Below are positions 1-64,000 of a stretch of 64,000 bases of DNA, piece after piece. Below the pieces are notes generated by a model. The model did not search any database and was not told the DNA's origin. It saw only the letters and a program-made list of their open reading frames with translations. The stretch spans positions 60,177 to 124,176 of the forward strand of contig CALVPX010000052.1 in the NCBI GenBank assembly GCA_944354265.1. Direction: 5' to 3'. The DNA comes from an uncultured Clostridia bacterium (GTDB lineage Bacteria; Bacillota; Clostridia; Christensenellales; Borkfalkiaceae). Each line of letters opens with the position of its first letter. The stretch's first letter is position 1. The position numbers and the translations under genes were made by a program.

Positions 1-60
1 TTGATATAATGTTAACGACAAAAATAAAAACATTTTTTTAATTCGGAGGATTAATTAGTT

Positions 61-1077
61 ATGGCAAATGTTAGAGTTGCTATCAATGGTTTCGGTCGTA
101 TCGGCCGTCTGGCTTTCAGACAGATGTTCGATGCAGAAGGTTATGAAATCGTAGCTATCAACGATCTTACCAGCCCCAAAATGCTGGCTCATCTTTTGAA
201 GTACGATTCAGCTCAGGGCAGATATAAGTATGCCGACAGCGTTGTCGCCGGCGACGATTATATCACCGTAAACGGCAAGACCATTAAAATCTATGCTGAG
301 AAGGATGCCGCAAACCTTCCTTGGAAGGAAGTAGGCGTAGACGTCGTTCTTGAATGCACCGGCTTCTATACTTCCAAAGAAAAGGCTATGGCTCACATCA
401 ACGCAGGCGCTAAGAAGTGCGTTATCTCCGCACCCGCCGGCAACGACCTTCCCACAATTGTTTACAGCGTAAACGAAAAGACGTTGAAGCCCACCGATAC
501 CGTCATTTCCGCCGCAAGCTGCACAACTAACTGCCTCGCTCCAATGGCTGACGCTCTCAACAAGCTCTGCAAGATCAAGAAGGGCTACATGACGACTATC
601 CACGCCTACACCGGCGATCAGATGATTCTCGACGGCCCTCACCGCAAGGGCGACTTAAGAAGGGCAAGAGCAGCTGCAGTTAACATCGTTCCCAACTCCA
701 CGGGCGCTGCAAAGGCTATCGGCCTCGTTATTCCCGAGCTCAAGGGCGTTCTCGACGGTTGTGCACAGCGCGTTCCCGTTCCCACCGGTTCGCTTACTCA
801 GCTCATCGCAGTTTGCGAAGGCGAAATCACCGCTGAAGAAGTCAATGCTGCAATGAAGGCTGCCGCTTCCGCATCCTATGGCTACACTGAAGAAGAAATC
901 GTTTCTTCCGACGTCATCGGCATGACCTACGGCTCGCTCTTCGACGCAACACAGACAAAGTGCATGCCTATGGGCGATGGCACAACCCTTGTAAAAGTGG
1001 TTTCTTGGTACGACAACGAAAATTCTTACACATCGCAGATGGTAAGAACAATCAAGTACTTCGCCGAATTAAAGTAA
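61..1077 (+). CDS. gap: type I glyceraldehyde-3-phosphate dehydrogenase
   Basis: N-terminal NGFGRIGR Rossmann motif, catalytic SCTTNCLAP motif and C-terminal WYDNE. GGAGGA RBS about 10 nt upstream of the ATG. Confidence 0.95.
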
Positions 1078-1094
1078 TTTAAAATATCAACTTA

Positions 1095-1127
1095 AAGCCC
1101 CGCGCCGTCAGGCGCGGGGCTTATTCT
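1095..1127 (+). terminator. rho-independent terminator after gap
   Basis: 10-bp GC stem GCCCCGCGCC/GGCGCGGGGC with a GTCA loop, followed by a T-rich tail. Confidence 0.8.
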
Positions 1128-1310
1128 ATATTGCGTGGGCACTAAAAATTTTAAAATATAATATTTTTGTAAAACTAATCAGTTATTACTTTAGAAACTT
1201 TATCTTGACAATAGCATAGCTGATGAATATACTTATAGATAAATTAAAATTTTTTCGAATATATTTAAAAATTTTTGTTATATTTTTAAATGCTAATCCA
1301 TAGGTGATAT

Positions 1311-1691
1311 ATGACTTGGCAAGAAATAATCAGTGTGATAGGTGTGTTTTTTGTTCAACTTATATTTATATGTTGCGCACACCTGCTTGCTTTTTTTATG
1401 GATTCTTCTTTGTATAAATCGAATAAATATAATGAAAAGCGAAGAATAGTAAAGGTTGGGTGTAGGTGGATATTTTGGCGATGTAAAAAGGATTGCTCAG
1501 AGGAAATATTCACAATTGCGTATGTCCATGAAATTATTAATATATGTCTATTGTTGGGGATATCAGCTGAATTGACTGTATCGTTCATTTTAAATTTAGA
1601 CATTGTATACATGTTTATTTGTACAATTATCATATTTTTGTATATGTGTCATTGTGCAATAATGGAGGGTATTATCAGTAAAAAATTATAA
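1311..1691 (+). CDS. hypothetical small membrane protein (about 3 predicted TM helices), orphan
   Basis: 126-aa ORF in a strongly AT-rich stretch with a GGTGA RBS-like motif 4-5 nt upstream. It has three hydrophobic segments and no family recognised. Confidence 0.35.
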   Translation: MTWQEIISVIGVFFVQLIFICCAHLLAFFMDSSLYKSNKYNEKRRIVKVGCRWIFWRCKKDCSEEIFTIAYVHEIINICLLLGISAELTVSFILNLDIVYMFICTIIIFLYMCHCAIMEGIISKKL

Positions 1692-1833
1692 ATAATAGGG
1701 GCAGATAATGTTTTGCTGTTATAGATGAAAAATCTATATGTAAACATGGCTGCCCTTTTATACTGCAAAAAACAAGTGGCGAAAGGCAATAATCGGTATA
1801 ATTAGAAAATTAAAAAATTTTTTAAGAAAACTA

Positions 1834-1894
1834 TTGACATTCTTATATGTGTATATTATAATAAGTATGAAGTTAAACTAAATAAAGTTTAACT
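1834..1894 (+). promoter_or_regulatory. sigma-A-like promoter plus palindromic operator upstream of the PadR gene
   Basis: TTGACA (1834-1839), a 17-nt spacer, then TATAAT (1857-1862). A perfect 9-bp inverted repeat AGTTAAACT-N6-AGTTTAACT follows at 1871-1894. Confidence 0.6.
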
Positions 1895-1918
1895 AAATTA
1901 TAAAAAAGGGGGTAGCCA

Positions 1919-2260
1919 ATGATAAAATCGAGTGAATTTATTAAAGGTTATACGGAAATTATCGTCTGTGCCCTCTTAAGCGGTGGGGATGACTACATAT
2001 ACAACCTCGTCAAACGCATAACCGAGCATGGTGGAGGGGAGGTGCAGATTACAAACCCGTCGCTTTTGATGGTCATGAAAAAGATGCTTTCCGAAGGGAA
2101 AATCACAACTTATGTGGGCGAAAGTAAAAACGGGGCGGACAGAAGGTACTATTCGCTCACCCCGTTTGGCAGAAGTTATTACGAAAATTTAAAGGCAGAT
2201 TACCTAAATTCTTTAAACACCTTAAAAAGTCTGATTTCGGGAGGGCAAAATAATGAATGA
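1919..2260 (+). CDS. PadR family transcriptional regulator
   Basis: 113-aa winged-helix protein with the PadR-like signature ...RRYYSLTPFGRSYYENL. Its stop overlaps the next ORF. Confidence 0.85.
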   Translation: MIKSSEFIKGYTEIIVCALLSGGDDYIYNLVKRITEHGGGEVQITNPSLLMVMKKMLSEGKITTYVGESKNGADRRYYSLTPFGRSYYENLKADYLNSLNTLKSLISGGQNNE

Positions 2261-2921
2261 CAAAATAAAAAAGTATGTGCGCGACACAATGAAGAGTTAC
2301 GGTGTGTGTGACTACAAGCTTCAGAGGGAACTCATTTCTGCCTGCTGCGACGAGTACAGCATGCAGACGGCCAACGGCGCTACGCCTTATGATGCGTACG
2401 AGGCGGCAATTTCAAATGTGGATGACATAGTAAAGGGCATGGTAAAGCCCGGCAATAAGTTTGGCTTTTCGCTCGGTATGGGCATACTCGCCCTTGTCAT
2501 CTCCATAGGCGAAATGGTTGCTTCATTGCTCGTGGCCAATGTTGAATTCTATAACGTTGAGATGCTCATCGCCTGCGCACTATGGGCAATAATAATCATT
2601 TTATACGCAATAGTTTGCAGGCACAGTTTAAGATGGTATAACTTCCTTATTCTCGCTTTATTGCTCGTTTCATGGGTTGTAACAGTATATATGTTGTTGT
2701 CCTTTTTCCTGTTCGAAGGACTGCCCGGCAGCTGGAGGGAACTGGAATTTATCTTCCCCTGCGTCTTTGAAGAGCGCTGGCATAGACCGTTCATGGGGGA
2801 GGGAGCATACGAGACGGATTATAAAGTATACCTCAATTTTCTTGTTTCAGCTGTCACCTTTATAACCACCCTCGCACTGTTTATACATGAAAAAGTTAAA
2901 AAGACGGTGAGAATAAATTAA
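2253..2921 (+). CDS. PadR-associated multi-pass membrane protein (sensor/anti-repressor-like partner)
   Basis: Translationally coupled to the PadR gene with a GGAGGG RBS. Soluble alpha-helical N-terminus followed by about 4 TM helices, the common architecture of PadR partner proteins. Confidence 0.55.
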   Translation: MNDKIKKYVRDTMKSYGVCDYKLQRELISACCDEYSMQTANGATPYDAYEAAISNVDDIVKGMVKPGNKFGFSLGMGILALVISIGEMVASLLVANVEFYNVEMLIACALWAIIIILYAIVCRHSLRWYNFLILALLLVSWVVTVYMLLSFFLFEGLPGSWRELEFIFPCVFEERWHRPFMGEGAYETDYKVYLNFLVSAVTFITTLALFIHEKVKKTVRIN

Positions 2922-2928
2922 ATTTATA

Positions 2929-2972
2929 GCTGCCGCACGGCGTGCAATTGCACGCCGTGCGGCACATTTTTT
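2929..2972 (+). terminator. rho-independent terminator
   Basis: 15-bp stem TGCCGCACGGCGTGC/GCACGCCGTGCGGCA followed by a T7 run. Confidence 0.85.
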
Positions 2973-3009
2973 TATGTATCAAATTAATAATTTTATATGC
3001 CCCAAACTA

Positions 3010-3051
3010 TTGACAAGCAGTGTTATATTGTATATAATCAATATATACAAT
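3010..3051 (+). promoter_or_regulatory. promoter with overlapping palindromic operator for the GntR/ABC operon
   Basis: TTGACA (3010-3015), a 17-nt spacer, then TATAAT (3033-3038). A 10-bp perfect inverted repeat ATTGTATATA-N5-TATATACAAT at 3027-3051 overlaps the -10 box. Confidence 0.6.
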
Positions 3052-3066
3052 ATATAAGGTTAAAGC

Positions 3067-3444
3067 ATGAACATTCACATTTCCAACAGCTCGGGCAAAG
3101 CTCTGTACGAGCAGATATACGAACAGATTAAAAATTATATCCTCGAAGGTACCCTGCACGCAGGAGAGCCGTTGCCCACAATACGCGGGCTCGCCAAGGA
3201 TTTGCGCATAAGCGTCATCACTACCTCACGCGCCTATTCCGATTTGGAGCGCGACGGCTACATTTATTCTGTAGTGGGCAAGGGAAGCTTTGTCGCCGAG
3301 CGCAATCAACAGTTTGTAATGGAAAGGAACCTTAAGGAAATGGAGGAGCGCATTGCACAGTCGGTTGAAATTGCCAACAGGTGCGGAATGAGTGAAGAGC
3401 AATTTTTAAATACAGTAAAAACTATTTACCGGGGGCAGGAATAG
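3067..3444 (+). CDS. GntR family transcriptional regulator (short YtrA-like subfamily)
   Basis: 125 aa with an N-terminal GntR winged HTH (LPTIRGLAKDLRISVITTSRAYSDLERDGYI) and a short C-terminal helix. It sits upstream of ABC transporter genes, as in YtrA-type operons. Confidence 0.85.
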   Translation: MNIHISNSSGKALYEQIYEQIKNYILEGTLHAGEPLPTIRGLAKDLRISVITTSRAYSDLERDGYIYSVVGKGSFVAERNQQFVMERNLKEMEERIAQSVEIANRCGMSEEQFLNTVKTIYRGQE

Positions 3445-3446
3445 CT

Positions 3447-4289
3447 ATGCTTAGCATAAAGGGATTAAACAAGCACTATACAAATTTTGAGATGGACGGC
3501 GTGTCATTCGACATTCCCGAAGGCACTGTAGTTGGTCTTATAGGTGAAAACGGCGCGGGCAAGAGCACGGTTATTAAAAGCATCTTGGGCGCTGTTCACC
3601 CGGACGGCGGTCAGATAATTTTTGACGGAAAACCGATTGATAGACTGAGCAAAGCCGAAAAGCAAAAAATTTCCTTTGTGCTTGACGATATGGGGCTGCC
3701 TTTGGAACTCAGTATGTCAATGCTCGACAAAGTTCTGTCAAACGTGTTTGAAAAGTGGGACTCCGCAAAGTTCAGACAGCTGCTGCAGCAGTTCGGATTG
3801 CCCGAAAAGAAGTTGCTTAAAGAATTTTCCCGCGGTATGAAGATGAAGGCGGCCATTGCAGTTGCCCTCTCTTATGACAGTCAGCTGCTCATTCTCGACG
3901 AGCCTACAAGCGGCCTCGACCCCGTTATCCGCGATGAAATTCTTGAGATGATTTACGATTATAACCGTCATGAAGGACATGCAGCGCTGATTTCATCGCA
4001 CATCACTACCGACCTTGAAAAAATTTGCGATTACATCGTCTATTTGCACAACGGAAGGGTGGTGTTCAATGAGGAGAAGGACGAGCTGTTGGCTAAATAC
4101 GCTGTATACAGTGTCGATAAAATTCAGCTTGAAGAATTGGATAAAACAGCCGTCGTCAAAATTCTGCGCAGGGAATACGGCGTCGATGTCTTGGCCATTA
4201 AGCAAAAGATGCCGTCAGATTTTGATTTTAAACCCGTAAGCTTGGACGATATTATGCTGTTTTATTCCAAGGGGGAAAATTTATGTTAG
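3447..4289 (+). CDS. ABC transporter ATP-binding protein
   Basis: Walker A GENGAGKST, signature FSRGMKMK and Walker B LLILDEPTSGLD. Confidence 0.9.
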   Translation: MLSIKGLNKHYTNFEMDGVSFDIPEGTVVGLIGENGAGKSTVIKSILGAVHPDGGQIIFDGKPIDRLSKAEKQKISFVLDDMGLPLELSMSMLDKVLSNVFEKWDSAKFRQLLQQFGLPEKKLLKEFSRGMKMKAAIAVALSYDSQLLILDEPTSGLDPVIRDEILEMIYDYNRHEGHAALISSHITTDLEKICDYIVYLHNGRVVFNEEKDELLAKYAVYSVDKIQLEELDKTAVVKILRREYGVDVLAIKQKMPSDFDFKPVSLDDIMLFYSKGENLC

Positions 4290-4885
4290 GTCTGCTTATA
4301 AAAGATTTATTCAACGCAAGGAAACAGGCTGTGTGGTATGTGGCGATGATTGTTGCGTTCTGCATACTTTCGGCGGCGATAGACAACATTGCCTTTTGCG
4401 CAACGATAGGTATACTCGTCACTGTTTCAATGCCGCTCACCGCCGTCGCTTACGAGGAAAAGGACGGCTGGCAGAAGTTTATCGTCGCGAGCGGAACGGG
4501 CATAAAGACTATTGTTGCGGAAAAATATCTGCTGGGCATACTGTTTGCTCTCTTCGGCGCGGCGGGGTACGCAATCGTATTCAGTCTTTCGGGTGTTCAG
4601 GAAAATCAGGCCGCTGAATTTATTGCCCCCGTCTGCATGCAGTTCATTGCATTGTCCGTCGTCCTCCCGATTATATTTGCATTCGGTGTGGAGAGGGGCA
4701 GGGTCTATATGGTCGTGCTCATAGTCATAGTAATGGCCGCGCTCGTCGGGCTGATGCCCATCTTGGGCGACGCTATAGGCGGAAGTCAGCTCATCTTTAC
4801 CGTCAGCATAGCGTGCGCCACCGTATGTTTACTCATAGCGTCGTTTATTATCTCGGTAAAAATATACAGCAAAAAGGAATTTTAA
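4283..4885 (+). CDS. ABC-2 type transporter permease
   Basis: 200-aa protein with about 6 TM helices, overlapping the ATPase stop and preceded by a GGGGGA RBS. Confidence 0.6.
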   Translation: MLGLLIKDLFNARKQAVWYVAMIVAFCILSAAIDNIAFCATIGILVTVSMPLTAVAYEEKDGWQKFIVASGTGIKTIVAEKYLLGILFALFGAAGYAIVFSLSGVQENQAAEFIAPVCMQFIALSVVLPIIFAFGVERGRVYMVVLIVIVMAALVGLMPILGDAIGGSQLIFTVSIACATVCLLIASFIISVKIYSKKEF

Positions 4886-4893
4886 AAAGTTAA

Positions 4894-4930
4894 AGTCCCG
4901 GGCCGCTGAACGGCCCGGGACTTGTGCTTT
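4894..4930. terminator. bidirectional terminator between convergent genes
   Basis: Stem AGTCCCGGGCCG/CGGCCCGGGACT, A-rich on the 5-prime side and T-rich on the 3-prime side. Confidence 0.75.
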
Positions 4931-4943
4931 TATTGTTAAATTT

Positions 4944-6044
4944 TTATACGTTGAAGCGGAAAAGTATTACGTCGCCGTCCTTTACCACATAGTCCTTGCC
5001 CTCCGAGCGGACTTTGCCCTTTTCGCGCGCGCCCACAAGGCCGCCGCACTCCAAAAGGGTCTCCCAATCTACAACTTCTGCGCGTATAAATCCGCGCTCA
5101 AAGTCGCTGTGTATGACGCCCGCCGCCTGAGGTGCCTTGGTTCCCTTTTTAATCGTCCACGCTCTTGTCTCCTTTTCGCCCGCTGTCAGGAAGGATATCA
5201 GTCCGAGGAGGGAGTAGCTCTTTCTTATCAGCGCGTTCAGTCCGCTCTCCTTAAGTCCGAGTTCCTCCAAAAACATCGCGCTCTCTTCAGGTTCCATCTG
5301 TGCAAGTTCCTCCTCGGTCTTTGCACATATGACAAGCACTTCGCTGCCCTCTTTGGCGGCTACTTGCTTAACTTTTACAACGAGGGGAATGTCGTCCTCG
5401 TCCTTGCCCATGTCAAATTCCGATATGTTGGCGGCATAAATAACGGGCTTTGCCGTCAGCAGGAACAGGTTGTCCAAAAAGGGCTTTTCAGCCTCAGAAC
5501 ATTCAAACAGCCTTGCGGGCTTCTCCTCGGAGAGGAACTTTTCAAGCCTCTCGAGCATGGCGTATTCAATGGCGGCCTCTTTGTTTGAACCGCCGCGCGC
5601 GCTGTTTCTTATTCTGTCCTCGCGCTTGTTCACGGCCTCTATGTCGGCGAGTATGAGTTCGAGCGTAATAGTGTTTATGTCGTCCACGGGGTCGATCTTG
5701 TTGCTTATATGCGTTATATTGGAATTTTCAAAGCAACGCACAACGTGCACAATTGCGTCACATTCGCGTATGTGCGAAAGGAACTTGTTGCCAAGGCCTT
5801 CGCCGTGCGAAGCACCCTTTACAAGGCCGGCAATGTCGACGAACTCAACTATCGCGGGGGTAACTTTTTTGCTGTCGTAAAGGGCTGCCAACTTGTCAAG
5901 TCTTTCGTCGGGAACGGCAACTACGCCAACGTTGGGTTCGATCGTGCAGAAGGGATAGTTCGCCGCCTCTGCGCCGGCATGGGTTATTGCATTAAATAGT
6001 GTCGATTTGCCTACGTTGGGCAGACCTACAACGCCTAATTTCAT
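4944..6044 (-). CDS. ychF: redox-regulated ATPase YchF
   Basis: MKLGVVGLPNVGKSTLFNA G1 motif and a conserved C-terminal TGS-like end ...VKDGDVILFRFNV. Length is 366 aa. Confidence 0.95.
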   Translation of the reverse strand: MKLGVVGLPNVGKSTLFNAITHAGAEAANYPFCTIEPNVGVVAVPDERLDKLAALYDSKKVTPAIVEFVDIAGLVKGASHGEGLGNKFLSHIRECDAIVHVVRCFENSNITHISNKIDPVDDINTITLELILADIEAVNKREDRIRNSARGGSNKEAAIEYAMLERLEKFLSEEKPARLFECSEAEKPFLDNLFLLTAKPVIYAANISEFDMGKDEDDIPLVVKVKQVAAKEGSEVLVICAKTEEELAQMEPEESAMFLEELGLKESGLNALIRKSYSLLGLISFLTAGEKETRAWTIKKGTKAPQAAGVIHSDFERGFIRAEVVDWETLLECGGLVGAREKGKVRSEGKDYVVKDGDVILFRFNV

Positions 6045-6169
6045 AAACTTTCTCCAAAACTTTTTTGCGCTTATAATTATATTACAAAAATATCATTTTA
6101 GCAAACTTTAATTTGCTTAAATATTTAATTTATGTTAAAATATCGGTAGAAAAAATCAAGGTAAAGATC

Positions 6170-7852
6170 ATGGATTATAAAAAGTATATTGCCGGTAAAA
6201 TTAACGTGGAGGGAGTGAGCGCGGAAGAGATTGCCTCCGCAATAACTCTGCCCCCCAATTCACAGATGGGCGATTACGCATTGCCCTGTTTTAAATTTGC
6301 AAAAGCGCTCCGCAAAAGCCCCGTCTTGATTGCCCAACAGCTCGCGGGGGAAATTGCTGCTGACGATATCATAAGCGAAGTGTCCGCAGTAAACGGCTAT
6401 CTCAATTTCAAAATAAATAAAGAGGGCCTCGCCCGCGAGGTTCTCGCCGCAATCTCCGAACAGGGCGAAAAATACGGCTCGTCAAATATGGGCGCGGGCA
6501 AAACTATCTGCATAGATTATTCGTCTGTGAACATAGCAAAGCCCTTCCACATAGGCCATCTTTCAACCACCGTTCTCGGCAGTGCGCTGTATAAAATTTT
6601 TAATTTTCTCGGGTATAAAGCCGTAGGTATAAATCACCTCGGCGACTATGGCACGCAGTTCGGCAAACTCATCAGTGCCTATAAGCATTGGGGCAACAGG
6701 GAGGAGGTTGAAAAGGGCGGCATCCATGCCATAAACGACCTCTATGTGCGCTTCAACAACGAGGCCGATGAGGAGATGGAAAAGGAAGCCCGCGAGTACT
6801 TCCGCCTGATAGAAAGCGGCGATAAGGAGGCCAACGAGCTGTTTGATTGGTTTAAGCAGCTCACATTGGACTATGTAAAAAAGATATACGAGCGCCTTGA
6901 CGTGCACTTCGACAGCTACGCCGGCGAAAGGTTTTATACCGATAAAATGCAGCCCGTCATCGACGAGCTCAGGCAAAAGGGTCTGCTCAAGGAGAGCAAC
7001 GGCGCGCAGATTGTCGACCTTGAGGAGTACGGAATGCCGCCCTGCCTTATTCTGCGTTCGGACGGCGCCTCGCTCTACGCCACGCGCGACATAGCTGCCG
7101 CCATCTACCGCAAAAACACCTATGATTTTTATAAGTGTCTCTATGTGGTGGCATATCAGCAGAACCTGCACTTCAGGCAAATTTTTAAGGTGCTCGAACT
7201 CATGGGCAAGGAGTGGGCAAAGGATCTCGTCCATGTGGCATACGGCATGGTTTCCCTTGAGGACGGGGCAATGTCCACCCGCAAGGGCAAGGTCGTATGG
7301 CTTGAGGACGTCATCTCAAAGTGTGTGGAAAAGGCGTATAAGGTAGTCAGCGAAAAAAATCCCGACCTTGAAAATAAAGACGATATAGCCGAAAAAGTCG
7401 GCGTAGGCGCCGTAATATTCGGCGCGCTGTACAACAATAAAATCAAGGACATAACCTTCTCCTACGACAAAGTTCTTTCCTTCGAAGGGGAAACGAGCGT
7501 ATACGTTCAGTATACCTGTGCGCGCGCCGCTTCCGTAAATGAAAAGGCGGGGGACTACAATCCCGTCATACCTGAAGAGCTGTCGCTCACCGACGAGGAG
7601 TTCGAAGTTGTAAAGACTCTCGCCACCTTCCCCGAGACTGTAATCGACGCAGCAGATAAATATGAGCCGAGCTATATCGCCCGCTATGCAGTAGACCTCG
7701 CGCAAAAATTCAATAAATTTTACTTCGACTGCAAAATATTGACGGCGGAGGAGGGCGTCAAAGATTTCCGCATTGAACTTACAAAGGCCACTCTACGCAC
7801 GCTTGAAAACGCTTTGGGCCTGCTCGGCATAGGCGTCCCCGAAAAGATGTAA
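6170..7852 (+). CDS. argS: arginine--tRNA ligase
   Basis: HIGH-type motif PFHIGHL, a class I core and the Arg-tRNA synthetase anticodon-binding C-terminus. The start is moved to the ATG at 6170 (MDYKKYI...) instead of the upstream TTG of the ORF track. Confidence 0.93.
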   Translation: MDYKKYIAGKINVEGVSAEEIASAITLPPNSQMGDYALPCFKFAKALRKSPVLIAQQLAGEIAADDIISEVSAVNGYLNFKINKEGLAREVLAAISEQGEKYGSSNMGAGKTICIDYSSVNIAKPFHIGHLSTTVLGSALYKIFNFLGYKAVGINHLGDYGTQFGKLISAYKHWGNREEVEKGGIHAINDLYVRFNNEADEEMEKEAREYFRLIESGDKEANELFDWFKQLTLDYVKKIYERLDVHFDSYAGERFYTDKMQPVIDELRQKGLLKESNGAQIVDLEEYGMPPCLILRSDGASLYATRDIAAAIYRKNTYDFYKCLYVVAYQQNLHFRQIFKVLELMGKEWAKDLVHVAYGMVSLEDGAMSTRKGKVVWLEDVISKCVEKAYKVVSEKNPDLENKDDIAEKVGVGAVIFGALYNNKIKDITFSYDKVLSFEGETSVYVQYTCARAASVNEKAGDYNPVIPEELSLTDEEFEVVKTLATFPETVIDAADKYEPSYIARYAVDLAQKFNKFYFDCKILTAEEGVKDFRIELTKATLRTLENALGLLGIGVPEKM

Positions 7853-7856
7853 TTTT

Positions 7857-8504
7857 ATGTATAAAGCTATTATTTTTGACCTCGACGGCACTCTATTAGA
7901 CACGTCAAGGGACATTTGCATAGTACTTAACGACGCATTGTACTCCTTTAATTGCTCGCAGATCTCCCTGCAAAAGACCATAGAGTATGTGGGAAACGGG
8001 GCAAAAAAGCTCATTGAGCGTGCAGTTCCTCCGGGGTTTGACAAAACGCAGGAACTCTATGAATACTACAGGGTGAAGTTTGCCGCATGCGACAATAGGC
8101 ATACTGTCCTCTATCCCGGAGAGGACGAATTTTTACGCACGATTAAAAGGGATGGCGTCAGAACGGCAATTCTCACTAATAAACCGAACGACGCCGCGCA
8201 GGGCGTTTACAAATCTTTGCTCTCCGCGTATAATTTTGACATCGTATTGGGACAGACGCCTCGCTTCCCCCTCAAGCCCGACCCATCAGCCGTAAATTAT
8301 ATAATTGAAGAGCTCGGCGTTGCAAAGAGCGAGTGCCTGTTTGTCGGCGACGGCGAAACGGACGTCGCCACTGCGGCAAACGCGGGGATAGATTGTGCAA
8401 GCGTCTTGTGGGGATTCAGGACAAGGCAACAGCTTAGCGCGGCAGGGGCAAAGATTTTTGCCTCAAATTATGGCGAGCTTTTAAAAATCGTCCAAAGCCA
8501 TTAA
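7857..8504 (+). CDS. HAD family hydrolase (phosphoglycolate phosphatase-like)
   Basis: DLDGTLLDT motif I, TNK motif and GDGETD motif IV. Confidence 0.8.
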   Translation: MYKAIIFDLDGTLLDTSRDICIVLNDALYSFNCSQISLQKTIEYVGNGAKKLIERAVPPGFDKTQELYEYYRVKFAACDNRHTVLYPGEDEFLRTIKRDGVRTAILTNKPNDAAQGVYKSLLSAYNFDIVLGQTPRFPLKPDPSAVNYIIEELGVAKSECLFVGDGETDVATAANAGIDCASVLWGFRTRQQLSAAGAKIFASNYGELLKIVQSH

Positions 8505-8607
8505 AAAAATTTATTATTTTTCACAAAAATTTTACCAAATACTATTGATATTTAGTCTTAAATATGTTATAATATCTTTACAATAAAACTTTAAGGAGTG
8601 TTTAATC

Positions 8608-9141
8608 ATGAAAAGATGTACCGTATGCGGCGAAATCGTAGCAGATGATGTAGAAGTTTGCCCCGTTTGCCATGCTAAGACCTTTGTCCCCGTTGAAGGA
8701 ACCGATAAGCCCAAGTTTGCTTGCGAGCATGTTGTAGGCGATGGCGTTTGCGATGATAAAGAAATTATGGACGGCCTTCATGCTCACTTCACCGGTGAAT
8801 GCACCGAAGTAGGCATGTACCTTGCAATGGCAAGGGTTGCAGAGCGCGAAGGATATCCCGAAGTTGCAGAAGCTTTCAAGCGTTATGCCTATGAAGAGGC
8901 AGAACATGCAGCAAAATTTGCTGAACTTCTCGGCGAAGTTGTAACGCCCTCCACAAAAAAGAATCTTGAACTGCGTGCAGCTGCTGAGGCAGGCGCATGC
9001 GAAGGTAAGCTTGCCATCGCCAAGAGGGCTAAGCAGCTCAATCTCGACGCCGTTCACGATACCGTTCACGAAATGGCCAAGGATGAAGCCCGTCACGGTG
9101 CAGGTTTTGCAGGCCTTTTAAAGAGATATTTCGGCGAATAA
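8608..9141 (+). CDS. rubrerythrin, reverse domain order (N-terminal rubredoxin-like CxxC..CxxC, C-terminal ferritin-like di-iron domain)
   Basis: CTVCGEIV...CPVCHA at the N-terminus, then ExxH di-iron ligand motifs ([17 protein letters not shown]). AAGGAG RBS. Confidence 0.85.
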
Positions 9142-9158
9142 TTTATATTTGAAATTGT

Positions 9159-9187
9159 AAAGCGCGGACATTCAGTCCGCGCTTTTA
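9159..9187 (+). terminator. rho-independent terminator after rubrerythrin
   Basis: AAAGCGCGGAC-ATTCA-GTCCGCGCTTT hairpin. Confidence 0.8.
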
Positions 9188-9294
9188 GCTTATCGGCACA
9201 TTACACATAAGATTTTCTTGGAGCATATAATATAGCATAAGCAGAGGGGGAAAACTTTTTGCTTAAAATACATTTACCAAGGAAGAATTCTTAT

Positions 9295-9606
9295 ATGTGT
9301 AATTGTTGTAATTCTTGCGGCAATTCGCGCTCCAATGGCTGTTGTTCAAACGGTTGCAACAGCTGTTCATTTGCGGGCCTTTTAAATATTTTGTCCGGCA
9401 ATAACAATTCATGCGGCTGCAGGTCGTGCTGCTCATGCAACAGCTGCTTCGGCTTGAATTCGCTCGGTTGGTTCGACGCATATTATGCTCAGCAATACGG
9501 GCTGTGGCGCAACAATTGTTGTTCGTGCAATAATTCTTGCAACTCATGCGGCAGTTCGCGCAGCTCATGCAATTCCTGCAACTCGTCATGCTCATGCTGT
9601 AGCTGA
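9295..9606 (+). CDS. cysteine/serine/asparagine-rich small protein of unknown function
   Basis: 103 aa from the ATG at 9295, with an AAGGAAG RBS 9-10 nt upstream. An alternative TTG at 9259 is preceded by GAGGGGG. About 24 Cys occur in CxxC/CC/CSC arrays, separated by a hydrophobic patch and an aromatic patch. A hairpin follows the stop. Confidence 0.55.
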   Translation: MCNCCNSCGNSRSNGCCSNGCNSCSFAGLLNILSGNNNSCGCRSCCSCNSCFGLNSLGWFDAYYAQQYGLWRNNCCSCNNSCNSCGSSRSSCNSCNSSCSCCS

Positions 9607-9622
9607 ACTGTTCAAAGGGAAT

Positions 9623-9648
9623 GGGCGCAGTCCTAAGGCTGCGCCCTT
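9623..9648 (+). terminator. hairpin after the Cys-rich ORF (weak T tract)
   Basis: GGGCGCAG-N8-CTGCGCCC followed by only TT. Confidence 0.45.
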
Positions 9649-9688
9649 AACATTGCATAGCAGCCGCGCCTTTGCTAAAACTATTATC

Positions 9689-10465
9689 ATGAAAAAATTG
9701 TTGGCGCTCTACAGGCATTTTTCGGATAAAAGATATTCAACAATAGCGGGCACGCTCGTCTATTTTCTTTTGATGAGCCTTGCGCCAACATTGCTTTGGT
9801 TGGCGCTCATTGTGGGGAAAATAGATTTTCAGTCCTTTACGTCGCATGCTTTTTTCGAAGCTATCGAACCATTTTTGACATATCTCAACCGTGCGGCCCA
9901 AAATGCCGCCTCAGGCGCCGGCATAATTCTTTTGGCAACCTCTCTGTATTCGTCTACAAATTTTTTCTATCACCTCAGGCGCAGCGGGGAAATAATTTAC
10001 GACAGCGACCGCAAAAAGGGAGGCCTTAAGCTGCGGCTCGCCGCGGCAGGCATAGTGGTGGCGGCAATAATAGGTTTTGCTTTGGTTGCCACTGTCATTA
10101 TTGCGGGCGAAAATATGCTGTTCTATTTTATGCCCGCAGTCATTGTGGAGTGCATACAGCTCGTCTGCATAGTCGGCATTGCCTTTTTTATTGCAATATT
10201 GCTCAATATTTTTGCCTGCCCGTTCAAGCTTAATTTTTCAGGCGCCCTATGCGGAAGTTTGCTTACAACTGCATTATGGCTGATTTTTGCCGCGGGGTTT
10301 ACGGTCTATATGCGCTTTGCCAACCCTTCGCAGCTCTATGGCGCCGCCGCAACTATAATAATCTTTTTGCTGTGGTGCTACATTATGATTTCAAGCCTTG
10401 TGGTCGGAATTATTTATAATTCGATGCTTGTGGCAAAACAGCGCGCTAAACCGCTGTATTCCTGA
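9689..10465 (+). CDS. YihY/BrkB family membrane protein
   Basis: MKKLLALYRHFSDKRYSTIAGTLVYFLLMSLAP... is the typical YihY N-terminus, followed by about 6 TM helices. The start is moved to the ATG at 9689, because the track ORF start at 9485 overlaps the Cys-rich gene. Confidence 0.8.
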   Translation: MKKLLALYRHFSDKRYSTIAGTLVYFLLMSLAPTLLWLALIVGKIDFQSFTSHAFFEAIEPFLTYLNRAAQNAASGAGIILLATSLYSSTNFFYHLRRSGEIIYDSDRKKGGLKLRLAAAGIVVAAIIGFALVATVIIAGENMLFYFMPAVIVECIQLVCIVGIAFFIAILLNIFACPFKLNFSGALCGSLLTTALWLIFAAGFTVYMRFANPSQLYGAAATIIIFLLWCYIMISSLVVGIIYNSMLVAKQRAKPLYS

Positions 10466-10473
10466 TAATATAA

Positions 10474-10506
10474 TGGCGCCCGTGCGGTATTCCGCACGGG
10501 CGCCAC
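10474..10506. terminator. bidirectional terminator between convergent YihY and DegV genes
   Basis: 14-bp stem TGGCGCCCGTGCGG/CCGCACGGGCGCCA. Confidence 0.8.
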
Positions 10507-10523
10507 TGTAATATTAAGATTTA

Positions 10524-11399
10524 TCAATATTTAATTACGCAAGCTGCGGCGAGAGCGCCGGGGCCGATATGTACTGCAACGCTCAGCGACAGCGGGTCGA
10601 CAAACGTGAATTCCACATCGGGGAAGGCGGCAATCAAATCTGCTTTGAACGACATGGCTTCCTCAAGGCACTGTGTGTGCGCAACGCAAACCGTCATTTT
10701 GCCTGCCTTGCGCTCTTCGGCAAAGCGTGTTTCAAGGTCATTTTTAATGGCTGCAATCATGGTTGCCTTGGCGTCGCTCATCTTGCGCACTTGGGCAAAC
10801 TTATCAAGCCTTTCGCCCTGTATCTGAAGCACGGGTTTGATTTTCAAAAGCGTGCCTATAGCTGCGGCGGCGGGGGTAAGCCTTCCGCCCTTTTTAAGAT
10901 ACTTCAAAGTGTTAACTGCAATATAGATGGAGGAGGTGTGCGCCGTCGCCATGAGCCAATCATAAATTTCTTTGGCCGTCTTGCCCTCCTTGATCATCTT
11001 CATGGCGTCTACAACCGTCTGCTTCTGCGTAACAGAAACTCTGTGGTTATCCAAGGCGTAAACTTTGCCTATAAATTCAGGCTCTGTCTCAGCCATATGC
11101 TTGATTACGAGGGCAGTTTCCGAAAGTCCGCTCGAAAGGGGCATATATAGAATTTCATCGTATTCCTTTAAAATTCTTCTCCACCTTTCGGCCACGTCGT
11201 AGGGGTTGGGCTGCGATGTAGAAACTTTGGCGTTGTCGTCGGTCAGATATTCGTAGAATTTGTCGATGGGCAAATTCTCTTCCTGAAAGTATTGTTCGCC
11301 GTTTACAAGAATGGGGGTAGGCTGAATTTCTATGCCGAGTTTTTCAGCTTCTTCCACCGTATATCCGCAGTTGCTGTCAGTTACGATTTTAATGCTCAT
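10524..11399 (-). CDS. DegV family fatty-acid-binding protein (copy 1)
   Basis: MSIKIVTDSN... start with an AAGGAGAG RBS and the conserved LKYLKKGGRL block. Length is 291 aa. Confidence 0.9.
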   Translation of the reverse strand: MSIKIVTDSNCGYTVEEAEKLGIEIQPTPILVNGEQYFQEENLPIDKFYEYLTDDNAKVSTSQPNPYDVAERWRRILKEYDEILYMPLSSGLSETALVIKHMAETEPEFIGKVYALDNHRVSVTQKQTVVDAMKMIKEGKTAKEIYDWLMATAHTSSIYIAVNTLKYLKKGGRLTPAAAAIGTLLKIKPVLQIQGERLDKFAQVRKMSDAKATMIAAIKNDLETRFAEERKAGKMTVCVAHTQCLEEAMSFKADLIAAFPDVEFTFVDPLSLSVAVHIGPGALAAACVIKY

Positions 11400-11499
11400 G
11401 TTCTCTCCTTGTGCGCATATGCGCGCATGCAATTTCTAAGTCAATTATATATCATGCATGCGCAAATGTCAATACGGAAATAGAGTTGCGATAAAAGTA

Positions 11500-12366
11500 T
11501 CAGTATTTAACGGTGGCGGCAACGGCAAGGGCGCCGGGGCCGATGTGACAGGAAACGCTGAGGGACAGGGGGTCTATATAAGTAAACTCCACGTCGGGGA
11601 AGGCTTCCTTGATTTCGTCGCGGAAAATTTCAGCTTCTTCAAAATTTTGCGTGTGCGCAACTGCGAGGGTCATTTTACCGGCCGAACGAAGCTCTTTAAA
11701 CCTCGTCTCAAAGTCGTGCTTGATGGCATTTATCATCGTCGTCTTGGCGTCGGCAATCTTTCTGACTTTAGCGTATTGGTCAAGCTTTTCGCCCTGAATC
11801 TGAAGGACGGGCTTGATTTTCAAAAGCGTGCCTATCGCCGCAACGGCAGGAGTAAGCCTGCCGCCCTTTTTAAGGTACTTAAGCGTGTCTACCATGATGT
11901 ATATGCTCGACTGCATTTTTGTCTGCATAAGGAAATCGCGCACTTCCTCGGCGGTCTTGCCGTCGGCAAGCATATTTTGGGCGTCCTCAACGCTTTGGCG
12001 CATGGTTATCGATATCCTTTGGTTGTCAATAACATACACCTTTCCGCTATATTCGGTCTCAGCCAAATGTGTGAGGGTATGGCAGGTCTCTGACAGGCCT
12101 GAGGACATGGGAATGTGTATAATTTTGTCGTACTCTTTTAAAATTTTAGTCCAAAGTTCGCCAACGTCGTATGCGCTCGGTTGCGAGGTCGAAACCTGCG
12201 CGTCAGATTTAAGCTTTTCATAGAATTGCTCCTGCGTAAGCGAAATGTCTTCAAAGTATTGTTCGCCGTCAATAAGTACCGGCATGGGCACAACGTAAAC
12301 TCCCATTTCTTTAGCCATGGATTGGGTGATGCCGCTGTTGCTGTCGGTTACGATAGCTGTCTTCAT
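11500..12366 (-). CDS. DegV family fatty-acid-binding protein (copy 2, tandem paralog)
   Basis: MKTAIVTDSN... start. It aligns colinearly with copy 1 and shares an identical run LKYLKKGGRLTPA.AAIGTLLKIKPVLQIQGE. Confidence 0.9.
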   Translation of the reverse strand: MKTAIVTDSNSGITQSMAKEMGVYVVPMPVLIDGEQYFEDISLTQEQFYEKLKSDAQVSTSQPSAYDVGELWTKILKEYDKIIHIPMSSGLSETCHTLTHLAETEYSGKVYVIDNQRISITMRQSVEDAQNMLADGKTAEEVRDFLMQTKMQSSIYIMVDTLKYLKKGGRLTPAVAAIGTLLKIKPVLQIQGEKLDQYAKVRKIADAKTTMINAIKHDFETRFKELRSAGKMTLAVAHTQNFEEAEIFRDEIKEAFPDVEFTYIDPLSLSVSCHIGPGALAVAATVKY

Positions 12367-12449
12367 AATTACCTCTTGATTTAAAATTATACAGACAGTA
12401 TAGTTCAAAAATGTTGATAAGTCAACAAATTAGCGAGCAGTAAGTTAAA

Positions 12450-12821
12450 TTAAAGCTCGGCGATTGCTTCAATTTCCACTAAACACCCTTTGGGAATGTC
12501 TTTAACAGCCACGCAGCTGCGGGCAGGACAGGAGGTAAAATATTCCTTATAGGTATCGTTGAAATCAGAGAAGTCTGCAATGTCTGAAAGGAAACAGAGA
12601 GTTTTGACAACTTTGTCCATGGACGAGCCCGCGGCTTCCAAAAGGGCTTTAATATTTTCGCATGCCTGTTTTGTCTGCCCGACTATATCCAATTCTTCAA
12701 CTTTCCCGGTAGCGGGATTTACGGGTATCTGTCCTGAAGTAAAAACTAAATTTCCGCAAATTTTGGCCTGTGAATAGGGTCCGATTGCTGCGGGTGCGTT
12801 AGCGGTGGATATTGTTTTCAT
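12450..12821 (-). CDS. ridA: RidA family reactive enamine/imine deaminase
   Basis: 123-aa YjgF/RidA fold: APAAIGPYSQA..., GQIP, ...VEIEAIA. Confidence 0.9.
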   Translation of the reverse strand: MKTISTANAPAAIGPYSQAKICGNLVFTSGQIPVNPATGKVEELDIVGQTKQACENIKALLEAAGSSMDKVVKTLCFLSDIADFSDFNDTYKEYFTSCPARSCVAVKDIPKGCLVEIEAIAEL

Positions 12822-12883
12822 AATTTTAGCCCTCTTGAATAAATTTTAAAACTAATTTGTTTAAGCTCTGCGTGTAAATGTTT

Positions 12884-14086
12884 TTATAATACCTTAAAGC
12901 CGTTTTCGGCCAATTTGGATTTAATTTCCTTAATATGGTCAAAGTTTCTCGTTTCGATCTGCAACTTCAAGTAGCAGCCGTTTACGGCTGTGCCCTCGTT
13001 TGTCCTTTCGTGGAGGACGGCAATGACGTTGCCGCCGCACTGCGCAATAATGGTAGATACGCCTACAAGTTGTCCCGGTTTATCTATCAGTTCGAGGGTG
13101 AGGGAGCACTGCCTGCCGCCCATGAGAAGGCCTCTGTTGATTACGCGTGAAAGAATTGTAACGTCAATATTGCCGCCTGAGATAAGGCAACATACCTTTT
13201 TGCCCTTTATGTTAGGTACTTTGCCAAACATAATAGCTGCAAGTCCCACGGCGCCCGCGCCTTCGGCAATCATTTTTTGCTTTTCAATAAGCGCAAGTAT
13301 TGCGGCAGAAACCTGATCGTCAGTTACAGACACAATGCCGTCGAGATATTTCGAGCACATCTCAAAGGTGAGTTTTCCCGGCTCCTTAACGGCAATGCCG
13401 TCGGCGATTGTCGAAACGGAGGGCAGGCACTCCAATTTGTGGTGCTCAAAGGAAGTGAGCATGGAGGGGGCACCTGCAGATTGTACGCCGTAAATTTTAA
13501 CCTTGGGGTTGAGCGATTTAACTGCAAACGCAAGGCCGGAGGCCAATCCGCCGCCGCCAATGGGGACAACTATGGCATCCACGTCCTTCAGCTGATCAAT
13601 AATTTCAAGGCCTATCGTGCCCTGACCGGCAATTACGTCCTCATCGTCAAAGGGATGAATAAAGGTGTAGCCCTTTTCAACCTTAAGCCTTTCGGCCTCG
13701 TTGTGGGCGTCGTCGTACACCCCGGGGACAAGCACAACCTTTGCGCCGTAGCTCTTTGTGGCTTCCACTTTCGAAATAGGGGCACCGTCCGGCATGCAGA
13801 TTATCGATTTTATGCCAAACTTTTTAGATGCCAAAGCCACGCCCTGCGCATGGTTGCCTGCGGAACACGCAATAACCCCGCGCGACTTTTCCTGCTCGTT
13901 GAGTTGCGAAATTTTGTAATAAGCTCCCCTCACCTTAAAGGAACCCGTCACCTGCAAATTTTCTGTTTTAAGGTAAACTTCGCAGCCGCTCTCTTCCGAT
14001 ATGACGGGCGAATATATCATATCCGTCTGCCTTATCGCTTCGTTCAATACATACCGTGCATGGTACACTTTGTCCAACGTTAACAT
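12884..14086 (-). CDS. ilvA: threonine ammonia-lyase (threonine dehydratase) with C-terminal ACT-like domain
   Basis: PLP lysine motif TGSFKVRGA, the SAGNHAQG block and a GGGGL loop. The start is set at the ATG at 14086, which has a GAAGG RBS. Confidence 0.9.
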   Translation of the reverse strand: MLTLDKVYHARYVLNEAIRQTDMIYSPVISEESGCEVYLKTENLQVTGSFKVRGAYYKISQLNEQEKSRGVIACSAGNHAQGVALASKKFGIKSIICMPDGAPISKVEATKSYGAKVVLVPGVYDDAHNEAERLKVEKGYTFIHPFDDEDVIAGQGTIGLEIIDQLKDVDAIVVPIGGGGLASGLAFAVKSLNPKVKIYGVQSAGAPSMLTSFEHHKLECLPSVSTIADGIAVKEPGKLTFEMCSKYLDGIVSVTDDQVSAAILALIEKQKMIAEGAGAVGLAAIMFGKVPNIKGKKVCCLISGGNIDVTILSRVINRGLLMGGRQCSLTLELIDKPGQLVGVSTIIAQCGGNVIAVLHERTNEGTAVNGCYLKLQIETRNFDHIKEIKSKLAENGFKVL

Positions 14087-14120
14087 TTTTTTACCTTCGA
14101 GTTTCATAAATATACGAAAT

Positions 14121-14149
14121 ATTATACATTTTTTGCATAAGCCTGTCAA
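14121..14149 (-). promoter_or_regulatory. sigma-A-like promoter for ilvA-ridA
   Basis: On the minus strand, TTGACA, a 17-nt spacer, then TATAAT, about 30 nt upstream of the ilvA start. Confidence 0.6.
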
Positions 14150-14197
14150 TAGCAAATAGGCAAATTATTTTTTAACTTGCAGACTAAAGCTATTTAA

Positions 14198-15163
14198 TTA
14201 TACTTCTAAATATAAATTATAGAAGTCGACGATATTTTTAAACAGTTCAGTATTCAGTCTGTTGCAATAAATTTTCCTGTCAAGGTTTTCATTATAATAT
14301 AATGCTCGTTCCTCGTGTGTAGGCGATTTTTCGTTGAAATAATTTTTCATATCTTCAGTGAATTTGCCCATATAATTTATGTACTCGTCGGAATAAAGAA
14401 TATTGCTGTGTCCGCGGTCGCTGTACTTGATAAATGTAAATCGAGGGTCGTTTGAGTATTGTTTATAATAGATATTATAACCATATTCAATTGGGACGGT
14501 GGTATCGTCACTGCTATGCGCAATAAATATCCCACATTCAGAATTGGCAAAACCTGATAGCGCAGTAGAAGAGGAGTATTCACCACATTTTATGCCTTCA
14601 ATTGAATTAACATAAGGCATCATAAAGTTGATAAATCCGCCTATTGCTAACTCACCCTGCGCTTGAATGAGGTCACCTGAACGGTTAAACCCTGCAATAG
14701 AGGCAATAGCTTTTACCTCGGGGTGGAAGTTCAAAACGGCACTTACGCAATATCCGCCCCAACTGTGTCCCCAAAGCATTATGGGAAGGTCTTTAATTTC
14801 TTCAATCTCGTTGATATAGTTAATAGCGTAGCTTAAATCGGCAACGCCCTGAGGAATACCATTTATACCGTCGCCTTCGCTTTCATCGTTACCCGTAGCG
14901 TCATAGGCAAACACATCGTAACCGTGTTGTGTAAAATAATAGGCAACATCTATGTAGGTGTTATGTCCGCTGCCAAGCCCATGAGCCATTACAATGACAG
15001 CTTTACTGTCAGAATTATCTATGTAATAATGATATCCGACAAGTTTTTGGTCGTTGTTCGAAGTGAATTCATATCTGTCTGCATTCAGTTCGTCAAAATC
15101 CTCGATATAAAATTTAAGATAGTCTGTCGTTTGGTATCTTACTCCGAATACACTGTTGTACAA
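14198..15163 (-). CDS. alpha/beta hydrolase (serine hydrolase), probably membrane-anchored; 5-prime end uncertain
   Basis: Nucleophile elbow GHSWGG, plus HGLGSGH and later D and H residues. Markedly AT-rich. The track start is a TTG without an RBS, and the frame stays open upstream through a signal-anchor sequence (see findings). Confidence 0.75.
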   Translation of the reverse strand: MYNSVFGVRYQTTDYLKFYIEDFDELNADRYEFTSNNDQKLVGYHYYIDNSDSKAVIVMAHGLGSGHNTYIDVAYYFTQHGYDVFAYDATGNDESEGDGINGIPQGVADLSYAINYINEIEEIKDLPIMLWGHSWGGYCVSAVLNFHPEVKAIASIAGFNRSGDLIQAQGELAIGGFINFMMPYVNSIEGIKCGEYSSSTALSGFANSECGIFIAHSSDDTTVPIEYGYNIYYKQYSNDPRFTFIKYSDRGHSNILYSDEYINYMGKFTEDMKNYFNEKSPTHEERALYYNENLDRKIYCNRLNTELFKNIVDFYNLYLEV

Positions 15164-15292
15164 AATTGCACCGATAGTGTAGGGAGCAATTAAAAATATA
15201 ATTAAAAGCAGTACAGCTAGTATTGCTGAAACTATAATTATCTTCTTCCTTGTTTTCCTCTTCTTGTCTCTTTACAATTAGTGATTAATAAT

Positions 15293-15321
15293 ATTATCTC
15301 ATAATTCAATTGTAATTACAA
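15293..15321 (-). promoter_or_regulatory. candidate promoter of the hydrolase gene
   Basis: On the minus strand, TTGTAA, a 17-nt spacer, then GATAAT. Confidence 0.45.
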
Positions 15322-15511
15322 GTAGTTAGATAAAAAAAGTATTGTTTGAAAAATACGCAGAGAAGAGAATGCCGCCGAAACCCCTTAGGGGGTGGTACGG
15401 GGAAGAGGATTCGCCGCTTGGGCGCGGCGCACGGTTGACAGCCCAAGCCGAGGGCTGTCAAGTCGTCGGTAGAGACCTCCGACCTGCGCAATAAGTTGCT
15501 TGTGTTTCTCA

Positions 15512-15635
15512 AGCGGCGCAATGTCAACGCCGCTTTCGGTCACCGTTCACGCGTGACTTTGCGTTTACTCATCTCGCAAGGCAAAACAGCAGGTTTCTGC
15601 TGTTTTGAGAATGCCTTGCTCGTCCTCGAATCCTC
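15512..15635. ncRNA. unclassified structured-RNA-like element, copy A (homolog of 32020-32144); strand unresolved
   Basis: Aligns colinearly with copy B. There are conserved unpaired blocks and four helices whose sequences differ but stay complementary. The ORFs crossing it run into a terminator and a tRNA gene. Confidence 0.5.
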
Positions 15636-15650
15636 TATTCTCTCGCCAAG

Positions 15651-15690
15651 AAAAAGCCGCGGATATAACAAAAAGTTATATCCGCGGCTT
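15651..15690. terminator. terminator hairpin immediately 3-prime of tRNA-Ser (usable on both strands)
   Basis: 15-bp stem AGCCGCGGATATAAC/GTTATATCCGCGGCT. On the minus strand it is followed by TTTTTCTT, and on the plus strand by TTT. Confidence 0.8.
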
Positions 15691-15780
15691 TGGCGCAGAG
15701 AAGAGGATTCGAACCTCCGTACGTGTTCCCACGTAACACGATTTCGAGTCGTGCGCATTCGACCACTCTGCCATCTCTGC
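15691..15780 (-). tRNA. tRNA-Ser (anticodon CGA), class II with long variable arm, CCA encoded
   Basis: Manual cloverleaf: acceptor GCAGAGA/TCTCTGC, anticodon stem CACGA/TCGTG with loop CTCGAAA, variable-arm hairpin TACGTG-GGAA-CACGTA, T arm GGAGG-TTCGAAT-CCTCT, discriminator G and CCA. Confidence 0.9.
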
Positions 15781-15791
15781 GTGACTTAATC

Positions 15792-15820
15792 ATTTTATAA
15801 CATGCTTAAAAAAAATTCAA
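15792..15820 (-). promoter_or_regulatory. candidate promoter of tRNA-Ser
   Basis: On the minus strand, TTGAAT, a 17-nt spacer, then TAAAAT, ending about 11 nt before the mature 5-prime end. Confidence 0.45.
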
Positions 15821-15913
15821 GCGTTTTTGCCCGTTTAATTTCAAATTATGCTATATTATTTTAGTTTGTGTACGCTACCCAAATATGTTACAATGTTCTC
15901 AAGGTTGTAAATT

Positions 15914-16438
15914 ATGATAACGCTTAAAAAACTTAAGGATCAAGAATGGAAGGACAGGCAGTTGGAATTTGTCTATTCAACTGACGGGTTTTATGATTTT
16001 AAGTGTCAAGGCTATAACTTTTCTCTTGAACTCCACAGGGACGGAGTACAGAAGGAGGTGCGCTTTACAGATAAGCTTTTTGGCGCATGGCTTGAAAGGC
16101 CTTCAGCTTACGGTGCATACAGCGGAGATGTGCTCTTGGGCATCATTGAATTTTCTCCCGAAAGTTGGAACAACCGGCTAAGGGTCAGCAATTTGCTTGT
16201 GTTTAAAGATTACCGCCGAAAGGGCGTTGGTAAAACTTTGTTGGGCAAAGCAATAGTTTACGGCAAAAATCACGGTTTCCGTATGATTGTGCTTGAAACG
16301 CAGACATGCAACATAAACGCAATCGGCTTTTACCTGAGCATGGGTTTTGAACCTATAGGTTTTGACTTGAATAGTTATTCAAATGCAGACATTGATCAAT
16401 GTGAAGTTCGATTAGAGATGGGTAAAAAGCTTTTGTAA
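15914..16438 (+). CDS. GNAT family N-acetyltransferase (streptothricin-acetyltransferase-like)
   Basis: 174 aa. Acetyl-CoA motif YRRKGVGKTLL, then LETQTCNINAIGFYLSMGFEPIGFD, which resembles Sat/YyaR-type enzymes. Confidence 0.8.
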   Translation: MITLKKLKDQEWKDRQLEFVYSTDGFYDFKCQGYNFSLELHRDGVQKEVRFTDKLFGAWLERPSAYGAYSGDVLLGIIEFSPESWNNRLRVSNLLVFKDYRRKGVGKTLLGKAIVYGKNHGFRMIVLETQTCNINAIGFYLSMGFEPIGFDLNSYSNADIDQCEVRLEMGKKLL

Positions 16439-16454
16439 TAATAGAGGTGTTGCC

Positions 16455-17183
16455 ATGATTAGGTATGATGAAGAAAATTTTTTTGAACAATATGCGAATA
16501 TGCCGCGCAGCAAATATGGATTGAGCGCTGCAGGGGAGTGGCATCAACTTAAAAAGCTTATTCCTCCGTTGAATGGTAAAACTGTACTCGATTTGGGGTG
16601 TGGTTACGGTTGGCACTGTGTTTATGCCGTGCAACAAGGGGCGGATAAGGTGCTTGGCTTAGATTGTAGCGAAAAAATGCTCGCGCAAGCCAAAACACGA
16701 AACAAAAATCCAAGAATTGAGTATAAGCTATGTGACATAGAGTACTATGAATATCCCGAAAAAAGCTATGATTGTGTAATATCTAATCTTGCGTTACACT
16801 ATATTTCGGACTTGCGATCGATATATAAAAAGATTTATGCTACATTAAAGCCATGCGGAACCTTCGTCATGAATATAGAGCATCCGTCGTTTACTTCGGG
16901 TGTCAATGAGGATTGGGTTTATAACGATAGCGGACGACCATTATATTGGCCGATCGATGATTACTTTTTTGAGGGGCAAAGGCTGACAAATTTCCTCGGC
17001 TGCAATGTAGTCAAATACCATCACACACTTACTACAATTCTTGGCGGGCTTTTGTCATGCGGATTTGAATTGACGGCGGTAGAGGAAGCTGTTCCTTCAA
17101 AGGAAATGCTGAAAATTGACGGAATGATAAATGAACTTCGCCGTCCCATGATGTTGCTCGTGCGTGCAGATAAACAGGTATAG
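16455..17183 (+). CDS. class I SAM-dependent methyltransferase
   Basis: Motif I VLDLGCGYGW and Methyltransf_11-like spacing. Length is 242 aa. Confidence 0.85.
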   Translation: MIRYDEENFFEQYANMPRSKYGLSAAGEWHQLKKLIPPLNGKTVLDLGCGYGWHCVYAVQQGADKVLGLDCSEKMLAQAKTRNKNPRIEYKLCDIEYYEYPEKSYDCVISNLALHYISDLRSIYKKIYATLKPCGTFVMNIEHPSFTSGVNEDWVYNDSGRPLYWPIDDYFFEGQRLTNFLGCNVVKYHHTLTTILGGLLSCGFELTAVEEAVPSKEMLKIDGMINELRRPMMLLVRADKQV

Positions 17184-17198
17184 TACAAATTTAAAAAG

Positions 17199-17681
17199 TT
17201 ATTTCCTTACGCCGAGAATATGTATTCCGCGGGCGCGTGCAAAGTTGTAGGACGACAGCGGCCGCATGAACGCGTCGTAAGTGTGCGCGGCGATATAAAT
17301 TTTGCCGTTCCGCACGGCTACCACTACAGGCGAATGGTAATAATCGCCCGTTGCCGTTCCAAGCTGAACAACGTCGCCCACTTCAAGTTTGTTTAAAGGC
17401 GCGTCCTCGGCAAAGGGGCCGACGCCGTCGTTATTTACCATAAAGTTATAAAGGTACTCCACGCCCGTCCACGCGGGTGCGCGGTCGTTCAAATTTATGT
17501 AATACCACCCGAATGTAGGCGTGAAGTTCATTACGCCTGCCCCCGCGTATATGCATTGCGAGGCAAAGTTTGTGCAGTCGCCGCCGATGTTGTCAAAGTT
17601 ATAGAACTTTGGGTTGCGCTTAAAGGCCCACATTTTTGCATATTCAAAGGCAGCCTGCCTGTCGTACTTGATTATTTCCAT
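17199..17681 (-). CDS. amidase-domain-containing protein (putative cysteine amidase/peptidase fold)
   Basis: YDRQAAFEYAKMWA...NPKFYNF...GGDCTNFASQCIYAGAG...HS pattern typical of the 'putative amidase domain' family. The start is uncertain: ATG at 17681, or ATG at 17705. Confidence 0.65.
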   Translation of the reverse strand: MEIIKYDRQAAFEYAKMWAFKRNPKFYNFDNIGGDCTNFASQCIYAGAGVMNFTPTFGWYYINLNDRAPAWTGVEYLYNFMVNNDGVGPFAEDAPLNKLEVGDVVQLGTATGDYYHSPVVVAVRNGKIYIAAHTYDAFMRPLSSYNFARARGIHILGVRK

Positions 17682-17756
17682 AATATATATTATGAAAAAC
17701 GCCATAGTGTGTGCGCCCCGCTTGTGCAAGCGGGGCGCATATGTTATAATAGCTGT

Positions 17757-18668
17757 ATGAAAATTATTGACGCGCATGCACATGTAGTGCAGTATATAGC
17801 AGGTTTCACCTCCCGCGGGGAGTTGCGGGGAATTGGCGACGGCATGGCGCAGTATGCCGACGGTTCAACATTTGCAATGATTCCGCCCGAAATGGGCGAA
17901 TACTCCGCCTCGCCCGAAGCTCTTTTAAAGGTAATGGACGAAAACGGGGTAGAGAAGGCGGTGCTGTTGCAGGGACAATTTTTTGGCTTTCAGAATGAAT
18001 ACACCGCCGAAGCAATAAAAAAATATCCAAATAGATTTACGGGCGCGGCGAGCTACGACCCCTTCTGCGCCAAGGTGGAGGACGTCAAGCGCCATCTGTT
18101 CAAGGAGTTGGGCTTTAAGGCCGTAAAGTTTGAAGTCAGCAATGGCTCGGGTCTCATGGCATACCATCCGCCCATCGATTTGAACGGCCAACTCATGAAT
18201 GAGCAGTATAAATTCGCTGACGACAACAATCTGACCTTTGTTATCGATATTGGCAGACCTGACAACTGCTGCTGGCAGCCGGAGGCGCTGTCCGCGGCAA
18301 TAAAAAAATACCCGCAGGTTACGTTTGTAATCTGTCACCTGCTTGCTCCACAGCGCACCGACGTGGAACTTTTAAAGCGCACTTTGGGTCTGTTCGCCCT
18401 GCCGAATGTGTACTTTGATTTGGCGTCCCTCGCCTCAAACCAAAAGCCCGAAGCTTTCCCCTATCCCACGGCGGTGGAGCATTTGCGGACTGCTAAGGCG
18501 GAGGTTGGTGCACAAAAGCTAATGTTCGGCACGGACATGCCCTCAAACCTCTGCCGCGATTCTTACGCCCACTTAAAGGACTATATTATTGATAGCGGCG
18601 TTTTCACAAAACCCGAGCTTGAAGATATCTTCTACAACACAGCTGAAAAGGTGTATTTTAATAAGTAA
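17757..18668 (+). CDS. amidohydrolase family protein (TIM-barrel metal-dependent hydrolase, Amidohydro_2-like)
   Basis: MKIIDAHAHVV N-terminal metal-binding motif, then later H and D ligands (ICHLL, FGTDMP). The start is moved to the ATG at 17757. Confidence 0.8.
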   Translation: MKIIDAHAHVVQYIAGFTSRGELRGIGDGMAQYADGSTFAMIPPEMGEYSASPEALLKVMDENGVEKAVLLQGQFFGFQNEYTAEAIKKYPNRFTGAASYDPFCAKVEDVKRHLFKELGFKAVKFEVSNGSGLMAYHPPIDLNGQLMNEQYKFADDNNLTFVIDIGRPDNCCWQPEALSAAIKKYPQVTFVICHLLAPQRTDVELLKRTLGLFALPNVYFDLASLASNQKPEAFPYPTAVEHLRTAKAEVGAQKLMFGTDMPSNLCRDSYAHLKDYIIDSGVFTKPELEDIFYNTAEKVYFNK

Positions 18669-18682
18669 CTCAATATAAACAG

Positions 18683-18721
18683 TGTAGCGGCGGGCGCAAA
18701 ATTTTGCGCCCGCCGCTACAT
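18683..18721. terminator. bidirectional terminator
   Basis: 15-bp stem TGTAGCGGCGGGCGC/GCGCCCGCCGCTACA with an AAAATTTT loop. Confidence 0.8.
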
Positions 18722-18751
18722 GTTAACTATGAAAAAATTTTAACAACTAAG

Positions 18752-18895
18752 TCATGTTCTTCGCCAATAATAATTTCGATAAAGCTCTGTCAGGTATTGT
18801 GCTGCTATGTCGCTGTTATTAAGGTCATCGCTTGCAACGCTTTCTCCTGTTGTTGTAACGGCATTGGGACAAATAGTCCAACCATCTGTATTTTA
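18752..18895 (-). pseudogene. in-frame continuation of the LRR gene beyond the TAA (46 further sense codons up to a TGA at 18752-18754)
   Basis: Hand translation of the same frame after the TAA at 18893-18895 gives NTDGWTICPNAVTTTGESVASDDLNNSDIAAQYLTELYRNYYWRRT*. The second stop lies 30 nt from the terminator. Confidence 0.55.
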
Positions 18896-19969
18896 AAAGT
18901 ATATTCTATTCAGTGAATGGCAGTTACTGAAAGCAAATGAGCCTATAGCCGTTACGCTGTTTGGAATGTTGATGCTTGTAAGTGAACTGCAATTATAAAA
19001 TGCCTGCCACTCAATACTTTTAACGCCGTCGGGAATTATAATATCTGTTAACGAAATGCAATTATCAAATAAAACTTGCTCAAGCTTGGTAATACCGTTT
19101 GGCAAGGCAATACTTTTAAGTGAGGAACAATCATAAAATGCGCCTGCCCCAATTTGCGTAACGCTGTCGGGAATTTCTATGCTTGTAAGCGAATCGCAAT
19201 GGCTGAAAGCGTAATCGCCTATACTTAAAATACTGTCAGGAATAATAATGCTTTCAATAAAATCACACTCAGAGAATGAATGTGCGGCAATTTCATTAAC
19301 GGGCAATCCGTTAAAAGTTGAATCGATGACTATATTTTTAACTGTCGTGGAATTTATGCCGCTTACGGAATAGTATAATTCATTTGATGAAAGGGAGTAC
19401 GTTAACTCTTCCGTGGGTTGCAACTTACCGCACATTTGGCATTTGCCATCTGTATAGTTGTGCCTTACAGGTGCTACTTCCTTAAAGGTTGTGTAATCGC
19501 AGCGGGAGCATGTTTGGTAAGCATCCCAACCTCCTTCGGTGCAGCTTGCAATTTTTGCTTCATGCTGTATATAATCATGGCCGAGAGGGGGTATTTCCTG
19601 ATATGAAGTTTTATAGTCACAGCGCAAGCAGTAGCTGTAGGATTCCCAATCTGCCTTTGTGCATGTCGGTGCTTTTGCAGACTGTGTAACCAATCTGTGT
19701 CCAAGCTGAGGGATTTCCAATTCATCGGGCTCGACCGAACTCTGCCCTTTTGAATCTGTAAAATATGTATCGCACTCTACGCAGTGCCAATATTCTGAGT
19801 GTCCGCTCGTAGTGCAGGTGGGGTCAAGCTGTTCAGTATATTCAAGAGTGTGGGAATGTTCCGATTGTTGGCTATTGTCTCCGTTTGGTTCAACGCACGC
19901 GGATAGAGCAGTTGCCAAGCACAAGGTAGTTATTATTGTAAATAGTAAAATTATAAGTTTCCTTTTCAC
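18893..19969 (-). CDS. surface lipoprotein with three Cys/His-rich repeats and BspA-type leucine-rich repeats; apparently truncated by an in-frame TAA
   Basis: GTG start at 19969 with an AAGGA RBS. Signal peptide with lipobox LSAC. Three repeats of about 45 aa (H..PTCT..G....C..CD). C-terminal LRR_5-like repeats (IPDSVT.IG..AF..C.SL). Confidence 0.8.
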   Translation of the reverse strand: MKRKLIILLFTIITTLCLATALSACVEPNGDNSQQSEHSHTLEYTEQLDPTCTTSGHSEYWHCVECDTYFTDSKGQSSVEPDELEIPQLGHRLVTQSAKAPTCTKADWESYSYCLRCDYKTSYQEIPPLGHDYIQHEAKIASCTEGGWDAYQTCSRCDYTTFKEVAPVRHNYTDGKCQMCGKLQPTEELTYSLSSNELYYSVSGINSTTVKNIVIDSTFNGLPVNEIAAHSFSECDFIESIIIPDSILSIGDYAFSHCDSLTSIEIPDSVTQIGAGAFYDCSSLKSIALPNGITKLEQVLFDNCISLTDIIIPDGVKSIEWQAFYNCSSLTSINIPNSVTAIGSFAFSNCHSLNRIYF

Positions 19970-20226
19970 TTCGTTATCCTTTTGCAGGGCAATTAAAAAA
20001 GCGTGTCTCCAATCGGAAACACGCCCTGCACAGTATCTCCGATTGCTGCGACACAACTTTCCTACACAACGGAAAATAGAGATACGAAATGCCTGTTCGT
20101 ATCCATTGTGTAGGATAATTAAGTTGTGTCGCGAACTCAGTATAACGCAGCGGCCGTAAAAAGGCAACATGCACGCGGCATTATTTATATGAAATGTTAA
20201 AATTTATTTGGGATGACATTTTAATT

Positions 20227-20331
20227 GTCATTTCGACTGAAGCTTACGAAGTATGCGGAATGGAGAAATCTCCCAAACGAAGTTGAGTGACTGTGTTATC
20301 GTGGATTTTTCTGCTCAACGCTCGAAATGAC
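20227..20331. repeat. 105-bp palindromic repeat unit (REP/MITE-like), non-coding
   Basis: Terminal inverted repeats GTCATTTCGA (20227-20236) and TCGAAATGAC (20322-20331). The two arms look like diverged inverted copies of a ~50-bp unit, and there is an internal GGAGAAATCTCC palindrome. Confidence 0.5.
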
Positions 20332-20529
20332 AGGGTAGGCGGACAATGGGATGTGCTGAAATTTTTATTATAAATAAAACTTATACCCCGTATAAAATTT
20401 TACAATATTCATTTTTGTGCATAAAATTTGTATATAATTGGAAATTATGTTATACTTAAAAGGTAGTTATACATTTTTTTGCGTATCTATGAAAAAATTA
20501 AGGCAATTTTTGCCGCTAAGGAGAAATAA

Positions 20530-21867
<1,338 letters not shown>

Positions 21868-21905
21868 TAAAATTGTTTTTTCATAAGCAATACGCTCCGT
21901 ATTGT

Positions 21906-21945
21906 AAAGGCGGCGGAACCGTTAGTAAACGGTTCCGCCGCTTTC
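21906..21945 (+). terminator. rho-independent terminator after gdhA
   Basis: GGCGGCGGAACCG/CGGTTCCGCCGC stem followed by TTT. Confidence 0.8.
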
Positions 21946-22044
21946 CTGTATTTAATTATCAAAAAATTTGAATAGAATTATTGACAAACAATAATCTGTG
22001 TGCTATAGTATTATCGTAAAACAATAATTTCAAGGAGTATAGCC

Positions 22045-23025
22045 GTGAAAACCTTTAAATACTATGGCGAAGTCGCGCTTGCGCTTCTTGCCGTCGTGTG
22101 CATAATAGTCGCCGTGTGCGGACCGCAGGGGCAGGATATTTTTATTGTAATCTCTTCGCCCTTTGTCGGGGCGGGCAACTGCATACGCAGCATGAGTTTG
22201 GGCGGCAATACCGTCGGCGGGTGGTTTTTATATATATTTATAGGTATAATCCCGCTCATCTTTCCATTGATAAAAATTATTTTGAAGCGCAGAGCCTATG
22301 TTGGCTCGCTGCTATGGGTCGTGTTGAGCGCGTACACATTTATAATGATGTATCTGTTGATAAATCCGCACCTGCTGAGGAGCGAGGCAATAACAGGCTC
22401 GGAGGAGTGGAATGCTGTCTATCTTGATACCGTAAAGCACGGCGCCTGCATAATTTGGTATACACTCGCGCTCTTATGCATTCTGTTTGAGTGTGTGGGG
22501 CTGTTGAAAAAGAGGAGCGGAAGTTCGTATACCTTTGCCCGAGTTATAATGTATGCGATTGCCGCCGTGTATGTAATATCTGCGTTCTATGGCGAAGTTG
22601 CAGATGCGGTAAGTACAATTTCGTCGGTAGGCGGGGCGACTTTGGGGAACGTAAATATGCCCCTTAACGTATTTGCAGCAGTGTTTGCTGCGGCAATGGG
22701 CATTGCGCCTGCCGTCGTAACGATAATTTTACTCTGCGTTTGCACATCATTTATTTGCGCGCTAAAGCGCGACAATTTAAGTCCGCGCCTCGTCGGCGAT
22801 ATCGACAGGGTGGCAAAGCTTTCCAAAATTTCTATCGTCGTCACTTTGGTGTGCGCGATAGTTAACAATGTCGTTCAGCTTGCACTTTCAAAGTGGCTAC
22901 TCAATGTCAGCTTTTCGTTGTCAATTCAGCTCTCGTCGCTGCTCGTTGTCTGCCTTGTACTGATTGCCGCCGGCGTTTTAAAGCGCGCAGTTGCAGCCAA
23001 TGAAGAAAATAAACTTGTGATATAA
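22045..23025 (+). CDS. multi-pass membrane protein (DUF2975-like partner of a YozG-type regulator)
   Basis: GTG start with an AAGGAG RBS and about 8 hydrophobic helices. It lies immediately upstream of a small Cro/CI-type HTH gene, the arrangement typical of DUF2975/YozG pairs. Confidence 0.55.
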   Translation: MKTFKYYGEVALALLAVVCIIVAVCGPQGQDIFIVISSPFVGAGNCIRSMSLGGNTVGGWFLYIFIGIIPLIFPLIKIILKRRAYVGSLLWVVLSAYTFIMMYLLINPHLLRSEAITGSEEWNAVYLDTVKHGACIIWYTLALLCILFECVGLLKKRSGSSYTFARVIMYAIAAVYVISAFYGEVADAVSTISSVGGATLGNVNMPLNVFAAVFAAAMGIAPAVVTIILLCVCTSFICALKRDNLSPRLVGDIDRVAKLSKISIVVTLVCAIVNNVVQLALSKWLLNVSFSLSIQLSSLLVVCLVLIAAGVLKRAVAANEENKLVI

Positions 23026-23026
23026 T

Positions 23027-23248
23027 ATGGCTATAATTGTAAAACTCGATGAGGCGCTCAAAAGGCGCGGTATAACTTCAAAGGAACTGTGCGAGCTTGT
23101 GGGCATAACCGAGGCAAACATGTCCATTCTGCGCAGCGGTAAGGCAAAGGCTGTGCGCTTTACAACGCTCAATGCCATTTGCTATCATTTGCAGTGCACT
23201 CCGGGTGAGATTTTGCAATTTGACGGGGAGGATAACAAAGATGATTAA
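23027..23248 (+). CDS. helix-turn-helix transcriptional regulator (XRE/Cro family, YozG-like)
   Basis: 73 aa; ITSKELCELVGITEANMSILRSGKAKAVRFTTLNAICYHLQCTPGEILQF matches the YozG-type HTH_26 pattern. Confidence 0.85.
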   Translation: MAIIVKLDEALKRRGITSKELCELVGITEANMSILRSGKAKAVRFTTLNAICYHLQCTPGEILQFDGEDNKDD

Positions 23249-24092
23249 AAAATTTTTGACTATATTATTTGCTTCGGCAATAACTTTAAGTTTTTCGGCC
23301 TGTTCGTTGGCTGTACCCGATGATGGCGGTGGCGACGGCAATAACTTGCTTGCATTTGGTTCGGATAAGATGGTGGGTTTTTTCGCCGTAATATGCGACG
23401 GGGAGGGCAATGCGCTTACCCCTACCGATTTTGAAAGCGACGACGCCATTAAATATTACCGCGAACAGGTGAAATTTGGCGATGGAGCTGACGATTATTA
23501 TATCACCTTTACAAGTGGCGCAGATGTACTCAGTAATGTACAGCTTCAACATATTTCAGGGCAGGATGAAGGAATTGAAATAGATGTTGATTTTAATTTC
23601 ACGCATGAGCTCGAAGGTTCGGTTATGTATCTGTACGGTGTGTACTTTGACGAGGAAAATTGGTCGTACTATGTCAATGATGAACTGACGGCGGTCGCGC
23701 TCAGAGCCATGGCGGGTACGGGGCTCTCGCAAAACCTCAAGGCAACCGCTGACGTTGGTAACGACGAAGAGCAAACTATCACCTATACATGTTCTGTCAA
23801 TATAGATTTTATCTGTACCGATTATCTTATCCAAGTCAATATTTTTGAATTTGACGCGGGCAATAATGTAATAAATTCAAGCGTAAGGCAGCGTGGCGAA
23901 AACTATCAGGCGGGTGAAAACTGTCAGTATGTGATAGTCGAGCAGGTTTTCACAGATGAAGATGGGGAGCAGTACTCAAAGCGCTCCTTGGTGGACAGGA
24001 CGCAAGACAATGATGAGCGGACAATTAATCTGTTCTATGCAAACGGTGACGGGTTCACTGTGGAGGATGCTCTCAAAATAAATTTTTCATAA
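23241..24092 (+). CDS. hypothetical lipoprotein
   Basis: MIKKFLTILFASAITLSFSAC lipobox signal peptide and a GGAGG RBS. It overlaps the HTH gene's stop. No family recognised. Confidence 0.6.
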   Translation: MIKKFLTILFASAITLSFSACSLAVPDDGGGDGNNLLAFGSDKMVGFFAVICDGEGNALTPTDFESDDAIKYYREQVKFGDGADDYYITFTSGADVLSNVQLQHISGQDEGIEIDVDFNFTHELEGSVMYLYGVYFDEENWSYYVNDELTAVALRAMAGTGLSQNLKATADVGNDEEQTITYTCSVNIDFICTDYLIQVNIFEFDAGNNVINSSVRQRGENYQAGENCQYVIVEQVFTDEDGEQYSKRSLVDRTQDNDERTINLFYANGDGFTVEDALKINFS

Positions 24093-24208
24093 ATGGTGTG
24101 TCGGGGCGTACGCAAAGTGCACCCCGCATATTTTAATTTAGTAATTTAGTTGACTAAAGTGGCAAAATATTATAAAATATATCTAACAAATTTAAGTGAG
24201 TTGAAATT

Positions 24209-24979
24209 ATGCGGCTTGTAATTAAGGTGGGAACGTCCACGCTCGCCCATCAGTCGGGTAAACTCAATATCCGCAGGGTAGAGGAGCTTACAAAGGTTTT
24301 AAGCGATTTAAAGAATGCGGGGCATCAGATTGTCCTCGTCTCCTCGGGAGCCATAGGAATGGGGGTGGGTAAATTAAATTTGCCCGGCAGACCTACCGAT
24401 ATGCCCACAAAACAGGCCGCCGCCGCGGTTGGACAGTGCGAGCTGATGTATACCTACGACAAACTTTTCTCCGAATATAACCACACCGTCGCGCAGATTC
24501 TCATTACAGGCGAGGACATAGAAAATAATGTCCGCCGCGTGCACTTTATCAATACCATGGAGAAGCTCTTAGAGCTCGGTGCGCTGCCTGTAATAAATGA
24601 GAACGACACTGTCGCCACTGCAGAAATAGCCGTGGGCGACAACGACACCCTCGCCGCAATCGTTGCTGTGAACATTGGTGCGGAGGAGTTGATTCTCTTG
24701 ACGGATATCGACGGCCTTTACACCGCCGACCCTAAAAATGATAAGAACGCAAAGATAATAAGGGTGGTGGATCGTATAGACGATAATATTAAAAAACTTG
24801 CCGGCGGTGCAGGTTCAGCGCTCGGCACAGGTGGCATGGCCACAAAAATTCACGCCGCCGAAATTTGCACCTCAAACGGCGTAGACATGATTATCGCCAA
24901 CGGCTCAAACCCTCAAATTTTATACGATATTTTGGAGGGAGAGGGCAGATTCACTTATTTTAAGGGTAAAAAATTATGA
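24209..24979 (+). CDS. proB: glutamate 5-kinase (short form without PUA domain)
   Basis: VIKVGTSTL..., [15 protein letters not shown] motifs. Length is 256 aa. Confidence 0.93.
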
Positions 24980-26235
24980 CAACCAAGCAAATTTTGCAAA
25001 ATGCGGCAAGGGAAAAATCTAATGCCGCAGTGCTCCTGCCGAAAGCCAAAAACGCTGCGTTGAACTTTATTGCCGAAGATTTAGAGAGTAGTATGTCTGA
25101 CATATTGTCTGCAAATGAGCGCGATTTGACCGCGGCCAAAGGTACTATGTCTGACGTAATGCTCGACAGACTGCGCCTCAATGAGGACAGAATCAGGCAA
25201 ATGGCGCAGGGAGTGCGCGCCGTGGCGCAGCTGCCCGACCCCGTGGGCGAGATAATTGAAAAAATAACCCGCCCCGACGGGTTGGAAATAAATAAAGTGC
25301 GTGTGCCCTTGGGGGTAATAGCAATAATTTATGAGAGCCGCCCCAACGTAACTTCTGATGCTGCCGCGCTCTGTTTAAAGAGCGGCAACGTTTGTGTTTT
25401 GCGTGCGGGCAAGGAGGCGCATGCCTCGGCCTCGGCGATAGTTGCCGCCATGCGTAGTGGACTGAAGAGAGCAAGTCTGCCTGAAAATCTCATCAACCTT
25501 GTGGAGGACACCTCCCGCGGCAGCGCAAATGAACTTATGACTGCCGTGGGGTTGGTCGATTTGCTCATTCCGCGCGGCGGTGCGGGGCTCATTAAAGCCT
25601 GCGTAGAAAATGCAAAAGTACCTGTAATTGAAACGGGCACGGGCATCTGTCATGTGTTTGTAGACAGCTCTGCCGACTTCGGTATGGCTTTAAATATAAT
25701 CGAAAACGCAAAGTGCAGCCGCCCCTCGGTGTGCAATGCTATGGAAGTCTGCCTCGTGCACGCCGACATAGCGGAGCAGTTTTTGCCTCTGCTCTATAAA
25801 CGGCTTGTAACCGACAGGGCGGAGCATAAGGTTACATTAAAGCTCGACGACAGGGCCTTCGCCGTTCTCGGCGGTAAGCCCTGCTGCGAGATGGCGGGTG
25901 CGGGTGACTTCGACACCGAATTTTTAGACTACAAAATGGCGGTTGCCGTCGTCGACAGTGTTCCGCAGGCGATAGAGCATATCTCCGCACATTCAACCGG
26001 TCACAGCGATTGCATTGTCACCTCAGACGAATATGAGGCTTCAATCTTCACACGCGTTGTAGACAGCGCGGCCGTCTACGTCAATGCCTCGACCCGCTTT
26101 ACTGACGGCGGCGAGTTCGGGCTTGGCTGCGAAATGGGTATCTCCACCCAAAAGTTGCACGCCCGCGGCCCCATGGGGCTCAGGGAGCTCACCACTTATA
26201 AGTACGTTGTGTACGGCAACGGCAACGTCAGATAA
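24976..26235 (+). CDS. proA: glutamate-5-semialdehyde dehydrogenase (gamma-glutamyl phosphate reductase)
   Basis: IYESRPNVT, catalytic Cys region [13 protein letters not shown], and ...[12 protein letters not shown]. It overlaps the proB stop. Confidence 0.95.
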
Positions 26236-26260
26236 AATTATATAATTTTAAATGCCTGTC

Positions 26261-26305
26261 ATGGCGTTGCTCAGCATTCATTATGTTGACAACGCCATTT
26301 TTATT
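26261..26305 (+). terminator. terminator after proA
   Basis: ATGGCGTTG...CAACGCCAT stem (large loop) followed by TTTTTATTT. Confidence 0.55.
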
Positions 26306-26559
26306 TGATAAAATTTCAGCGAAAATATATTTACTTTTAGTGAAAATCTAACTCTGTATTTTATTGTTGAAAAATCAGTATTAATTGTTAAGTATGATAT
26401 AAAAGTCGTAGCAAATAAATAAAAATCATTATATAATGTGTTCGTAATATTTCAGAGGATATTTTAGACATTGCGGCGGCCGGGTTACGCTACAGCTGTT
26501 GCCAAGGTTTAACTTACTGAATTATTATAATTATAATATTTTTTGCGGAGGCTTTATAC

Positions 26560-27636
26560 ATGTTTAACATTTTTATGACGTCAATTAATGCGGTATTGCC
26601 CATTGTGTTGCTGATTTTGCTTGGGTACATACTTCGGCGCATAAATTTCCTCAACGACAATTTCCTGTCGGTTGGCAATAAGCTTGTCTTTAATGTCTGC
26701 TTGCCCTGCATGTTGTTTATAAATATTTACAACATCGACGATTTATCGTCGGTCGATTGGGGGCTCGTAATATATGCCGTGGTGGCGGTGTTTGTCATCT
26801 TCGCCATCGGGCTCGTAGTCAGCATACTCACAACCAAGGATAGCCGCAGAAGGGGTGTAATCCTTCAATGCTGCTACCGCAGCAACTTTGCAATAATCGG
26901 CATTTCGCTTGCCGCCTCGCTCGCAGGTACTGCTGTCGGTGCGGCAGATGTGGTCAACGGCGTCGTTGCCATAATACAGGCGTTTACAATTCCCATTTTT
27001 AATATCCTCGCCGTAGTTTCCCTTTCGATTTTCGTAAAGCCCGAACCTCAGCTTGATGAGAACGGAATGCTCGTCGCCCCTAAGAGCCAACACACCGATG
27101 TTAAAAAGATTCTTTTAAATATCGTAAAGAATCCCCTGATTATCGGTATTGTCGTGGGGCTCGTGTTCGTAGGGCTAAGATATGCTGAAATTGCAATATG
27201 GGGCAGTGCGGTATTTACAATCAAAGATAATCTGACATTTATATACGATTCTCTCGACAATCTTAAGTCCGTTGCAACTCCTTTGGCGCTCATTGTCTTG
27301 GGCGGACAGTTCAAGTTCTCGGCGGTCAAGGGCATGACAAAGGAAATTGTCGTCGGAACTGTATTCCGCGTAGTTATTGCGCCGCTCATCGGCGTGGGCT
27401 GTGCCGTTCTTTTAAGCGAGTTTACGGATTTGGTTTCCTTCGGACAGACCGAGTATCCCGCATTGATTGCGCTGTTCGGCACGCCTGTGGCTGTTTCAAG
27501 TGCTATAATGGCCGGCGAGATGGGCAACGACGAACAACTTGCGGGACAGCTTGTCGTATGGACAAGCATAGCGTCGGTGGCCACCGTATTTATAACTGTG
27601 TTCCTACTCATGTCGTTCGGGTTGCTTGCCGTTTAA
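26560..27636 (+). CDS. AEC (auxin efflux carrier) family transporter
   Basis: 358 aa with 10 TM-like segments in two halves and the typical AEC N-terminus (MF..F..S....LPI.LLI.LGY.L.R). Confidence 0.8.
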   Translation: MFNIFMTSINAVLPIVLLILLGYILRRINFLNDNFLSVGNKLVFNVCLPCMLFINIYNIDDLSSVDWGLVIYAVVAVFVIFAIGLVVSILTTKDSRRRGVILQCCYRSNFAIIGISLAASLAGTAVGAADVVNGVVAIIQAFTIPIFNILAVVSLSIFVKPEPQLDENGMLVAPKSQHTDVKKILLNIVKNPLIIGIVVGLVFVGLRYAEIAIWGSAVFTIKDNLTFIYDSLDNLKSVATPLALIVLGGQFKFSAVKGMTKEIVVGTVFRVVIAPLIGVGCAVLLSEFTDLVSFGQTEYPALIALFGTPVAVSSAIMAGEMGNDEQLAGQLVVWTSIASVATVFITVFLLMSFGLLAV

Positions 27637-27648
27637 GTGGGTGCTGCT

Positions 27649-29172
27649 ATGAAAATTCTTGCAAAAAGTCCGCGCAGCGTCTGCGTGGAGCTTGACGGCC
27701 ATACACCATACTTTTCTGCCGAAAGATTTGTCGTCTTTCTGAATGATAAGAAAGTAAGGGAGGAAGACAGAAATGTATTCTCTCTCTTCGGTCTCGTACC
27801 CGATAGCGATTATACAATAACTGCTGACGGACAGTCTGTCAGTTTCAGAACGGACAGGGAAAGCGCGCTATTCAATGTCAGGCAATTTAATGCCTGCGGC
27901 GACGGTGAGCATGACGATACGGAGGCATTTGCCGCTGCAATAGCATGCCTGCCTGAAGGCGGTACGCTTTACGTTCCGAAAGGGACATATCTTCTCAAGC
28001 CCGTCTTTTTGAAGAGCAACATGACGCTCTACATCGAAGAGGGGGCAACCATTCTCGGCCGCACTGAGAGGGAAGTCTATCCCACGCTCCCCGGGCTTAT
28101 AGGTGATATCAACCTCGGCACATGGCAGGGCGAGGAGGTAACTTGTTTTGCCTCTCTCATTACGGCATATAATGCAAAAAATATAACAATCACCGGCGGG
28201 GGAAAGATTGACGGCAACGCCCCTCAGGGGGATTGGTATGTAAATCACCGCGTTATGCGCATAGCATGGCGCCCTCGCGGAATGTTTTTCAACCGCTGCG
28301 GCAATTTAAAAATATTCGGACTGACCGTCAAAGATACTCCGAGTTGGAATGTTCATCCCTATTTTTGCCGCGAAGTCGGGCTCTATGACCTCTGTCTATA
28401 TAACCCCTCGGGCATGCCCACCACCGACGGCATCGACCCGGATACATGCGACGGCGTAGAAATTGCCGGCGTAAAAATATCTGTGGGCGACGACTGCATT
28501 GCAATCAAGTCGGGCACTATCGAGCAGGCAAAAAAATATAAGTTGCCGTGCAGGAATATAACAATCAGAAATTGCTATATGCGCGACGGCCACGGTGGCG
28601 TTGTGCTCGGCAGTGAACTTTCAGGCGGCATAGAAAACGTCAATGTATCAAGGTGCATTTTTGAAGGCACGGACCGCGGTCTGCGCATAAAAACCCGACG
28701 CGGCCGCGGAAGAATAGGTATCACCGACGGCATTGAGTTCAGCGATATTATAATGAGGGGTGTTAAAGCTCCTTTTGTCGTCAATATGTATTATAACATG
28801 GGCGATCAGACAGGGCACACTGAATACGTTTATACCACTGAAAAACTTCCTGTCGATGAAAGAACGCCGTATGTAGGCAGATTTACTTTCAAGGACATGG
28901 TTTGTACCGATGTAGAGTACTGTGCAGGCGCATTCTATGGACTGCCTGAAGCGCCGATAGGTGGTGTTACTTTTGAAAACGTCAGTTTTTCATATAATGC
29001 CGATGCCGAGCCCGGTTATCCCGACATGAAGGAGATAAACAGCAAGGTCAAAAACGGGGGATTGTATTTTCAGTTCGTTGAAAAAGTTCATTTAAAAAAT
29101 ATTACGATTAAAAATCCGTGCGGCGATGCTGTCGTATTGGACGGCGTAGGGGAATTTGTTGAGGAAAAATAA
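27649..29172 (+). CDS. glycoside hydrolase family 28 (exo-polygalacturonase-like), no signal peptide
   Basis: GH28 catalytic motifs TTDGIDPD, GDDCIAIKSG, GHGGVV and GLRIKT, preceded by an N-terminal beta-sandwich-like domain. ATG at 27649 is preferred over the GTG at 27637. Confidence 0.85.
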   Translation: MKILAKSPRSVCVELDGHTPYFSAERFVVFLNDKKVREEDRNVFSLFGLVPDSDYTITADGQSVSFRTDRESALFNVRQFNACGDGEHDDTEAFAAAIACLPEGGTLYVPKGTYLLKPVFLKSNMTLYIEEGATILGRTEREVYPTLPGLIGDINLGTWQGEEVTCFASLITAYNAKNITITGGGKIDGNAPQGDWYVNHRVMRIAWRPRGMFFNRCGNLKIFGLTVKDTPSWNVHPYFCREVGLYDLCLYNPSGMPTTDGIDPDTCDGVEIAGVKISVGDDCIAIKSGTIEQAKKYKLPCRNITIRNCYMRDGHGGVVLGSELSGGIENVNVSRCIFEGTDRGLRIKTRRGRGRIGITDGIEFSDIIMRGVKAPFVVNMYYNMGDQTGHTEYVYTTEKLPVDERTPYVGRFTFKDMVCTDVEYCAGAFYGLPEAPIGGVTFENVSFSYNADAEPGYPDMKEINSKVKNGGLYFQFVEKVHLKNITIKNPCGDAVVLDGVGEFVEEK

Positions 29173-29190
29173 CAGGAGCATTAAATAAAT

Positions 29191-30342
29191 ATGTTGGCAC
29201 AAGACACTTTCTATGTTGGCGTAAACGATCATGAAACCGACCTCTTTGAGGGGCTGTATAAAATTCCCAACGGCGTTGCCTATAATTCTTATGTTATAGT
29301 TGATGATAAAATTGCCGTGATGGACGCTGTGGACGAGTACTTTGGCGATGAATGGCTTGCAAATATAAAAAAAGTTCTCGGGGAGAGAAAGCCCGACTAT
29401 TTAGTCATTCAGCACATGGAGCCTGACCACTCGGCAAATGCTCTGCGTTTTGCGCAAGAATATCCTGAAGTTAAAATAATCGGCAACACAAAAACTTTCG
29501 TCATGCTCAATGAGTATTTCGGAACGGAATTTGCCGACCGCAGAATTGTTGTGGGAGAGGGAGATGTTGTATCTCTCGGCAAGCACGACCTTCACTTTAT
29601 CTTTGCTCCAATGGTTCATTGGCCGGAGGTCATGGTCACATATGATGCATATACTAAAACTGTTTACTCGGCTGACGGCTTCGGTAAGTTCGGTGCGCTT
29701 GACGTCGATGAGTCTTGGGACGACGAGGCGAGGCGCTACTATATAGGTATTGTCGGCAAGTACGGCAAGCAGGTAGACGCCGCGCTCAAAAAGCTTTCTG
29801 CGCTCGAAATTGACCGCATTTGTCCGCTCCACGGCCCCGTGCTTGAAGGCGATTTATCACATTATCTTTCATTATACAATACATGGGCAAATTATGAACC
29901 TGAAACAGACGGCGTCATGATAGCCTATGCATCTGTTTATGGCCACACAAAAAAGGCGGCTGAACTGCTTGCGGAAGAGCTTAAAGCGGCGGGTTGCAAA
30001 GACATAATTTTTCATGATCTCGCGCGTGATGACCGCTCCGTCTGCGTCGCCGACGCGTTCAGATATTCAAAGCTCGTAATTGCCGGCATAACTTATAACG
30101 CCAATTTGTTCCCGCCCGTGCGTGAGTTTATTGAAAACCTCACCGAGCGCAATTATCAGAATAGGACGGTCGCATTTATTGAAAACGGAACATGGGCGCC
30201 CGTTGCGGCAAGACTTATGCTTGAAAAATTCGGAAAGAGCAACCTGACTTATGCGCAGACGGTCGTTAAGGTCAGATCTGCTCTCAATGATGAAAGCCGC
30301 GCGCAGGTTAAAAGCCTTGCGCAGGAATTGGTTTCGCAATAA
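29191..30342 (+). CDS. FprA-family flavodiiron protein (metallo-beta-lactamase-like domain plus flavodoxin-like domain)
   Basis: HMEPDHS di-iron motif, then a C-terminal flavodoxin-like domain (MIAYASVYGHTKKAAELLAEEL). Confidence 0.85.
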   Translation: MLAQDTFYVGVNDHETDLFEGLYKIPNGVAYNSYVIVDDKIAVMDAVDEYFGDEWLANIKKVLGERKPDYLVIQHMEPDHSANALRFAQEYPEVKIIGNTKTFVMLNEYFGTEFADRRIVVGEGDVVSLGKHDLHFIFAPMVHWPEVMVTYDAYTKTVYSADGFGKFGALDVDESWDDEARRYYIGIVGKYGKQVDAALKKLSALEIDRICPLHGPVLEGDLSHYLSLYNTWANYEPETDGVMIAYASVYGHTKKAAELLAEELKAAGCKDIIFHDLARDDRSVCVADAFRYSKLVIAGITYNANLFPPVREFIENLTERNYQNRTVAFIENGTWAPVAARLMLEKFGKSNLTYAQTVVKVRSALNDESRAQVKSLAQELVSQ

Positions 30343-30363
30343 ATAAAAGGAGAATATAAACTC

Positions 30364-31002
30364 ATGAAAAAACTTAAAGAGCTGTGGGGTGAATTCAAAA
30401 AATTCATTTCGCGCGGCAATGTCGTCGATATGGCTGTCGGCGTCATCATTGCAAGCGCATTTACCGCAATCGTTAATGCCGTAACTAAGGGCATACTTAT
30501 GCCTCTCGTCAATTGGGCCGTAACGGCTGCAACGGGCGGTCAGGGGCTTGAAGGCCTGCGCACCGTCCTCGGTACGCCTGCATATACAATCGACGAGGTT
30601 ACGGGTGCGCAAATAATCGATTGGGCAAGCACAAATTACATCGATTGGGGCAACCTCATAAATGCTATAGTCGATTTCATTCTTATTGCTGTCATCCTGT
30701 TTACCATCTTAAGAATATTTGTTGCGCTGCATAAGGTTTCAGACGGCATCACCGGCGACGAGGCTAAGAAGAAGCGCAAGTTGATAATGAGCTACAAGAA
30801 GAACGGCATGAATTTAAGCGAGGCTACCGCCAAAGCTGAAGAGACGCTTGCAGCAGAAAAGAAGGCGGAAGAGGAAAAGAAGGTCGCCGAAGAAGCTGCG
30901 GCTGCCGCAAAACCTACAACCGAGCAATTGCTCGTTGAAATCAGAGACTTACTCGCTGCGCAAAACTCCGCATCAAAGTCAGATACTGACAAAGCTGAAT
31001 AA
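30364..31002 (+). CDS. mscL: large-conductance mechanosensitive channel, extended variant
   Basis: N-terminal FKKFISRGNVVDMAVGVIIASAFTAIVNA is the canonical MscL TM1. The protein is 212 aa, with an enlarged outer loop and a K/E/A-rich C-terminal tail. Confidence 0.85.
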   Translation: MKKLKELWGEFKKFISRGNVVDMAVGVIIASAFTAIVNAVTKGILMPLVNWAVTAATGGQGLEGLRTVLGTPAYTIDEVTGAQIIDWASTNYIDWGNLINAIVDFILIAVILFTILRIFVALHKVSDGITGDEAKKKRKLIMSYKKNGMNLSEATAKAEETLAAEKKAEEEKKVAEEAAAAAKPTTEQLLVEIRDLLAAQNSASKSDTDKAE

Positions 31003-31005
31003 TAA

Positions 31006-31030
31006 AAAGCCGCCCATAGAGGCGGCTTTT
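31006..31030 (+). terminator. rho-independent terminator after mscL
   Basis: AAAAGCCGCC-CATAGA-GGCGGCTTTT. Confidence 0.85.
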
Positions 31031-31049
31031 ATAGTGTGGGGAGAACGTT

Positions 31050-31955
31050 ATGAAAATATTGATAACAGGCGGCACGGTTTTCGTAAGTAAAAGTTTTGCG
31101 CAGTACTTTGTCAGTCATAATTGTGAAGTTTATGTTCTGAACCGCAATACGCGTCCTCAGGTTGAGGGCGTTCATTTGATCGAGTGCGACAGAAGAGCTG
31201 TAGGTGATAAATTAAAAGATAAATTTTTCGATGCTGTTATCGATGTAAATGCTTATACGGCAGAGGATGTCAATGCCTTGCTCGACAGCGTGGGCGGATT
31301 CGGGCAATATATTCTTATAAGCTCGAGCGCGGTATATCCCCAAACATTGCAACAGCCTTTTAAGGAAAGTGACGAGTGCGGCGCAAATATTTTTTGGGGG
31401 AATTATGGCCTCAATAAAATAGCGGCGGAAAGTGCGCTTGCAGAGCGTGTCTCCGAAGCCTATATAATTCGTCCGCCCTATCTTTACGGTGAGTTCAACA
31501 ACGTCTACAGGGAAGCGTTTGTGTTTGATTGCGCGCAAAGGGACAGAGTATTTTATCTCCCCGGCGAAGGGCAAATGCCTTTACAGTTTTTTTATATAGG
31601 CGATCTGTGCAGATATGTCGATATAATTTTAAAGGTCAGACCGCGCCAAAAAATATTCAATGTCGGAAATGCTCCCGTCACGGTGCGCGAGTGGGTAACA
31701 GCCTGTTATGCTGCTGTCGGCAAAGAGGTAAAATTTTTTAACGTCAGCGAAATTTACGAACAGCGCAGTTATTTCCCTTTTTACAATTATGGCTACGTTC
31801 TCGATACAACTCTTCAAAATTCAATTATGCCGTCTTTAACGCCTCTCGCCGAAGGTCTGCGCCGCGCGTACGAATGGTACAGATGCAACCGCGGTGACGT
31901 AAAACCCAAAGATTATATCAAATTTATCGATGAGAATTTAAAGGGGCGAGTATAA
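31050..31955 (+). CDS. NAD-dependent epimerase/dehydratase family protein
   Basis: N-terminal ILITGGTVFVS Rossmann motif, an SSSAVY region and YxxxK-like GLNKIAAE. Length is 301 aa. Confidence 0.8.
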   Translation: MKILITGGTVFVSKSFAQYFVSHNCEVYVLNRNTRPQVEGVHLIECDRRAVGDKLKDKFFDAVIDVNAYTAEDVNALLDSVGGFGQYILISSSAVYPQTLQQPFKESDECGANIFWGNYGLNKIAAESALAERVSEAYIIRPPYLYGEFNNVYREAFVFDCAQRDRVFYLPGEGQMPLQFFYIGDLCRYVDIILKVRPRQKIFNVGNAPVTVREWVTACYAAVGKEVKFFNVSEIYEQRSYFPFYNYGYVLDTTLQNSIMPSLTPLAEGLRRAYEWYRCNRGDVKPKDYIKFIDENLKGRV

Positions 31956-32019
31956 TCCGCAATTGGTTGGTCCTCTTCGGTAACAGGTAATACAATTCCC
32001 GCATTGGTTGTTGCCTCTC

Positions 32020-32144
32020 AGGCAACGCAAGGATAACGTTGCCTTCGGTCATCGTTCGCACCTACTGTTGTGCTCACTCATCTCGTGCGGCAAAACAGCG
32101 GGTCGCCGCTGTTTTGATAACTCCGCACTCGTCCCACGATTCCC
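32020..32144. ncRNA. unclassified structured-RNA-like element, copy B (homolog of 15512-15635); strand unresolved
   Basis: Same block order and spacing as copy A. Helices AGGCAACG/CGTTGCCT, GCAC/GTGC, TGCGG/CCGCA and CAAAACAGCGG/CCGCTGTTTTG. Confidence 0.5.
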
Positions 32145-32161
32145 GCATTGTGACTATAAAA

Positions 32162-32197
32162 ACATAAACAGCCCTGCATTTGCAGGGCTGTTTATGT
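32162..32197. terminator. terminator hairpin immediately 3-prime of tRNA-Arg (usable on both strands)
   Basis: 17-nt arms ACATAAACAGCCCTGCA/TGCAGGGCTGTTTATGT. The minus strand has a T-rich tail (TTTTTATAG) and the plus strand has TT. Confidence 0.75.
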
Positions 32198-32198
32198 T

Positions 32199-32273
32199 TG
32201 GTACTCCCGGCGGGAATCGAACCCACAACGGCCCCTTAGGAGGGGGCTGTTATATCCATTTAACTACGGAAGC
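32199..32273 (-). tRNA. tRNA-Arg (anticodon CCT), CCA encoded
   Basis: Manual cloverleaf: acceptor GCTTCCG/CGGGAGT (two G-U pairs), D arm GTTA-AATGGATA-TAAC, anticodon stem GCCCC/GGGGC with loop CTCCTAA, T arm GTGGG-TTCGATT-CCCGC, discriminator A and CCA. Confidence 0.85.
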
Positions 32274-32348
32274 AAAAATTTACCTTAATATAATACAACA
32301 ACTAATAAAAAAAATCAATAATTTTAATGCTTAAAAGTATAAATTTAT

Positions 32349-32380
32349 ATTGCCGCCCGACAAATTTGTCGGGCGGCAAT
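32349..32380 (-). terminator. terminator after the pot operon
   Basis: ATTGCCGCCCGAC-AAATTT-GTCGGGCGGCAAT hairpin, 4 nt beyond the potD-like stop. Confidence 0.75.
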
Positions 32381-32384
32381 AAGT

Positions 32385-34040
32385 TTATGCTTCTATTTTT
32401 TTGTAACCTTTGCGGGGCTTGTATTTCTTAATGAATATTCTGTAGCGGAAGTGGTAGAGCACTATGGCTAAAATTATTACGACAACCACTGCTGCAACTA
32501 TGCCGACTATAACGGGATTATAATCGAGCAGGTCAAGGCAGCGGACGTGTATCCACATCTGATTTATATCGGTCAGTTTATCGCCGAAGTCTAGCATTAC
32601 AACGCTGCGGTCGATTATGTTAGCTGTGGGGTACTGTCCGAACAGTTGCCTGCCGCGGTTTATCTCCCCGCCGCGGTATACGGTGTATTCGATGTCGTTG
32701 CCGTACTCTTCTTCGCCAAGCATCTCACTGCTTACTTCCAATGTGTCGCCGTCAAGTTCAAGTACCGACGCGTCTACATACAGCGAATAGCCGTCGCCGA
32801 AGAAGTAGCTTAAATCGTACTCGTAAACCTCGGTCAGTTCCTCGTCGAAATATTCTTCGTCCGAAGGGTCGAACACAAAGCCATAGTTCCAATCCATGTA
32901 ATCAAACACAAGGTCGCTCGCGATGGAGGAGGTGTAGCCGATATAGTACATATTCCTCACGGCGTTGTCGGGGCGGGAGAGGAAGTTGACAAAAGCCTCT
33001 GCGGCCTCTTTGCGTTGTTCGTCTCCGTCGATGCCGTCCTTGAGCATTACCCAACCGTCAAACCAAAGGTTTGTACATTCTTCAGGTACAGAATACCAAA
33101 GTTCAGTGGGGTTCGATTCGTCGCCGTCCGCTTCGTCCATTATATATACTGCGTCGCCCGACCACTGATAGTTGGCAAGCACTTTGCCCGTCACCATGTC
33201 GGCCTTGCCGCTGTCCGTTTCAAAGGAATAGACATTTTCCTTTATTTCCTTGAGCATGTCCTCGGCGGCGGCGATTGTTTCGTCCGATGTGTCGTTCAAA
33301 AGTGCGCTGCGTTCATCTGCGGTGGCGTCTCCATAGCCGATATCAAGCAGCTCTTCGCCATGAATTATGCCGAGAGTGGCAAAATATGCGTCGCGAACAT
33401 TGTCTTTTATGGTAACCTGACGTTTATAGTCGGCGTCCCTCAGGATATTCCATGTAGAAACGGCTTCTTCGTCCACAAGGTCGGGATTATAAACTATGCC
33501 CGTCGTGCCCCACATGTAACATGCGGCATATTGGCTCCAGCCGTAGTCGTCAAAAATTCCCGTAATATAATCTGACGCGTTGTTCACATAATAATTATGC
33601 TCGTTGTCCTCGTCGAAGAACTCATCGGAAAAAGGTTCCACCTCATCCTCGGCGAGCAGCTTCATTATCATGTAATCGGAAGGGCAAACGAGGTCGTAGA
33701 TGTCGCCAAGCGAAAGACGGTTGTAGAGGTCCTCGTTCGTGCCGAATGTCGAATATTCAACCTCGATTTCATAGTCGTGGTTTGCATTGAACCATTCAAC
33801 AAAGTCGTCCACCATCGAGTTTTCACCGAAAACCCCGTCCTCGGGATCTTCTGCGTATTCGTTCTCAATGTCAATCAGCTCATCCTCGCCCCAATCGCCG
33901 AGGTCGATGTATTCCTCCCAATTTGCCACGCGCAGCGTTACAACGTCGTTTTCAGTGGAGCAGCCGAACAGGGAGAATGTGGAGCATGCCGCAATTGAAA
34001 GCGCGGCGGTTATGCACAGCGTTCTTTTAAATCTTTGCAT
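32385..34040 (-). CDS. potD: polyamine (spermidine/putrescine) ABC transporter substrate-binding lipoprotein, enlarged, with extra C-terminal TM anchor
   Basis: Lipobox LFGC after a signal peptide and a PotD-like core (NWEEYID..., MWGTTGIVYNPD). It has acidic insertions and ends in a hydrophobic helix VIVGIVAAVVVVIILAIVLY plus a basic tail. Length is 551 aa. Confidence 0.75.
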   Translation of the reverse strand: MQRFKRTLCITAALSIAACSTFSLFGCSTENDVVTLRVANWEEYIDLGDWGEDELIDIENEYAEDPEDGVFGENSMVDDFVEWFNANHDYEIEVEYSTFGTNEDLYNRLSLGDIYDLVCPSDYMIMKLLAEDEVEPFSDEFFDEDNEHNYYVNNASDYITGIFDDYGWSQYAACYMWGTTGIVYNPDLVDEEAVSTWNILRDADYKRQVTIKDNVRDAYFATLGIIHGEELLDIGYGDATADERSALLNDTSDETIAAAEDMLKEIKENVYSFETDSGKADMVTGKVLANYQWSGDAVYIMDEADGDESNPTELWYSVPEECTNLWFDGWVMLKDGIDGDEQRKEAAEAFVNFLSRPDNAVRNMYYIGYTSSIASDLVFDYMDWNYGFVFDPSDEEYFDEELTEVYEYDLSYFFGDGYSLYVDASVLELDGDTLEVSSEMLGEEEYGNDIEYTVYRGGEINRGRQLFGQYPTANIIDRSVVMLDFGDKLTDINQMWIHVRCLDLLDYNPVIVGIVAAVVVVIILAIVLYHFRYRIFIKKYKPRKGYKKIEA

Positions 34041-34836
34041 TGTTTACCTCCGCTTTCTTTTTTGAGGAAGTCACGTTCATTATAATTACGACAACGACTA
34101 CGATGAGGAAGATGAGGGTGGAGAGAGCCCAAAGAGCTGTCTTAATTTCAGTCTGTCCGCCCTTAGTCGCATTTACGACGTATGTGCTTATCGTGTCGAA
34201 TGTGGAAGGTTTTGTATAGGTGGTGATGAAGTAATCGTCGAGCGACAGCGTTATGGCAAGCATAAATCCCGAAAGTATTCCGGGAACGAGCTGAGGAAGG
34301 ACTACTTTGAAGAGCGCCTGCGCGGGGGTGGCGCCGAGGTCGAGCGCGGCTTCGTACAGATTGTTGTCCATTTGCTTGAGCTTAGGCATTACGGAGAGAT
34401 ATACGAAAGGAGCGCACAGAACAACGTGTCCCACGCCGAGGGGAACGAAGGTGTCCTTGTTTACGCCGAGCAGAACGATGAGCAGCACGCATATCGAAAA
34501 GCCTGTAACGATGTCGGCGTTTACCACGGGAATCTGATTGGCTGAGTTTAAAAGGCTCTTGCCGAGTTTTTTGGAGTAGAACCCGCCGATCGCGCCGAGC
34601 GTTCCGAGTATGGTAGCAATGGTGGCGGATACAAGAGCGAGCGCGATTGTGCCGAGTATCATGTCGCGCAGTTCCTCGTTGGCGAAAAGATTTATATAAT
34701 TTTCAAAGGAAAATGCGTTTATTCCCGAGCCCACTATCGTCGCGTCGGTAAATGAGTACACGGCGAGCATGAGGATGGGGATGTATATGAAACATAGTAC
34801 TATGCAAAGCCATAAAATTGGTGCTATTTTTTTCAT
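34027..34836 (-). CDS. potC: polyamine ABC transporter permease
   Basis: 6-TM MetI-like permease with the EAA loop EAALDLGATPAQALFKVVLP. Confidence 0.85.
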   Translation of the reverse strand: MKKIAPILWLCIVLCFIYIPILMLAVYSFTDATIVGSGINAFSFENYINLFANEELRDMILGTIALALVSATIATILGTLGAIGGFYSKKLGKSLLNSANQIPVVNADIVTGFSICVLLIVLLGVNKDTFVPLGVGHVVLCAPFVYLSVMPKLKQMDNNLYEAALDLGATPAQALFKVVLPQLVPGILSGFMLAITLSLDDYFITTYTKPSTFDTISTYVVNATKGGQTEIKTALWALSTLIFLIVVVVVIIMNVTSSKKKAEVNNAKI

Positions 34837-35630
34837 AATATTACCTCCCTGCCGCCGTTGTCGTCCTTATCGCTGAAGCGGTTGGTCACCAACGTCACAA
34901 TAAATATTATTACGAGCAATATGAGTGAAATCATTGAACCGTTATTCCAATCGTATGCGTTGAAGTAGCTGCCGATGAGACTGCCCATAATGTAAGTTGA
35001 GTTATACAGCATATCGAGAACTACATAGTTTGTCATTGAGGGGAGAAGCACCATCGTTATGCCGGAGATTATTCCGGGAACCGAAAGGGGAAGAGTCACC
35101 CTCAGAAATACTCTGATTTTGCTTGCGCCAAGATCCTGAGCTGCTTCCATAAGACTCTTATCAAGTTTTAAAAGCGAGGTGTAGAGGGGCAAAATCATGA
35201 AGGGCAAAAAGTCGTACGTCATGCCTATTACAGAGTTTAGGAAGGGGTACGCCGCAATGTTGCCCTCTATGACCGTCAGAATTTCTTTTAATGCGGTTAT
35301 GCGCAGTGTGAAGTTTATCCACATGGGCATGATAAACAGAAGTAAAAGCACATACTTCTTTTTAAATCCCGAACGGGCGAGAATGTATGCGGTGGGATAG
35401 GCGATGAGCAGACACACCAACGTAGTCGTTATTGCCAAGGCAAAGCTGTAAATAAGGGTGCCTATCGTATTTGTGCTCGAAAAGAAGGACACAAGGTTAT
35501 CGAAGGTGAACTGACCCTCGCCGTTCGTGAATGCGTAATAAATTATGACTAGCAGCGGCACGATTACAAAGAGAATCAAAAACGCCGCATACGGTATGCA
35601 AAGTTGTTTTCTGTTAAAGCGTAGTTTCAT
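34833..35630 (-). CDS. potB: polyamine ABC transporter permease
   Basis: 6-TM permease with the EAA loop EAAQDLGASKIRVFLRVTLP. Confidence 0.85.
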   Translation of the reverse strand: MKLRFNRKQLCIPYAAFLILFVIVPLLVIIYYAFTNGEGQFTFDNLVSFFSSTNTIGTLIYSFALAITTTLVCLLIAYPTAYILARSGFKKKYVLLLLFIMPMWINFTLRITALKEILTVIEGNIAAYPFLNSVIGMTYDFLPFMILPLYTSLLKLDKSLMEAAQDLGASKIRVFLRVTLPLSVPGIISGITMVLLPSMTNYVVLDMLYNSTYIMGSLIGSYFNAYDWNNGSMISLILLVIIFIVTLVTNRFSDKDDNGGREVIL

Positions 35631-35631
35631 C

Positions 35632-37140
35632 TCAGTTGTTCTCCGCGGTAGGTTTAAGGGTTATTTTAATCTTTTCCTTGGGAATTATTAAGCTGACAAA
35701 GTCGTCCGTGTTCCACATGTCGGGGCAGGACAAAACGTAATCTTCCTCGTTTTCCTCCGTCCTGACAATATAGCGGTAGTGGTCGCCCTTGTAAATCATG
35801 GATATGATGGTGCCCTTTGCGCCGCCTTCGTCTTCGTCGTCGCTCATGGTAATGTCGTGGGTGTCCACTTCAACGTTGACTTCCGTGCCCGTAAGGTCGA
35901 GTTTTTCGCCCTCTGCGGTTATGAGGTAGCCTTCCTCGTCGAGGTGTGAACCGGGGTAGAGGGTGGTCACGTCGCACTCAAATTCGCCGTCGCCGAATTC
36001 AACTGTATTGTTCTTGGTTATTACGCCCTCGAAGCGGTTGATGGTGTAAACGGGCTTCATCAGGTGAATTCCGTCGGGCTCGATCTTCATGCCTATCACG
36101 GCGCCGGGCTCGGCGTATGCGGTCGACTGAATAACTATTTCAAATCTGCCCACTTCAACGGTAATTTCGTAATGCACGCCCTTGAATACGGTGGAGATTA
36201 CTTTGCCCTTGAGCTGTCCTTCGCCGGGTTTGCATATTATTATGTCTTCGGGGCGCACTACTACGTCGACGAGTTGGTTGAGCTCGAAGTCGTCAACGCA
36301 ATCGAACGTCGTTCCGCAGAACCTTACCTTATACTTGCCGACGACGGCGCCGTTGAATATGTTGCTCTCGCCAATGAAGTCGGCGACGAATGTGTTTACG
36401 GGCTCGTTGTAAATTTCGGTGGGGGTGCCGATCTGCTGAATGTCGCCGTCATTTATTACGACAATTTTATCAGACATTGTCAAAGCTTCTTCCTGATCGT
36501 GCGTTACATATATAAATGTAATGCCAAGGCGGCGGTGCATGTTCTTAAGCTCAATCTGCATTTCTTTGCGCATTTTGAGGTCGAGTGCGCCGAGGGGCTC
36601 GTCCAACAGCAGAATTTCGGGTTCGTTGACGATGGCGCGCGCTATGGCGACTCTCTGCTGCTGTCCGCCGGAAAGGGTATCCACGCCCCTCTTTTCAAAG
36701 CCTTCAAGGTCAACCATTTCGAGAGCCTTTTTAACTTTGCGGTCGATCTCCTTCTTCGTCAGGCGTTCCCTCTTTGTATACGTATCGCCGGCATCGTTTT
36801 TGTAAGTGTTTTCCACTCTCTTAAGTCTGAGGCCGAAAGCTATGTTTTCGTACACGTTCAAATGGGGGAAGAGGGCGTATTTTTGGAATACGGTGTTTAC
36901 GGGTCTCTTGTTGGGGGGAAGGTTGGAAATATCTTCACCGTTCAAGAGAATCTTGCCCGATGTCGGCAGGTCGAAGCCGGCAATCATGCGCAGGGTGGTC
37001 GTCTTGCCGCAGCCGGACGGGCCGAGGAAAGTGACGAATTCACCTTTTTTGATCTGCAGGTTGAAGTTGTCGACGGCTATAGTTTCGTCGTCGAACACTT
37101 TCCTTACGTCGATAAGCTCGATAATGTTCTGATTTGTCAT
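35632..37140 (-). CDS. potA: polyamine ABC transporter ATP-binding protein, elongated C-terminus
   Basis: Walker [10 protein letters not shown], signature [14 protein letters not shown] and Walker [12 protein letters not shown]. An insertion of about 25 aa follows the Q-loop. Two successive TOBE-like beta domains bring the length to 502 aa. Confidence 0.88.
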
Positions 37141-37155
37141 AGCTTTTTTCTCTCC

Positions 37156-37689
37156 TTAAAAGTTTGGCGGCGTTGAAATCCACAAAAATTTAGCGTTGCT
37201 CTTTCCACAATTGGTTATTCTGTGCGATTTGTCTGCCGTATAATAAAAGGTTTCGCCTTTTTTACAGATGTAATTGTTCTTGCCCAGCTCTATGCGCAGG
37301 CGTCCTTCGAGCACATATCCGAATTCCTCGCCGTCGTGAGGGAAATCGAGCGAAGTGGAGGCTCCCGCCATAAGCTCGACGAGAACGGGTTCCATTTCAT
37401 TTTTCTGCGCGTTGGGTATTATCCATTTCAAAAGCATGCCGTCTTCGCGCTTTTCAATAAAATCGTCGGCGCCGAAAACTACGCGTGCGTCGTCTTCCTT
37501 TTTAAAGAATTCGGCCAAGTCGGTACCGAGCGCTGAAAGAATATCTTTGAGCGTGGCGATGGACGGCGAGGTCACGTCGTTTTCAAGCTGCGAAATATAT
37601 CCCTTCGTCAGTTCGCACCTGTCGGCAAGCTCTGCCTGCGACAGGTTAAGCTGCAGTCTGAGACGCTTTATCTTTGCGCCTATATCCAT
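37156..37689 (-). CDS. XRE family transcriptional regulator with C-terminal cupin domain (PuuR-like)
   Basis: N-terminal HTH IKRLRLQLNLSQAELADRCELTKGYISQLEN and a cupin motif region ...FGYVLEGRL...GETFYY...HRI. Confidence 0.85.
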   Translation of the reverse strand: MDIGAKIKRLRLQLNLSQAELADRCELTKGYISQLENDVTSPSIATLKDILSALGTDLAEFFKKEDDARVVFGADDFIEKREDGMLLKWIIPNAQKNEMEPVLVELMAGASTSLDFPHDGEEFGYVLEGRLRIELGKNNYICKKGETFYYTADKSHRITNCGKSNAKFLWISTPPNF

Positions 37690-37707
37690 ATATTATATGC
37701 TCCTTAC

Positions 37708-37726
37708 AGTAAACCCAAAGTTTACT
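37708..37726. promoter_or_regulatory. palindromic candidate operator just upstream of the PuuR-like gene
   Basis: Perfect 7-bp inverted repeat AGTAAAC-N5-GTTTACT between the RBS and the promoter region. A further GTTTAC half-site lies nearby. Confidence 0.45.
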
Positions 37727-38010
37727 TTCTCTAAACGGTTAGCAATTGTAAACAAAAAGTTTAGTAAAAACTAACCGAGTAAGATTATATAAATCTTTTG
37801 TCTGCCTGTCAATTTGTTTGATGAAAAATTTTAAATATGTATTAAATGATAATTTTTTTCACAAAATTTTCGCAAAATGTAAACAATTACCATATTATTT
37901 TAATTAAAGCATATATAGATGACGCACGCGCGTGCGCATATAAAAAAAGCAGCTGTCCCGTAGGCAGAGGGATAGCTGCTTTAAAGCGTTTATCAAATGT
38001 GCACGAAATT

Positions 38011-38035
38011 AAGGCGGACGATTGCCGTCCGCCTT
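38011..38035 (-). terminator. terminator after rpsT
   Basis: AAGGCGGACG-ATTG-CGTCCGCCTT-type hairpin 20 nt past the stop. A second hairpin with a T7 tail lies at 37946-37984. Confidence 0.75.
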
Positions 38036-38055
38036 TAATAAATTGTCATTCAATT

Positions 38056-38319
38056 TTAAGCCATTGCGTTAAGTTTCTTTGCCAGACCCGACTTTTTGTT
38101 TGCGGCCGTGTTTTTCTTGTAAACGCCCTTGCTCACTGCGCCGTCGATGAGTGAGCATACGCCGGGGAACATTTCGGTTGCAGAAGCTTTATCGCCGGAA
38201 TCGACCGCTGCAAGGAACTTTTTAATTGCAGTTTTAACTTCAGATTTAATCATTTTATTCTGAGCGGTCTTCTTTTCGATAACCAATGTACGCTTCTTTG
38301 CGGATTTAATATTAGGCAC
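38056..38319 (-). CDS. rpsT: 30S ribosomal protein S20
   Basis: [10 protein letters not shown]... canonical S20 N-terminus, 87 aa. GTG start with a GGAGAG RBS. Confidence 0.95.
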
Positions 38320-38464
38320 GTTTCGTCTCTCCTTTTGGAAAAAAATTATATTTCAACTTAAATCTTGAGTAATTTTATCATAAAATAAAGCTCTTGTAAA
38401 CTGTTTTTGCACGCTTTTAAAATTTTTTTAATATTATTTTTGGCTGAAAAATATTAATAATTAT

Positions 38465-39214
38465 ATGTGTGCTTTAAACGACGTAAATCGCCCCGTATGC
38501 GTGTTTGACAGTGGAATAGGAGGGCTGAATTTGTTGTATGCCTGCGCAAAAATGTGTCCCGAAATAAACTTCATGTACTTTGCCGACAATTACAACGTGC
38601 CGTACGGCAGCCTCTCAGAAAAAAGGGTAAAAGCCCTCGTGCACGATATTTTTGACGAGATAGCGTCGTATAATCCGCTCGCCGTGGTGGTCGCCTGCAA
38701 TACCGTTACGGCGCTGTGTATTTCGGATCTGAGGGCAAGGTATAACTTTCCCATACTCGGTATTCAACCGGCGATTAAACAGGCCGTCAGGACGGCGGGG
38801 GATTGCCTTGTTTTGGCCACGCCCGCCACGGTCTCAAGTCCGTCATTTAAGGCGCTGTGCAATGCCTACGGGCAGGGAAGGGTAAAGGCGGTGGCCTGCC
38901 CGTCGCTCGCTTCGTATATTGAGGACAATATTTTTGACTATCCCGATATAAAAATATCGGGGCTGCTGCCTGCGGCGTCCCCGTCGAGCGTGGTGCTCGG
39001 CTGCACGCACTATGTGTTTGCGGCTAAGTCCATTTCTGAAGCGTATTCTTGCGCCACTTTTGATGGAATTTTAGGGACGGCTGACCACCTCAGAAAAATT
39101 TTAAAAAATTTGCAGTGTTTTAGCGTAAAAAAACGAATAATTCAATTTAAAAGGGGAGATAATGCCAAAAATCAAAAAATATTCAACATGTTGTTGAGTA
39201 ATTTAAACAAATAG
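38465..39214 (+). CDS. murI: glutamate racemase
   Basis: FDSGIGGL, the catalytic Cys motifs ACNT and GCTHY. Confidence 0.9.
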   Translation: MCALNDVNRPVCVFDSGIGGLNLLYACAKMCPEINFMYFADNYNVPYGSLSEKRVKALVHDIFDEIASYNPLAVVVACNTVTALCISDLRARYNFPILGIQPAIKQAVRTAGDCLVLATPATVSSPSFKALCNAYGQGRVKAVACPSLASYIEDNIFDYPDIKISGLLPAASPSSVVLGCTHYVFAAKSISEAYSCATFDGILGTADHLRKILKNLQCFSVKKRIIQFKRGDNAKNQKIFNMLLSNLNK

Positions 39215-39281
39215 AATTTGGTTAAAATTCTCAATTAATTAAAATTTTTTTAATTTTTTAGAAAAAAATTGCTTAAGGTGG

Positions 39282-39310
39282 TTGACAGTGGTCAAAGTAT
39301 ATGATATGAT
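39282..39310 (+). promoter_or_regulatory. dcw cluster promoter (P-mra-like) with GTGG repeats
   Basis: TTGACA (39282-39287), a 17-nt spacer, then TATGAT (39305-39310). GGTGG and GTGG motifs flank the -35 box, as expected for MraZ autoregulation sites. Confidence 0.55.
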
Positions 39311-39342
39311 TAAATTACTTAAGTTTAAAAGGGTACTTTGTC

Positions 39343-39780
39343 ATGGCAATGTTTACGGGTGAGTACTTCCACCAGTTGGATGCAAAAAACCGAATACGCA
39401 TTCCCGCAAGATTGAAAAAGGATCTTGGCGATGAGTATTACTTTGCCTTCGGCACAAATCATTGCATTTTTGTCTTCACGAAAGATAAAATGGAACAGTA
39501 CCTTGAAGAACTCGGGGCAACTAAAATTTCTGACCTTGAAGCACAGAAGCGCGTCAGGATGTTCGCCAGAACGTGTGTACAGGTAGATGAGGACAATCAG
39601 GGAAGAATAGTTTTAAGTCCGGAATTCAGGCGCCATGCGCAGCTTGGCAAGGACGATAAGGACTTGGTTATCTGCGGTGCGGTAAACAGGATCGAAATAT
39701 GGAATAAGCGTATCTACGACGAATATACCGCAGACATGGAAACCGATTACGACCAGTTGTTCTCGCAGCTTGGCATTTAA
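39343..39780 (+). CDS. mraZ: division/cell wall cluster transcriptional regulator MraZ
   Basis: MFTGEY.HQLDAKNRIRIPA and a second SpoVT-AbrB repeat with DNQGRIVLS. Length is 145 aa. Confidence 0.95.
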   Translation: MAMFTGEYFHQLDAKNRIRIPARLKKDLGDEYYFAFGTNHCIFVFTKDKMEQYLEELGATKISDLEAQKRVRMFARTCVQVDEDNQGRIVLSPEFRRHAQLGKDDKDLVICGAVNRIEIWNKRIYDEYTADMETDYDQLFSQLGI

Positions 39781-39781
39781 A

Positions 39782-40720
39782 ATGGCTGTTTTTTCACATA
39801 TTCCCGTAATGCTCGAAGAGTGCATGGAGGGATTGCGTATCCGCGACGGAGGCATATATTTCGACGGAACGGTAGGCGGTGGAAATCATTCCTATGAAAT
39901 CTTAAAGAGATCATCCCCGACGGGCAGGCTGATTGCAACCGACCTCGACGATGACGCGATCGAGGCGGCGACAAAAAAACTCAGTCAATTTAAGGGCCGG
40001 TTTGTTATTTACAAATCAAACTATAAAGACTTTGAGCAGGTATTTGCAAGCGCGGGTGTCGATATGCTTGATGGTATATTGTTGGACTTTGGAGTGTCCA
40101 GTTACCAGCTCGATACCGAAGAACGCGGCTTTGCGTATATGAAAAAAGATGCTCCGCTCGATATGAGAATGGACAGGTCGAACCCGCTGACGGCCGAAAT
40201 CATTCTCAACACATTTACTCAGCAGGAAATTGCAAAAATTCTTCGCGTCTACGGCGAAGAGAGGTTTTCCTCCCAAATTGCCTCAAATGTTGTCGCACAA
40301 CGATCGAAAACCCCGATCAGGACATGCGGGCAATTCGTAGAAATAATAGAAAGCAGCATACCTAAAAAGTTTCAGCAAAACGGGCCCGCAGCCCGCAAGA
40401 GCTTTCAGGCTATAAGGATTGCTGTCAACGGAGAACTTGACGGGCTTTACGAATGCGTCATAGGCCTTACCCGGAGGCTTAAAAGCGGTGGAAGGATAGC
40501 AATTCTTACTTTCCATTCGCTTGAGGACAGAATAGTAAAACACGCCTTTCAGGAACTCGAAACAGATTGTATTTGCCCAAAAACGCTTCCCGTTTGCGTG
40601 TGCGGCAAAAAAAAGGAAATTGAGATTATAACAAAAAAACCCGTGGTCGCCACGCTGAAGGAAATGGCGATAAACCCGCGTTCAAAGAGCGCGAAGTTGC
40701 GCATAGCGCAAAAAATTTAA
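39782..40720 (+). CDS. rsmH: 16S rRNA (cytosine1402-N4)-methyltransferase
   Basis: HIPVML.E, DGTVGGGNHS, DFGVSS.QLD and FHSLEDR motifs. ATG at 39782 is preferred to the TTG at 39770. Confidence 0.95.
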   Translation: MAVFSHIPVMLEECMEGLRIRDGGIYFDGTVGGGNHSYEILKRSSPTGRLIATDLDDDAIEAATKKLSQFKGRFVIYKSNYKDFEQVFASAGVDMLDGILLDFGVSSYQLDTEERGFAYMKKDAPLDMRMDRSNPLTAEIILNTFTQQEIAKILRVYGEERFSSQIASNVVAQRSKTPIRTCGQFVEIIESSIPKKFQQNGPAARKSFQAIRIAVNGELDGLYECVIGLTRRLKSGGRIAILTFHSLEDRIVKHAFQELETDCICPKTLPVCVCGKKKEIEIITKKPVVATLKEMAINPRSKSAKLRIAQKI

Positions 40721-40746
40721 GAATAAGCGATAAGGAGTGAAAGAAT

Positions 40747-41556
40747 ATGGCAGTCGCAACCCCCGTACTCGAAAGACAAACTTTGCAACAGCAGTCTGCT
40801 GTGTCTTCTGATGAATTACATAACGCTCAGATCAAAGAAAATTACAGAAGATTGATGGATCCCAGCCTCGACGGCAACGGAGCCAAAGGGGTTAATGCTG
40901 CCGTCAGCAAGGAGCAGGCAATAGAGGATTTGCGCGCAAGCATTTTGCGCCATCCCAAGCCCGTTCAGCAGCCTGTCGTTCAGGAACCCGTAAGGCAGCA
41001 GTATGCTCAGCCCGTACAGCCCATACAGCCCGTACAGGTAGTTGATGCCGTACAGTCTGTTCAGCCTGTACAGCCCGTTCAACCTGCGCAGCCTTATCTC
41101 GTGACCAATGCGCGCGCTGATTCTGAAATATTCCGTGCAGACAGCCCCATAAATCAGCGCAGGGCTGCTATCGCAGAGGCTCCCGAGGCAGTCATAGAGG
41201 ATGATGACAATGAAGACCTTCGTCCTACGATGACGACCATTCAATATAAGAATATGAGCGAAAGCGAAAAGCGCGATGTGAGGGCAATGGCTGCCGAACA
41301 GCGCAACAAGCATGTGCTTGAAAAGCGCGACAAAATTATAATTGCTGCGTTCATAAGCGTAGTGGTGGCTTTGTTTGTCCTTGTCATCGTCAATTCCGCA
41401 GTTATTGCCGGTCTCAACAGTGAACTCAGCGTAATGCAGAACAATCTCGCCGTTGCAAGTCAGGCGCTCGATAACGTAAATTCGCAGATCTCCAACATCA
41501 CAAGTTTGGAAAATATAGCTCTCTATGCTCAGGCAAACGGCTTGATATTGCCGTAA
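40747..41556 (+). CDS. FtsL-like cell division protein with long Q/P/V-rich N-terminal extension
   Basis: It occupies the position between rsmH and the division PBP. A single TM helix (IIIAAFISVVVALFVLVIV) is followed by a short coiled-coil-like ectodomain. The N-terminal 200 aa are low complexity with QPV repeats. Confidence 0.6.
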   Translation: MAVATPVLERQTLQQQSAVSSDELHNAQIKENYRRLMDPSLDGNGAKGVNAAVSKEQAIEDLRASILRHPKPVQQPVVQEPVRQQYAQPVQPIQPVQVVDAVQSVQPVQPVQPAQPYLVTNARADSEIFRADSPINQRRAAIAEAPEAVIEDDDNEDLRPTMTTIQYKNMSESEKRDVRAMAAEQRNKHVLEKRDKIIIAAFISVVVALFVLVIVNSAVIAGLNSELSVMQNNLAVASQALDNVNSQISNITSLENIALYAQANGLILP

Positions 41557-41613
41557 GGAGTAAAAAAAATTAAAAAATCGAAATTATCTTTAACGGTTTT
41601 ACAAAAGAGGTTA

Positions 41614-43308
41614 TTGTCAGTAACATTGGCAATAACCTTTATTTTTTTCATAATACTTGCTCGCTTCTTCTATATTCAAGTAATTTGGGGGGAGGAGCTT
41701 GTAATGCGCGCAGTCGATCAGTGGAACAGGGAAATTCCCGTCGTGGCGGCGCGCGGGGGCATCTATGACCGCAACGGCCAGCAACTCGCCGGCAACCTGA
41801 CAACTTACAGCGTTTTTATCCGTCCAAATGCGGTGCAAGACAAGGAGTATGCCGCGCAGATTCTTGCTGCGCTTTTTAATGTCAGCGAGAGTACTTTGCT
41901 AGACAAACTTCAAGAGGGCAACGTGTCTGAAATTACAGTTGCCCGGCAGGTTGATGAGTCGCTCATTCAAAAACTCATTTCGTATAATCTTTCAGGGGTG
42001 TACTATGCCAGAGATAATACCCGCGTCTACGCCTATGGCGACGTGCTCTGTCAGGTGCTCGGCTTCATTTCAAGCGACGGCCTCGGTCTTTCAGGCATGG
42101 AAAAAACTTACGACAACATTCTTCGCGGCACCGACGGCGAAATAATGTACACTACCGATATAGTGGGAAATGAAACGCAAAACACGCGCATCGTGTACCG
42201 CGGCGCCACCGACGGAGATAATATCAGGCTGACCATCGACCTTGAAATTCAGCTTGCCGCAGAGCAGGCCATGCGCGAGGTTTATGAATCGAGCAATGCG
42301 CAGAGGGTGTCCTGCATAGTGCTCGACCCGAATAACTTCGACATTCTTGCCATGGTAAATTATCCGTCGTACGACCTCAACGATGTCCCGCGCGATGACA
42401 GTCAGGCTCTCAATTCGCTTTCTCGCAATTCAATCGTGTGCGACATTTACGAGCCGGGTTCAACCTTTAAGGTGCTTACTGCCGCCGCGGATCTGCAGGA
42501 GTACATCAACGGCAATACATCGGCATTTTCTCCCTCATACATATTCAACGGCAGCCGCACGCGCTCGGTTGACGGCACCACGATAAGGTGTTGGTCGGAC
42601 CACGCAAACGGCAAGCACTCCAATCAGACTCTCGCCGAAGCTCTCAACAACAGCTGCAACCCCTGTTTTACGGATATCGCCCTCGCGCTCGGAACAGATA
42701 CATTCTATGACTATCTCAATTGTTTTGGGTTGGGCAATGTGACGGGTATAGATTTTTCAGGCGAGGCGTTGGGAATGCTTGTGCCGCAGTCGCTCGTCCG
42801 CGATTGTGATTTGGCGAGGATCGGCTTCGGTCAGACGGTGGCGGTCACGGGCTTGCAGCTCGCTTGCGCCGTAGCTTCTGCCGTAAACGGCGGAAATTAC
42901 TATATACCACGTCTTTTAAAGAGCGTCGTTTCGGCAGACGGAACCGTAGTCGAAGAAAATCAGCCAATACTTAAAAATACTACGATAAGCGCCGAAGCTT
43001 CGGATCTGTTATGCAGCATGCTCGAAGGCGTCGTCAAAGAGGGCAGCGGCAAACGCGCCTATATTGAGGGATACCGCGTCGCGGGCAAGACGGGTACTGC
43101 ACAAAAGTATGAAAACGGTGCTGTTGCGGCGGGAAAATACGTCTCATCCTTTGTCGGCTTTTTCCCTGCAAACGATCCGCAATACCTCGCGCTCGTCATT
43201 GTCGATGAGCCTGAAGGTTCGTACTACGGCAGCGCCGTTGCGGCTCCCGTGGCAAAAACTATATTCGAAGATATTATCGCCATAAAAAATATTAAACCGT
43301 TTGAATGA
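41614..43308 (+). CDS. ftsI: penicillin-binding protein 2B/FtsI/SpoVD-type transpeptidase; true start probably upstream
   Basis: PBP dimerisation domain then transpeptidase motifs STFK, SNN-like (SCNP) and KTGT. The TTG track start leaves no basic cytoplasmic tail (see findings). Confidence 0.85.
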   Translation: MSVTLAITFIFFIILARFFYIQVIWGEELVMRAVDQWNREIPVVAARGGIYDRNGQQLAGNLTTYSVFIRPNAVQDKEYAAQILAALFNVSESTLLDKLQEGNVSEITVARQVDESLIQKLISYNLSGVYYARDNTRVYAYGDVLCQVLGFISSDGLGLSGMEKTYDNILRGTDGEIMYTTDIVGNETQNTRIVYRGATDGDNIRLTIDLEIQLAAEQAMREVYESSNAQRVSCIVLDPNNFDILAMVNYPSYDLNDVPRDDSQALNSLSRNSIVCDIYEPGSTFKVLTAAADLQEYINGNTSAFSPSYIFNGSRTRSVDGTTIRCWSDHANGKHSNQTLAEALNNSCNPCFTDIALALGTDTFYDYLNCFGLGNVTGIDFSGEALGMLVPQSLVRDCDLARIGFGQTVAVTGLQLACAVASAVNGGNYYIPRLLKSVVSADGTVVEENQPILKNTTISAEASDLLCSMLEGVVKEGSGKRAYIEGYRVAGKTGTAQKYENGAVAAGKYVSSFVGFFPANDPQYLALVIVDEPEGSYYGSAVAAPVAKTIFEDIIAIKNIKPFE

Positions 43309-43318
43309 GAAGGGTGTT

Positions 43319-44764
43319 ATGAAACTTGTTCAGCTTTTAAAAGATGTAAGATACAAGGAAATTATTGGCAATGCCGAGGTGGAAGTTACGGGTGTATGCG
43401 CGGATAGCCGCATCTTGAACAGGGGAGAAGTGTTCGTGTGTTACACGGGCGGAAATGTCGATTCGCACATCTATGCTGCTGAGGCATTTGAAAGGGGCGC
43501 TGCCGCTATAGTGTGTCAGCGTCGGCTCGATCTGCCGCTGACGCAGGTTATAGTCGAGGACGGCAGGGCGGCCATGGCGCCTCTGTCGCGCGCGTTTTAC
43601 GGTTATGCAGATAAAAAGCTAAGCATAATCGGCGTTACCGGCACCAACGGCAAGACGACTACGACATATATGTTGAAATCTATCTTCGACGCGGGCGGAT
43701 ATAAAACCGCGGTGATAGGTACTCTCGGTGTCGCGTACGGCGACAAATTTATCTCGCCCGAATTGACCACCCCCGATCCCATATTTCTCCATTCTGTCTT
43801 TGCCGATATGGTGCAGTGCGGCGTGAAATATGTGTTTATGGAGGTTTCAGCACATGCCCTCTACTACGGCAAGGTAGACGGTTTGCATTTTGCTGCCGCG
43901 GTATTTACCAACCTGACGCAGGACCATCTCGATTTCTTCGGTGACATGCGTTCTTACGCCGAAGCAAAGAAAAAATTATTTCAAAAGGACAGATGCGATA
44001 TTGCAATCGTAAACTCTGACGACGCGTTTTCTGCCGAAATCATTATATGCGGCTGCAAAGTGCTGAGTTACGGCCTTGAAAATCCCGCCGACACTTTTGC
44101 AATAGATCTGAGCGAAAGCATCGACGGTTCGGACTTTGTCATTAACTTAAGCGATGAGCTGTACGACATTCATCTCAACATGCCTGCAATACATAACGTC
44201 TATAATGCGCTTGCCGCGGCGACCTGTGCCCATGCTCTCGGAGTTAACATCGATACGATCGCCCGCGGCTTGGCGGCGCTGAAGGGTGTAAACGGCAGGC
44301 TTGAAAAAGTGGCTGAATATAACGGTGGGCGCATATTTGTAGATTTTGCCCACACGCCGGACGGCCTCGAAAAATCGCTGTCGGGACTGCGCAAATTGTG
44401 CGATGGTAAGCTCTATTGCCTGTTCGGCTGCGGCGGCAACCGCGATTCGTCAAAGCGGCCGCTAATGGGCGAGGCTGCCGCAAAAAATTCAGACTTCTTA
44501 ATCGTCACTTCGGATAATCCCCGCTTTGAGGACACATATGACATAATCAGTCAGATAGAGCCGGGCATACAGAAAGTGGGCACGCCCTATGTGACTATAA
44601 GCGACAGGGAGATGGCTACCGAGTACGCAATCAATCTGCTGCAAAAGGGCGATATCTTACTCGTTGCCGGCAAGGGAGGGGAAACCTATCAGGAGATAAT
44701 GGGTATAAAACACAGCTATAATGACAATACGATAATCAAAAAAATATTAGGCAGTTTGGTGTGA
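43319..44764 (+). CDS. murE: UDP-N-acetylmuramoyl-L-alanyl-D-glutamate--2,6-diaminopimelate ligase
   Basis: GVTGTNGKTTT P-loop. The DNPR motif (TSDNPRFED) indicates meso-DAP specificity. Confidence 0.9.
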   Translation: MKLVQLLKDVRYKEIIGNAEVEVTGVCADSRILNRGEVFVCYTGGNVDSHIYAAEAFERGAAAIVCQRRLDLPLTQVIVEDGRAAMAPLSRAFYGYADKKLSIIGVTGTNGKTTTTYMLKSIFDAGGYKTAVIGTLGVAYGDKFISPELTTPDPIFLHSVFADMVQCGVKYVFMEVSAHALYYGKVDGLHFAAAVFTNLTQDHLDFFGDMRSYAEAKKKLFQKDRCDIAIVNSDDAFSAEIIICGCKVLSYGLENPADTFAIDLSESIDGSDFVINLSDELYDIHLNMPAIHNVYNALAAATCAHALGVNIDTIARGLAALKGVNGRLEKVAEYNGGRIFVDFAHTPDGLEKSLSGLRKLCDGKLYCLFGCGGNRDSSKRPLMGEAAAKNSDFLIVTSDNPRFEDTYDIISQIEPGIQKVGTPYVTISDREMATEYAINLLQKGDILLVAGKGGETYQEIMGIKHSYNDNTIIKKILGSLV

Positions 44765-44768
44765 TATA

Positions 44769-45710
44769 TTGATATATCTTGTCTGCGTCCTTGCTTCTTT
44801 TGCCGTGTCGCTCGTGTTAACCGCGGCGCTGCTGCCATTGCTTAAAAAGTTCAAAGCGGGGCAGTATATTCTTTCATATGTAAAACAGCATGCTTCAAAG
44901 AGCGGGACCCCCACAATGGGCGGTCTCGCCTTTGTGGCGGCGATAATTATTGTGTCGTTTTGCTTTTGCGGATTTTCGGACAACAAAATCAATCTCACTC
45001 TGTCGGTTACGGCCGGATTCGCGGTGGTGGGGTTCCTTGATGATTTCCTCAAAATTTACCGCAAGGAAAACGAGGGGCTGAAGCCCTATCAGAAGATAAT
45101 ATTTCAGCTTGCAATAGCGACAATTGCCGCGGTTTATTGCTATGTGAATAGTATTACGTCTGTCATAATACCCTTTGGCGGCGGGTTGAGCGTAGATATC
45201 GGTTGGGCAATTATCCCCTTGGTGCTGTTTGTGTTCATTGCCACGGTCAATTGCGTCAATTTAACCGACGGGCTCGACGGCCTTGCGGGGTCAACTTCAT
45301 TGGCGTATCTCGCCGTACTCGGCGTGATGCTCGCGCTGACGGGGGCGGGCGGACAAACGGTAGCGTTTTCCGCCGTGGGCGCGCTCGCTGCCTTTCTGAT
45401 TTTTAACTGCAGCAAGGCCTGTGTTTTTATGGGTGATACGGGTTCTCTCGCGCTCGGCGGGCTTATATCATGCCTGTCCGTTTTTTCCGGCAATGTGCTT
45501 TATATACCTGTGCTCGGCATAATGTTTGTTGTGTCAGGCATATCCGTCATCGTTCAAGTAATATATTATAAAAGGACGAAGCGCAGGGTATTTTTGATGG
45601 CTCCAATACATCATCACTTTCAGATGAAAGGGTTTTCAGAGAGCAAAATATCTTATGTATATTTTTTAATAACCTCGCTCGTCGGAATGTTTTGTCTGAT
45701 ATTTGTGTGA
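44769..45710 (+). CDS. mraY: phospho-N-acetylmuramoyl-pentapeptide-transferase
   Basis: 10-TM protein with the TPTMGG, DDF.K, NLTDGLDGLA and APIHHHF motifs. TTG start. Confidence 0.95.
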   Translation: MIYLVCVLASFAVSLVLTAALLPLLKKFKAGQYILSYVKQHASKSGTPTMGGLAFVAAIIIVSFCFCGFSDNKINLTLSVTAGFAVVGFLDDFLKIYRKENEGLKPYQKIIFQLAIATIAAVYCYVNSITSVIIPFGGGLSVDIGWAIIPLVLFVFIATVNCVNLTDGLDGLAGSTSLAYLAVLGVMLALTGAGGQTVAFSAVGALAAFLIFNCSKACVFMGDTGSLALGGLISCLSVFSGNVLYIPVLGIMFVVSGISVIVQVIYYKRTKRRVFLMAPIHHHFQMKGFSESKISYVYFLITSLVGMFCLIFV

Positions 45711-45716
45711 GGTAAA

Positions 45717-47066
45717 ATGTATTTTAAAGGTCAAAAGTTTCTTGTTGCGGGCATTTCGAGATCGGGGGAGAGCAGTGCCCGCTTTTTGCTTGCCCGCGGA
45801 GCCGCTGTCTATCTCTATGACGACGTTATAGCCGATAACGTCAGAAAAATAATAGACGAACTTGTCGGGCTCGGCGCGGTGGAGGTGACGGCGCAGAATT
45901 TTGAAGATTGCGTTCAGCTCTGCGATATTCTCATTCTCAGTCCGGGTATTCCCATAGACAATGCTCTGCCCGTGTCTTTCAGGCGCATGGGCAAACTTAT
46001 AATAGGCGAGGAGGAGCTTGCGGCACAGTATCTCCGTGCTACAGCGATTGCCGTCACGGGTACCAACGGCAAGACGACCACCGTTTCTATGATAAACAAA
46101 ATGCTGACCGATTGCGGTAAGAACAGCGTCGCATGCGGTAACATAGGCGAACCCACTCTCAATGTGGTTGAAAAACTTGGCTTTGACGATTTTGCCGTAA
46201 TCGAAATTTCTTCCTTTCAGCTTGAAACGCTTTCGGGTCTGCGCCCACACATAGCGGTAATAACAAACATTACCGAAGACCATCTCGACCGTCACTACAA
46301 CATGGAAAATTACATTTTTCTCAAGAGCAAGCTCGTTCGCAATCTGCGCCAAAGTGAATATGCGGTGCTCAATTACGATGATGAAAGGGTGCGCTCTTTC
46401 TCGTCGCTGACGAAGGCAAGAGTTGTCTATTTTTCGGCAAAACACAAAACTGAAGGTGTATATATCGATGACGGCACAGTCTGCTATGCGGGGCAAAAAT
46501 TTTTTTCTGTAGACGACATGTCGCTCGGCGGAGAGCACAATCTGTATAACGCTCTTGCCTGTGTCGCCGTGGCGGCCATTCTTGGGCTTGACCGCGACGA
46601 AATTACCAAGTCTGTGTGCTCGTTCAAAGGCGTAAAGCACAGGATAGAAAAGGTGGGGAGCTGCAACGGAGTAACTTACATAAACGACAGCAAGGGCACA
46701 AACGTCGATGCGACCCTAAAAGCGGTGGAGAGCATGCCTGCGCCCACGGTTCTGCTTCTCGGCGGGAAGGATAAGGGATACGATTACGAGCCGCTGTTCG
46801 AAGGGTTGAAGCAGAGCAGGGTTATACATGTAGTCATGTACGGTGAAAACCGCTATAAATTGCTGAGTGCTGCGCTTGAGTTCGGATTTTTTTCCTTTTC
46901 CTTGTGTCAGCGGATGAACGAGGCGGTCATGCTCGCCAAATGTTATGCCCGCAGCGGGCAGTGCGTTTTGCTCAGCCCTGCAAGTTCAAGCTTCGACGAG
47001 TTTAAGAATTATGAGGAGCGCGGCGAGCAATTTGAACGCATAGTAAAAGGTTTTTCCGATGAATAA
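45717..47066 (+). CDS. murD: UDP-N-acetylmuramoylalanine--D-glutamate ligase
   Basis: N-terminal Rossmann-like G.S.SG, the VTGTNGKTTT P-loop and C-terminal DSKGTN. Confidence 0.95.
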   Translation: MYFKGQKFLVAGISRSGESSARFLLARGAAVYLYDDVIADNVRKIIDELVGLGAVEVTAQNFEDCVQLCDILILSPGIPIDNALPVSFRRMGKLIIGEEELAAQYLRATAIAVTGTNGKTTTVSMINKMLTDCGKNSVACGNIGEPTLNVVEKLGFDDFAVIEISSFQLETLSGLRPHIAVITNITEDHLDRHYNMENYIFLKSKLVRNLRQSEYAVLNYDDERVRSFSSLTKARVVYFSAKHKTEGVYIDDGTVCYAGQKFFSVDDMSLGGEHNLYNALACVAVAAILGLDRDEITKSVCSFKGVKHRIEKVGSCNGVTYINDSKGTNVDATLKAVESMPAPTVLLLGGKDKGYDYEPLFEGLKQSRVIHVVMYGENRYKLLSAALEFGFFSFSLCQRMNEAVMLAKCYARSGQCVLLSPASSSFDEFKNYEERGEQFERIVKGFSDE

Positions 47067-48165
47067 ACCGCTCTTTGTCAGGCCGTCGAAAGCGGGCGAC
47101 ATACCCCTGTTGGTATGCGTAATAGGCATGTCGGTATTCGGCTGCATTATGATCTATTCGGCTAGCAGCTATGTAGGCGAGGTGCAGTACGGCGACAGCT
47201 TTTATTTTGTAAGCAAACAGATAGCGGGAGTCGTCATAGGGTTGCTCGCAATGTCGGCTGCCGCCTTCATTCCCTATACAAAACTTATCAAGCTGAAAAT
47301 TCCTTTGGCGATTATTGCGTTGGTCGCGCTTGCTCTCGTCTTTGTCCCCGGCGTCGGCGTGACAAATTACGGCGCCACGCGTTGGATAGGCTTCGGAGCT
47401 TTCACCATTCAGCCCTCGGAAATTGCAAAGTATGCCTTTGTGCTGTTTGCCGCCGCCCATTTTGCCGAAAATTATAATAACGCCCGCAGCATAAAGGGGG
47501 TTGCGCCCGTGTTGGCGCTCGGAATAGCGTACTGCGTGCTTATAATTGCCGAGCCAAACATGTCGATAACAATGTGCGTCGGGTTGCTAATGCTCGTCAT
47601 GGTTTTTCTGAGCGGCACAAATCTCAAAACCTTCGCATTCATGCTCGTGCCATGCATTATAGCCGTGCCCGTGCTCATTGCCCTCGAACCGTACAGATTG
47701 CAAAGGTTGAGCGCGTTTATCGACCCGTGGGCTTCCCCGCGGGATGAGGGGTATCAGCTCATTCAGTCGCTCTACGCACTCGGAAACGGCGGGTGGTTCG
47801 GGGTAGGTTTATTCAATTCAACGCAGAAGTATCGTTTTCTGCCCTTTGCCGAAAGCGATTTTATCATGTCGGTCATGGGCGAAGAATTGGGCTTTGTCGG
47901 TTTGCTGATCTTTTTTGCCGTATGTTTTTTTATAATTTGGAGGGGTATAGCCATCGCGCGCAGGTGCAGGGATCCGTTCGGCTACCTGCTCGCGGCGGGA
48001 ATAACCCTCGTGTACGGCATACAGGTCGTGGTAAACGCCCTCGTGGTCAGCGGCACCATTCCGCCCACGGGATTGCCTTTGCCGCTCGTAAGCAGCGGAA
48101 ACACCTCGCTGATAATTACAATGGCGTCGATGGGCGTTTTGTACAACGTGTCCACCAACAATTAA
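47059..48165 (+). CDS. ftsW: SEDS family peptidoglycan polymerase FtsW/SpoVE
   Basis: 10-TM SEDS protein with QPSE.AK and ESDFI motifs. It overlaps the murD stop. Confidence 0.9.
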   Translation: MNKPLFVRPSKAGDIPLLVCVIGMSVFGCIMIYSASSYVGEVQYGDSFYFVSKQIAGVVIGLLAMSAAAFIPYTKLIKLKIPLAIIALVALALVFVPGVGVTNYGATRWIGFGAFTIQPSEIAKYAFVLFAAAHFAENYNNARSIKGVAPVLALGIAYCVLIIAEPNMSITMCVGLLMLVMVFLSGTNLKTFAFMLVPCIIAVPVLIALEPYRLQRLSAFIDPWASPRDEGYQLIQSLYALGNGGWFGVGLFNSTQKYRFLPFAESDFIMSVMGEELGFVGLLIFFAVCFFIIWRGIAIARRCRDPFGYLLAAGITLVYGIQVVVNALVVSGTIPPTGLPLPLVSSGNTSLIITMASMGVLYNVSTNN

Positions 48166-48197
48166 CATGCACGCAAAAAAATCCATATAATAAAAGT

Positions 48198-48240
48198 AAA
48201 GCAGCCTGAAAATTTTCATTCGGGCTGCTCGGCATTTTTT
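48198..48240 (+). terminator. candidate internal terminator between ftsW and murA
   Basis: AAAGCAGCC...GGCTGCT hairpin followed, after 6 nt, by a T6 run. Confidence 0.45.
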
Positions 48241-48258
48241 ATACTTACGGAGTCAAAT

Positions 48259-49515
48259 ATGGATAAGTACATGATAAACGGAGGGCGCCGCCTCGAAGGG
48301 TGCGTGCGCATTCAAACGGCAAAAAACTCCGTGCTTCCTATTTTGGCCGCTTCGGTTCTGACAGATGAGCCTGTTACGGTTCTCAATGTCCCCGATATAA
48401 CCGACGTGCGGAACATGGTCAAAATACTCGGTTGCCTCGGCTGCAGGGCTGTCTACGACGGAGACAACCTGACGATAGACAGTTCCCCGGCGGACAATTG
48501 CGAAATCCCTCGGGCGCTCGCGCATGAACTGCGTTCGTCGGTGTTTCTGCTCGGGTCGGTTATTTCCCGCTTCCGCAAAGCAAAAATAGCCTATCCGGGA
48601 GGGTGCGACATAGGTCTGCGGCCTGTGGATCTTCATCTTACGGGGCTTAAGAGGTTGGGGGTTGACATAACGGAAAGCAACGGATACATACTTTGTAAGT
48701 GCGAAAAGCTTGTCGGCAACGAAATAATGCTCGATTGTCCGAGCGTAGGCGCGACGGAAAATATCATGCTCGCGGCCGTAAAAGCTGAGGGCACGACCAT
48801 AATTAAAAATGCAGCCCGTGAACCTGAAATAGAAGACTTGCAGAATTTCCTCAATTCCATGGGCGCTAAAGTGCGCGGGGCGGGCTCCGGTTCTGTGGTG
48901 GTGGAAGGGGTTGAAAAATTGGGCGGCTCTGTATATCAGCCCATATCCGACCGCATTGAAGCGGGTACATATCTGATTGCCGCCGCCATGTGCGGCGGGA
49001 ATGTAGAGCTTGAAGGGGTAAATGCAGAAAATTTAAGCTCTCTTTTACATAAACTTAGGGAAAACGGTTGCAAACTGCGCATAAAAAATGATAAAATAAT
49101 TATCAGAAGCGACAAGCGGCCTGTATCTGTCAAGAGTGTGGAAACTCAGCCCTATCCGGGTTTTCCTACGGACTTGCAGGCGCAGATGACTGCGCTGTGC
49201 TGTGTGTGCTCCGGCAATTCTATCGTCACCGAAAATCTGTTTGAAACGCGGTTTAAATATGTGCCCGAACTCCGCAAAATGGGGGCGGACATAACCGTTG
49301 TCGACCGCAGCGCCTTTGTGCGCGGGGTAGATAAACTCAGGGGAGCTACTACGGTAGCCCACGACCTGAGGGGAGGGGCTGCTCTCGTAATCGCCGCTCT
49401 CGCGGCCGAAGGCGACAGTGAGGTGCTCGATATTTCACATATCGACAGGGGCTACGAACGCTTCGAATATAAACTTGCTTCGCTCGGCGCGGGAATCAAG
49501 CGCGTCGGCATCTGA
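48259..49515 (+). CDS. murA: UDP-N-acetylglucosamine 1-carboxyvinyltransferase
   Basis: AKNSVLPILAA and the active-site Cys loop YPGGCDIGLRPVDLH. Length is 418 aa. Confidence 0.95.
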   Translation: MDKYMINGGRRLEGCVRIQTAKNSVLPILAASVLTDEPVTVLNVPDITDVRNMVKILGCLGCRAVYDGDNLTIDSSPADNCEIPRALAHELRSSVFLLGSVISRFRKAKIAYPGGCDIGLRPVDLHLTGLKRLGVDITESNGYILCKCEKLVGNEIMLDCPSVGATENIMLAAVKAEGTTIIKNAAREPEIEDLQNFLNSMGAKVRGAGSGSVVVEGVEKLGGSVYQPISDRIEAGTYLIAAAMCGGNVELEGVNAENLSSLLHKLRENGCKLRIKNDKIIIRSDKRPVSVKSVETQPYPGFPTDLQAQMTALCCVCSGNSIVTENLFETRFKYVPELRKMGADITVVDRSAFVRGVDKLRGATTVAHDLRGGAALVIAALAAEGDSEVLDISHIDRGYERFEYKLASLGAGIKRVGI

Positions 49516-49522
49516 AAAAGTT

Positions 49523-50299
49523 ATGAAAGGTTACATAAGGAAAATAATTTCGATCGTCTTGGTGTTGGTGTTCTGCGCCGCAGTAATTATTGGTGCGTGC
49601 GTCATTCTTTCGGTTAAAAACGTTAATATTGAGTATATTTATTACTCGTCGTCGGATGATGAGGTTCCCCACAGCGCGCAGGAGTTTGAAACGGCAAGTG
49701 ATAATCTCAACGCGCTGAAGGGTCAGAATATGCTCTTTCTCAGCGACGAAGAAATAACATCTTGCGTGTACGGAAACATGGTGTATATCGAAAGCTTTGA
49801 AAAAATTTTCCCCTGCACCATCAACGTCGTTCTGAGAGAGCGCAGGGAGCAATATGCAAAGCTTAACTCCTCTGACTTATACGATATTTATGACACAGAA
49901 GGCAAGTATATCGAGACTCGCAGTCAGAATATCAACCCTGCAGATAATAGCCCCGACGTGCTTTTAAATGTCGACGATCAGGCTTTTGAAGCGGCGGTAG
50001 AAATGTGTTCGTATTTTAAGGATTGCTTCGGTTTTCTTCGCAACCTCGTGCAGTCGGTAACCTCTCTGTACGACCCCGTGCTCGATACGGCCAACCTCAC
50101 GTTCAGGTTGTACAGCGGACTGACGATTGTAATTTATGATTACGACGAATATGCAGAGGAGAAGATGAACGAAGTTTACGATGAGTATGAGCGTCTCTCC
50201 GAAAGTCAGAAACTCCGCGGCTCTATCTATGCCGTAAGTCTCAACGATGACGCCGATGGCGACTACGCCGCATATTACAATCCCGATTTGAATAATTAA
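49523..50299 (+). CDS. FtsQ/DivIB-like cell division membrane protein
   Basis: A short cytoplasmic tail, one TM helix (IISIVLVLVFCAAVIIGACVIL) and a POTRA-like ectodomain. Its position before ftsA supports the call. Start at the ATG at 49523. Confidence 0.55.
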   Translation: MKGYIRKIISIVLVLVFCAAVIIGACVILSVKNVNIEYIYYSSSDDEVPHSAQEFETASDNLNALKGQNMLFLSDEEITSCVYGNMVYIESFEKIFPCTINVVLRERREQYAKLNSSDLYDIYDTEGKYIETRSQNINPADNSPDVLLNVDDQAFEAAVEMCSYFKDCFGFLRNLVQSVTSLYDPVLDTANLTFRLYSGLTIVIYDYDEYAEEKMNEVYDEYERLSESQKLRGSIYAVSLNDDADGDYAAYYNPDLNN

Positions 50300-50330
50300 A
50301 TTATATTTTCGTGTATTTTATACTTTTATT

Positions 50331-50363
50331 GCGGCTTGATTGCATAAATTAAGCCGCTTTTTT
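50331..50363 (+). terminator. terminator after the ftsQ-like gene
   Basis: GCGGCTT...AAGCCGC stem followed by T6. Confidence 0.7.
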
Positions 50364-50376
50364 GACGTCATTTTTG

Positions 50377-50405
50377 TTGACTTTTATTTGCCTCTATTAT
50401 ATAAT
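50377..50405 (+). promoter_or_regulatory. sigma-A-like promoter for ftsA-ftsZ
   Basis: TTGACT, a 17-nt spacer, then TATAAT. Confidence 0.65.
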
Positions 50406-50454
50406 ATTTCTATAAGTTTACATACGGTATTTTGCTTAGAGGAAAAGGTTAAAG

Positions 50455-51570
50455 TTGCGTAACAAAAGTGTGGCGGTATTGGATATTCGCTCGTCCGAAG
50501 TCTGTGCGGCGGTAGGAGAAAGGGGCGTAAACAATACCTTTATTATTAAAAGTAAATATACTTGCTCATACGACGGTTATGCCGACGGCGAGCTTTTAGA
50601 CGTAAAAAATTTTTGTTCTGCGGTTGAAAAAGTCGTCAAAAACACTATTGCTGCTGCAGGTGAAAAATTTAACCGTTTTTACGTCGGAATACCGGGTGAA
50701 TTTTTAAAAGTACAGGTTACGGACGGCGGCATTACTTTTGCTGCGCCGCAAAAAATAAAAGCGACGCATACCTATGCCGTGGCTGAAATGTCTGAGCCCC
50801 GCGGAGAAAAGGACTATTCGGTTATAGAGAGAAGCCCTGTCTACTATGTTCTCTCCGACAAGAGGAGGGTCATCGACCCCATAGGGTGCGTAACAGACGG
50901 CCTCCGTGCCAAAATCAGTTGGTTTTTGTGCAAAAATACTTTCGCGAAGAGTGTCGTCGACGCATTCAAGCCCTTCGGACAGATGCGGCTCAAATTTGTT
51001 CCGTCATCCCTTTCAGAATCGTGTTATCTGCTTGAACCGCATGTCCGCGATCTGTATGCGGCCTTGCTCGACATAGGATATATTTCTTCCACGTTCAGCG
51101 TCTCCCGCGGCAACGGCGTAATTTTTAATCAGGCCTTTTCCGTAGGGGTGGGGCATATCGCCGCTTTTTTGATGGACGAGCTTGAAGTTCCTTTCGATGT
51201 CGCAACACAGCTCATGTCTGAGGTCAATCTCAACGCTATATCCAATCCCGCGGCCGTTACAGAAGTCAGATACGGCGACATGATCTACAGCTATCAGACG
51301 TCAGCCCTCTGCGAAATTATATCAGAAGGGTTGGACGGCATATGCGATATGGTGGAGGAGTGCAGGCGGTCTTTTACTGAAAAAGATCTCGCGGGCAAGC
51401 CTATATACATAACAGGCGAGGGCGTAAAATCAATCCGCGGTTTGGTCGAACACCTTTCGGGCCGCTTAGGTTGCGTTGTCAACGTCGTCGCACCCAAAGT
51501 TCCTTATTACGATAAGCCTAAATTTTCTTCGTTGTTCAGCCTGCTCGATGCGGCGCTCAGCGATGATTGA
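50455..51570 (+). CDS. ftsA: cell division protein FtsA (short, divergent)
   Basis: Actin-like ATPase pattern (VLDIRSSEV..., DIGYISS) and a C-terminal amphipathic FSSLFSLLDAAL. TTG start with a GAGGAAAAGG RBS. It lies directly upstream of ftsZ. Confidence 0.75.
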   Translation: MRNKSVAVLDIRSSEVCAAVGERGVNNTFIIKSKYTCSYDGYADGELLDVKNFCSAVEKVVKNTIAAAGEKFNRFYVGIPGEFLKVQVTDGGITFAAPQKIKATHTYAVAEMSEPRGEKDYSVIERSPVYYVLSDKRRVIDPIGCVTDGLRAKISWFLCKNTFAKSVVDAFKPFGQMRLKFVPSSLSESCYLLEPHVRDLYAALLDIGYISSTFSVSRGNGVIFNQAFSVGVGHIAAFLMDELEVPFDVATQLMSEVNLNAISNPAAVTEVRYGDMIYSYQTSALCEIISEGLDGICDMVEECRRSFTEKDLAGKPIYITGEGVKSIRGLVEHLSGRLGCVVNVVAPKVPYYDKPKFSSLFSLLDAALSDD

Positions 51571-51629
51571 AAATAATAAATTTATAAATATAATGCCTAT
51601 TTTATACGCGCATTTACGGAGGTCAACAA

Positions 51630-53150
51630 ATGTTCAATGATCAGGGAGTCAACAACATATCGGGCAGAGCCAGAATCAAAGTAATTGGCGTCGGCGGCGC
51701 CGGTAACAACGCCGTCAACCGTATGTTGGAAGCAGGCATCAACAGTGCCGAATACATAGTCGTAAATACCGACAGCCAGATTCTCGCACTTTCAGCCTGC
51801 GAAAATAAGGTTCAGATCGGCAGCCAGCTTACAAAGGGTCTCGGTGCCGGCGCTGATCCCGATATCGGCAGAGCTGCAGCCGAAGAGAGCAAAGATGTAT
51901 TAACCGACCTTATTAAAGGTACGGACCTTTTGTTCATAACGGCAGGCATGGGCGGCGGCACAGGTACGGGCGCCGCACCTGTAATCGCAAAGATTGCAAG
52001 GGATATGAAGATCCTCACCGTTGCCGTTGTTACCGAACCTTTTGCCTTTGAAGGTAGAAAGAGATTGGAAAACACCGCAAAGGGTCTTGAAAATCTTAAA
52101 AAATATGTAGATACCCTTGTAATTATTCCCAACGACAAGATAAGGACTGTCGTGCAGAAGAATACGCCTATGGTAGAAGCTCTGCGCGTTGCAGACGAAA
52201 TACTCAAGCAGGGCATAAGGGGCATCACCGAGCTTATCGTCAACCCCGCGCTCATCAACCTCGACTTTGCCGATGTCAAAGCCATTCTCAAGGATAGGGG
52301 CATTGCTCACCTCGGCGTAGGCGTCGCTAAGGGCGACAACAGAATTATCGAAGCCGTCCGCGTGGCCGTAAACAGCCCTCTGCTTGAAACGACTATTGAG
52401 GGCGCACGCGGCGTCATCCTCAACGTCGTCGGCGGCAACGACCTCACATTCGAAGAGGTTGCCGATGCGGCAGAACTTGTCCGCAGCGTTGTAGACGCGT
52501 CTGCAAACATCATCTTCGGCGCACGCATCGACCCCAATGTTCAGGATGAGGTTGAAGTTACCGTCATCGCAACCGGTTTCCCCGGCTTTGAAACGAGAAA
52601 GGAAGATGATCAGCAAAAGTCCTACAATAAGTCGCTCTATGGCAATCAGCAGAGCCTCGGCAGCGGCCGTATGCCTATAAGCAACGATCCTTACTTCGGA
52701 CAGCGTCAGTCATCCCTTTCGTCCAACCCCTTGCATCAGGCGTCCGCTCAGGCACAGCAGAATGCGCGCAATCAGCAGCCTGCACAGTCTTTCTATACCC
52801 GTCAGGCTCAGCAGCCCGCACAGACGCAGAATACCGTTCACACTTCCGCATATCAGCAGCAGGGTTATCAGCAACCTCAACAGCCCCAGCAGCAGGGTTA
52901 TGTTCAGCAGCCTCAACAGCCTCAGCAGGGCTATACTCAGCAGGGTTATGTTCAGCAGCCTCAACAGCCTCAGCAACAGGGCTATGCTCAGCAGGGATAT
53001 CCTCAGCAGCCTCAACAGCCTAGGCAGCCTGCTCAGCAGCAGTATTCTTCTCAGTCGGCTGAAGATGTGACCATTGAACGCCCCAGCGATAAAAACGTTC
53101 CCAAGTTTGCCCGCCTTCTCAAGAACCTCGGCAGACACGGCAACGAATAA
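51630..53150 (+). CDS. ftsZ: cell division protein FtsZ with very long Q/P/Y-rich linker
   Basis: GVGGAGNNAVNRM, the tubulin signature GGGTGTGAAPVIA and NLDFADV. The C-terminal peptide is DKNVPKFARLL. Length is 506 aa. Confidence 0.95.
   Translation: MFNDQGVNNISGRARIKVIGVGGAGNNAVNRMLEAGINSAEYIVVNTDSQILALSACENKVQIGSQLTKGLGAGADPDIGRAAAEESKDVLTDLIKGTDLLFITAGMGGGTGTGAAPVIAKIARDMKILTVAVVTEPFAFEGRKRLENTAKGLENLKKYVDTLVIIPNDKIRTVVQKNTPMVEALRVADEILKQGIRGITELIVNPALINLDFADVKAILKDRGIAHLGVGVAKGDNRIIEAVRVAVNSPLLETTIEGARGVILNVVGGNDLTFEEVADAAELVRSVVDASANIIFGARIDPNVQDEVEVTVIATGFPGFETRKEDDQQKSYNKSLYGNQQSLGSGRMPISNDPYFGQRQSSLSSNPLHQASAQAQQNARNQQPAQSFYTRQAQQPAQTQNTVHTSAYQQQGYQQPQQPQQQGYVQQPQQPQQGYTQQGYVQQPQQPQQQGYAQQGYPQQPQQPRQPAQQQYSSQSAEDVTIERPSDKNVPKFARLLKNLGRHGNE
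52855..53040 (+). repeat. tandem in-frame repeats inside the ftsZ linker
   Basis: Repeated units encoding QQGY(V/A/T)QQPQQPQQ(Q), visible as near-identical runs of CAGCAGGGTTATGTTCAGCAGCCTCAACAGCCTCAGCA. Confidence 0.8.
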
Positions 53151-53172
53151 TTTTAATTAACTAACTTAAAAA

Positions 53173-53201
53173 ACGGAGCAAACTTCATTGCTCCGTTTTT
53201 T
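53173..53201 (+). terminator. rho-independent terminator after ftsZ
   Basis: ACGGAGCA-N8-TGCTCCGT followed by T5. Confidence 0.8.
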
Positions 53202-53269
53202 GTGTGCCGATTTTCCAAAATTTTACAGGTTTCGTCATAAATATTGCTATTTGGCAATAAAATGACAGT

Positions 53270-54595
53270 ATGACGAATATTTTGTTGAATACTGCGCAAA
53301 AATTTTATTTTGTGGGAATAGGCGGGGCAAGCATGAGCGCCCTTGCAAAAATTCTCATCAGTATGGGAAAAATTGTCTGCGGCAGCGACAGGGTGCACAA
53401 TGAATATGTATGTGATCTGATATCGCGGGGAGTCAGTGTCTCTTTGGATAGCGATGACGCCCGCGTCGAAAAATGCGATGTTTTAGTTTATACCGACGCA
53501 GTCAAAATGGACGACCCGCACATATTGCGCGCGGTAAAGGCCAATAAGCTCATAGTCCCCCGCGGTCAGCTCCTCGCTACGCTGTGCGGTTGTTTCAAAA
53601 GTACAATAGCGGTGGCAGGGTGCCACGGAAAGACTACCTGCACGAGTATGCTCGCGCACATTTTTGCCTGTGCGGACAAACAATTCACTGTTCATATCGG
53701 CGGAAATGACAATGCTTTCGGCAATTGTCGCGTTGTTGGGTATGATTATTTTATTACCGAAGCGTGTGAATTCAATAAAAATTTTTTGCTGATCAAACCT
53801 GATATTTCAATCATTCTCAACACCGACGCCGACCATCTTGAATGTTATGACGGGGAGGAGGATTTGCTGCGTTCCTACCGTCTCTTTGCCGTAAATTCTA
53901 AAAAGAGTGCCTGTCTGTACGGCGACAGGTGCGGTAGGGGGGACGTCACTTTCGGAACGGACGAAAGCGCAGACTACAGAGCGAGGAATATCAAGTCCGC
54001 CGGAGGAAAATATTCTTTCGACGTGTATGAACAGGGCAGAAAATTGTGCCATGCGTCGCTGAATGTGTACGGAAGACACAACATTGTCAATGCGTTGGCG
54101 GCGGTTTCCGCTTCGCGGCTTGCAGGAATACGGGCTGAGGCCATAGAAGAAGGGCTCAGCCGATTTGCAGGCGTCGAGCGCAGGTTTGAAAAAATAGGCG
54201 AGATCAACGGGTGCGAAGTCATTGCCGATTATGCTCACCACCCGCGCGAAATTACGGCGACACTACGCGCTGCCGCCGAAGTCACTTCGGGCGAAATTTA
54301 TGTCATTTTTCAACCGCACACCTACAGCCGCACAAAAAATCTCTTCGGCGATTTTGTAAACTGCCTGTCGGGCATAGATAACCTGCTCATATATAAAACT
54401 TTTGCTGCCCGTGAATATTTCGACGCCGAAGGCAGTGCGCTTGCACTGTCAAACGCCATAAAAAATTCCCGTTACGCGGAGAGCGAACGGGAAATAAAAT
54501 ATTTTCTGCGCAATGTCAGTGGCGAAGATAAAGTATTTGTTTTGGGTGCGGGCGATATTTACTATATTGTCAGACAAATGCTGAAGAGCAATTAA
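53270..54595 (+). CDS. murC: UDP-N-acetylmuramate--L-alanine ligase
   Basis: FVGIGGASMSALA N-terminal motif and the AGCHGKTTCTSM P-loop. Length is 441 aa. Confidence 0.9.
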   Translation: MTNILLNTAQKFYFVGIGGASMSALAKILISMGKIVCGSDRVHNEYVCDLISRGVSVSLDSDDARVEKCDVLVYTDAVKMDDPHILRAVKANKLIVPRGQLLATLCGCFKSTIAVAGCHGKTTCTSMLAHIFACADKQFTVHIGGNDNAFGNCRVVGYDYFITEACEFNKNFLLIKPDISIILNTDADHLECYDGEEDLLRSYRLFAVNSKKSACLYGDRCGRGDVTFGTDESADYRARNIKSAGGKYSFDVYEQGRKLCHASLNVYGRHNIVNALAAVSASRLAGIRAEAIEEGLSRFAGVERRFEKIGEINGCEVIADYAHHPREITATLRAAAEVTSGEIYVIFQPHTYSRTKNLFGDFVNCLSGIDNLLIYKTFAAREYFDAEGSALALSNAIKNSRYAESEREIKYFLRNVSGEDKVFVLGAGDIYYIVRQMLKSN

Positions 54596-55752
54596 ATTTC
54601 AATTTCGGTGCCGCGCTGTTCGCATGCGTAGACGAGGTCGATGAATTGCTTTGCCCGCCTCGGCGACCTGCCGCCCTTGATAAGCGCCCAGCGCTCTGCG
54701 AGGGCATTGAGCTTCTCTCTGTCGCAAGTCAGACCCCTGTCGTCGGCAAGTTGGTCGACAATCGAGAGGTAGAGCGCCTTATCCGTGGTCGAGAACATCA
54801 CGGTCAGTCCGAATCTGTCCGATAGTGACAGTTGTTCTGCCATCGAATCGCCGGGATGCACGGAATTTTCTCTGTCGGAAAAGCTCTCCTTTACGATATG
54901 CCTGCGGTTTGAGGTGGCGACTATCATAATGTTGTCGCCGCTTCCGCAAACAGTTCCCTCCAATCCTGCTTTTAACGACGAGATGTTGTCGTCATACTCA
55001 CCCAAAGACAGGTCGTCTATGAATACGATAAATTTTAGGGGATTGTCGGCTACAAGTTCGCGTATCTTCGGCACGCAAAGAATGTTTTCTTTGTTCAGTT
55101 CGATTATTCTCAGACCGTCGTCGAAATGCTTGTTGAGCATTGCGTGAATGGTGGAAGATTTACCCGTTCCCCTGTCGCCGTACAACAGCATGTTTGCATA
55201 GGGCAGTCCGCTTATAAAATTGACAATGTTGTTATCGATCTGTTTCTTTTCGCTCTCGTAATTTTTAAGTTCGTCCAAAGTGACGGTCGACGTTCTGACA
55301 ATAGGCTTTAGCCCGCCGTCTTCGTACGAAAAGGCTTTATAGACGATAAACTTGCCGTAGCCGTGTGCCGCATAATAATCTATTAAGTTTGCGGCAGAAT
55401 GTGCCCCGTCCAATTCACCGTCGAACGGAGGTATGGCGTTTCCGAGGTTGAAGTGCTCGTCGCCGTCGAAAATTAGCGCGGCATTGAAAATTTTATCAAG
55501 GTCGTCAGCGTACGCGTCGAGCAGATAAGCGGAGGGGGTGTCGCCCCTTGCACACGTCCGCGAAAAAGCGTTCTCGTCGAGCAGTATCATTCTGCATAAC
55601 CTTTCAAGAAAATCGTTTTCGGCGCCGCAGTCGTAGAGTTCATAGTAAAAATCTTCGCGGCTCTGTCCGTCATAAGCACAAATGAAGGATGCAAAAAGCT
55701 TATCGTTCAACAGATTGCGCAGTACGGTCAGTTTAATAGGACAATTATTCAT
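54592..55752 (-). CDS. DUF815-type AAA ATPase of unknown function
   Basis: Walker A YGDRGTGKSS and Walker B FIVFIDDLS in the C-terminal half. The N-terminal ~190 aa were not recognised. Confidence 0.75.
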   Translation of the reverse strand: MNNCPIKLTVLRNLLNDKLFASFICAYDGQSREDFYYELYDCGAENDFLERLCRMILLDENAFSRTCARGDTPSAYLLDAYADDLDKIFNAALIFDGDEHFNLGNAIPPFDGELDGAHSAANLIDYYAAHGYGKFIVYKAFSYEDGGLKPIVRTSTVTLDELKNYESEKKQIDNNIVNFISGLPYANMLLYGDRGTGKSSTIHAMLNKHFDDGLRIIELNKENILCVPKIRELVADNPLKFIVFIDDLSLGEYDDNISSLKAGLEGTVCGSGDNIMIVATSNRRHIVKESFSDRENSVHPGDSMAEQLSLSDRFGLTVMFSTTDKALYLSIVDQLADDRGLTCDREKLNALAERWALIKGGRSPRRAKQFIDLVYACEQRGTEIEI

Positions 55753-55882
55753 AATTTATACATCCGTAAGTATTTATCTACCTGATTATATAACAAAAAA
55801 TATCAATATGCAATTTTTTATGCAAAATTTTTTAATATTTTTGCAATAATTTTTAATATCGCTTGACTTAAGGAATTTATGA

Positions 55883-56953
<1,071 letters not shown>

Positions 56954-56969
56954 TTTGCATTGAGCATAT

Positions 56970-57003
56970 ATGCGCGCGGATCTATGTCCGTGCGCATTTT
57001 TAC
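56970..57003 (+). terminator. rho-independent terminator after ilvC
   Basis: ATGCGCGCGGA/TCCGTGCGCAT stem followed by TTTT. Confidence 0.75.
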
Positions 57004-57108
57004 TTTTGTAAAAATACTATCTAAATTATAATAATCAGCCGCCATTTTGTTGTTTTTTTAATGCACAGATGTTATAATATAAATTAGTATAATACATACA
57101 TTATCGGA

Positions 57109-60100
57109 GTGTGTTTCGTGAAGAAAAACGATAACAATAAACATTCATATATTTTCACGCGGGAAACTTTCGGCATGACGTTGCTGTTATTCAGCGCGCT
57201 TTTGCTGTTGATTTTGGCGACTAATGATATGATTTTTGCCGCTCTCGGGCAGGCCGTCTGTACATTCATGTATGGCACTTTCGGCTACGGAAGTTATCTT
57301 GTCATCGTTGGTTTGGTAGCTTTAGGCGTTTGGCTCGTCTTCGGCAAAAAACCTAAGGTAAGGGTGCGCACGGTTGCAATGGCAAGCGTTACTCTCGCCG
57401 TGTTGTTCATGCTCTTTCATGCCGTCACTACGCGCAATTTTGCAATGGACAGCTTCGGTTCATATCTCGGGCAATGCTATTCGGCGGCAGAGCAGGGCTT
57501 TTCGGGGTACACATTCGGCGGCGCCCTCTCAGGGTTGCTCGTCTATCCGGTAGCCCGCGGCACGACTTTCATAGGCGCCTATGTAATTTTTTCAGTTTTA
57601 TCAGCAGTGTGCCTGTATCTGACCTTTCTCTTTGTCCGCGGCGATATCATTTCACGCGGAGGAAAGGCAAGGGTTGTCAATTTCCCCCGTGCGGCCAAGC
57701 GCAGCGAAGTTGGCAGTCAAGAACAGACGGTTGCCAACGATAACGCATACACCGTCGATTCCGGCAATCAGATAGTAAATAATTTTCATCCCGTTCAGCA
57801 GGATCAGCCTGTCTATACGGATGACATGTCTCAGCAGGGCTATGCCCCGCAGGACTTTGATACCAATCAAAATTTTGCTCCGCAGAATAATTATTTTGCC
57901 CCTCAGCAGGATTATTACGCTCCTCAGCAAGAACCCGCGCAGCCTTCTAACATGACGTATGCTTCCGTCTTTAATCAGATAGCTTACGGAAACGGCAGTT
58001 CGCGTGAGGATGAGGACGACAAATATTCGCGGAAAAATCTCGGCAGGAAAATTATATTTGAAAAGGGTGAGTTTGCGGCTGAAAGCTACCGTAGAAATAT
58101 GATTTTCGATGAGGATTCGTATTTCAATCATCCTGTAAAACCTCCCGAGGAAAATACGGGCAAATCGTCATCAAACGGTTCGGTTTCGTCTTCCAATATT
58201 GCGCAGCAGCCGCAGGCTCAGCAGGTTCAGCCTCAGCAGCCTCCTGTGCAGCAATCTCCCGTTCAACAGCAACAGATACAGCCTGCGCAATCTCAGGCAT
58301 ATCCTCAAAGCTATTCTGAAAGCTACTCAGAAGAGGTGGAAAACCGCGATCAGGGGCCGGCTACGCCTTCATATATCTACGGCGACAGACCAGCCGACAG
58401 CCTCGACGACTATGTGCCCAATGGCGGCGCATATGACGATGATGCATATTTCGGCGGCTCATCGTCCTACGACGATGTAAATTACGGCAACGATTACGGC
58501 GTCGATGATCATTCCGATTATACGCAGGACGATTTCTCGTCCTTCGGCAATGCTGCGCCCGAAAATAATTTTGATACCCGCAGACAGGAAGATTTTTCGG
58601 GGCGGAGGACTGAACAGCCTTCGAGAGACAGGTTGAATTCGGATATATTGGGCGATTTTTCGCGGCGTTCGGCAGAGCTCGACGGTAGCTCTTTCGGCGA
58701 CACAGCGAGGCGCTCAACACCTGAACTCGGTAACCGCTCCTTCGGCGACACGGCGAGACGCTCGACGCCTGAACCTGACAGCCGTTCTTTCGGCGACAGC
58801 AATAGGCGCGCCGACAAGATTAATAGTGACGAGGTCGCAGATAGAACGCTGTCCGACCGCAGTATGAGGGTCGACAGATTGGGCGACAGGGATACCTTGC
58901 GCTCCGACAGCGACTTTTTGAGTACTACGTCAGGCAAAGAAGAGGGGGACGATGTAGACGATATTTTTGTCAGACACAGCGAAACGCCTGTCAGCCGCGA
59001 ACCCGCCATGCCCGACGACGGTATAAACAGTGCTGCCGACAGCTTTATGGCGCCTTCAGGCAAGCGCGACAAGCCCTTGCTCTCCCGCCGCGACGACAGC
59101 AGAGAAAATATATTTGACGGCGATGACGACGATTATCTTACTGAAGACGTCCCGGATCTCGGTATGCGAAGCCTGCGTTCCGACGGAGCACATGCAAATG
59201 GCAGCCGCTCGGACGACATGAGTTCTTTAAGGCGAAACGAGCTTCCTGTAGTTCCCGACGAGAAAACTGACAATGTTCCCGCCGTTCCTGTACGCTCGTC
59301 TGCAAAGCAAAAGGAACAGCCGGCTGCGCCCGTTCAGGAAAAGCCGAAACATGTTTGGAAAAAATATGTGCGCCCTACGCTCGACCTTCTTGCCGACTAT
59401 CCCGAAAATAATAATGCAAATGTCAGCGAAATCGAGGACAATAAAAAATTAATTATCGAAACATTGGAAAATTTCCGCATCGCTGCACACATTTCCGATG
59501 TCATCGTCGGCCCGGCAATCACGCGTTACGACGTTATAATAGAGGACAGGACGAACATTAAAAACGCGATGCGCTATCGCGAGGCCATAGCTATGGCTTT
59601 GATGAAGGAAAACGTTACGGCCTATCTCAACTATTCCAAGGGCGCCATTTCCATTGAAGTGCCCAACGGCAAGCGTAGCATTGTAGGCCTCAAGAGTATG
59701 TTGAAGAGCAACGAGTTCATCAACTGCAAGCCCAACACGCTCACATTTGCACTCGGTAAAAATGTAGAGGGCAAGCCCAATTGCCCCGATATCACAAAGA
59801 TGCCTCACCTGCTCGTTGCAGGTACTACTGGTTCAGGTAAAAGTATTTGTCTCAGCGCGCTCATCATAAGCCTGCTGTATAAATACGGCCCCGACGAACT
59901 GCGTTTTATCCTCGTCGACCCCAAGCAGTCTGAGTTCATCTCTTATGAAAACCTGCCCCATCTGATTGTAAACGAAATAATCAGCGACGTAGACAAGGCT
60001 ATTAAGGCGCTCAATTGGGCAATAAAGGAGATGGAACGCCGCTATGCGCTCTTCAAGGAAATGACCCTCGCCGGCACGCTCGTCAAGAACATTAACGAGT

Positions 60101-60837
60101 ACAACGCTCATCTTCCCGAGGGGGAGGAGAAGCTGCCCAAGATTGTCATCATTCTCGATGAGTTCGGCGACCTTATGTTGCAGAATAAAAAGGATATCGA
60201 AAGCCGAATCATAAGGCTCGTGCAAAAGTCGCGTGCCTGCGGCATTCACCTTATTCTTGCCACGCAGCGTCCTTCGGTCGACTGCATAACCGGTCTCATA
60301 AAATCCAACCTGCCCACGCGCATAGGCTTTAAAGTCAATTCGTTCGACGACTCTAGGACAATATTCGATGTCGGCGGCGCTGAAAAGCTGCTCGGCGCCG
60401 GCGATATGTACTACCGCTCCGCACAGAATCCCGACCTCACCCGTATTCAGGGATGTTTTATCGATTCGCCCGAAGTACAGGCGGTGACCGACTTCATCAA
60501 AAAGAACAACGAAACCTACTTCGACCAAAGCATTTCCGATTTCATCAATACCGTTGAAGAGCCCGAAGGCGACGGCGGCAGTGATGACGGCAGTGGCGAC
60601 GGCGACGTAAAAATCGATGATAAATTTATACAGGCTCTCAAGTTCTGCGTAACGAGCAATCAGGCCTCTGTGTCAATGTTGCAGCGTCGGTTCCCCATAG
60701 GGTACGTCAAGGCATGTAAAATAATCGATTGGATGGAGAACATGAACTACATCACTCAGTCGGAAGGCTCAAAGCCGAGAAAGGTGTTGCTGTCGCTCGA
60801 CGAATTTACACGCATTTACGGAGATGTAGATGATTGA
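57109..60837 (+). CDS. ftsK: DNA translocase FtsK/SpoIIIE with about 650-aa low-complexity linker
   Basis: Four N-terminal TM helices. Motor domain with Walker A GTTGSGKS and Walker B VIILDEFGDL. Gamma winged-helix ASVSMLQRRFPIGYVKACKIIDWME. The exact start (GTG at 57109 or 57118) is uncertain. Confidence 0.9.
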   Translation: MCFVKKNDNNKHSYIFTRETFGMTLLLFSALLLLILATNDMIFAALGQAVCTFMYGTFGYGSYLVIVGLVALGVWLVFGKKPKVRVRTVAMASVTLAVLFMLFHAVTTRNFAMDSFGSYLGQCYSAAEQGFSGYTFGGALSGLLVYPVARGTTFIGAYVIFSVLSAVCLYLTFLFVRGDIISRGGKARVVNFPRAAKRSEVGSQEQTVANDNAYTVDSGNQIVNNFHPVQQDQPVYTDDMSQQGYAPQDFDTNQNFAPQNNYFAPQQDYYAPQQEPAQPSNMTYASVFNQIAYGNGSSREDEDDKYSRKNLGRKIIFEKGEFAAESYRRNMIFDEDSYFNHPVKPPEENTGKSSSNGSVSSSNIAQQPQAQQVQPQQPPVQQSPVQQQQIQPAQSQAYPQSYSESYSEEVENRDQGPATPSYIYGDRPADSLDDYVPNGGAYDDDAYFGGSSSYDDVNYGNDYGVDDHSDYTQDDFSSFGNAAPENNFDTRRQEDFSGRRTEQPSRDRLNSDILGDFSRRSAELDGSSFGDTARRSTPELGNRSFGDTARRSTPEPDSRSFGDSNRRADKINSDEVADRTLSDRSMRVDRLGDRDTLRSDSDFLSTTSGKEEGDDVDDIFVRHSETPVSREPAMPDDGINSAADSFMAPSGKRDKPLLSRRDDSRENIFDGDDDDYLTEDVPDLGMRSLRSDGAHANGSRSDDMSSLRRNELPVVPDEKTDNVPAVPVRSSAKQKEQPAAPVQEKPKHVWKKYVRPTLDLLADYPENNNANVSEIEDNKKLIIETLENFRIAAHISDVIVGPAITRYDVIIEDRTNIKNAMRYREAIAMALMKENVTAYLNYSKGAISIEVPNGKRSIVGLKSMLKSNEFINCKPNTLTFALGKNVEGKPNCPDITKMPHLLVAGTTGSGKSICLSALIISLLYKYGPDELRFILVDPKQSEFISYENLPHLIVNEIISDVDKAIKALNWAIKEMERRYALFKEMTLAGTLVKNINEYNAHLPEGEEKLPKIVIILDEFGDLMLQNKKDIESRIIRLVQKSRACGIHLILATQRPSVDCITGLIKSNLPTRIGFKVNSFDDSRTIFDVGGAEKLLGAGDMYYRSAQNPDLTRIQGCFIDSPEVQAVTDFIKKNNETYFDQSISDFINTVEEPEGDGGSDDGSGDGDVKIDDKFIQALKFCVTSNQASVSMLQRRFPIGYVKACKIIDWMENMNYITQSEGSKPRKVLLSLDEFTRIYGDVDD
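58690..58800 (+). repeat. 48-nt tandem repeat (2.3 copies) inside the ftsK linker
   Basis: Units encode SFGDTARRSTPE(L/P)(G/D)(N/S)R. Unit starts are at 58690, 58738 and 58786. Confidence 0.8.
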
Positions 60838-62167
60838 CCTTCGTTCAAAAAAATACGGCGTAATATCCCTCGGTTGCGACAAGAACAGGGTGGACAGTGA
60901 AAAGTTGATTGCGATTATACGCAACAACGGGTGTACCCTGTGCAACGATATAAGCGAGGCAAATGTAATTGTTGTCAATACATGCGCTTTTCTCAATTCG
61001 GCGAGGGAGGAGGCCATCGATATGATTTTGGAGTGCGCCTCTTACAAAGGCGGAAATCTTGAAAAACTTGTTGTTACAGGGTGCCTTCCCCAAAAATATA
61101 TTGATGAAGTTTTTCCCGCCCTCACGGAAGCCGATTTGTTTCTCGGTATAAACGATTACGATAAGTTTTTTGAAGCTTTAGGGCAAGCTTATGAAAATCA
61201 CAGGGTGAACTTTGTCGGCAAAGGCGATAACAGCAAGGCTATTGACAGGGTGGTAACAACGCCCTGTCATTACGCGTATTTAAAAATCGCCGACGGCTGC
61301 AACAACTTTTGTACATATTGCCTCATTCCTAAGATACGCGGAAGGTATGTCAGTTACCCGATGGAGCAACTCATTGCTGAAGCCAAGTCCCTCGGCGAGC
61401 TCTCCGAACTGATAGTCGTCGCTCAGGACATCACCCGTTATGGTCAGGATATCTATGGCAAACGCTCGCTCGTCACCCTGCTTAAGGAGCTTACCGCGCT
61501 TGACAATATAGGCAGCGTGCGGCTATTATATTGTTATCCCGACGTCATCGACGATGAACTTATAAGCGAAATCCGCGACAATCCTAAAATTATAAAGTAT
61601 ATCGATATACCTCTGCAGCACAGTGAAGATAGAATACTTAAGCTGATGAACCGCAAAGGTTCGCGCTCGGAATATCTTTCATTAATCGACAGATTAAAGG
61701 CAGAAATTCCCGGCATAGCCATAAGGTCAACTTTTATATGCGGTTTTCCCACTGAAAGCGAGCAGGAGAGCGAAGCTATGTGCAACTTTATCCGCGAAGC
61801 CAAGCTTACAAACTGCGGTTTCTTTGCCTATTCGCGCGAACCTGATACAGGCGCCTATAAATTGAAATGTCAGGTATTGCAGTCTGTAAAAAATTCAAGG
61901 GTAAAAAGGCTTTATAAGGTTCAAAAGGATATTTCAAAGCAATATTTAAGCGGATATACAGGTAAAAGTCTCAAAGTATTGTGCGACGGAATAGATTACG
62001 AGCGCGGTTGTTTTATCGGCAGAGCCTATTTTCAGGCGCCCGATATAGACGGCAAGGTTTACTTCAACAGCGCCGATGCCGTTCAGGGGCAATATTACGA
62101 GGTCATGATAGATAGTTGCGACGAGTACGATTTATTCGGGCACACTCCCGACTATTCGGAGGAATGA
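60830..62167 (+). CDS. rimO: ribosomal protein S12 methylthiotransferase RimO (MiaB-family radical SAM)
   Basis: N-terminal MTTase Cys triad (GC...C...), radical SAM CNNFCTYC and a C-terminal TRAM-like domain. The ftsK-rimO-pgsA-cinA-recA gene order is typical for Clostridia. Confidence 0.8.
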   Translation: MIDLRSKKYGVISLGCDKNRVDSEKLIAIIRNNGCTLCNDISEANVIVVNTCAFLNSAREEAIDMILECASYKGGNLEKLVVTGCLPQKYIDEVFPALTEADLFLGINDYDKFFEALGQAYENHRVNFVGKGDNSKAIDRVVTTPCHYAYLKIADGCNNFCTYCLIPKIRGRYVSYPMEQLIAEAKSLGELSELIVVAQDITRYGQDIYGKRSLVTLLKELTALDNIGSVRLLYCYPDVIDDELISEIRDNPKIIKYIDIPLQHSEDRILKLMNRKGSRSEYLSLIDRLKAEIPGIAIRSTFICGFPTESEQESEAMCNFIREAKLTNCGFFAYSREPDTGAYKLKCQVLQSVKNSRVKRLYKVQKDISKQYLSGYTGKSLKVLCDGIDYERGCFIGRAYFQAPDIDGKVYFNSADAVQGQYYEVMIDSCDEYDLFGHTPDYSEE

Positions 62168-62168
62168 T

Positions 62169-62840
62169 ATGGGCGATAATCAAGAAAATAAAGATATAGA
62201 CACTTCAAGCCGCGCATATAAAATTGCTGCAGGGAGGGGGGTGCTCAATCTCCCGAACAAGCTTACGATCGCGCGCATGGTGATGATACCCGTATTTATC
62301 TTATTCTTTTATCTCAATTTTGCTGGGCATTATTTTGTTGCGCTTGCGGTATTTGCCGTTGCGTCGTTTACGGATTTGCTCGACGGCCGAATTGCAAGAA
62401 AGTACAAGCTTGTAACAAACCTCGGCAAATTTCTCGACCCGATAGCAGATAAAATTCTTGTTTCGGCGGCCCTGATCGTCCTTCTGACGGTTCCCGGCTT
62501 TTTCACTGTATATCTCGGCAATTGGGTGATCATCGCGGGTGGATGCTGCGTTGCGGTTATATTTGGGCGTGAACTTTTAGTCAGCGGTTTCCGCATGGTT
62601 GCCGCCGATGCCGGTATAGTAATTGCGGCAGATAAAATAGGTAAGTTTAAAACAGTTTCTCAGGATATAGCCGTAGTTCTGCTCCTCGCTTTCGGCGGCT
62701 TCTACGAGTTGTTTCCTCAAAGCTTGGCAGTTGAAATTATCAACTATGTAGGGCTTGCAATATTTGCGGTTGCGGCAGTGCTTACGATAATTTCAGGCAT
62801 AAATTATATAGTAAAAAATATAGCGGTGTTAAAAGTATAA
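62169..62840 (+). CDS. pgsA: CDP-diacylglycerol--glycerol-3-phosphate 3-phosphatidyltransferase
   Basis: CDP-alcohol phosphotransferase motif DLLDGRIARK....GKFLDPIADK. Confidence 0.9.
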   Translation: MGDNQENKDIDTSSRAYKIAAGRGVLNLPNKLTIARMVMIPVFILFFYLNFAGHYFVALAVFAVASFTDLLDGRIARKYKLVTNLGKFLDPIADKILVSAALIVLLTVPGFFTVYLGNWVIIAGGCCVAVIFGRELLVSGFRMVAADAGIVIAADKIGKFKTVSQDIAVVLLLAFGGFYELFPQSLAVEIINYVGLAIFAVAAVLTIISGINYIVKNIAVLKV

Positions 62841-63913
62841 TGAATAATTGTTTAGTTATAATAAGAAATAAAAAATTAAATATAAACTATGACCGCCTCA
62901 GCAGTTTCATGCGCATTTTTTATGAAGCTTGTTATTATTTCGATAAAATATCGGTCGTTGGCTTCGACAGCTCAAAGGGCATTTCAGATCAGCTGATAGA
63001 GTGTAAAGCTTCTTACGAAAACGCTATCGTCTTATGCAATGCAGAGCAGCATGAAATGATTGCAGGTTTTCTTCAAAAAATGTATGGCGAAAGTTTTGAC
63101 GGTTATTTCTTGAGCAGCGGTACAAGCTCAGTCGCTCTTGGCGATATTGAGGACGCAAATAATTTTGCCAAGGCCTGCGTCAGTTTCTTAAATGAAAAGT
63201 ACGACATAAGATACGACAAGTTTTATGTCAAGTGCGTTGCTGCGCCGTCAGAACTCATTTATGACAGTATTGAAAAGGCCTGCAAAGACGGTGGAGATAC
63301 TGCGTTTGCCGTATACAACAGCTTCGGAGATCAGACGATAGAGATATCCTATTCGAGCAAAACTACCAAAATGGTTGCCGACGGCATACAGCACACCCTT
63401 GTATCAGACCTCAACGATTACGTCTACACCCTCGATGACAGTACTCTTGAAGAGTGTTTATACGAACTGTTAAAACTCAGGCGCATGAAAATTTCGTTCG
63501 CCGAATCTTTTACGGGCGGCGGTGTGGCTGCGCGCCTTGTTTCGGTTCCCGGCGCATCCGAGGTGTTCTTCGAGGGTATAACCGCATATGCAAACGACGC
63601 TAAGAGAATGCGCCTCAAGGTTACAGAAGCTACCCTGCAACAGCAGGGCGCCGTCTCGGAAAAGACAGCACAGGAGATGGTTCAGGGGCTGCTGAATACA
63701 TTCAACTGCGATATAGCTGTGTCAACTACGGGTATTGCAGGTCCGCAGTCGGATAATACTTCTAAGCCGGTTGGTCTCGCCTATATCGGTGTCGGTATAC
63801 GCGGCGGCAATATCAAGGTATATAAGTTCAACTATCAAGGTGACAGGGAGAGCATAACCCGTACGGCCATAAACGATGCGCTTTTCATCGCCTATAAAAC
63901 AATAAGCAACTGA
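62840..63913 (+). CDS. cinA: CinA-like protein: conserved C-terminal PncC/CinA deamidase domain, divergent N-terminal half
   Basis: The C-terminal ISFAESFTGGGVAARLVSVPGAS...STTGIAGP matches the nicotinamide-nucleotide amidohydrolase domain. The N-terminal ~190 aa lack the usual MoCF-type motifs. Confidence 0.7.
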   Translation: MNNCLVIIRNKKLNINYDRLSSFMRIFYEACYYFDKISVVGFDSSKGISDQLIECKASYENAIVLCNAEQHEMIAGFLQKMYGESFDGYFLSSGTSSVALGDIEDANNFAKACVSFLNEKYDIRYDKFYVKCVAAPSELIYDSIEKACKDGGDTAFAVYNSFGDQTIEISYSSKTTKMVADGIQHTLVSDLNDYVYTLDDSTLEECLYELLKLRRMKISFAESFTGGGVAARLVSVPGASEVFFEGITAYANDAKRMRLKVTEATLQQQGAVSEKTAQEMVQGLLNTFNCDIAVSTTGIAGPQSDNTSKPVGLAYIGVGIRGGNIKVYKFNYQGDRESITRTAINDALFIAYKTISN

Positions 63914-63923
63914 GGTGAACATA

Positions 63924-64000
63924 ATGAACGAAGAAAAACAAAAGGCGCTCAACTCAACCATTGCCATGATTGAAAAGCAGTTTGGCAAAGGCGCAATCAT
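63924..64000 (+). CDS. recA: recombinase RecA (5-prime fragment, runs off the window)
   Basis: MNEEKQKALNSTIAMIEKQFGKGAI matches the conserved RecA N-terminus (..AL...I.KQFGKG.IM). GAGGTG RBS. Confidence 0.85.
   Translation, partial: MNEEKQKALNSTIAMIEKQFGKGAI

Follow-up and report, generated by a model that had tools for sequence, protein, structure and literature searches.

Two regions of the 64,000-nt stretch of DNA analysed here (the window) are read, at roughly even odds (a probability of about 0.5), as copies of a new lineage-specific, non-coding, non-autonomous mobile structured repeat. Both had been picked out in an earlier note, at 15512-15635 and 32020-32144, as a structured-RNA-like core present twice; their colinear alignment was borne out, the blocks TTCGGTCA(C/T)CGTTC, ACTCATCTCG and CTCGTCC were found in both, and the four helices that differ in sequence between the copies yet remain complementary were seen, with a 9-nt loop CAAnGnnAA and two 8-nt loops. 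The regions are real, but their boundaries shift to 15506-15623 and 32015-32132 on the minus strand, each unit reading ACGAG...GAGAN, when set by comparison of filled and empty sites and an alignment of 106 copies; positions 15624-15635 belong to the flank, where the tRNA-Ser 3' end is copied in inverted orientation, and 15506-15511, with the GAGAA end, had been missed. With a covariance model trained on 26 family members, which separates members cleanly (60–140 bits) from noise (below 15 bits), the window copies scored 124.7 bits (copy 1, E = 5e-31) and 123.3 bits (copy 2, E = 1.1e-30), and no third copy was found in the 64-kb window at E ≤ 10.

Copy 1 (118 nt, 15506..15623, minus strand; placed by covariance-model match, alignments and filled/empty boundaries) begins with joint J0/1 ACGAG (15623-15619), followed by P1 (15618-15613 with 15582-15577), which encloses hairpin P1a (15606-15597 with 15592-15583), J1/2 CGAGAUGAGUAA (15576-15565), P2 (15564-15561 with 15552-15549), J2/3 GAACGGUGACCGA (15548-15536), P3 (15535-15528 with 15518-15511) and the 3' end GAGAA (15510-15506), all on the minus strand. 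Copy 2 (118 nt, 32015..32132, minus strand; placed by covariance-model match and colinear alignment) has the same architecture, with ACGAG from 32132 and GAGAG to 32015. Each copy follows a tRNA gene of its own (minus) strand, ~66 nt after the gene's 3' end and with the tRNA's terminator hairpin in the gap, which the earlier note had missed: tRNA-Ser(CGA) at 15691..15780 upstream of core 1 and tRNA-Arg(CCT) at 32199..32273 upstream of core 2, both co-oriented with the core and both found by ARAGORN and the Rfam tRNA model. The terminator hairpins, located by sequence and folding, are on the minus strand at 15653..15690, right behind the tRNA-Ser CCA with its U tract on that strand, and at 32158..32198; the former belongs to a segment that, by contig comparison, is missing from the variant contig L127.

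The surroundings of copy 1, described here on the minus strand, contain several further pieces of the tRNA-Ser 3' end. At 15626..15648 lies UGGCGAGAGAAUAGAGGAUUCGA, in which the final ~22 nt of tRNA-Ser, CCA among them, are repeated in antisense; fold prediction makes it the 5' strand of a long helix that closes around core 1 and its tail; the predicted 3' strand is an imperfect, att-like direct repeat of the tRNA-Ser 3' end from the T loop on (CGAAUCCUCUUCCCCGUACCA, 15393..15413), and a second, shorter direct-repeat remnant (CAUUCUCUUCUCUGCGUA) follows at 15354..15371. The inverted tRNA 3'-end arrangement recurs in L108 and L043, there with tRNA-Arg. The tail (15414..15505) comprises hairpin GGUCGGAGGUCUCUACCGAC (15483-15464), hairpin UUGACAGCCC..GGGCUGUCAA (15461-15435) and module CCGUGCGCCGCGCCCAAGCGG (15434-15414), and its modules 1 (GGUCGGAGGUCUCUACCGAC) and 3 (CCGUGCGCCGCGCCCAAGCGG) also trail the core in L011, beside tRNA-Leu. 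A tmRNA- or tRNA-like reading of copy 1, suggested by GGAUUCG, GCCGAGGG and an ACCA end, was rejected: ARAGORN and Rfam were negative, and the pieces derive from the 3' end of the neighbouring tRNA-Ser, copied in direct and in inverted orientation. Core 2 is flanked on the minus strand by a 12-nt direct repeat, CAAUGCGGGAAU, 6 nt to its 5' side (32139..32150) and 8 nt to its 3' side (31995..32006). The genes around the window copies are ordinary metabolic genes, and no integrase lies at either copy.

A single strand of the cassette folds as three hairpins, P1 (with nested P1a), P2 and P3, joined by invariant purine-rich joints (ACGAG / CGAGAUGAGUGA / GAACGNUGACCGA / GAGA), and the fourth, closing helix is built from host sequence which empty sites have too. 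About 45 unpaired nucleotides, purine-rich on the tRNA strand, are invariant, and conserved nucleotides lie in the P3 loop and at the start of the P2 loop. The three hairpins were 98–99.6% paired over 121 copies; in the covariation test double-sided changes were found at 24 of 25 pairs, with 95% of cells paired, and the observed covariation was matched by 0 of 500 shuffles (slid controls were all far lower), in an alignment that was fitted to the covariance model and to that extent favours structure. The conserved multi-helix structure proposed earlier thus stands on very strong covariation. A pseudoknot joining GUGAG of J1/2 to the P3 loop (CCUUAC) was dropped, its variants lacking consistent covariation, and a pairing of GGACG at the 5' end with the CGUCC that many P2 loops contain is conceivable but missing from many copies and without covariation.

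The pairs themselves are almost exclusively Watson-Crick (2240 of 2284 cells, with 18 G-U, or 0.8%, and 8 A-C, or 0.35%), whereas the tRNA stems of the same loci have ~11% G-U, which is ~14-fold commoner there than in the core helices. Such near-pure Watson-Crick helices are typically unusual for RNA genes and usual for DNA palindromes, and compensatory changes alone are therefore no proof of selection on RNA. Of the earlier claim of a conserved RNA, the conserved structure holds, while the RNA nature is not supported by this pattern as it was stated, given a high-copy dispersed repeat with insertion/deletion polymorphism, lineage-specific near-identical copies, tandem arrays and helices that are almost purely Watson-Crick; the conserved DNA hairpin then offered as an alternative is fully compatible with the results. 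As to the strand, the minus strand is favoured by tRNA co-orientation, placement in tRNA leaders and the purine-rich joints, while the wobble counts do not discriminate. The strand-asymmetric tolerance of G-U expected of an RNA gene was not seen in the 18 G-U against 8 A-C cells.

An exact-pattern scan of species-representative genomes returned at least 117 stretches and the covariance model 121 hits in 100 loci, which bears out the suggestion of an undescribed family with many homologues. Among the matches listed, the hosts are almost all metagenome-assembled genomes (MAGs) named Christensenella, Christensenellaceae, Ca. Scatosoma, Ca. Coproplasma or uncultured Clostridia; a single MAG has at least 17 copies, many copies lie at contig ends, near-identical copies occur within one MAG, and sub-types follow host lineage. 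The window's own locus was present in 8–10 strain-level contigs with the element unchanged in all, so that no sign of ongoing movement is seen there, which speaks against a mobile repeat; at both window loci every long contig has the element, and the short contig L127 alone differs. No known RNA family was matched by Rfam 15, whose models took in tmRNA, RNase P, SRP, 6S, T-box, riboswitches, group II intron domains, GOLLD/ROOL/HEARO and the hammerhead, twister, pistol, hatchet and HDV ribozymes: at gathering thresholds two tRNAs were the only matches in the 64 kb, and at E ≤ 10 in both 600-nt regions the cores were overlapped only by a permuted-tmRNA match of 16.9 bits against a threshold of 47. 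The element had no match among 72,556 plasmids and 50,697 phages or in a pattern scan of viral contigs, and no earlier description of it was found in the literature.

The cassette is a discrete unit of ~118–125 nt with a sharp 5' boundary, present in one and absent from the other of otherwise near-identical paralogues; ~16 independent filled/empty pairs share the boundaries ACGAG...GAGAN behind RRGG. Insertion is directly 3' of RRGG (GCG in tRNA-Arg), at or beside a host hairpin loop, with 1–5 nt of target replaced and none duplicated in the filled/empty pairs, and one scar retains the last 6 nt of the cassette. Of 98 copies, 43 lie between direct repeats of at least 12 nt, whereas with flanks swapped as a control the figure was 2.7%; the repeats are variable (12–77 nt) and often parts of tandem host units, and tandem units occur with one filled and the next empty (L010 has a 116-nt tandem array). 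Copies multiply within genomes, tandem arrays included. Most of the filled/empty pairs are paralogues inside other repeat families, and spread by gene conversion or tandem duplication instead of true transposition is possible.

Full tRNA genes within 150 nt of a core were co-oriented with it in 24 of 24 cases. In tRNA-derived sequence the cassette sits at unpaired joints (nt 27/28 or 47/48): tRNA nt 1-27, core and tRNA nt 29-48 follow one another upstream of intact tRNA-Arg-ACG, tRNA-Val-GAC and tRNA-Glu-CTC, the upstream site of the orthologous tRNA-Arg locus being empty in L043, L088 and L108, and tRNA nt 35-47, core and tRNA nt 50-77 lie downstream of tRNA-Arg. Because the tRNA-adjacent copies come with a duplicated tRNA piece, the intact tRNA gene is always retained; a tRNA intron was rejected, since each interrupted tRNA copy is partial and next to an intact gene, so that splicing is neither required nor indicated. 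An att-type direct repeat of the tRNA 3' end was seen only in a downstream subset, namely L011 (a ~300-nt element bounded by a perfect 21-nt repeat of the tRNA-Leu 3' end, with tail modules common to window copy 1), window copy 1 itself (imperfect) and L043. Contig L127 is identical to the window at 770 of 772 positions up to the tRNA-Ser CCA, unrelated beyond and without the core; it could be a chimeric metagenome assembly joined at the conserved tRNA. About three-quarters of copies are far from any tRNA, in hairpin loops of other repeats.

No neighbouring protein family recurs, and no transposase, integrase or reverse transcriptase does so; within 2.5 kb of ~110 copies no RAYT gene was found and neither tnpA nor tnpB recurred, and no mobilising enzyme or autonomous relative was found in these neighbourhoods. 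The interval between the inverted cores of L006/L075, considered as an autonomous element, encodes KDPG aldolase and a sugar kinase. A guide-RNA scaffold of the omega-RNA or bridge-RNA type was likewise discarded, there being no TnpB, IscB or IS110 neighbour and no consistent complementarity of the variable P2 loop to the flanks. Relative to the flanking genes every arrangement of the core is seen, with upstream genes co-oriented 57 to 29; core strand against the sign of local GC skew was 51 positive to 52 negative, and 24 to 15 where absolute skew exceeded 0.06, in an 8-kb proxy that is noisy.

The main rival, that the element is a functional structured RNA read from the tRNA strand, as a small self-cleaving or self-processing ribozyme or a protein-binding scaffold, is possible but doubtful. 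Such an RNA would depend on strong tRNA promoters, being made either within the 5' leader or when transcription runs on beyond the tRNA terminator, with the four-way junction and its invariant purine-rich joints as active or binding core; a ribozyme cutting its own 5' edge between GG and ACGAG would free the module from host transcripts, and multiplicity would reflect RNA-mediated or recombinational spread of a selfish RNA. HDV-like ribozymes release R2 elements from host transcripts. The consistent co-orientation with tRNA genes and the copies in tRNA leaders fit an RNA role and count against a mobile repeat: at the tRNA-Arg-ACG, Val, Glu and Pro loci the sole sigma-70-like promoter lies upstream of the core(s) with the tRNA after, and the core must therefore be transcribed in tRNA orientation there. 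The excess of co-oriented upstream genes, the sharp 5' boundary, the invariant unpaired purine-rich nucleotides together with the conserved P3 and P2 loop nucleotides, and the preponderance of G-U over A-C on the tRNA strand are also in keeping with RNA; invariant joints of 12–14 nt combined with free helices fit an RNA tertiary core better than protein-recognised DNA hairpins, again to the detriment of the mobile repeat, and the three-helix topology with GAUGA...GAA joints is, judged from sequence, loosely hammerhead-like. Yet the rarity of G-U relative to tRNAs of the same loci is unexpected under RNA-level selection alone, the window copies lie behind strong terminators with no adjoining promoter-like site on either strand, no Rfam riboswitch model was matched at E ≤ 10 any more than a ribozyme, the hammerhead-essential C3 and GAAA-stem III junction are absent, every arrangement relative to flanking genes occurs, and no reverse transcriptase recurs nearby.

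It is very unlikely that the core is the attachment-site arm region of tyrosine-integrase islands in tRNA 3' ends, the small tRNA-adjacent copies being integrase-less remnants or miniature derivatives mobilised in trans. In L078, 59 nt separate the end of a Phage_integrase gene from the core, and a tRNA-Gln 3' fragment lies on the core's other side together with a terminator and three AAAUYGUGGGG repeats; L011 and window copy 1 are bounded by direct repeats of the tRNA 3' end that begin within the T loop, and the divergence of L127 sets in precisely where the tRNA ends. An integrase is present, however, at only 1 of ~100 loci, about three-quarters of copies are far from tRNAs and lie in hairpin loops of other repeats, the copies upstream of tRNAs split nt 27/28, which is no integrase-type site, and arm regions are not expected to maintain three hairpins by paired substitutions. 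An oriT or single-strand origin of small Mob_Pre (MOBV) relaxase elements, with the chromosomal copies as orphan sites, is extremely unlikely. Rolling-circle plasmid origins are folded single-stranded DNA with conserved unpaired motifs, and at one locus (L091, L002, L050) a Mob_Pre gene starts ~70 nt from the core, co-directional with its plus strand; but the idea is largely refuted by the covariance model's finding no core at 14 loci around two other Mob_Pre homologues (~50% identity) that lie in serine-recombinase elements, the plasmid and phage collections were negative, and in L091 a separate hairpin (AAGTGTAG..CTACACTT) between core and mob is the likelier nick region. Chance similarity or a protein-coding remnant, with plus-strand ORFs encoding ..SVTVR..MRSLIS.. 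peptides, deserves next to no credence. The ORFs through the core at 15496-15789 and 32008-32334 are real and such ORFs cluster between loci, but, as had been said earlier of these two, they traverse terminators and (antisense) tRNA genes; covariance-model E-values of ~1e-30 and substitutions paired across the helices, without codon periodicity, refute both ideas, loop-length variation shifts the frame, and the earlier view of the core as non-coding is upheld.

The mobile-repeat reading is favoured by copy number, the discrete cassette, tRNA targeting, the lack of a coding partner and the palindrome-like helices. Insertion would act on folded single-stranded nucleic acid, the invariant joints being where a factor encoded elsewhere in the genome, or the element's own fold, would recognise, cleave and join; the helices would need only to pair, and for this reason their sequences would drift as perfect Watson-Crick palindromes, while the tRNA 3'-end copies (window copy 1 and L011) would come from att-like recombination in the T loop. 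Unlikely is a new class of self-acting cassette, in the form of a small ribozyme or of a single strand that is catalytic or guided by structure, which cuts itself out between GG and ACGAG and after GAGAN and joins exposed loops of other folded strands: it would insert into hairpin loops and unpaired tRNA joints and be fixed in DNA with partial target duplication. If this were true it would be a bacterial loop-targeting mobile RNA or single-stranded DNA element without a protein of its own, in which both polarities must fold, explaining the perfect Watson-Crick helices.

If the mobile-repeat reading is right, a previously uncatalogued high-copy element is present in a single branch of gut Clostridia, that of Christensenella and its relatives, a group that figures prominently in studies of association with host health; it would fragment MAG assemblies and remodel tRNA loci via partial tRNA copies, new leaders and new terminators. 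The element is prone to ORF mis-calling, and annotation based on Rfam would miss it. Identification of whatever moves it, a factor or its own activity, could bring to light a new insertion chemistry guided by structure; should the element be an RNA instead, more than 100 natural variants of a new ~120-nt four-way-junction motif are at hand for testing ribozyme activity or ligand binding. The element is unusual among the small repeats of bacteria in combining invariant linkers with free helices, single-stranded targets and no attached transposase.

Small self-cleaving ribozymes (hammerhead, twister, hatchet, HDV-like at the R2 5' edge) are often linked to mobile DNA, and the present element resembles them in its small size, three helices and purine-rich joints, and the repeat-associated ones in its multiple copies and sharp 5' boundary, GAUGA...GAA recalling the hammerhead; unlike known ribozymes, it matches no Rfam ribozyme model at E ≤ 10. 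In the hammerhead, C3-U4-G5-A6-N7-G8-A9 abuts stem II, G12-A13-A14 abuts stem III and an NUH triplet follows stem III. Here GAGAUGA and GUGA precede P2, GAA and CGGUGACCGA precede P3 and GAGAA follows it, C3 is replaced and extra nucleotides part the joints from the helices, and a hammerhead core was rejected. As in genomic islands at tRNA 3' ends, window copy 1 and L011 are bounded by a repeat starting in the T loop, the tRNA is intact and a variant lacks the segment; unlike such islands, the whole of the would-be island is ~300 nt of structured non-coding DNA, the segments match different tRNAs (Ser, Leu, Arg), and other copies interrupt tRNA nt 27/28 or 47/48 or unrelated hairpins. Integron attC sites (57–141 nt, one imperfect hairpin, R/L boxes GTTRRRY, cassette arrays beside intI) are recognised as folded single-stranded DNA, and the element resembles them in keeping structure over sequence, with copies that differ by paired changes; it differs in being dispersed, with three hairpins and other motifs, and no intI context or recurrent recombinase neighbour was seen.

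With IS200/IS605 elements and PATEs the element shares the lack of terminal inverted repeats and of target duplication, insertion 3' of a short motif and subterminal hairpins. IS200/IS605 elements insert into single-stranded DNA, and their subterminal hairpins are sequence-specific, alike at both ends and recognised by TnpA. In the present element the hairpin sequences vary between copies and ends with only pairing kept, 1–5 target nt are replaced and no tnpA/tnpB recurs nearby; set against the lagging-strand bias of IS200/IS605, the GC-skew split is even in the noisy 8-kb proxy. REP/REPIN sequences, mobilised by a single-copy RAYT (HUH) transposase, are likewise many short palindromic repeats without an adjacent gene and with perfectly palindromic helices; they reach hundreds of copies and have been proposed as folded single strands moved in trans by one distant gene, REPINs being inverted REP doublets. 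REPs are single hairpins of 20–40 nt with a GTAG or CGTC tag (PMC3733652). In the element, by contrast, no tag is present, and fixed linkers connect three distinct hairpins of free sequence. Neither the terminal inverted repeats of MITEs (the ends ACGAG and GAGAN are non-complementary) nor a fixed-length target duplication such as the 5-bp one of bcr1 is found, and no known transposition chemistry is therefore matched. Bcr1 itself, a mobile repeat of ~155 bp from the Bacillus cereus group, is both transcribed and marked by compensatory changes (PMC3184786), and it offers a precedent in favour of the mobile-repeat reading. The long hairpin or cruciform of bcr1-type repeats is replaced here by a multi-helix junction with its invariant unpaired nucleotides, hairpin loops and tRNA joints are targeted, tRNA segment duplications are brought along and there is no sequence similarity. 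Like bcr1 and, more widely, the MITE-like small repeats RUP, BOX, SPRITE, Correia/nemis and ERIC, the element is a lineage-specific, intergenic, non-coding unit of 100–160 nt in tens to hundreds of copies, and it shares with bcr1-type repeats mobile behaviour without a gene of its own and a stable fold with compensatory changes.

The regions 15512-15635 and 32020-32144, described in an earlier note as two copies of a structured-RNA-like core, were colinear in alignment; the listed blocks, helices and loops were all present, as were the two open reading frames running through them. The units themselves spanned 15506-15623 (core 1) and 32015-32132 (core 2), both on the minus strand. A covariance model built from 26 family members (R1) gave them scores of 124.7 and 123.3 bits, each with E near 1e-30, and detected no third core in the 64-kb window at a threshold as loose as E ≤ 10; a stretch at 45542-45555 with a 2-mismatch likeness to the TTCGGTCAYCGTTC block had no covariance-model match and was rejected as chance. 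A cmscan-type check against Rfam returned two tRNAs alone at gathering score and nothing meaningful over the cores at E ≤ 10. Core 1 lay ~66 nt past the 3' end of tRNA-Ser-CGA (15691-15780, minus strand) and core 2 ~66 nt past that of tRNA-Arg-CCT (32199-32273, minus strand), with a tRNA terminator hairpin between gene and core in both cases. Flanking genes were ordinary metabolic genes, and no promoter-like site adjoining the window copies was found.

The earlier note had proposed a search for further homologues, and R1 gave 121 hits in 100 loci (60-142 bits). An exact-pattern scan of species-representative genomes (TCGGTCANCGTTC, 12-26 nt gap, CTCATCTCG) matched at least 117 stretches; three were chance matches in Actinobacteria, and the remaining matches listed came from MAGs named Christensenella, Christensenellaceae, Ca. 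Scatosoma, Ca. Coproplasma, uncultured Clostridia or Eubacteriales, the named genera of which belong to the GTDB order Christensenellales. At least 17 copies were present in a single MAG (Lapin-024 bin72), many copies lay at contig ends, and plasmid, phage and viral collections yielded no core. At loci of Lapin-0xx MAGs (e.g. L012, L048, L099, L030, L097, L106) many cores were embedded in other repeats, dispersed or tandem, that themselves form dense families, with host units containing e.g. CUCGAAAUGACA, CAAUUUGCGCAUACCUGCGCCUCAGC followed by AUUCACC, or CCCUACCACCACGUGGGGGAUUCCUCC; modular intergenic repeats seem unusually plentiful in these genomes.

Read on the strand of the window tRNAs, the 118-125 nt core consisted of ACGAG, helix P1 (5-6 bp), hairpin P1a nested behind an internal loop, CGAGAUGAGUGA, helix P2 (4 bp, usually GCGC, with a loop of 7-12 nt starting AU), GAACGNUGACCGA, helix P3 (8 bp, loop ending CCUUAC or CCUUGC) and a terminal GAGAN; the fourth, closing helix (P0) took both strands from the flanking host sequence. 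Over the 121-copy alignment pairing was 99.2% in P1a, 99.6% in P2 and 98.1% in P3, with double-sided changes in 24 of 25 pairs; neither 500 shuffles nor any slid register came near this pairing, the alignment having been fitted to the model, which favours structure. R1 mis-aligned P1 in two sub-types, and P1 covaried on direct reading. The core proved to be a new and abundant non-coding unit, restricted to one lineage, sharply bounded and folded into four helices with invariant joints.

The compensatory changes reported earlier were real but do not on their own establish an RNA, the helices being almost purely Watson-Crick: 2240 of 2284 cells in P1a, P2 and P3, against 18 G-U and 8 A-C (an A-C cell on one strand being G-U on the opposite strand). 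Minimum-free-energy stems of 22 tRNAs from the core loci contained ~11% G-U. Because G-U and A-C are nearly absent, the helices behave as perfect palindromes, which is the pattern of DNA-level hairpins or of both polarities needing to fold; an RNA evolving via wobble intermediates would be expected to differ. The sole recurrent hint of wobble tolerance was a common P1a variant in ~40 copies (e.g. L005, L013, L020), CAGCACAGUGCGCUG, in which A faces C on the tRNA strand and G would face U on the other strand; other variants have a Watson-Crick pair there. This hint favours the plus strand, against the other strand evidence.

In 43 of 98 copies the core was flanked by direct repeats 12 nt or longer, as against 2.7% when flanks were swapped between copies, and many were tandem host units, one containing the core and the next without it. 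A systematic search for sites where the sequences on either side of a copy directly adjoin each other yielded ~16 independent pairs of near-identical filled and empty sequences. In every pair the inserted unit was exactly ACGAG...GAGAN, placed after RRGG (GCG in tRNA-Arg). The core replaced 1-5 nt of the empty site (GGA, GCA, AUU, GG, UU, CA, AA or GUUUC) at or beside the loop of a short hairpin (e.g. GAGGGC-AGA-GCCCUC, GCAGG-GUUU-CCUGC), the stem of which became P0. One site (L048) retained just the last six nt, UGAGAC; a 116-nt head-to-tail array of 2.5 units was found in L010, and longer tandem units in L106, L059 and L088. The core shows insertion/deletion polymorphism at hairpin loops and has no enzyme attached.

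A tRNA or tRNA fragment lay within 150 nt of 27 of 112 copies, and all 24 full tRNA genes at this distance were on the same strand as the core in the orientation read here. In the upstream arrangement a sigma-70-like promoter was followed by tRNA(1-27), core, tRNA(29-41..48), a short spacer and the intact tRNA, the hosts being tRNA-Arg-ACG (11 MAGs, several genera), tRNA-Val-GAC and tRNA-Glu-CTC; the partial copy matched the tRNA of its own genome, and orthologous tRNA-Arg loci without an upstream core occurred in L043, L088 and L108. At tRNA-Pro a core or core array lay simply within the leader. The downstream arrangement (L043, L108) comprised the intact tRNA, a terminator, an inverted tRNA 3'-end copy, a linker, tRNA(35-47), core, tRNA(50-77)CCA and a second terminator. 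In L011 a ~300-nt unit (terminator, linker, core, 90-nt tail) was bounded by a perfect 21-nt tRNA-Leu 3'-end repeat beginning in the T loop. The core is linked to tRNA genes in a particular way, in which an intact tRNA is always retained. Wherever the core joined tRNA-derived sequence (positions 26-28 and 47-48, T loop), the junction fell on unpaired positions of the cloverleaf, in agreement with the hairpin-loop rule of the filled and empty sites, which suggests that the target is recognised in a folded, single-stranded form.

Window copy 1 follows the downstream arrangement (all features on the minus strand): the terminator after the tRNA-Ser CCA (15690-15653) was followed by an inverted tRNA-Ser 3'-end copy (15648-15626), core 1, its tail (15414-15505) and, beyond this, imperfect tRNA-Ser 3' repeats (15413-15393 and 15371-15354). 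The tail shared two modules with L011 (~530-620, reverse strand) at a different tRNA, a hairpin GGUCGGAGGNCUCUACCGAC(GAC) and CCGUGCGCCGCGCYCAAGCGG, the latter directly preceding the tRNA 3' repeat. A short metagenome contig (L127) was identical to the window at 770 of 772 positions on the tRNA side, unrelated exactly past CCA+AA, and without a core; this contig represents either an allele that is empty or otherwise different here, or a chimeric assembly. L125 and L126, from independent assemblies of the window's species, ended inside tRNA-Ser, at the equivalents of 15717 and 15726 beside the element, consistent with repeat- or variant-induced assembly breaks. Copy 2 had just a 12-nt direct repeat, CAAUGCGGGAAU, near both ends.

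Inverted tRNA 3'-end copies including the CCA complement (UGG...) followed terminators in the window (15626-15648) and, for tRNA-Arg, in L108, L043 and L016, so that tRNA 3' half, terminator and inverted complement formed a long palindrome; the copy resembles a site where that tRNA would bind as a primer, but it may be no more than part of the element's closing helix. Upstream of the intact tRNA in L108 (reverse strand, ~680-450) were two tandem partial tRNA-Arg-ACG copies (nt 1-41, 45-60), each with a different ~42-nt variable-loop insert, AAUSGUAAGGAGCGUAGCGACGGAAUAGCGAGUUUACGAGCGYC; these inserts are a second kind of small cassette interrupting partial tRNA copies. A AAAACUGAAUAU-like motif recurred 10-35 nt upstream of the mature 5' ends of several different tRNAs (leaders of L016, L093, L082 and L010); in this lineage it may serve leader processing or act as a promoter-proximal signal.

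No recurrent protein family was found within 2.5 kb of the copies. Two inverted cores surrounded sugar-acid genes in L006, and a Mob_Pre relaxase gene and a tyrosine integrase each adjoined a core at one locus; around two other Mob_Pre homologues the core was absent from all 14 loci. Such homologues (L130-L143; ~50% identity) are very common in gut metagenomes, where one of the proteins occurs on 158 contigs. Their hosts are compact integrative mobilisable elements that encode a large serine recombinase and have no relation to the core. In L091, a small island at tRNA-Gln with a relaxase and no recombinase, a hairpin AAGUGUAG-UGAG-CUACACUU (1440-1500) lay between core and Mob_Pre gene start and makes a more conventional candidate for the region nicked by that relaxase. 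Immediately 5' of the core, Coproplasma-like copies carried a ~11-nt sequence repeated two or three times in tandem (AAAUUGUGGGG / AAAUCGUGGGG), seen in L078 (1060-1095, reverse strand), in the window (32133-32150, as CAAUGCGGGAAUCGUGGG) and in L011; those of L078, between a tRNA-Gln 3' fragment and the tyrosine-integrase gene, resemble arm-type integrase sites. Core orientation showed no clear bias relative to local GC skew. Among neighbouring long ORFs, those upstream shared the core's direction in 57 cases and opposed it in 29, with 41 and 54, respectively, for those downstream.

We infer, with a probability of roughly one half, that the core is a non-autonomous mobile repeat acting via a folded single strand. 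The main rival, a functional and possibly self-processing RNA co-transcribed with tRNAs, would account for the co-orientation of cores and tRNAs, the positions in tRNA leaders and the purine-rich invariant joints, but G-U is nearly absent, the core appears to lack transcription signals of its own and its population structure is repeat-like, which leaves this explanation the less likely of the two. They are compatible: both would hold for a selfish element based on RNA, a reading that appears improbable. The finding itself is real and larger than the earlier note could show.

Among known systems, REP/REPIN elements and MITEs are related kinds, but the core has neither the terminal inverted repeats nor the fixed target duplication of MITEs and, unlike REPs, is not a single tagged palindrome. 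It lacks the sequence-specific twin hairpins of IS200/IS605 derivatives and the defining features of attC sites and of every Rfam family; the att repeats of tRNA-integrating islands were found solely in the downstream-of-tRNA subset, where the integrase was lacking. The core is therefore assigned to no named family. It comes closest to the small structured interspersed repeats, such as bcr1 of the Bacillus cereus group, which is ~155 bp long, mobile and transcribed and shows compensatory changes (PMC3184786).

Follow-up and report, generated by a model that had tools for sequence, protein, structure and literature searches.

Two copies of a structured core lie beside tRNA genes in the 64,000-nucleotide stretch of DNA analyzed here (hereafter, the window). 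We lean toward regarding them as members of a previously undescribed family of non-coding, three-hairpin interspersed repeats of about 120 nt in uncultured gut Clostridia, and as copies of a small non-autonomous mobile element, a MITE-like structured repeat accompanied by target-derived duplications or fold-backs. The tRNA-like arm next to each core is most likely local DNA copied from the neighboring gene and not a programmable part of the element, and the evidence fits "miniature mobile element" better than "RNA that controls its tRNA", both of which had been offered as readings in an initial annotation of this DNA. The two loci comprise the following features:

15356-15413, plus strand: direct, att-like repeats of part of the tRNA-Ser 3′ end, one at 15356-15370 and one at 15393-15413, with a small hairpin between them and able to pair with arm A (direct repeats, inverted repeat).
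15414-15504, plus strand: hairpin-rich, locus-specific spacer from the tRNA-Ser fragments to core A (blastn-short).
15505-15625, plus strand: core copy A, a full-length CM R1 match (120.1 bits, E = 1e-36).
15626-15648, plus strand: arm A, which repeats tRNA-Ser positions ~55-76, CCA included, in inverted orientation (inverted repeat; fold).
15653-15691 (stem 15653-15669/15675-15691), no strand assigned: terminator hairpin A, perfect over 17 bp (inverted repeat; U-run on the tRNA strand).
15691-15780, minus strand: tRNA-Ser(CGA) (ARAGORN; Rfam tRNA, 58.9 bits).
31957-32013, plus strand: locus-specific spacer from the stop codon of the epimerase gene (31955) to core B (blastn-short).
31992-32006, plus strand: upstream 15-nt direct repeat flanking core B, ACAATTCCCGCATTG, 14/15 identical to 32136-32150.
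32014-32134, plus strand: core copy B, a CM R1 match (111.6 bits, E = 5e-34).
32136-32150, plus strand: arm B (inverted 10-mer and direct repeat, from a repeat search; fold).
32160-32199 (stem 32160-32178/32181-32199), no strand assigned: terminator hairpin B, perfect over 19 bp (inverted repeat; fold).
32199-32273, minus strand: tRNA-Arg(CCT) (ARAGORN; Rfam tRNA, 59.9 bits).

The basic geometry described in the initial annotation is present at both loci. The constant core ends in CTCGTCC (15619-15625 in copy A, 32128-32134 in copy B) at 65 nt (locus A) or 64 nt (locus B) from the 3′ end of a convergent, minus-strand tRNA gene, and the intervening terminator hairpins, whose 17-bp and 19-bp stems were compared, are unrelated in sequence, as had been claimed. 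Each hairpin begins at the final A of the CCA of its tRNA, which it terminates, and also forms the middle of a palindrome of about 90 nt; tRNA-Ser(CGA) has a promoter-like site (TTGAAT-17-TAAAAT, 15820-15792). When the spacers and arms of the window were compared with all loci by blastn-short, they matched only themselves, leaving the core alone as common to the loci.

The core pattern has two matches in the window vs none in 100 shuffles, and it recurs at 60 loci in about 25 MAGs. Full-length CM matches number 84 (copies of ~120 nt) in 465 kb from about 25 uncultured gut Clostridia genomes, with up to 3 copies per 8-kb locus, at least 10 copies in some genomes and a single one in others; many copies are truncated where a contig ends, as happens to high-copy repeats. 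The core consists of three hairpins, unlike one another and joined by invariant linkers (CTCATCTCG), whose conservation by compensatory change is very strong, single-copy genomes included: 97.4% of cells are paired, 22/27 pairs have changed on both sides, and the covariation score of 0.446, compared with 0.148 in shuffles, was reached by 0/500 of them. Additional covariation lengthens H1 and H2, and within the window all three hairpins of copy B carry compensatory changes relative to copy A.

No described family accounts for this structure in the collections searched. Rfam, at gathering and at permissive thresholds (E ≤ 10), gave no match to the core at both window loci and 20 other loci, where its only matches were to tRNA, 5S, LSU and an L10 leader; the omega-RNA/HEARO, tmRNA, T-box and ribozyme models likewise left the core unmatched. 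Plasmid collections, phage collections and viral contigs yielded no match, and a literature search for the core sequence found nothing. The specific core pattern was absent from viral contigs and turned up just 3 times in JGI metagenomes, while the two matches of a looser viral scan both fell inside coding sequence and are ascribed to chance. Several candidate identities were also set aside. ARAGORN finds no tmRNA, and with introns allowed it finds no tRNA intron; the "acceptor-like" pairing of the ends of copy A, which might suggest a tRNA-like domain, is due to the duplicated tRNA fragments, the pseudo-tRNA halves having no T arms. A hammerhead-like motif on the reverse strand (GAUGAG...GAA) does not have the invariant C3 and U4, as judged by eye, and a possible pseudoknot between 5′ UUCUCA and UGAGAA shows no covariation across subfamilies.

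The case for mobility comes from comparison of occupied and unoccupied sites. More than 20 filled/empty pairs delimit a discrete insert, (T/G)TCTCA...CTCG, with precise boundaries, usually directly 5′ of TCC(C/T) and often within hairpin-forming DNA (for example GGGTT^TCCCTG, GAGAGAA^TCCCCCC and GGAGGAA^TCCCCC, and CTA^TCCTCCC in 5S). These pairs show the core to be a discrete insert of which the arms are no part. Since the 3′ boundary of the element in them is CTCG, the arm is flanking DNA. With limits taken over from such pairs at other loci, the element proper would extend over about 15507-15622 in copy A (TCTCA...CTCG) and about 32016-32131 in copy B, and the TCC that ends each core (15623-15625 and 32132-32134) is probably target DNA. 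The ends, TCTCA... and ...CTCG, are not complementary, so that terminal inverted repeats are lacking, and no target-site duplication of fixed length occurs across the filled/empty pairs; flanking repeats of at least 11 nt accompany only about 13/50 copies and measure 11 to 26 nt and more. At the left junction, which is imprecise, 1-7 nt are replaced, and target conservation is confined to the right side (TCC; GGA on the other strand), the insertion points in tRNA-Arg and tRNA-Val having no TCC motif. TC is found at both junctions (K-TC-TCAC ... CTCG-TC-C), one core is nested inside another, and L063 carries tandem copies. Most copies are placed inside other interspersed repeats, and two adjoin 5S rRNA genes. 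Orientation relative to the neighboring gene is variable.

The genes around the core are housekeeping genes. Among genes within ±10 kb of copy B and ±2.5 kb of copy A, Pfam reveals neither an integrase nor any other recombinase, none of the 84 copies has an integrase nearby, the ORFs beside cores in other genomes include no recurrent family, and neither TnpA, TnpB nor IscB stands beside a core in 8-kb pieces of fragmented MAGs. As these searches found no autonomous partner or transposase, we infer mobility from the site comparisons alone. A TnpB-type guide logic was considered, and no conserved motif was seen 5′ of the putative targets. For copy A, the comparison of strains suggested in the initial annotation was made: all strains of the same species (7/7) are filled, with 4 SNPs, and arm A is present in seven independent assemblies. 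An empty orthologous site was obtained for neither window locus, the nearest epimerase homologues being 66% identical and not syntenic.

In the window, both arms repeat the T-loop-to-3′ part of their own tRNA in inverted orientation, as first noted. Arm A (TCGAATCCTCTATTCTCTCGCCA) agrees with the sense strand of tRNA-Ser in blocks of 11, 6 and 5 bases, with a single 1-nt indel, the inverted repeat of 15626-15641 with 15697-15712 being 88% complementary, and the match spans 23 nt including CCA and runs on into the left arm of the terminator. Arm B (CGATTCCCGC, 32137-32146) is an exact inverted 10-mer of the T arm of tRNA-Arg and, taken alone, is weak evidence. Both arms begin at the same T-loop position, and both are sense, not antisense, relative to their tRNA. 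Arm, terminator and tRNA 3′ end make up the single, imperfect ~90-nt palindrome of each locus, which is the predicted minimum-energy fold of a read-through tRNA transcript (z = -9.9 at locus A and -6.8 at locus B); the pairing of the arm with the tRNA 3′ half that had been envisaged for such a transcript, with arm A against the 3′ half of tRNA-Ser at locus A, is what these folds predict. Additionally, in the fold of 15355-15695 the pairing of the tRNA-Ser fragments with arm A forms the closing helix (z = -9.5).

The claim that the arm tracks its neighbor holds again at tRNA-Arg(ACG), tRNA-Val(GAC) and 5S, and fails in so far as the arm was taken for a variable module of the element, which ends at CTCG. 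In low-copy genomes the core lies inside partial duplicates of the adjacent gene that stay matched to the live gene, the duplicated neighbors being tRNA-Arg(ACG) in six species, tRNA-Val(GAC), 5S rRNA and the start of an rlmB-like gene. Matches to the neighboring gene are longer there than in the window (26, 48 and 93 nt), and what is duplicated may be the 5′ part of a tRNA, a segment of 5S or a protein start codon, either as a direct or as an inverted repeat; "tRNA 3′-end targeting" is therefore not the rule. Core copies away from tRNAs, which would have counted against the architecture first proposed, are indeed found, only 7/61 pattern matches in other genomes having a tRNA within 1 kb.

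Two of these loci are particularly informative. At L051, a 148-nt piece comprising the 5S rRNA 3′ end and terminator occurs twice, one copy intact and the other with the core in place of 7 nt. The tRNA-Arg(ACG) core looks orthologous in six species and keeps its structure by compensatory changes among scrambled spacers, while its flanks show 0-2 mismatches to the local tRNA, though this tRNA varies among species. Such a pattern looks like selection or gene conversion and not like a decaying dead insert. Eleven of the 12 single-copy genomes have the core within duplicated pieces of an adjacent RNA-related gene, an arrangement that a purely selfish element does not predict.

On the mobile-element reading, the arms would be DNA of the target. 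Where that target is a stable-RNA gene or, in one case, an essential protein gene, insertions would persist only if an intact copy of the gene remains, and the core would therefore be found in a partial duplicate (direct) or a fold-back (inverted) of its neighbor. The window would represent two independent insertions, each at the outer end of a long palindrome in which the tRNA from T loop to 3′ end is joined, through its hairpin terminator, to its own inverted copy. We infer that the window arms arose by fold-back; repair by fold-back or template switching, at the terminator hairpin and at the palindromic TTCGAA/TCGA of the T loop, is proposed as the reason for the T-loop start of both arms and for the spacing of 65 and 64 nt. 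The mobilizing enzyme would be supplied in trans, and the geometry (a one-sided short target, no inverted repeats, no duplication and sub-terminal hairpins) may fit single-strand (HUH-type) or circle-junction recombination.

Small structured repeats of bacteria include REP/REPIN, BIME, ERIC, Correia/NEMIS, RUP and the Rickettsia palindromic elements. As is generally known of the REP/REPIN type, the core is short, intergenic and highly structured, is nested in its own kind, varies greatly in copy number among related genomes and often stands at gene 3′ ends beside terminators. It differs from REP in its greater length, three distinct hairpins and invariant linkers, from REP/REPIN-type repeats in being repeatedly embedded in partial tRNA or 5S gene copies, and from Correia/ERIC-type MITEs in having no inverted-repeat ends. 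With classical MITEs it shares a short, non-coding, multi-copy form and filled and empty sites, but neither terminal inverted repeats nor a target-site duplication of fixed length. PATEs, gene-less IS200/IS605 derivatives mobilized in trans by a Y1 HUH transposase (PMC3119063, PMC10055086), resemble it in being non-coding, multi-copy and around 100-400 nt long, without terminal inverted repeats or target duplication, with conserved sub-terminal hairpins, a short target motif at one end only and insertion in single-strand-prone or hairpin DNA; minimal gene-less IS200/IS605 elements with structured ends and no duplication are known (PMC10055086). The constant structured part also stops at the boundary of a variable flank, like an omega-RNA scaffold and its guide. 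Unlike PATEs, core copies have no neighboring TnpA, TnpB or IscB, their three hairpins are mutually unlike, the left junction lacks precision, and the Rfam omega-RNA/HEARO models do not match. Where PATEs have a conserved motif of 4-5 nt directly 5′ of the left end on the structured (top) strand, the core has TCC on one side only, which is 3′ of the element if the strand that wobble pairs favor by sequence count is taken as the top one.

Alternatively, a non-coding RNA transcribed on the core strand could have the core as its scaffold and functional flanking arms antisense to the adjacent stable RNA or mRNA start, with pairing to the neighboring RNA or its precursor guiding processing, modification, decay or sequestration, and with multi-copy spread secondary; we regard this as rather unlikely. 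The very strong compensatory conservation, extending to single-copy genomes, would suit such an RNA, as would the tRNA-Arg(ACG) arms, which are antisense to positions 48-29 and 26-1 with 2 nt left unpaired and follow species-specific substitutions in the tRNA. Similarly, both arms at L051 and a 24-nt arm at L064 are antisense to 5S, and the antisense pieces lie on the core strand in 5/7 contexts. In the window, the closed fold of copy A pairs antisense with sense tRNA pieces, 15264-15292 resembles a promoter, and both copies are followed by terminators. Arms A and B, however, are sense to their tRNA (at locus A, on this reading, a sense arm would mask the antisense stretches), orientation to the neighbor varies, and at L018, L040 and L013 it is the opposite core strand that the strong promoters (11/12, 11/12 and 10/12 matches) drive, as part of the tRNA leader. 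By sequence count, wobble pairs favor the core strand with 35 to 13, an asymmetry that vanishes, to about even, when independent events are counted. Moreover, the flanks of most copies are other repeats, contiguous at empty sites, and a guide acting in trans needs no place beside its target.

It is less probable still that the core is a miniature integrative element, a CIME-like remnant for which a distant tyrosine or serine integrase recombined a small circle with tRNA genes, leaving tRNA-like pieces as attL/attR. Mobile-element integration is known to leave tRNA gene fragments behind and is how they usually arise (PMC9897764), and the attR-type fragments left by integrative elements and CIMEs (PMC9897764; Williams 2002 cited therein) resemble what is seen here in that partial tRNA copies lie beside the intact gene with T-loop breakpoints and, at locus A, as direct 3′-end repeats. 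These repeats lie 280-335 nt beyond tRNA-Ser with the core between, L070, L040 and L013 (tRNA-Ala) have direct repeats of 17-20 nt of tRNA 3′ ends just downstream, and the tRNA-Arg, 5S and rlmB arrangements are exactly those expected if a small circle bearing a "filled" target copy integrated by a single crossover. TC stands at both junctions, as in a core-dinucleotide crossover. Against this, no integrase is encoded in the enclosed "island", which measures only ~300 nt, or near any of the 84 copies; in comparison with attR-type fragments, the window arms are inverted, not direct, most core copies are unrelated to tRNAs, and other loci duplicate a tRNA 5′ part, a 5S segment or a start codon. 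Targets are very diverse, the repeats vary in length (11 to about 140 nt) and in the gene part copied, and most insertions have no flanking repeat at all; at locus B there are no direct tRNA 3′-end repeats, only the inverted 10-mer and a local 15-nt direct repeat.

Guide RNAs that combine a constant scaffold with antisense arms include archaeal and eukaryotic box C/D and H/ACA RNAs and the designs of trans-acting ribozymes. It strikes us as a long shot that a bacterial RNA of this type has the core as its protein-binding or catalytic scaffold, keeps both arms complementary to the neighboring tRNA, 5S rRNA or mRNA start across a 2-7-nt gap, and spreads like a mobile element by copying its target into its flanks. 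The tRNA-Arg(ACG), tRNA-Val and 5S cores do have two flanking antisense arms that leave 2-7 target nt unpaired. In contrast to known guides, box motifs and a partner protein are lacking, the arms, viewed as DNA, are contiguous stretches of the target, the element adjoins its target, and the window arms are sense. From the bridge/seek RNAs of IS110-type elements, which go with an adjacent DEDD recombinase gene and a target recognized on both sides of a core dinucleotide, the core differs in having no adjacent ORF and a target conserved on the right side only, TC at both junctions being the sole common trait. If true, the guide-scaffold reading would imply directed cleavage, modification or sequestration of the neighboring RNA by a bacterial counterpart of scaffold-plus-antisense-arm guides.

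Coincidence between common T-arm-like words and a GC-rich flank beside a terminator is a very improbable source of the window arms. In its favor, arm B is only a 10-mer, for which we estimate about 0.002 expected matches to the 75-nt tRNA on either strand, and in a generic local-duplication test (any 30-nt flank vs about 2.8 kb of surrounding sequence) the window flanks score 11 and 10, inside the control range of 7-15. The significance of the arms derives from the 23-nt, CCA-containing match of arm A that extends into the terminator, from the identical T-loop start and spacing at both loci, and from the longer matches of the same kind at other loci.

Collectively, the inventory of repeats and non-coding RNAs of abundant uncultured gut Clostridia gains an undescribed and very well supported structured element without an Rfam model. 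The element breaks MAG assemblies, and annotation can mistake the partial copies of tRNA and 5S that surround it for genes. An arm that copies its neighbor beside a tRNA can stem from target duplication or fold-back and not from a programmable module. The tRNA-Arg(ACG) locus, where the core and both tRNA-derived flanks are maintained in six species, offers a tractable case for asking whether small mobile repeats become domesticated in tRNA transcription units.

Both tRNAs within the 64-kb window, tRNA-Ser(CGA) and tRNA-Arg(CCT), are accompanied by a copy of the core, a repeat of ~120 nt with three hairpins (H1, H2 and H3), and a covariance-model scan of the window located no core beyond these two.

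Features of the two window loci, locus A (tRNA-Ser) and locus B (tRNA-Arg)
15505-15625, plus strand: core copy A, full length by the covariance model, 120 bits
15626-15648, plus strand: arm A, repeating tRNA-Ser from T loop to CCA
15691-15780, minus strand: tRNA-Ser(CGA)
32014-32134, plus strand: core copy B, full length by the covariance model, 112 bits
32199-32273, minus strand: tRNA-Arg(CCT)

The order of core, arm, hairpin and minus-strand tRNA described in the initial annotation was borne out at both loci, including the coordinates, the CTCGTCC terminus of the core and its distance from the tRNA 3' end (65 nt in A, 64 nt in B). The hairpins in between have no sequence relationship to each other, as had been stated; both are perfect (17 bp in A, 19 bp in B) and start at the final A of the tRNA CCA. 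Arm, terminator and tRNA 3' end make up a single long imperfect palindrome at each locus, and the proposed folding of the arm against the tRNA is the predicted minimum-energy fold of the tRNA-strand read-through transcript (z = -9.9 for A, -6.8 for B), in which the acceptor and T arms of the tRNA are predicted to be displaced. Arm A matches tRNA-Ser at 22 bases, interrupted by one 1-nt indel, and arm B has an exact 10-mer in common with the T arm of tRNA-Arg, which by itself is a marginal match; a generic test of flanks against their neighbourhood puts the scores of the window arms within the control range. Chance is an unlikely origin of the similarity because of arm A, the identical geometry of both loci and the evidence from other loci. 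The 3' end of tRNA-Ser is partially copied three times at locus A (two direct copies, one inverted), and at locus B a 15-nt direct repeat flanks the core, besides the inverted 10-mer. The right junctions are identical in type (CTCG joined to TCCTCGAATCC and CTCG joined to TCCCACGATTCC), and among the window modules the core alone has relatives at the other loci, spacers and arms having none.

The window holds further repeats. A 61-nt hairpin-rich insert (15414-15474) apparently splits an antisense partial tRNA-Ser copy in the T loop (15393-15413 and ACCTCCGAC at 15475-15484), and another perfect hairpin, of 15 bp (TATTGCCGCCCGACAAATTTGTCGGGCGGCAATA, 32348-32381), separates the tRNA-Arg promoter region from a convergent solute-binding-protein gene. 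Two genes carry glutamine/proline-rich coding repeats (CAGCAGGG..TAT..CAGCAGCCTCAACAGCC; 52839-53024 and 57830-58269), and the adjacent segments 10522-10929 and 11498-11905, 976 nt apart, are 72-74% identical paralogues.

The core is a new family of small, structured, non-autonomous repeats, a kind that is itself already known, and it has no match in Rfam, whatever the threshold. Each unit comprises, in order, TCTCA, H1, TTCGGTCACCG (a mini-hairpin), H2, CTCATCTCG, a long bulged H3 and CTCG, and copies A and B differ by compensatory changes across the three hairpins. Searched with a pattern of two blocks from the unpaired linkers, GTDB contigs (one genome per species) yielded 60 matching loci, JGI metagenomes 3 and viral contigs none; all GTDB hosts are uncultured gut Clostridia known from fragmented metagenome-assembled genomes, or MAGs (rabbit, human, mouse, chicken, deer), including Candidatus Scatosoma, Candidatus Coproplasma and 'Christensenella sp.'. 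By a covariance model of the family, trained on 26 diverse copies, the 465 kb of locus sequence examined contain 84 full-length copies, at up to three per 8-kb locus, with many copies cut by contig ends. Across these 84 copies, 97.4% of pair cells hold standard pairs, 22 of 27 pairs have changes on both sides, and the covariation score is 0.446 vs 0.148 in shuffles (0/500 as high). Part of the linker conservation among copies selected by the pattern reflects ascertainment, a bias relieved by 18 copies found by the model alone; in copies not selected by the pattern CTCATCTCG also stays nearly invariant, and added covariation lengthens H1 and H2.

A tRNA-specific module, as initially annotated, does not describe this family: the core is mostly not tied to tRNAs, since among 61 pattern matches from other genomes only 7 have a tRNA within 1 kb, and two additional copies adjoin 5S rRNA genes. 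Cores away from tRNA genes were what the initial annotation had named as refuting evidence. No protein family recurs near cores in other genomes, where the neighbours include DnaX, SigH, an rlmB-like methyltransferase and aminotransferases, and in high-copy genomes cores are embedded in other interspersed repeats.

Several such repeats were noted at core-bearing loci of other genomes (L numbers). One of ~110 nt (CAATTTGCGCATACCTGCGCC...GTGAAT..GCCCGCGATT..AATCGCGGGCAGAGG), widespread and without an Rfam family, lies directly against many cores at their 3' end, in one orientation or the other (L054 ~6590-6700; L029 4810-4900; 3' flanks of L011, L035, L050 and L062; upstream in L061). Another (GCGTGTCGCCGC...TTTCTTTATTGCG...) occurs in the upstream regions of L020 and L052 and at L051 3230-3315, as the 86-nt spacer separating two copies of a duplicated 5S segment. 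A ~130-nt host repeat of rabbit-gut MAGs (GTCATTCCGAGCGATTGAG...GTGGTGGTAGGGAGC...GGGGGACCCGTTCG) is a frequent core target (L026, L007, L055, L039), and its variant at L026 ~5586 (GGAAGTCTCACACGTGG) has TCTCACACG in common with the core 5' end.

When all loci were scanned for both flanks of each copy lying near one another, >20 pairs of filled and empty sites were recovered.

Filled and empty sites (^, flanks directly joined; square brackets, core)
L044: empty CAGGGTT^TCCCTGCG; filled CAGGGT[TCTCAA...TTCG]TCCCTGCG
L015: empty GAGAGAA^TCCCCCCGTGG; filled GAGAGT[TCTCAA...CTCG]TCCCCCCGTGG
L026, L039: empty GGAGGAA^TCCCCC
L051 (5S): empty GGGCAATTTCCTA^TCCTCCC; filled GGGCAACGATTT[TCTCAC...CTCG]TCCTCCC

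These pairs place the 3' boundary of the element at CTCG, the TCC after it being target DNA in most hosts; 1-7 bases are replaced at the left junction, and none of the pairs has inverted ends or a target duplication. Many target sites are hairpins, with the insert in or beside the loop. In L057 (4-106, minus strand) a core breaks off after CTC in the CTCATCTCG linker, where a second core sets in with its 5' end (TCTCAAAAGG...); the interrupted linker resembles a would-be circle junction, CTCG joined to TCTCA. Small non-autonomous mobile elements have such traits. The nearest likeness, as a resemblance only, is to HUH-type single-strand elements (IS200/IS605-derived PATEs), in the one-sided short motif, the structured ends and the lack of inverted repeats and duplication (PMC10055086, PMC3119063). 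No transposase or autonomous partner was found in the fragmented MAG loci, a strand test by wobble pairs was ambiguous (35 vs 13 counted by sequences, about equal by independent events), and an empty orthologue of window locus A or B was sought with none obtained.

The origin of the arms is clearest in L051, where a 148-nt stretch (5S rRNA gene 3' end and terminator) is present twice, the gene's own copy being intact and the second having 7 nt replaced by the core; the arms are thus the left and right sides of a target that is itself duplicated.

Duplicated segments at other core-bearing loci
L009, L070, L040, L018, L059, L065 (six species): tRNA-Arg(ACG); antisense 48-29, core, antisense 26-1
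L013, L041, L072: tRNA-Val(GAC)
L024, L027, L049, L071: rlmB-like gene start codon; 11-13-nt direct repeat

At the tRNA-Arg(ACG) loci the intact tRNA lies 26-60 nt away. In L064 a 24-nt 5S segment is copied inverted upstream of the core, and short fold-backs adjoin several cores (e.g., CCAAAGGC-TC-GCCTTTGG in L040). That the arm tracks its neighbour holds for genomes with a single detected copy, 11 of 12 having local duplicates (5 tRNA-Arg, 2 tRNA-Val, 1 5S, 3 rlmB), and fails for most copies, which are flanked by other repeats. The window loci fit the picture of a duplicated target.

Integration of mobile elements is known to leave partial tRNA copies near tRNA genes as a by-product (PMC9897764). 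Insertions in or near essential single-copy RNA genes would be recovered only if an intact copy remains, which may account for the partial direct duplicates. Fold-back priming or template switching could repair a break beside a strong hairpin, lengthening the palindrome outward; natural switch points would be the hairpins of the terminators and, in the T loop, the self-complementary TTCGAA/TCGA. Such repair would account for arms that, at each of the two loci, are inverted, abut the element and begin in the T loop. Other, unrelated direct repeats copy 17-20 nt of tRNA 3' ends downstream of tRNAs, ~120 nt past the terminator and with no core between (L070 ~6690-6810; L040, downstream of tRNA-Arg; L013, downstream of tRNA-Ala); they resemble att-like scars left by further tiny insertions.

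A site-specific, circle-mediated mechanism may mobilise the core: the direct repeats of locus A, the tRNA-Arg and 5S arrangements, which are Campbell-like, and the TC found at both core junctions support it. A tRNA-specific integrative element was rejected, with no integrase near any copy, flanking repeats ranging from none to ~140 nt and diverse targets. Of the miniature tRNA-targeting integrative element suggested initially, the mobile-element properties stand, on the filled and empty pairs, and the tRNA targeting does not.

The main alternative is a functional RNA with guide-like arms, suggested by the tRNA-Arg(ACG) loci, which fit the mobile-element reading poorly. All six species share one insertion point there, without the TCC motif, so a single old insertion is likely. 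The core there has diverged (different H3 types) with its structure kept, the neighbouring spacers are unalignable, and both flanks are 0-2 mismatches from the local tRNA, despite acceptor and anticodon stem differences between species; this pattern calls for selection or gene conversion. Read on the core strand, the flanks are antisense to the tRNA with two nucleotides left unpaired, as laid out in a guide or trans-ribozyme design. However, the window arms are sense relative to the tRNA, core orientation relative to the neighbouring gene varies, and the flanks of most copies are merely other repeats. Near-consensus sigma-70 promoters lie upstream of the pseudo-5' half (L018 1998-2026, L040 825-853, L013 5025-5053, L070 3' flank), and the only strong ones in L018, L040 and L013 (11/12, 11/12 and 10/12 matches) drive the strand opposite the core, so that its complement would belong to the tRNA leader; tRNA-Arg and tRNA-Val precursors in these species are predicted to carry it in a leader of ~250 nt. 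We consider a guide-like role unlikely.

Taken together, the two-locus observation is confirmed and its interpretation partly supported, and the habit of residing in partial copies of neighbouring stable-RNA genes is unusual and reproducible. A guide-RNA role, if it proved true, is the one reading that would make the core of high interest.
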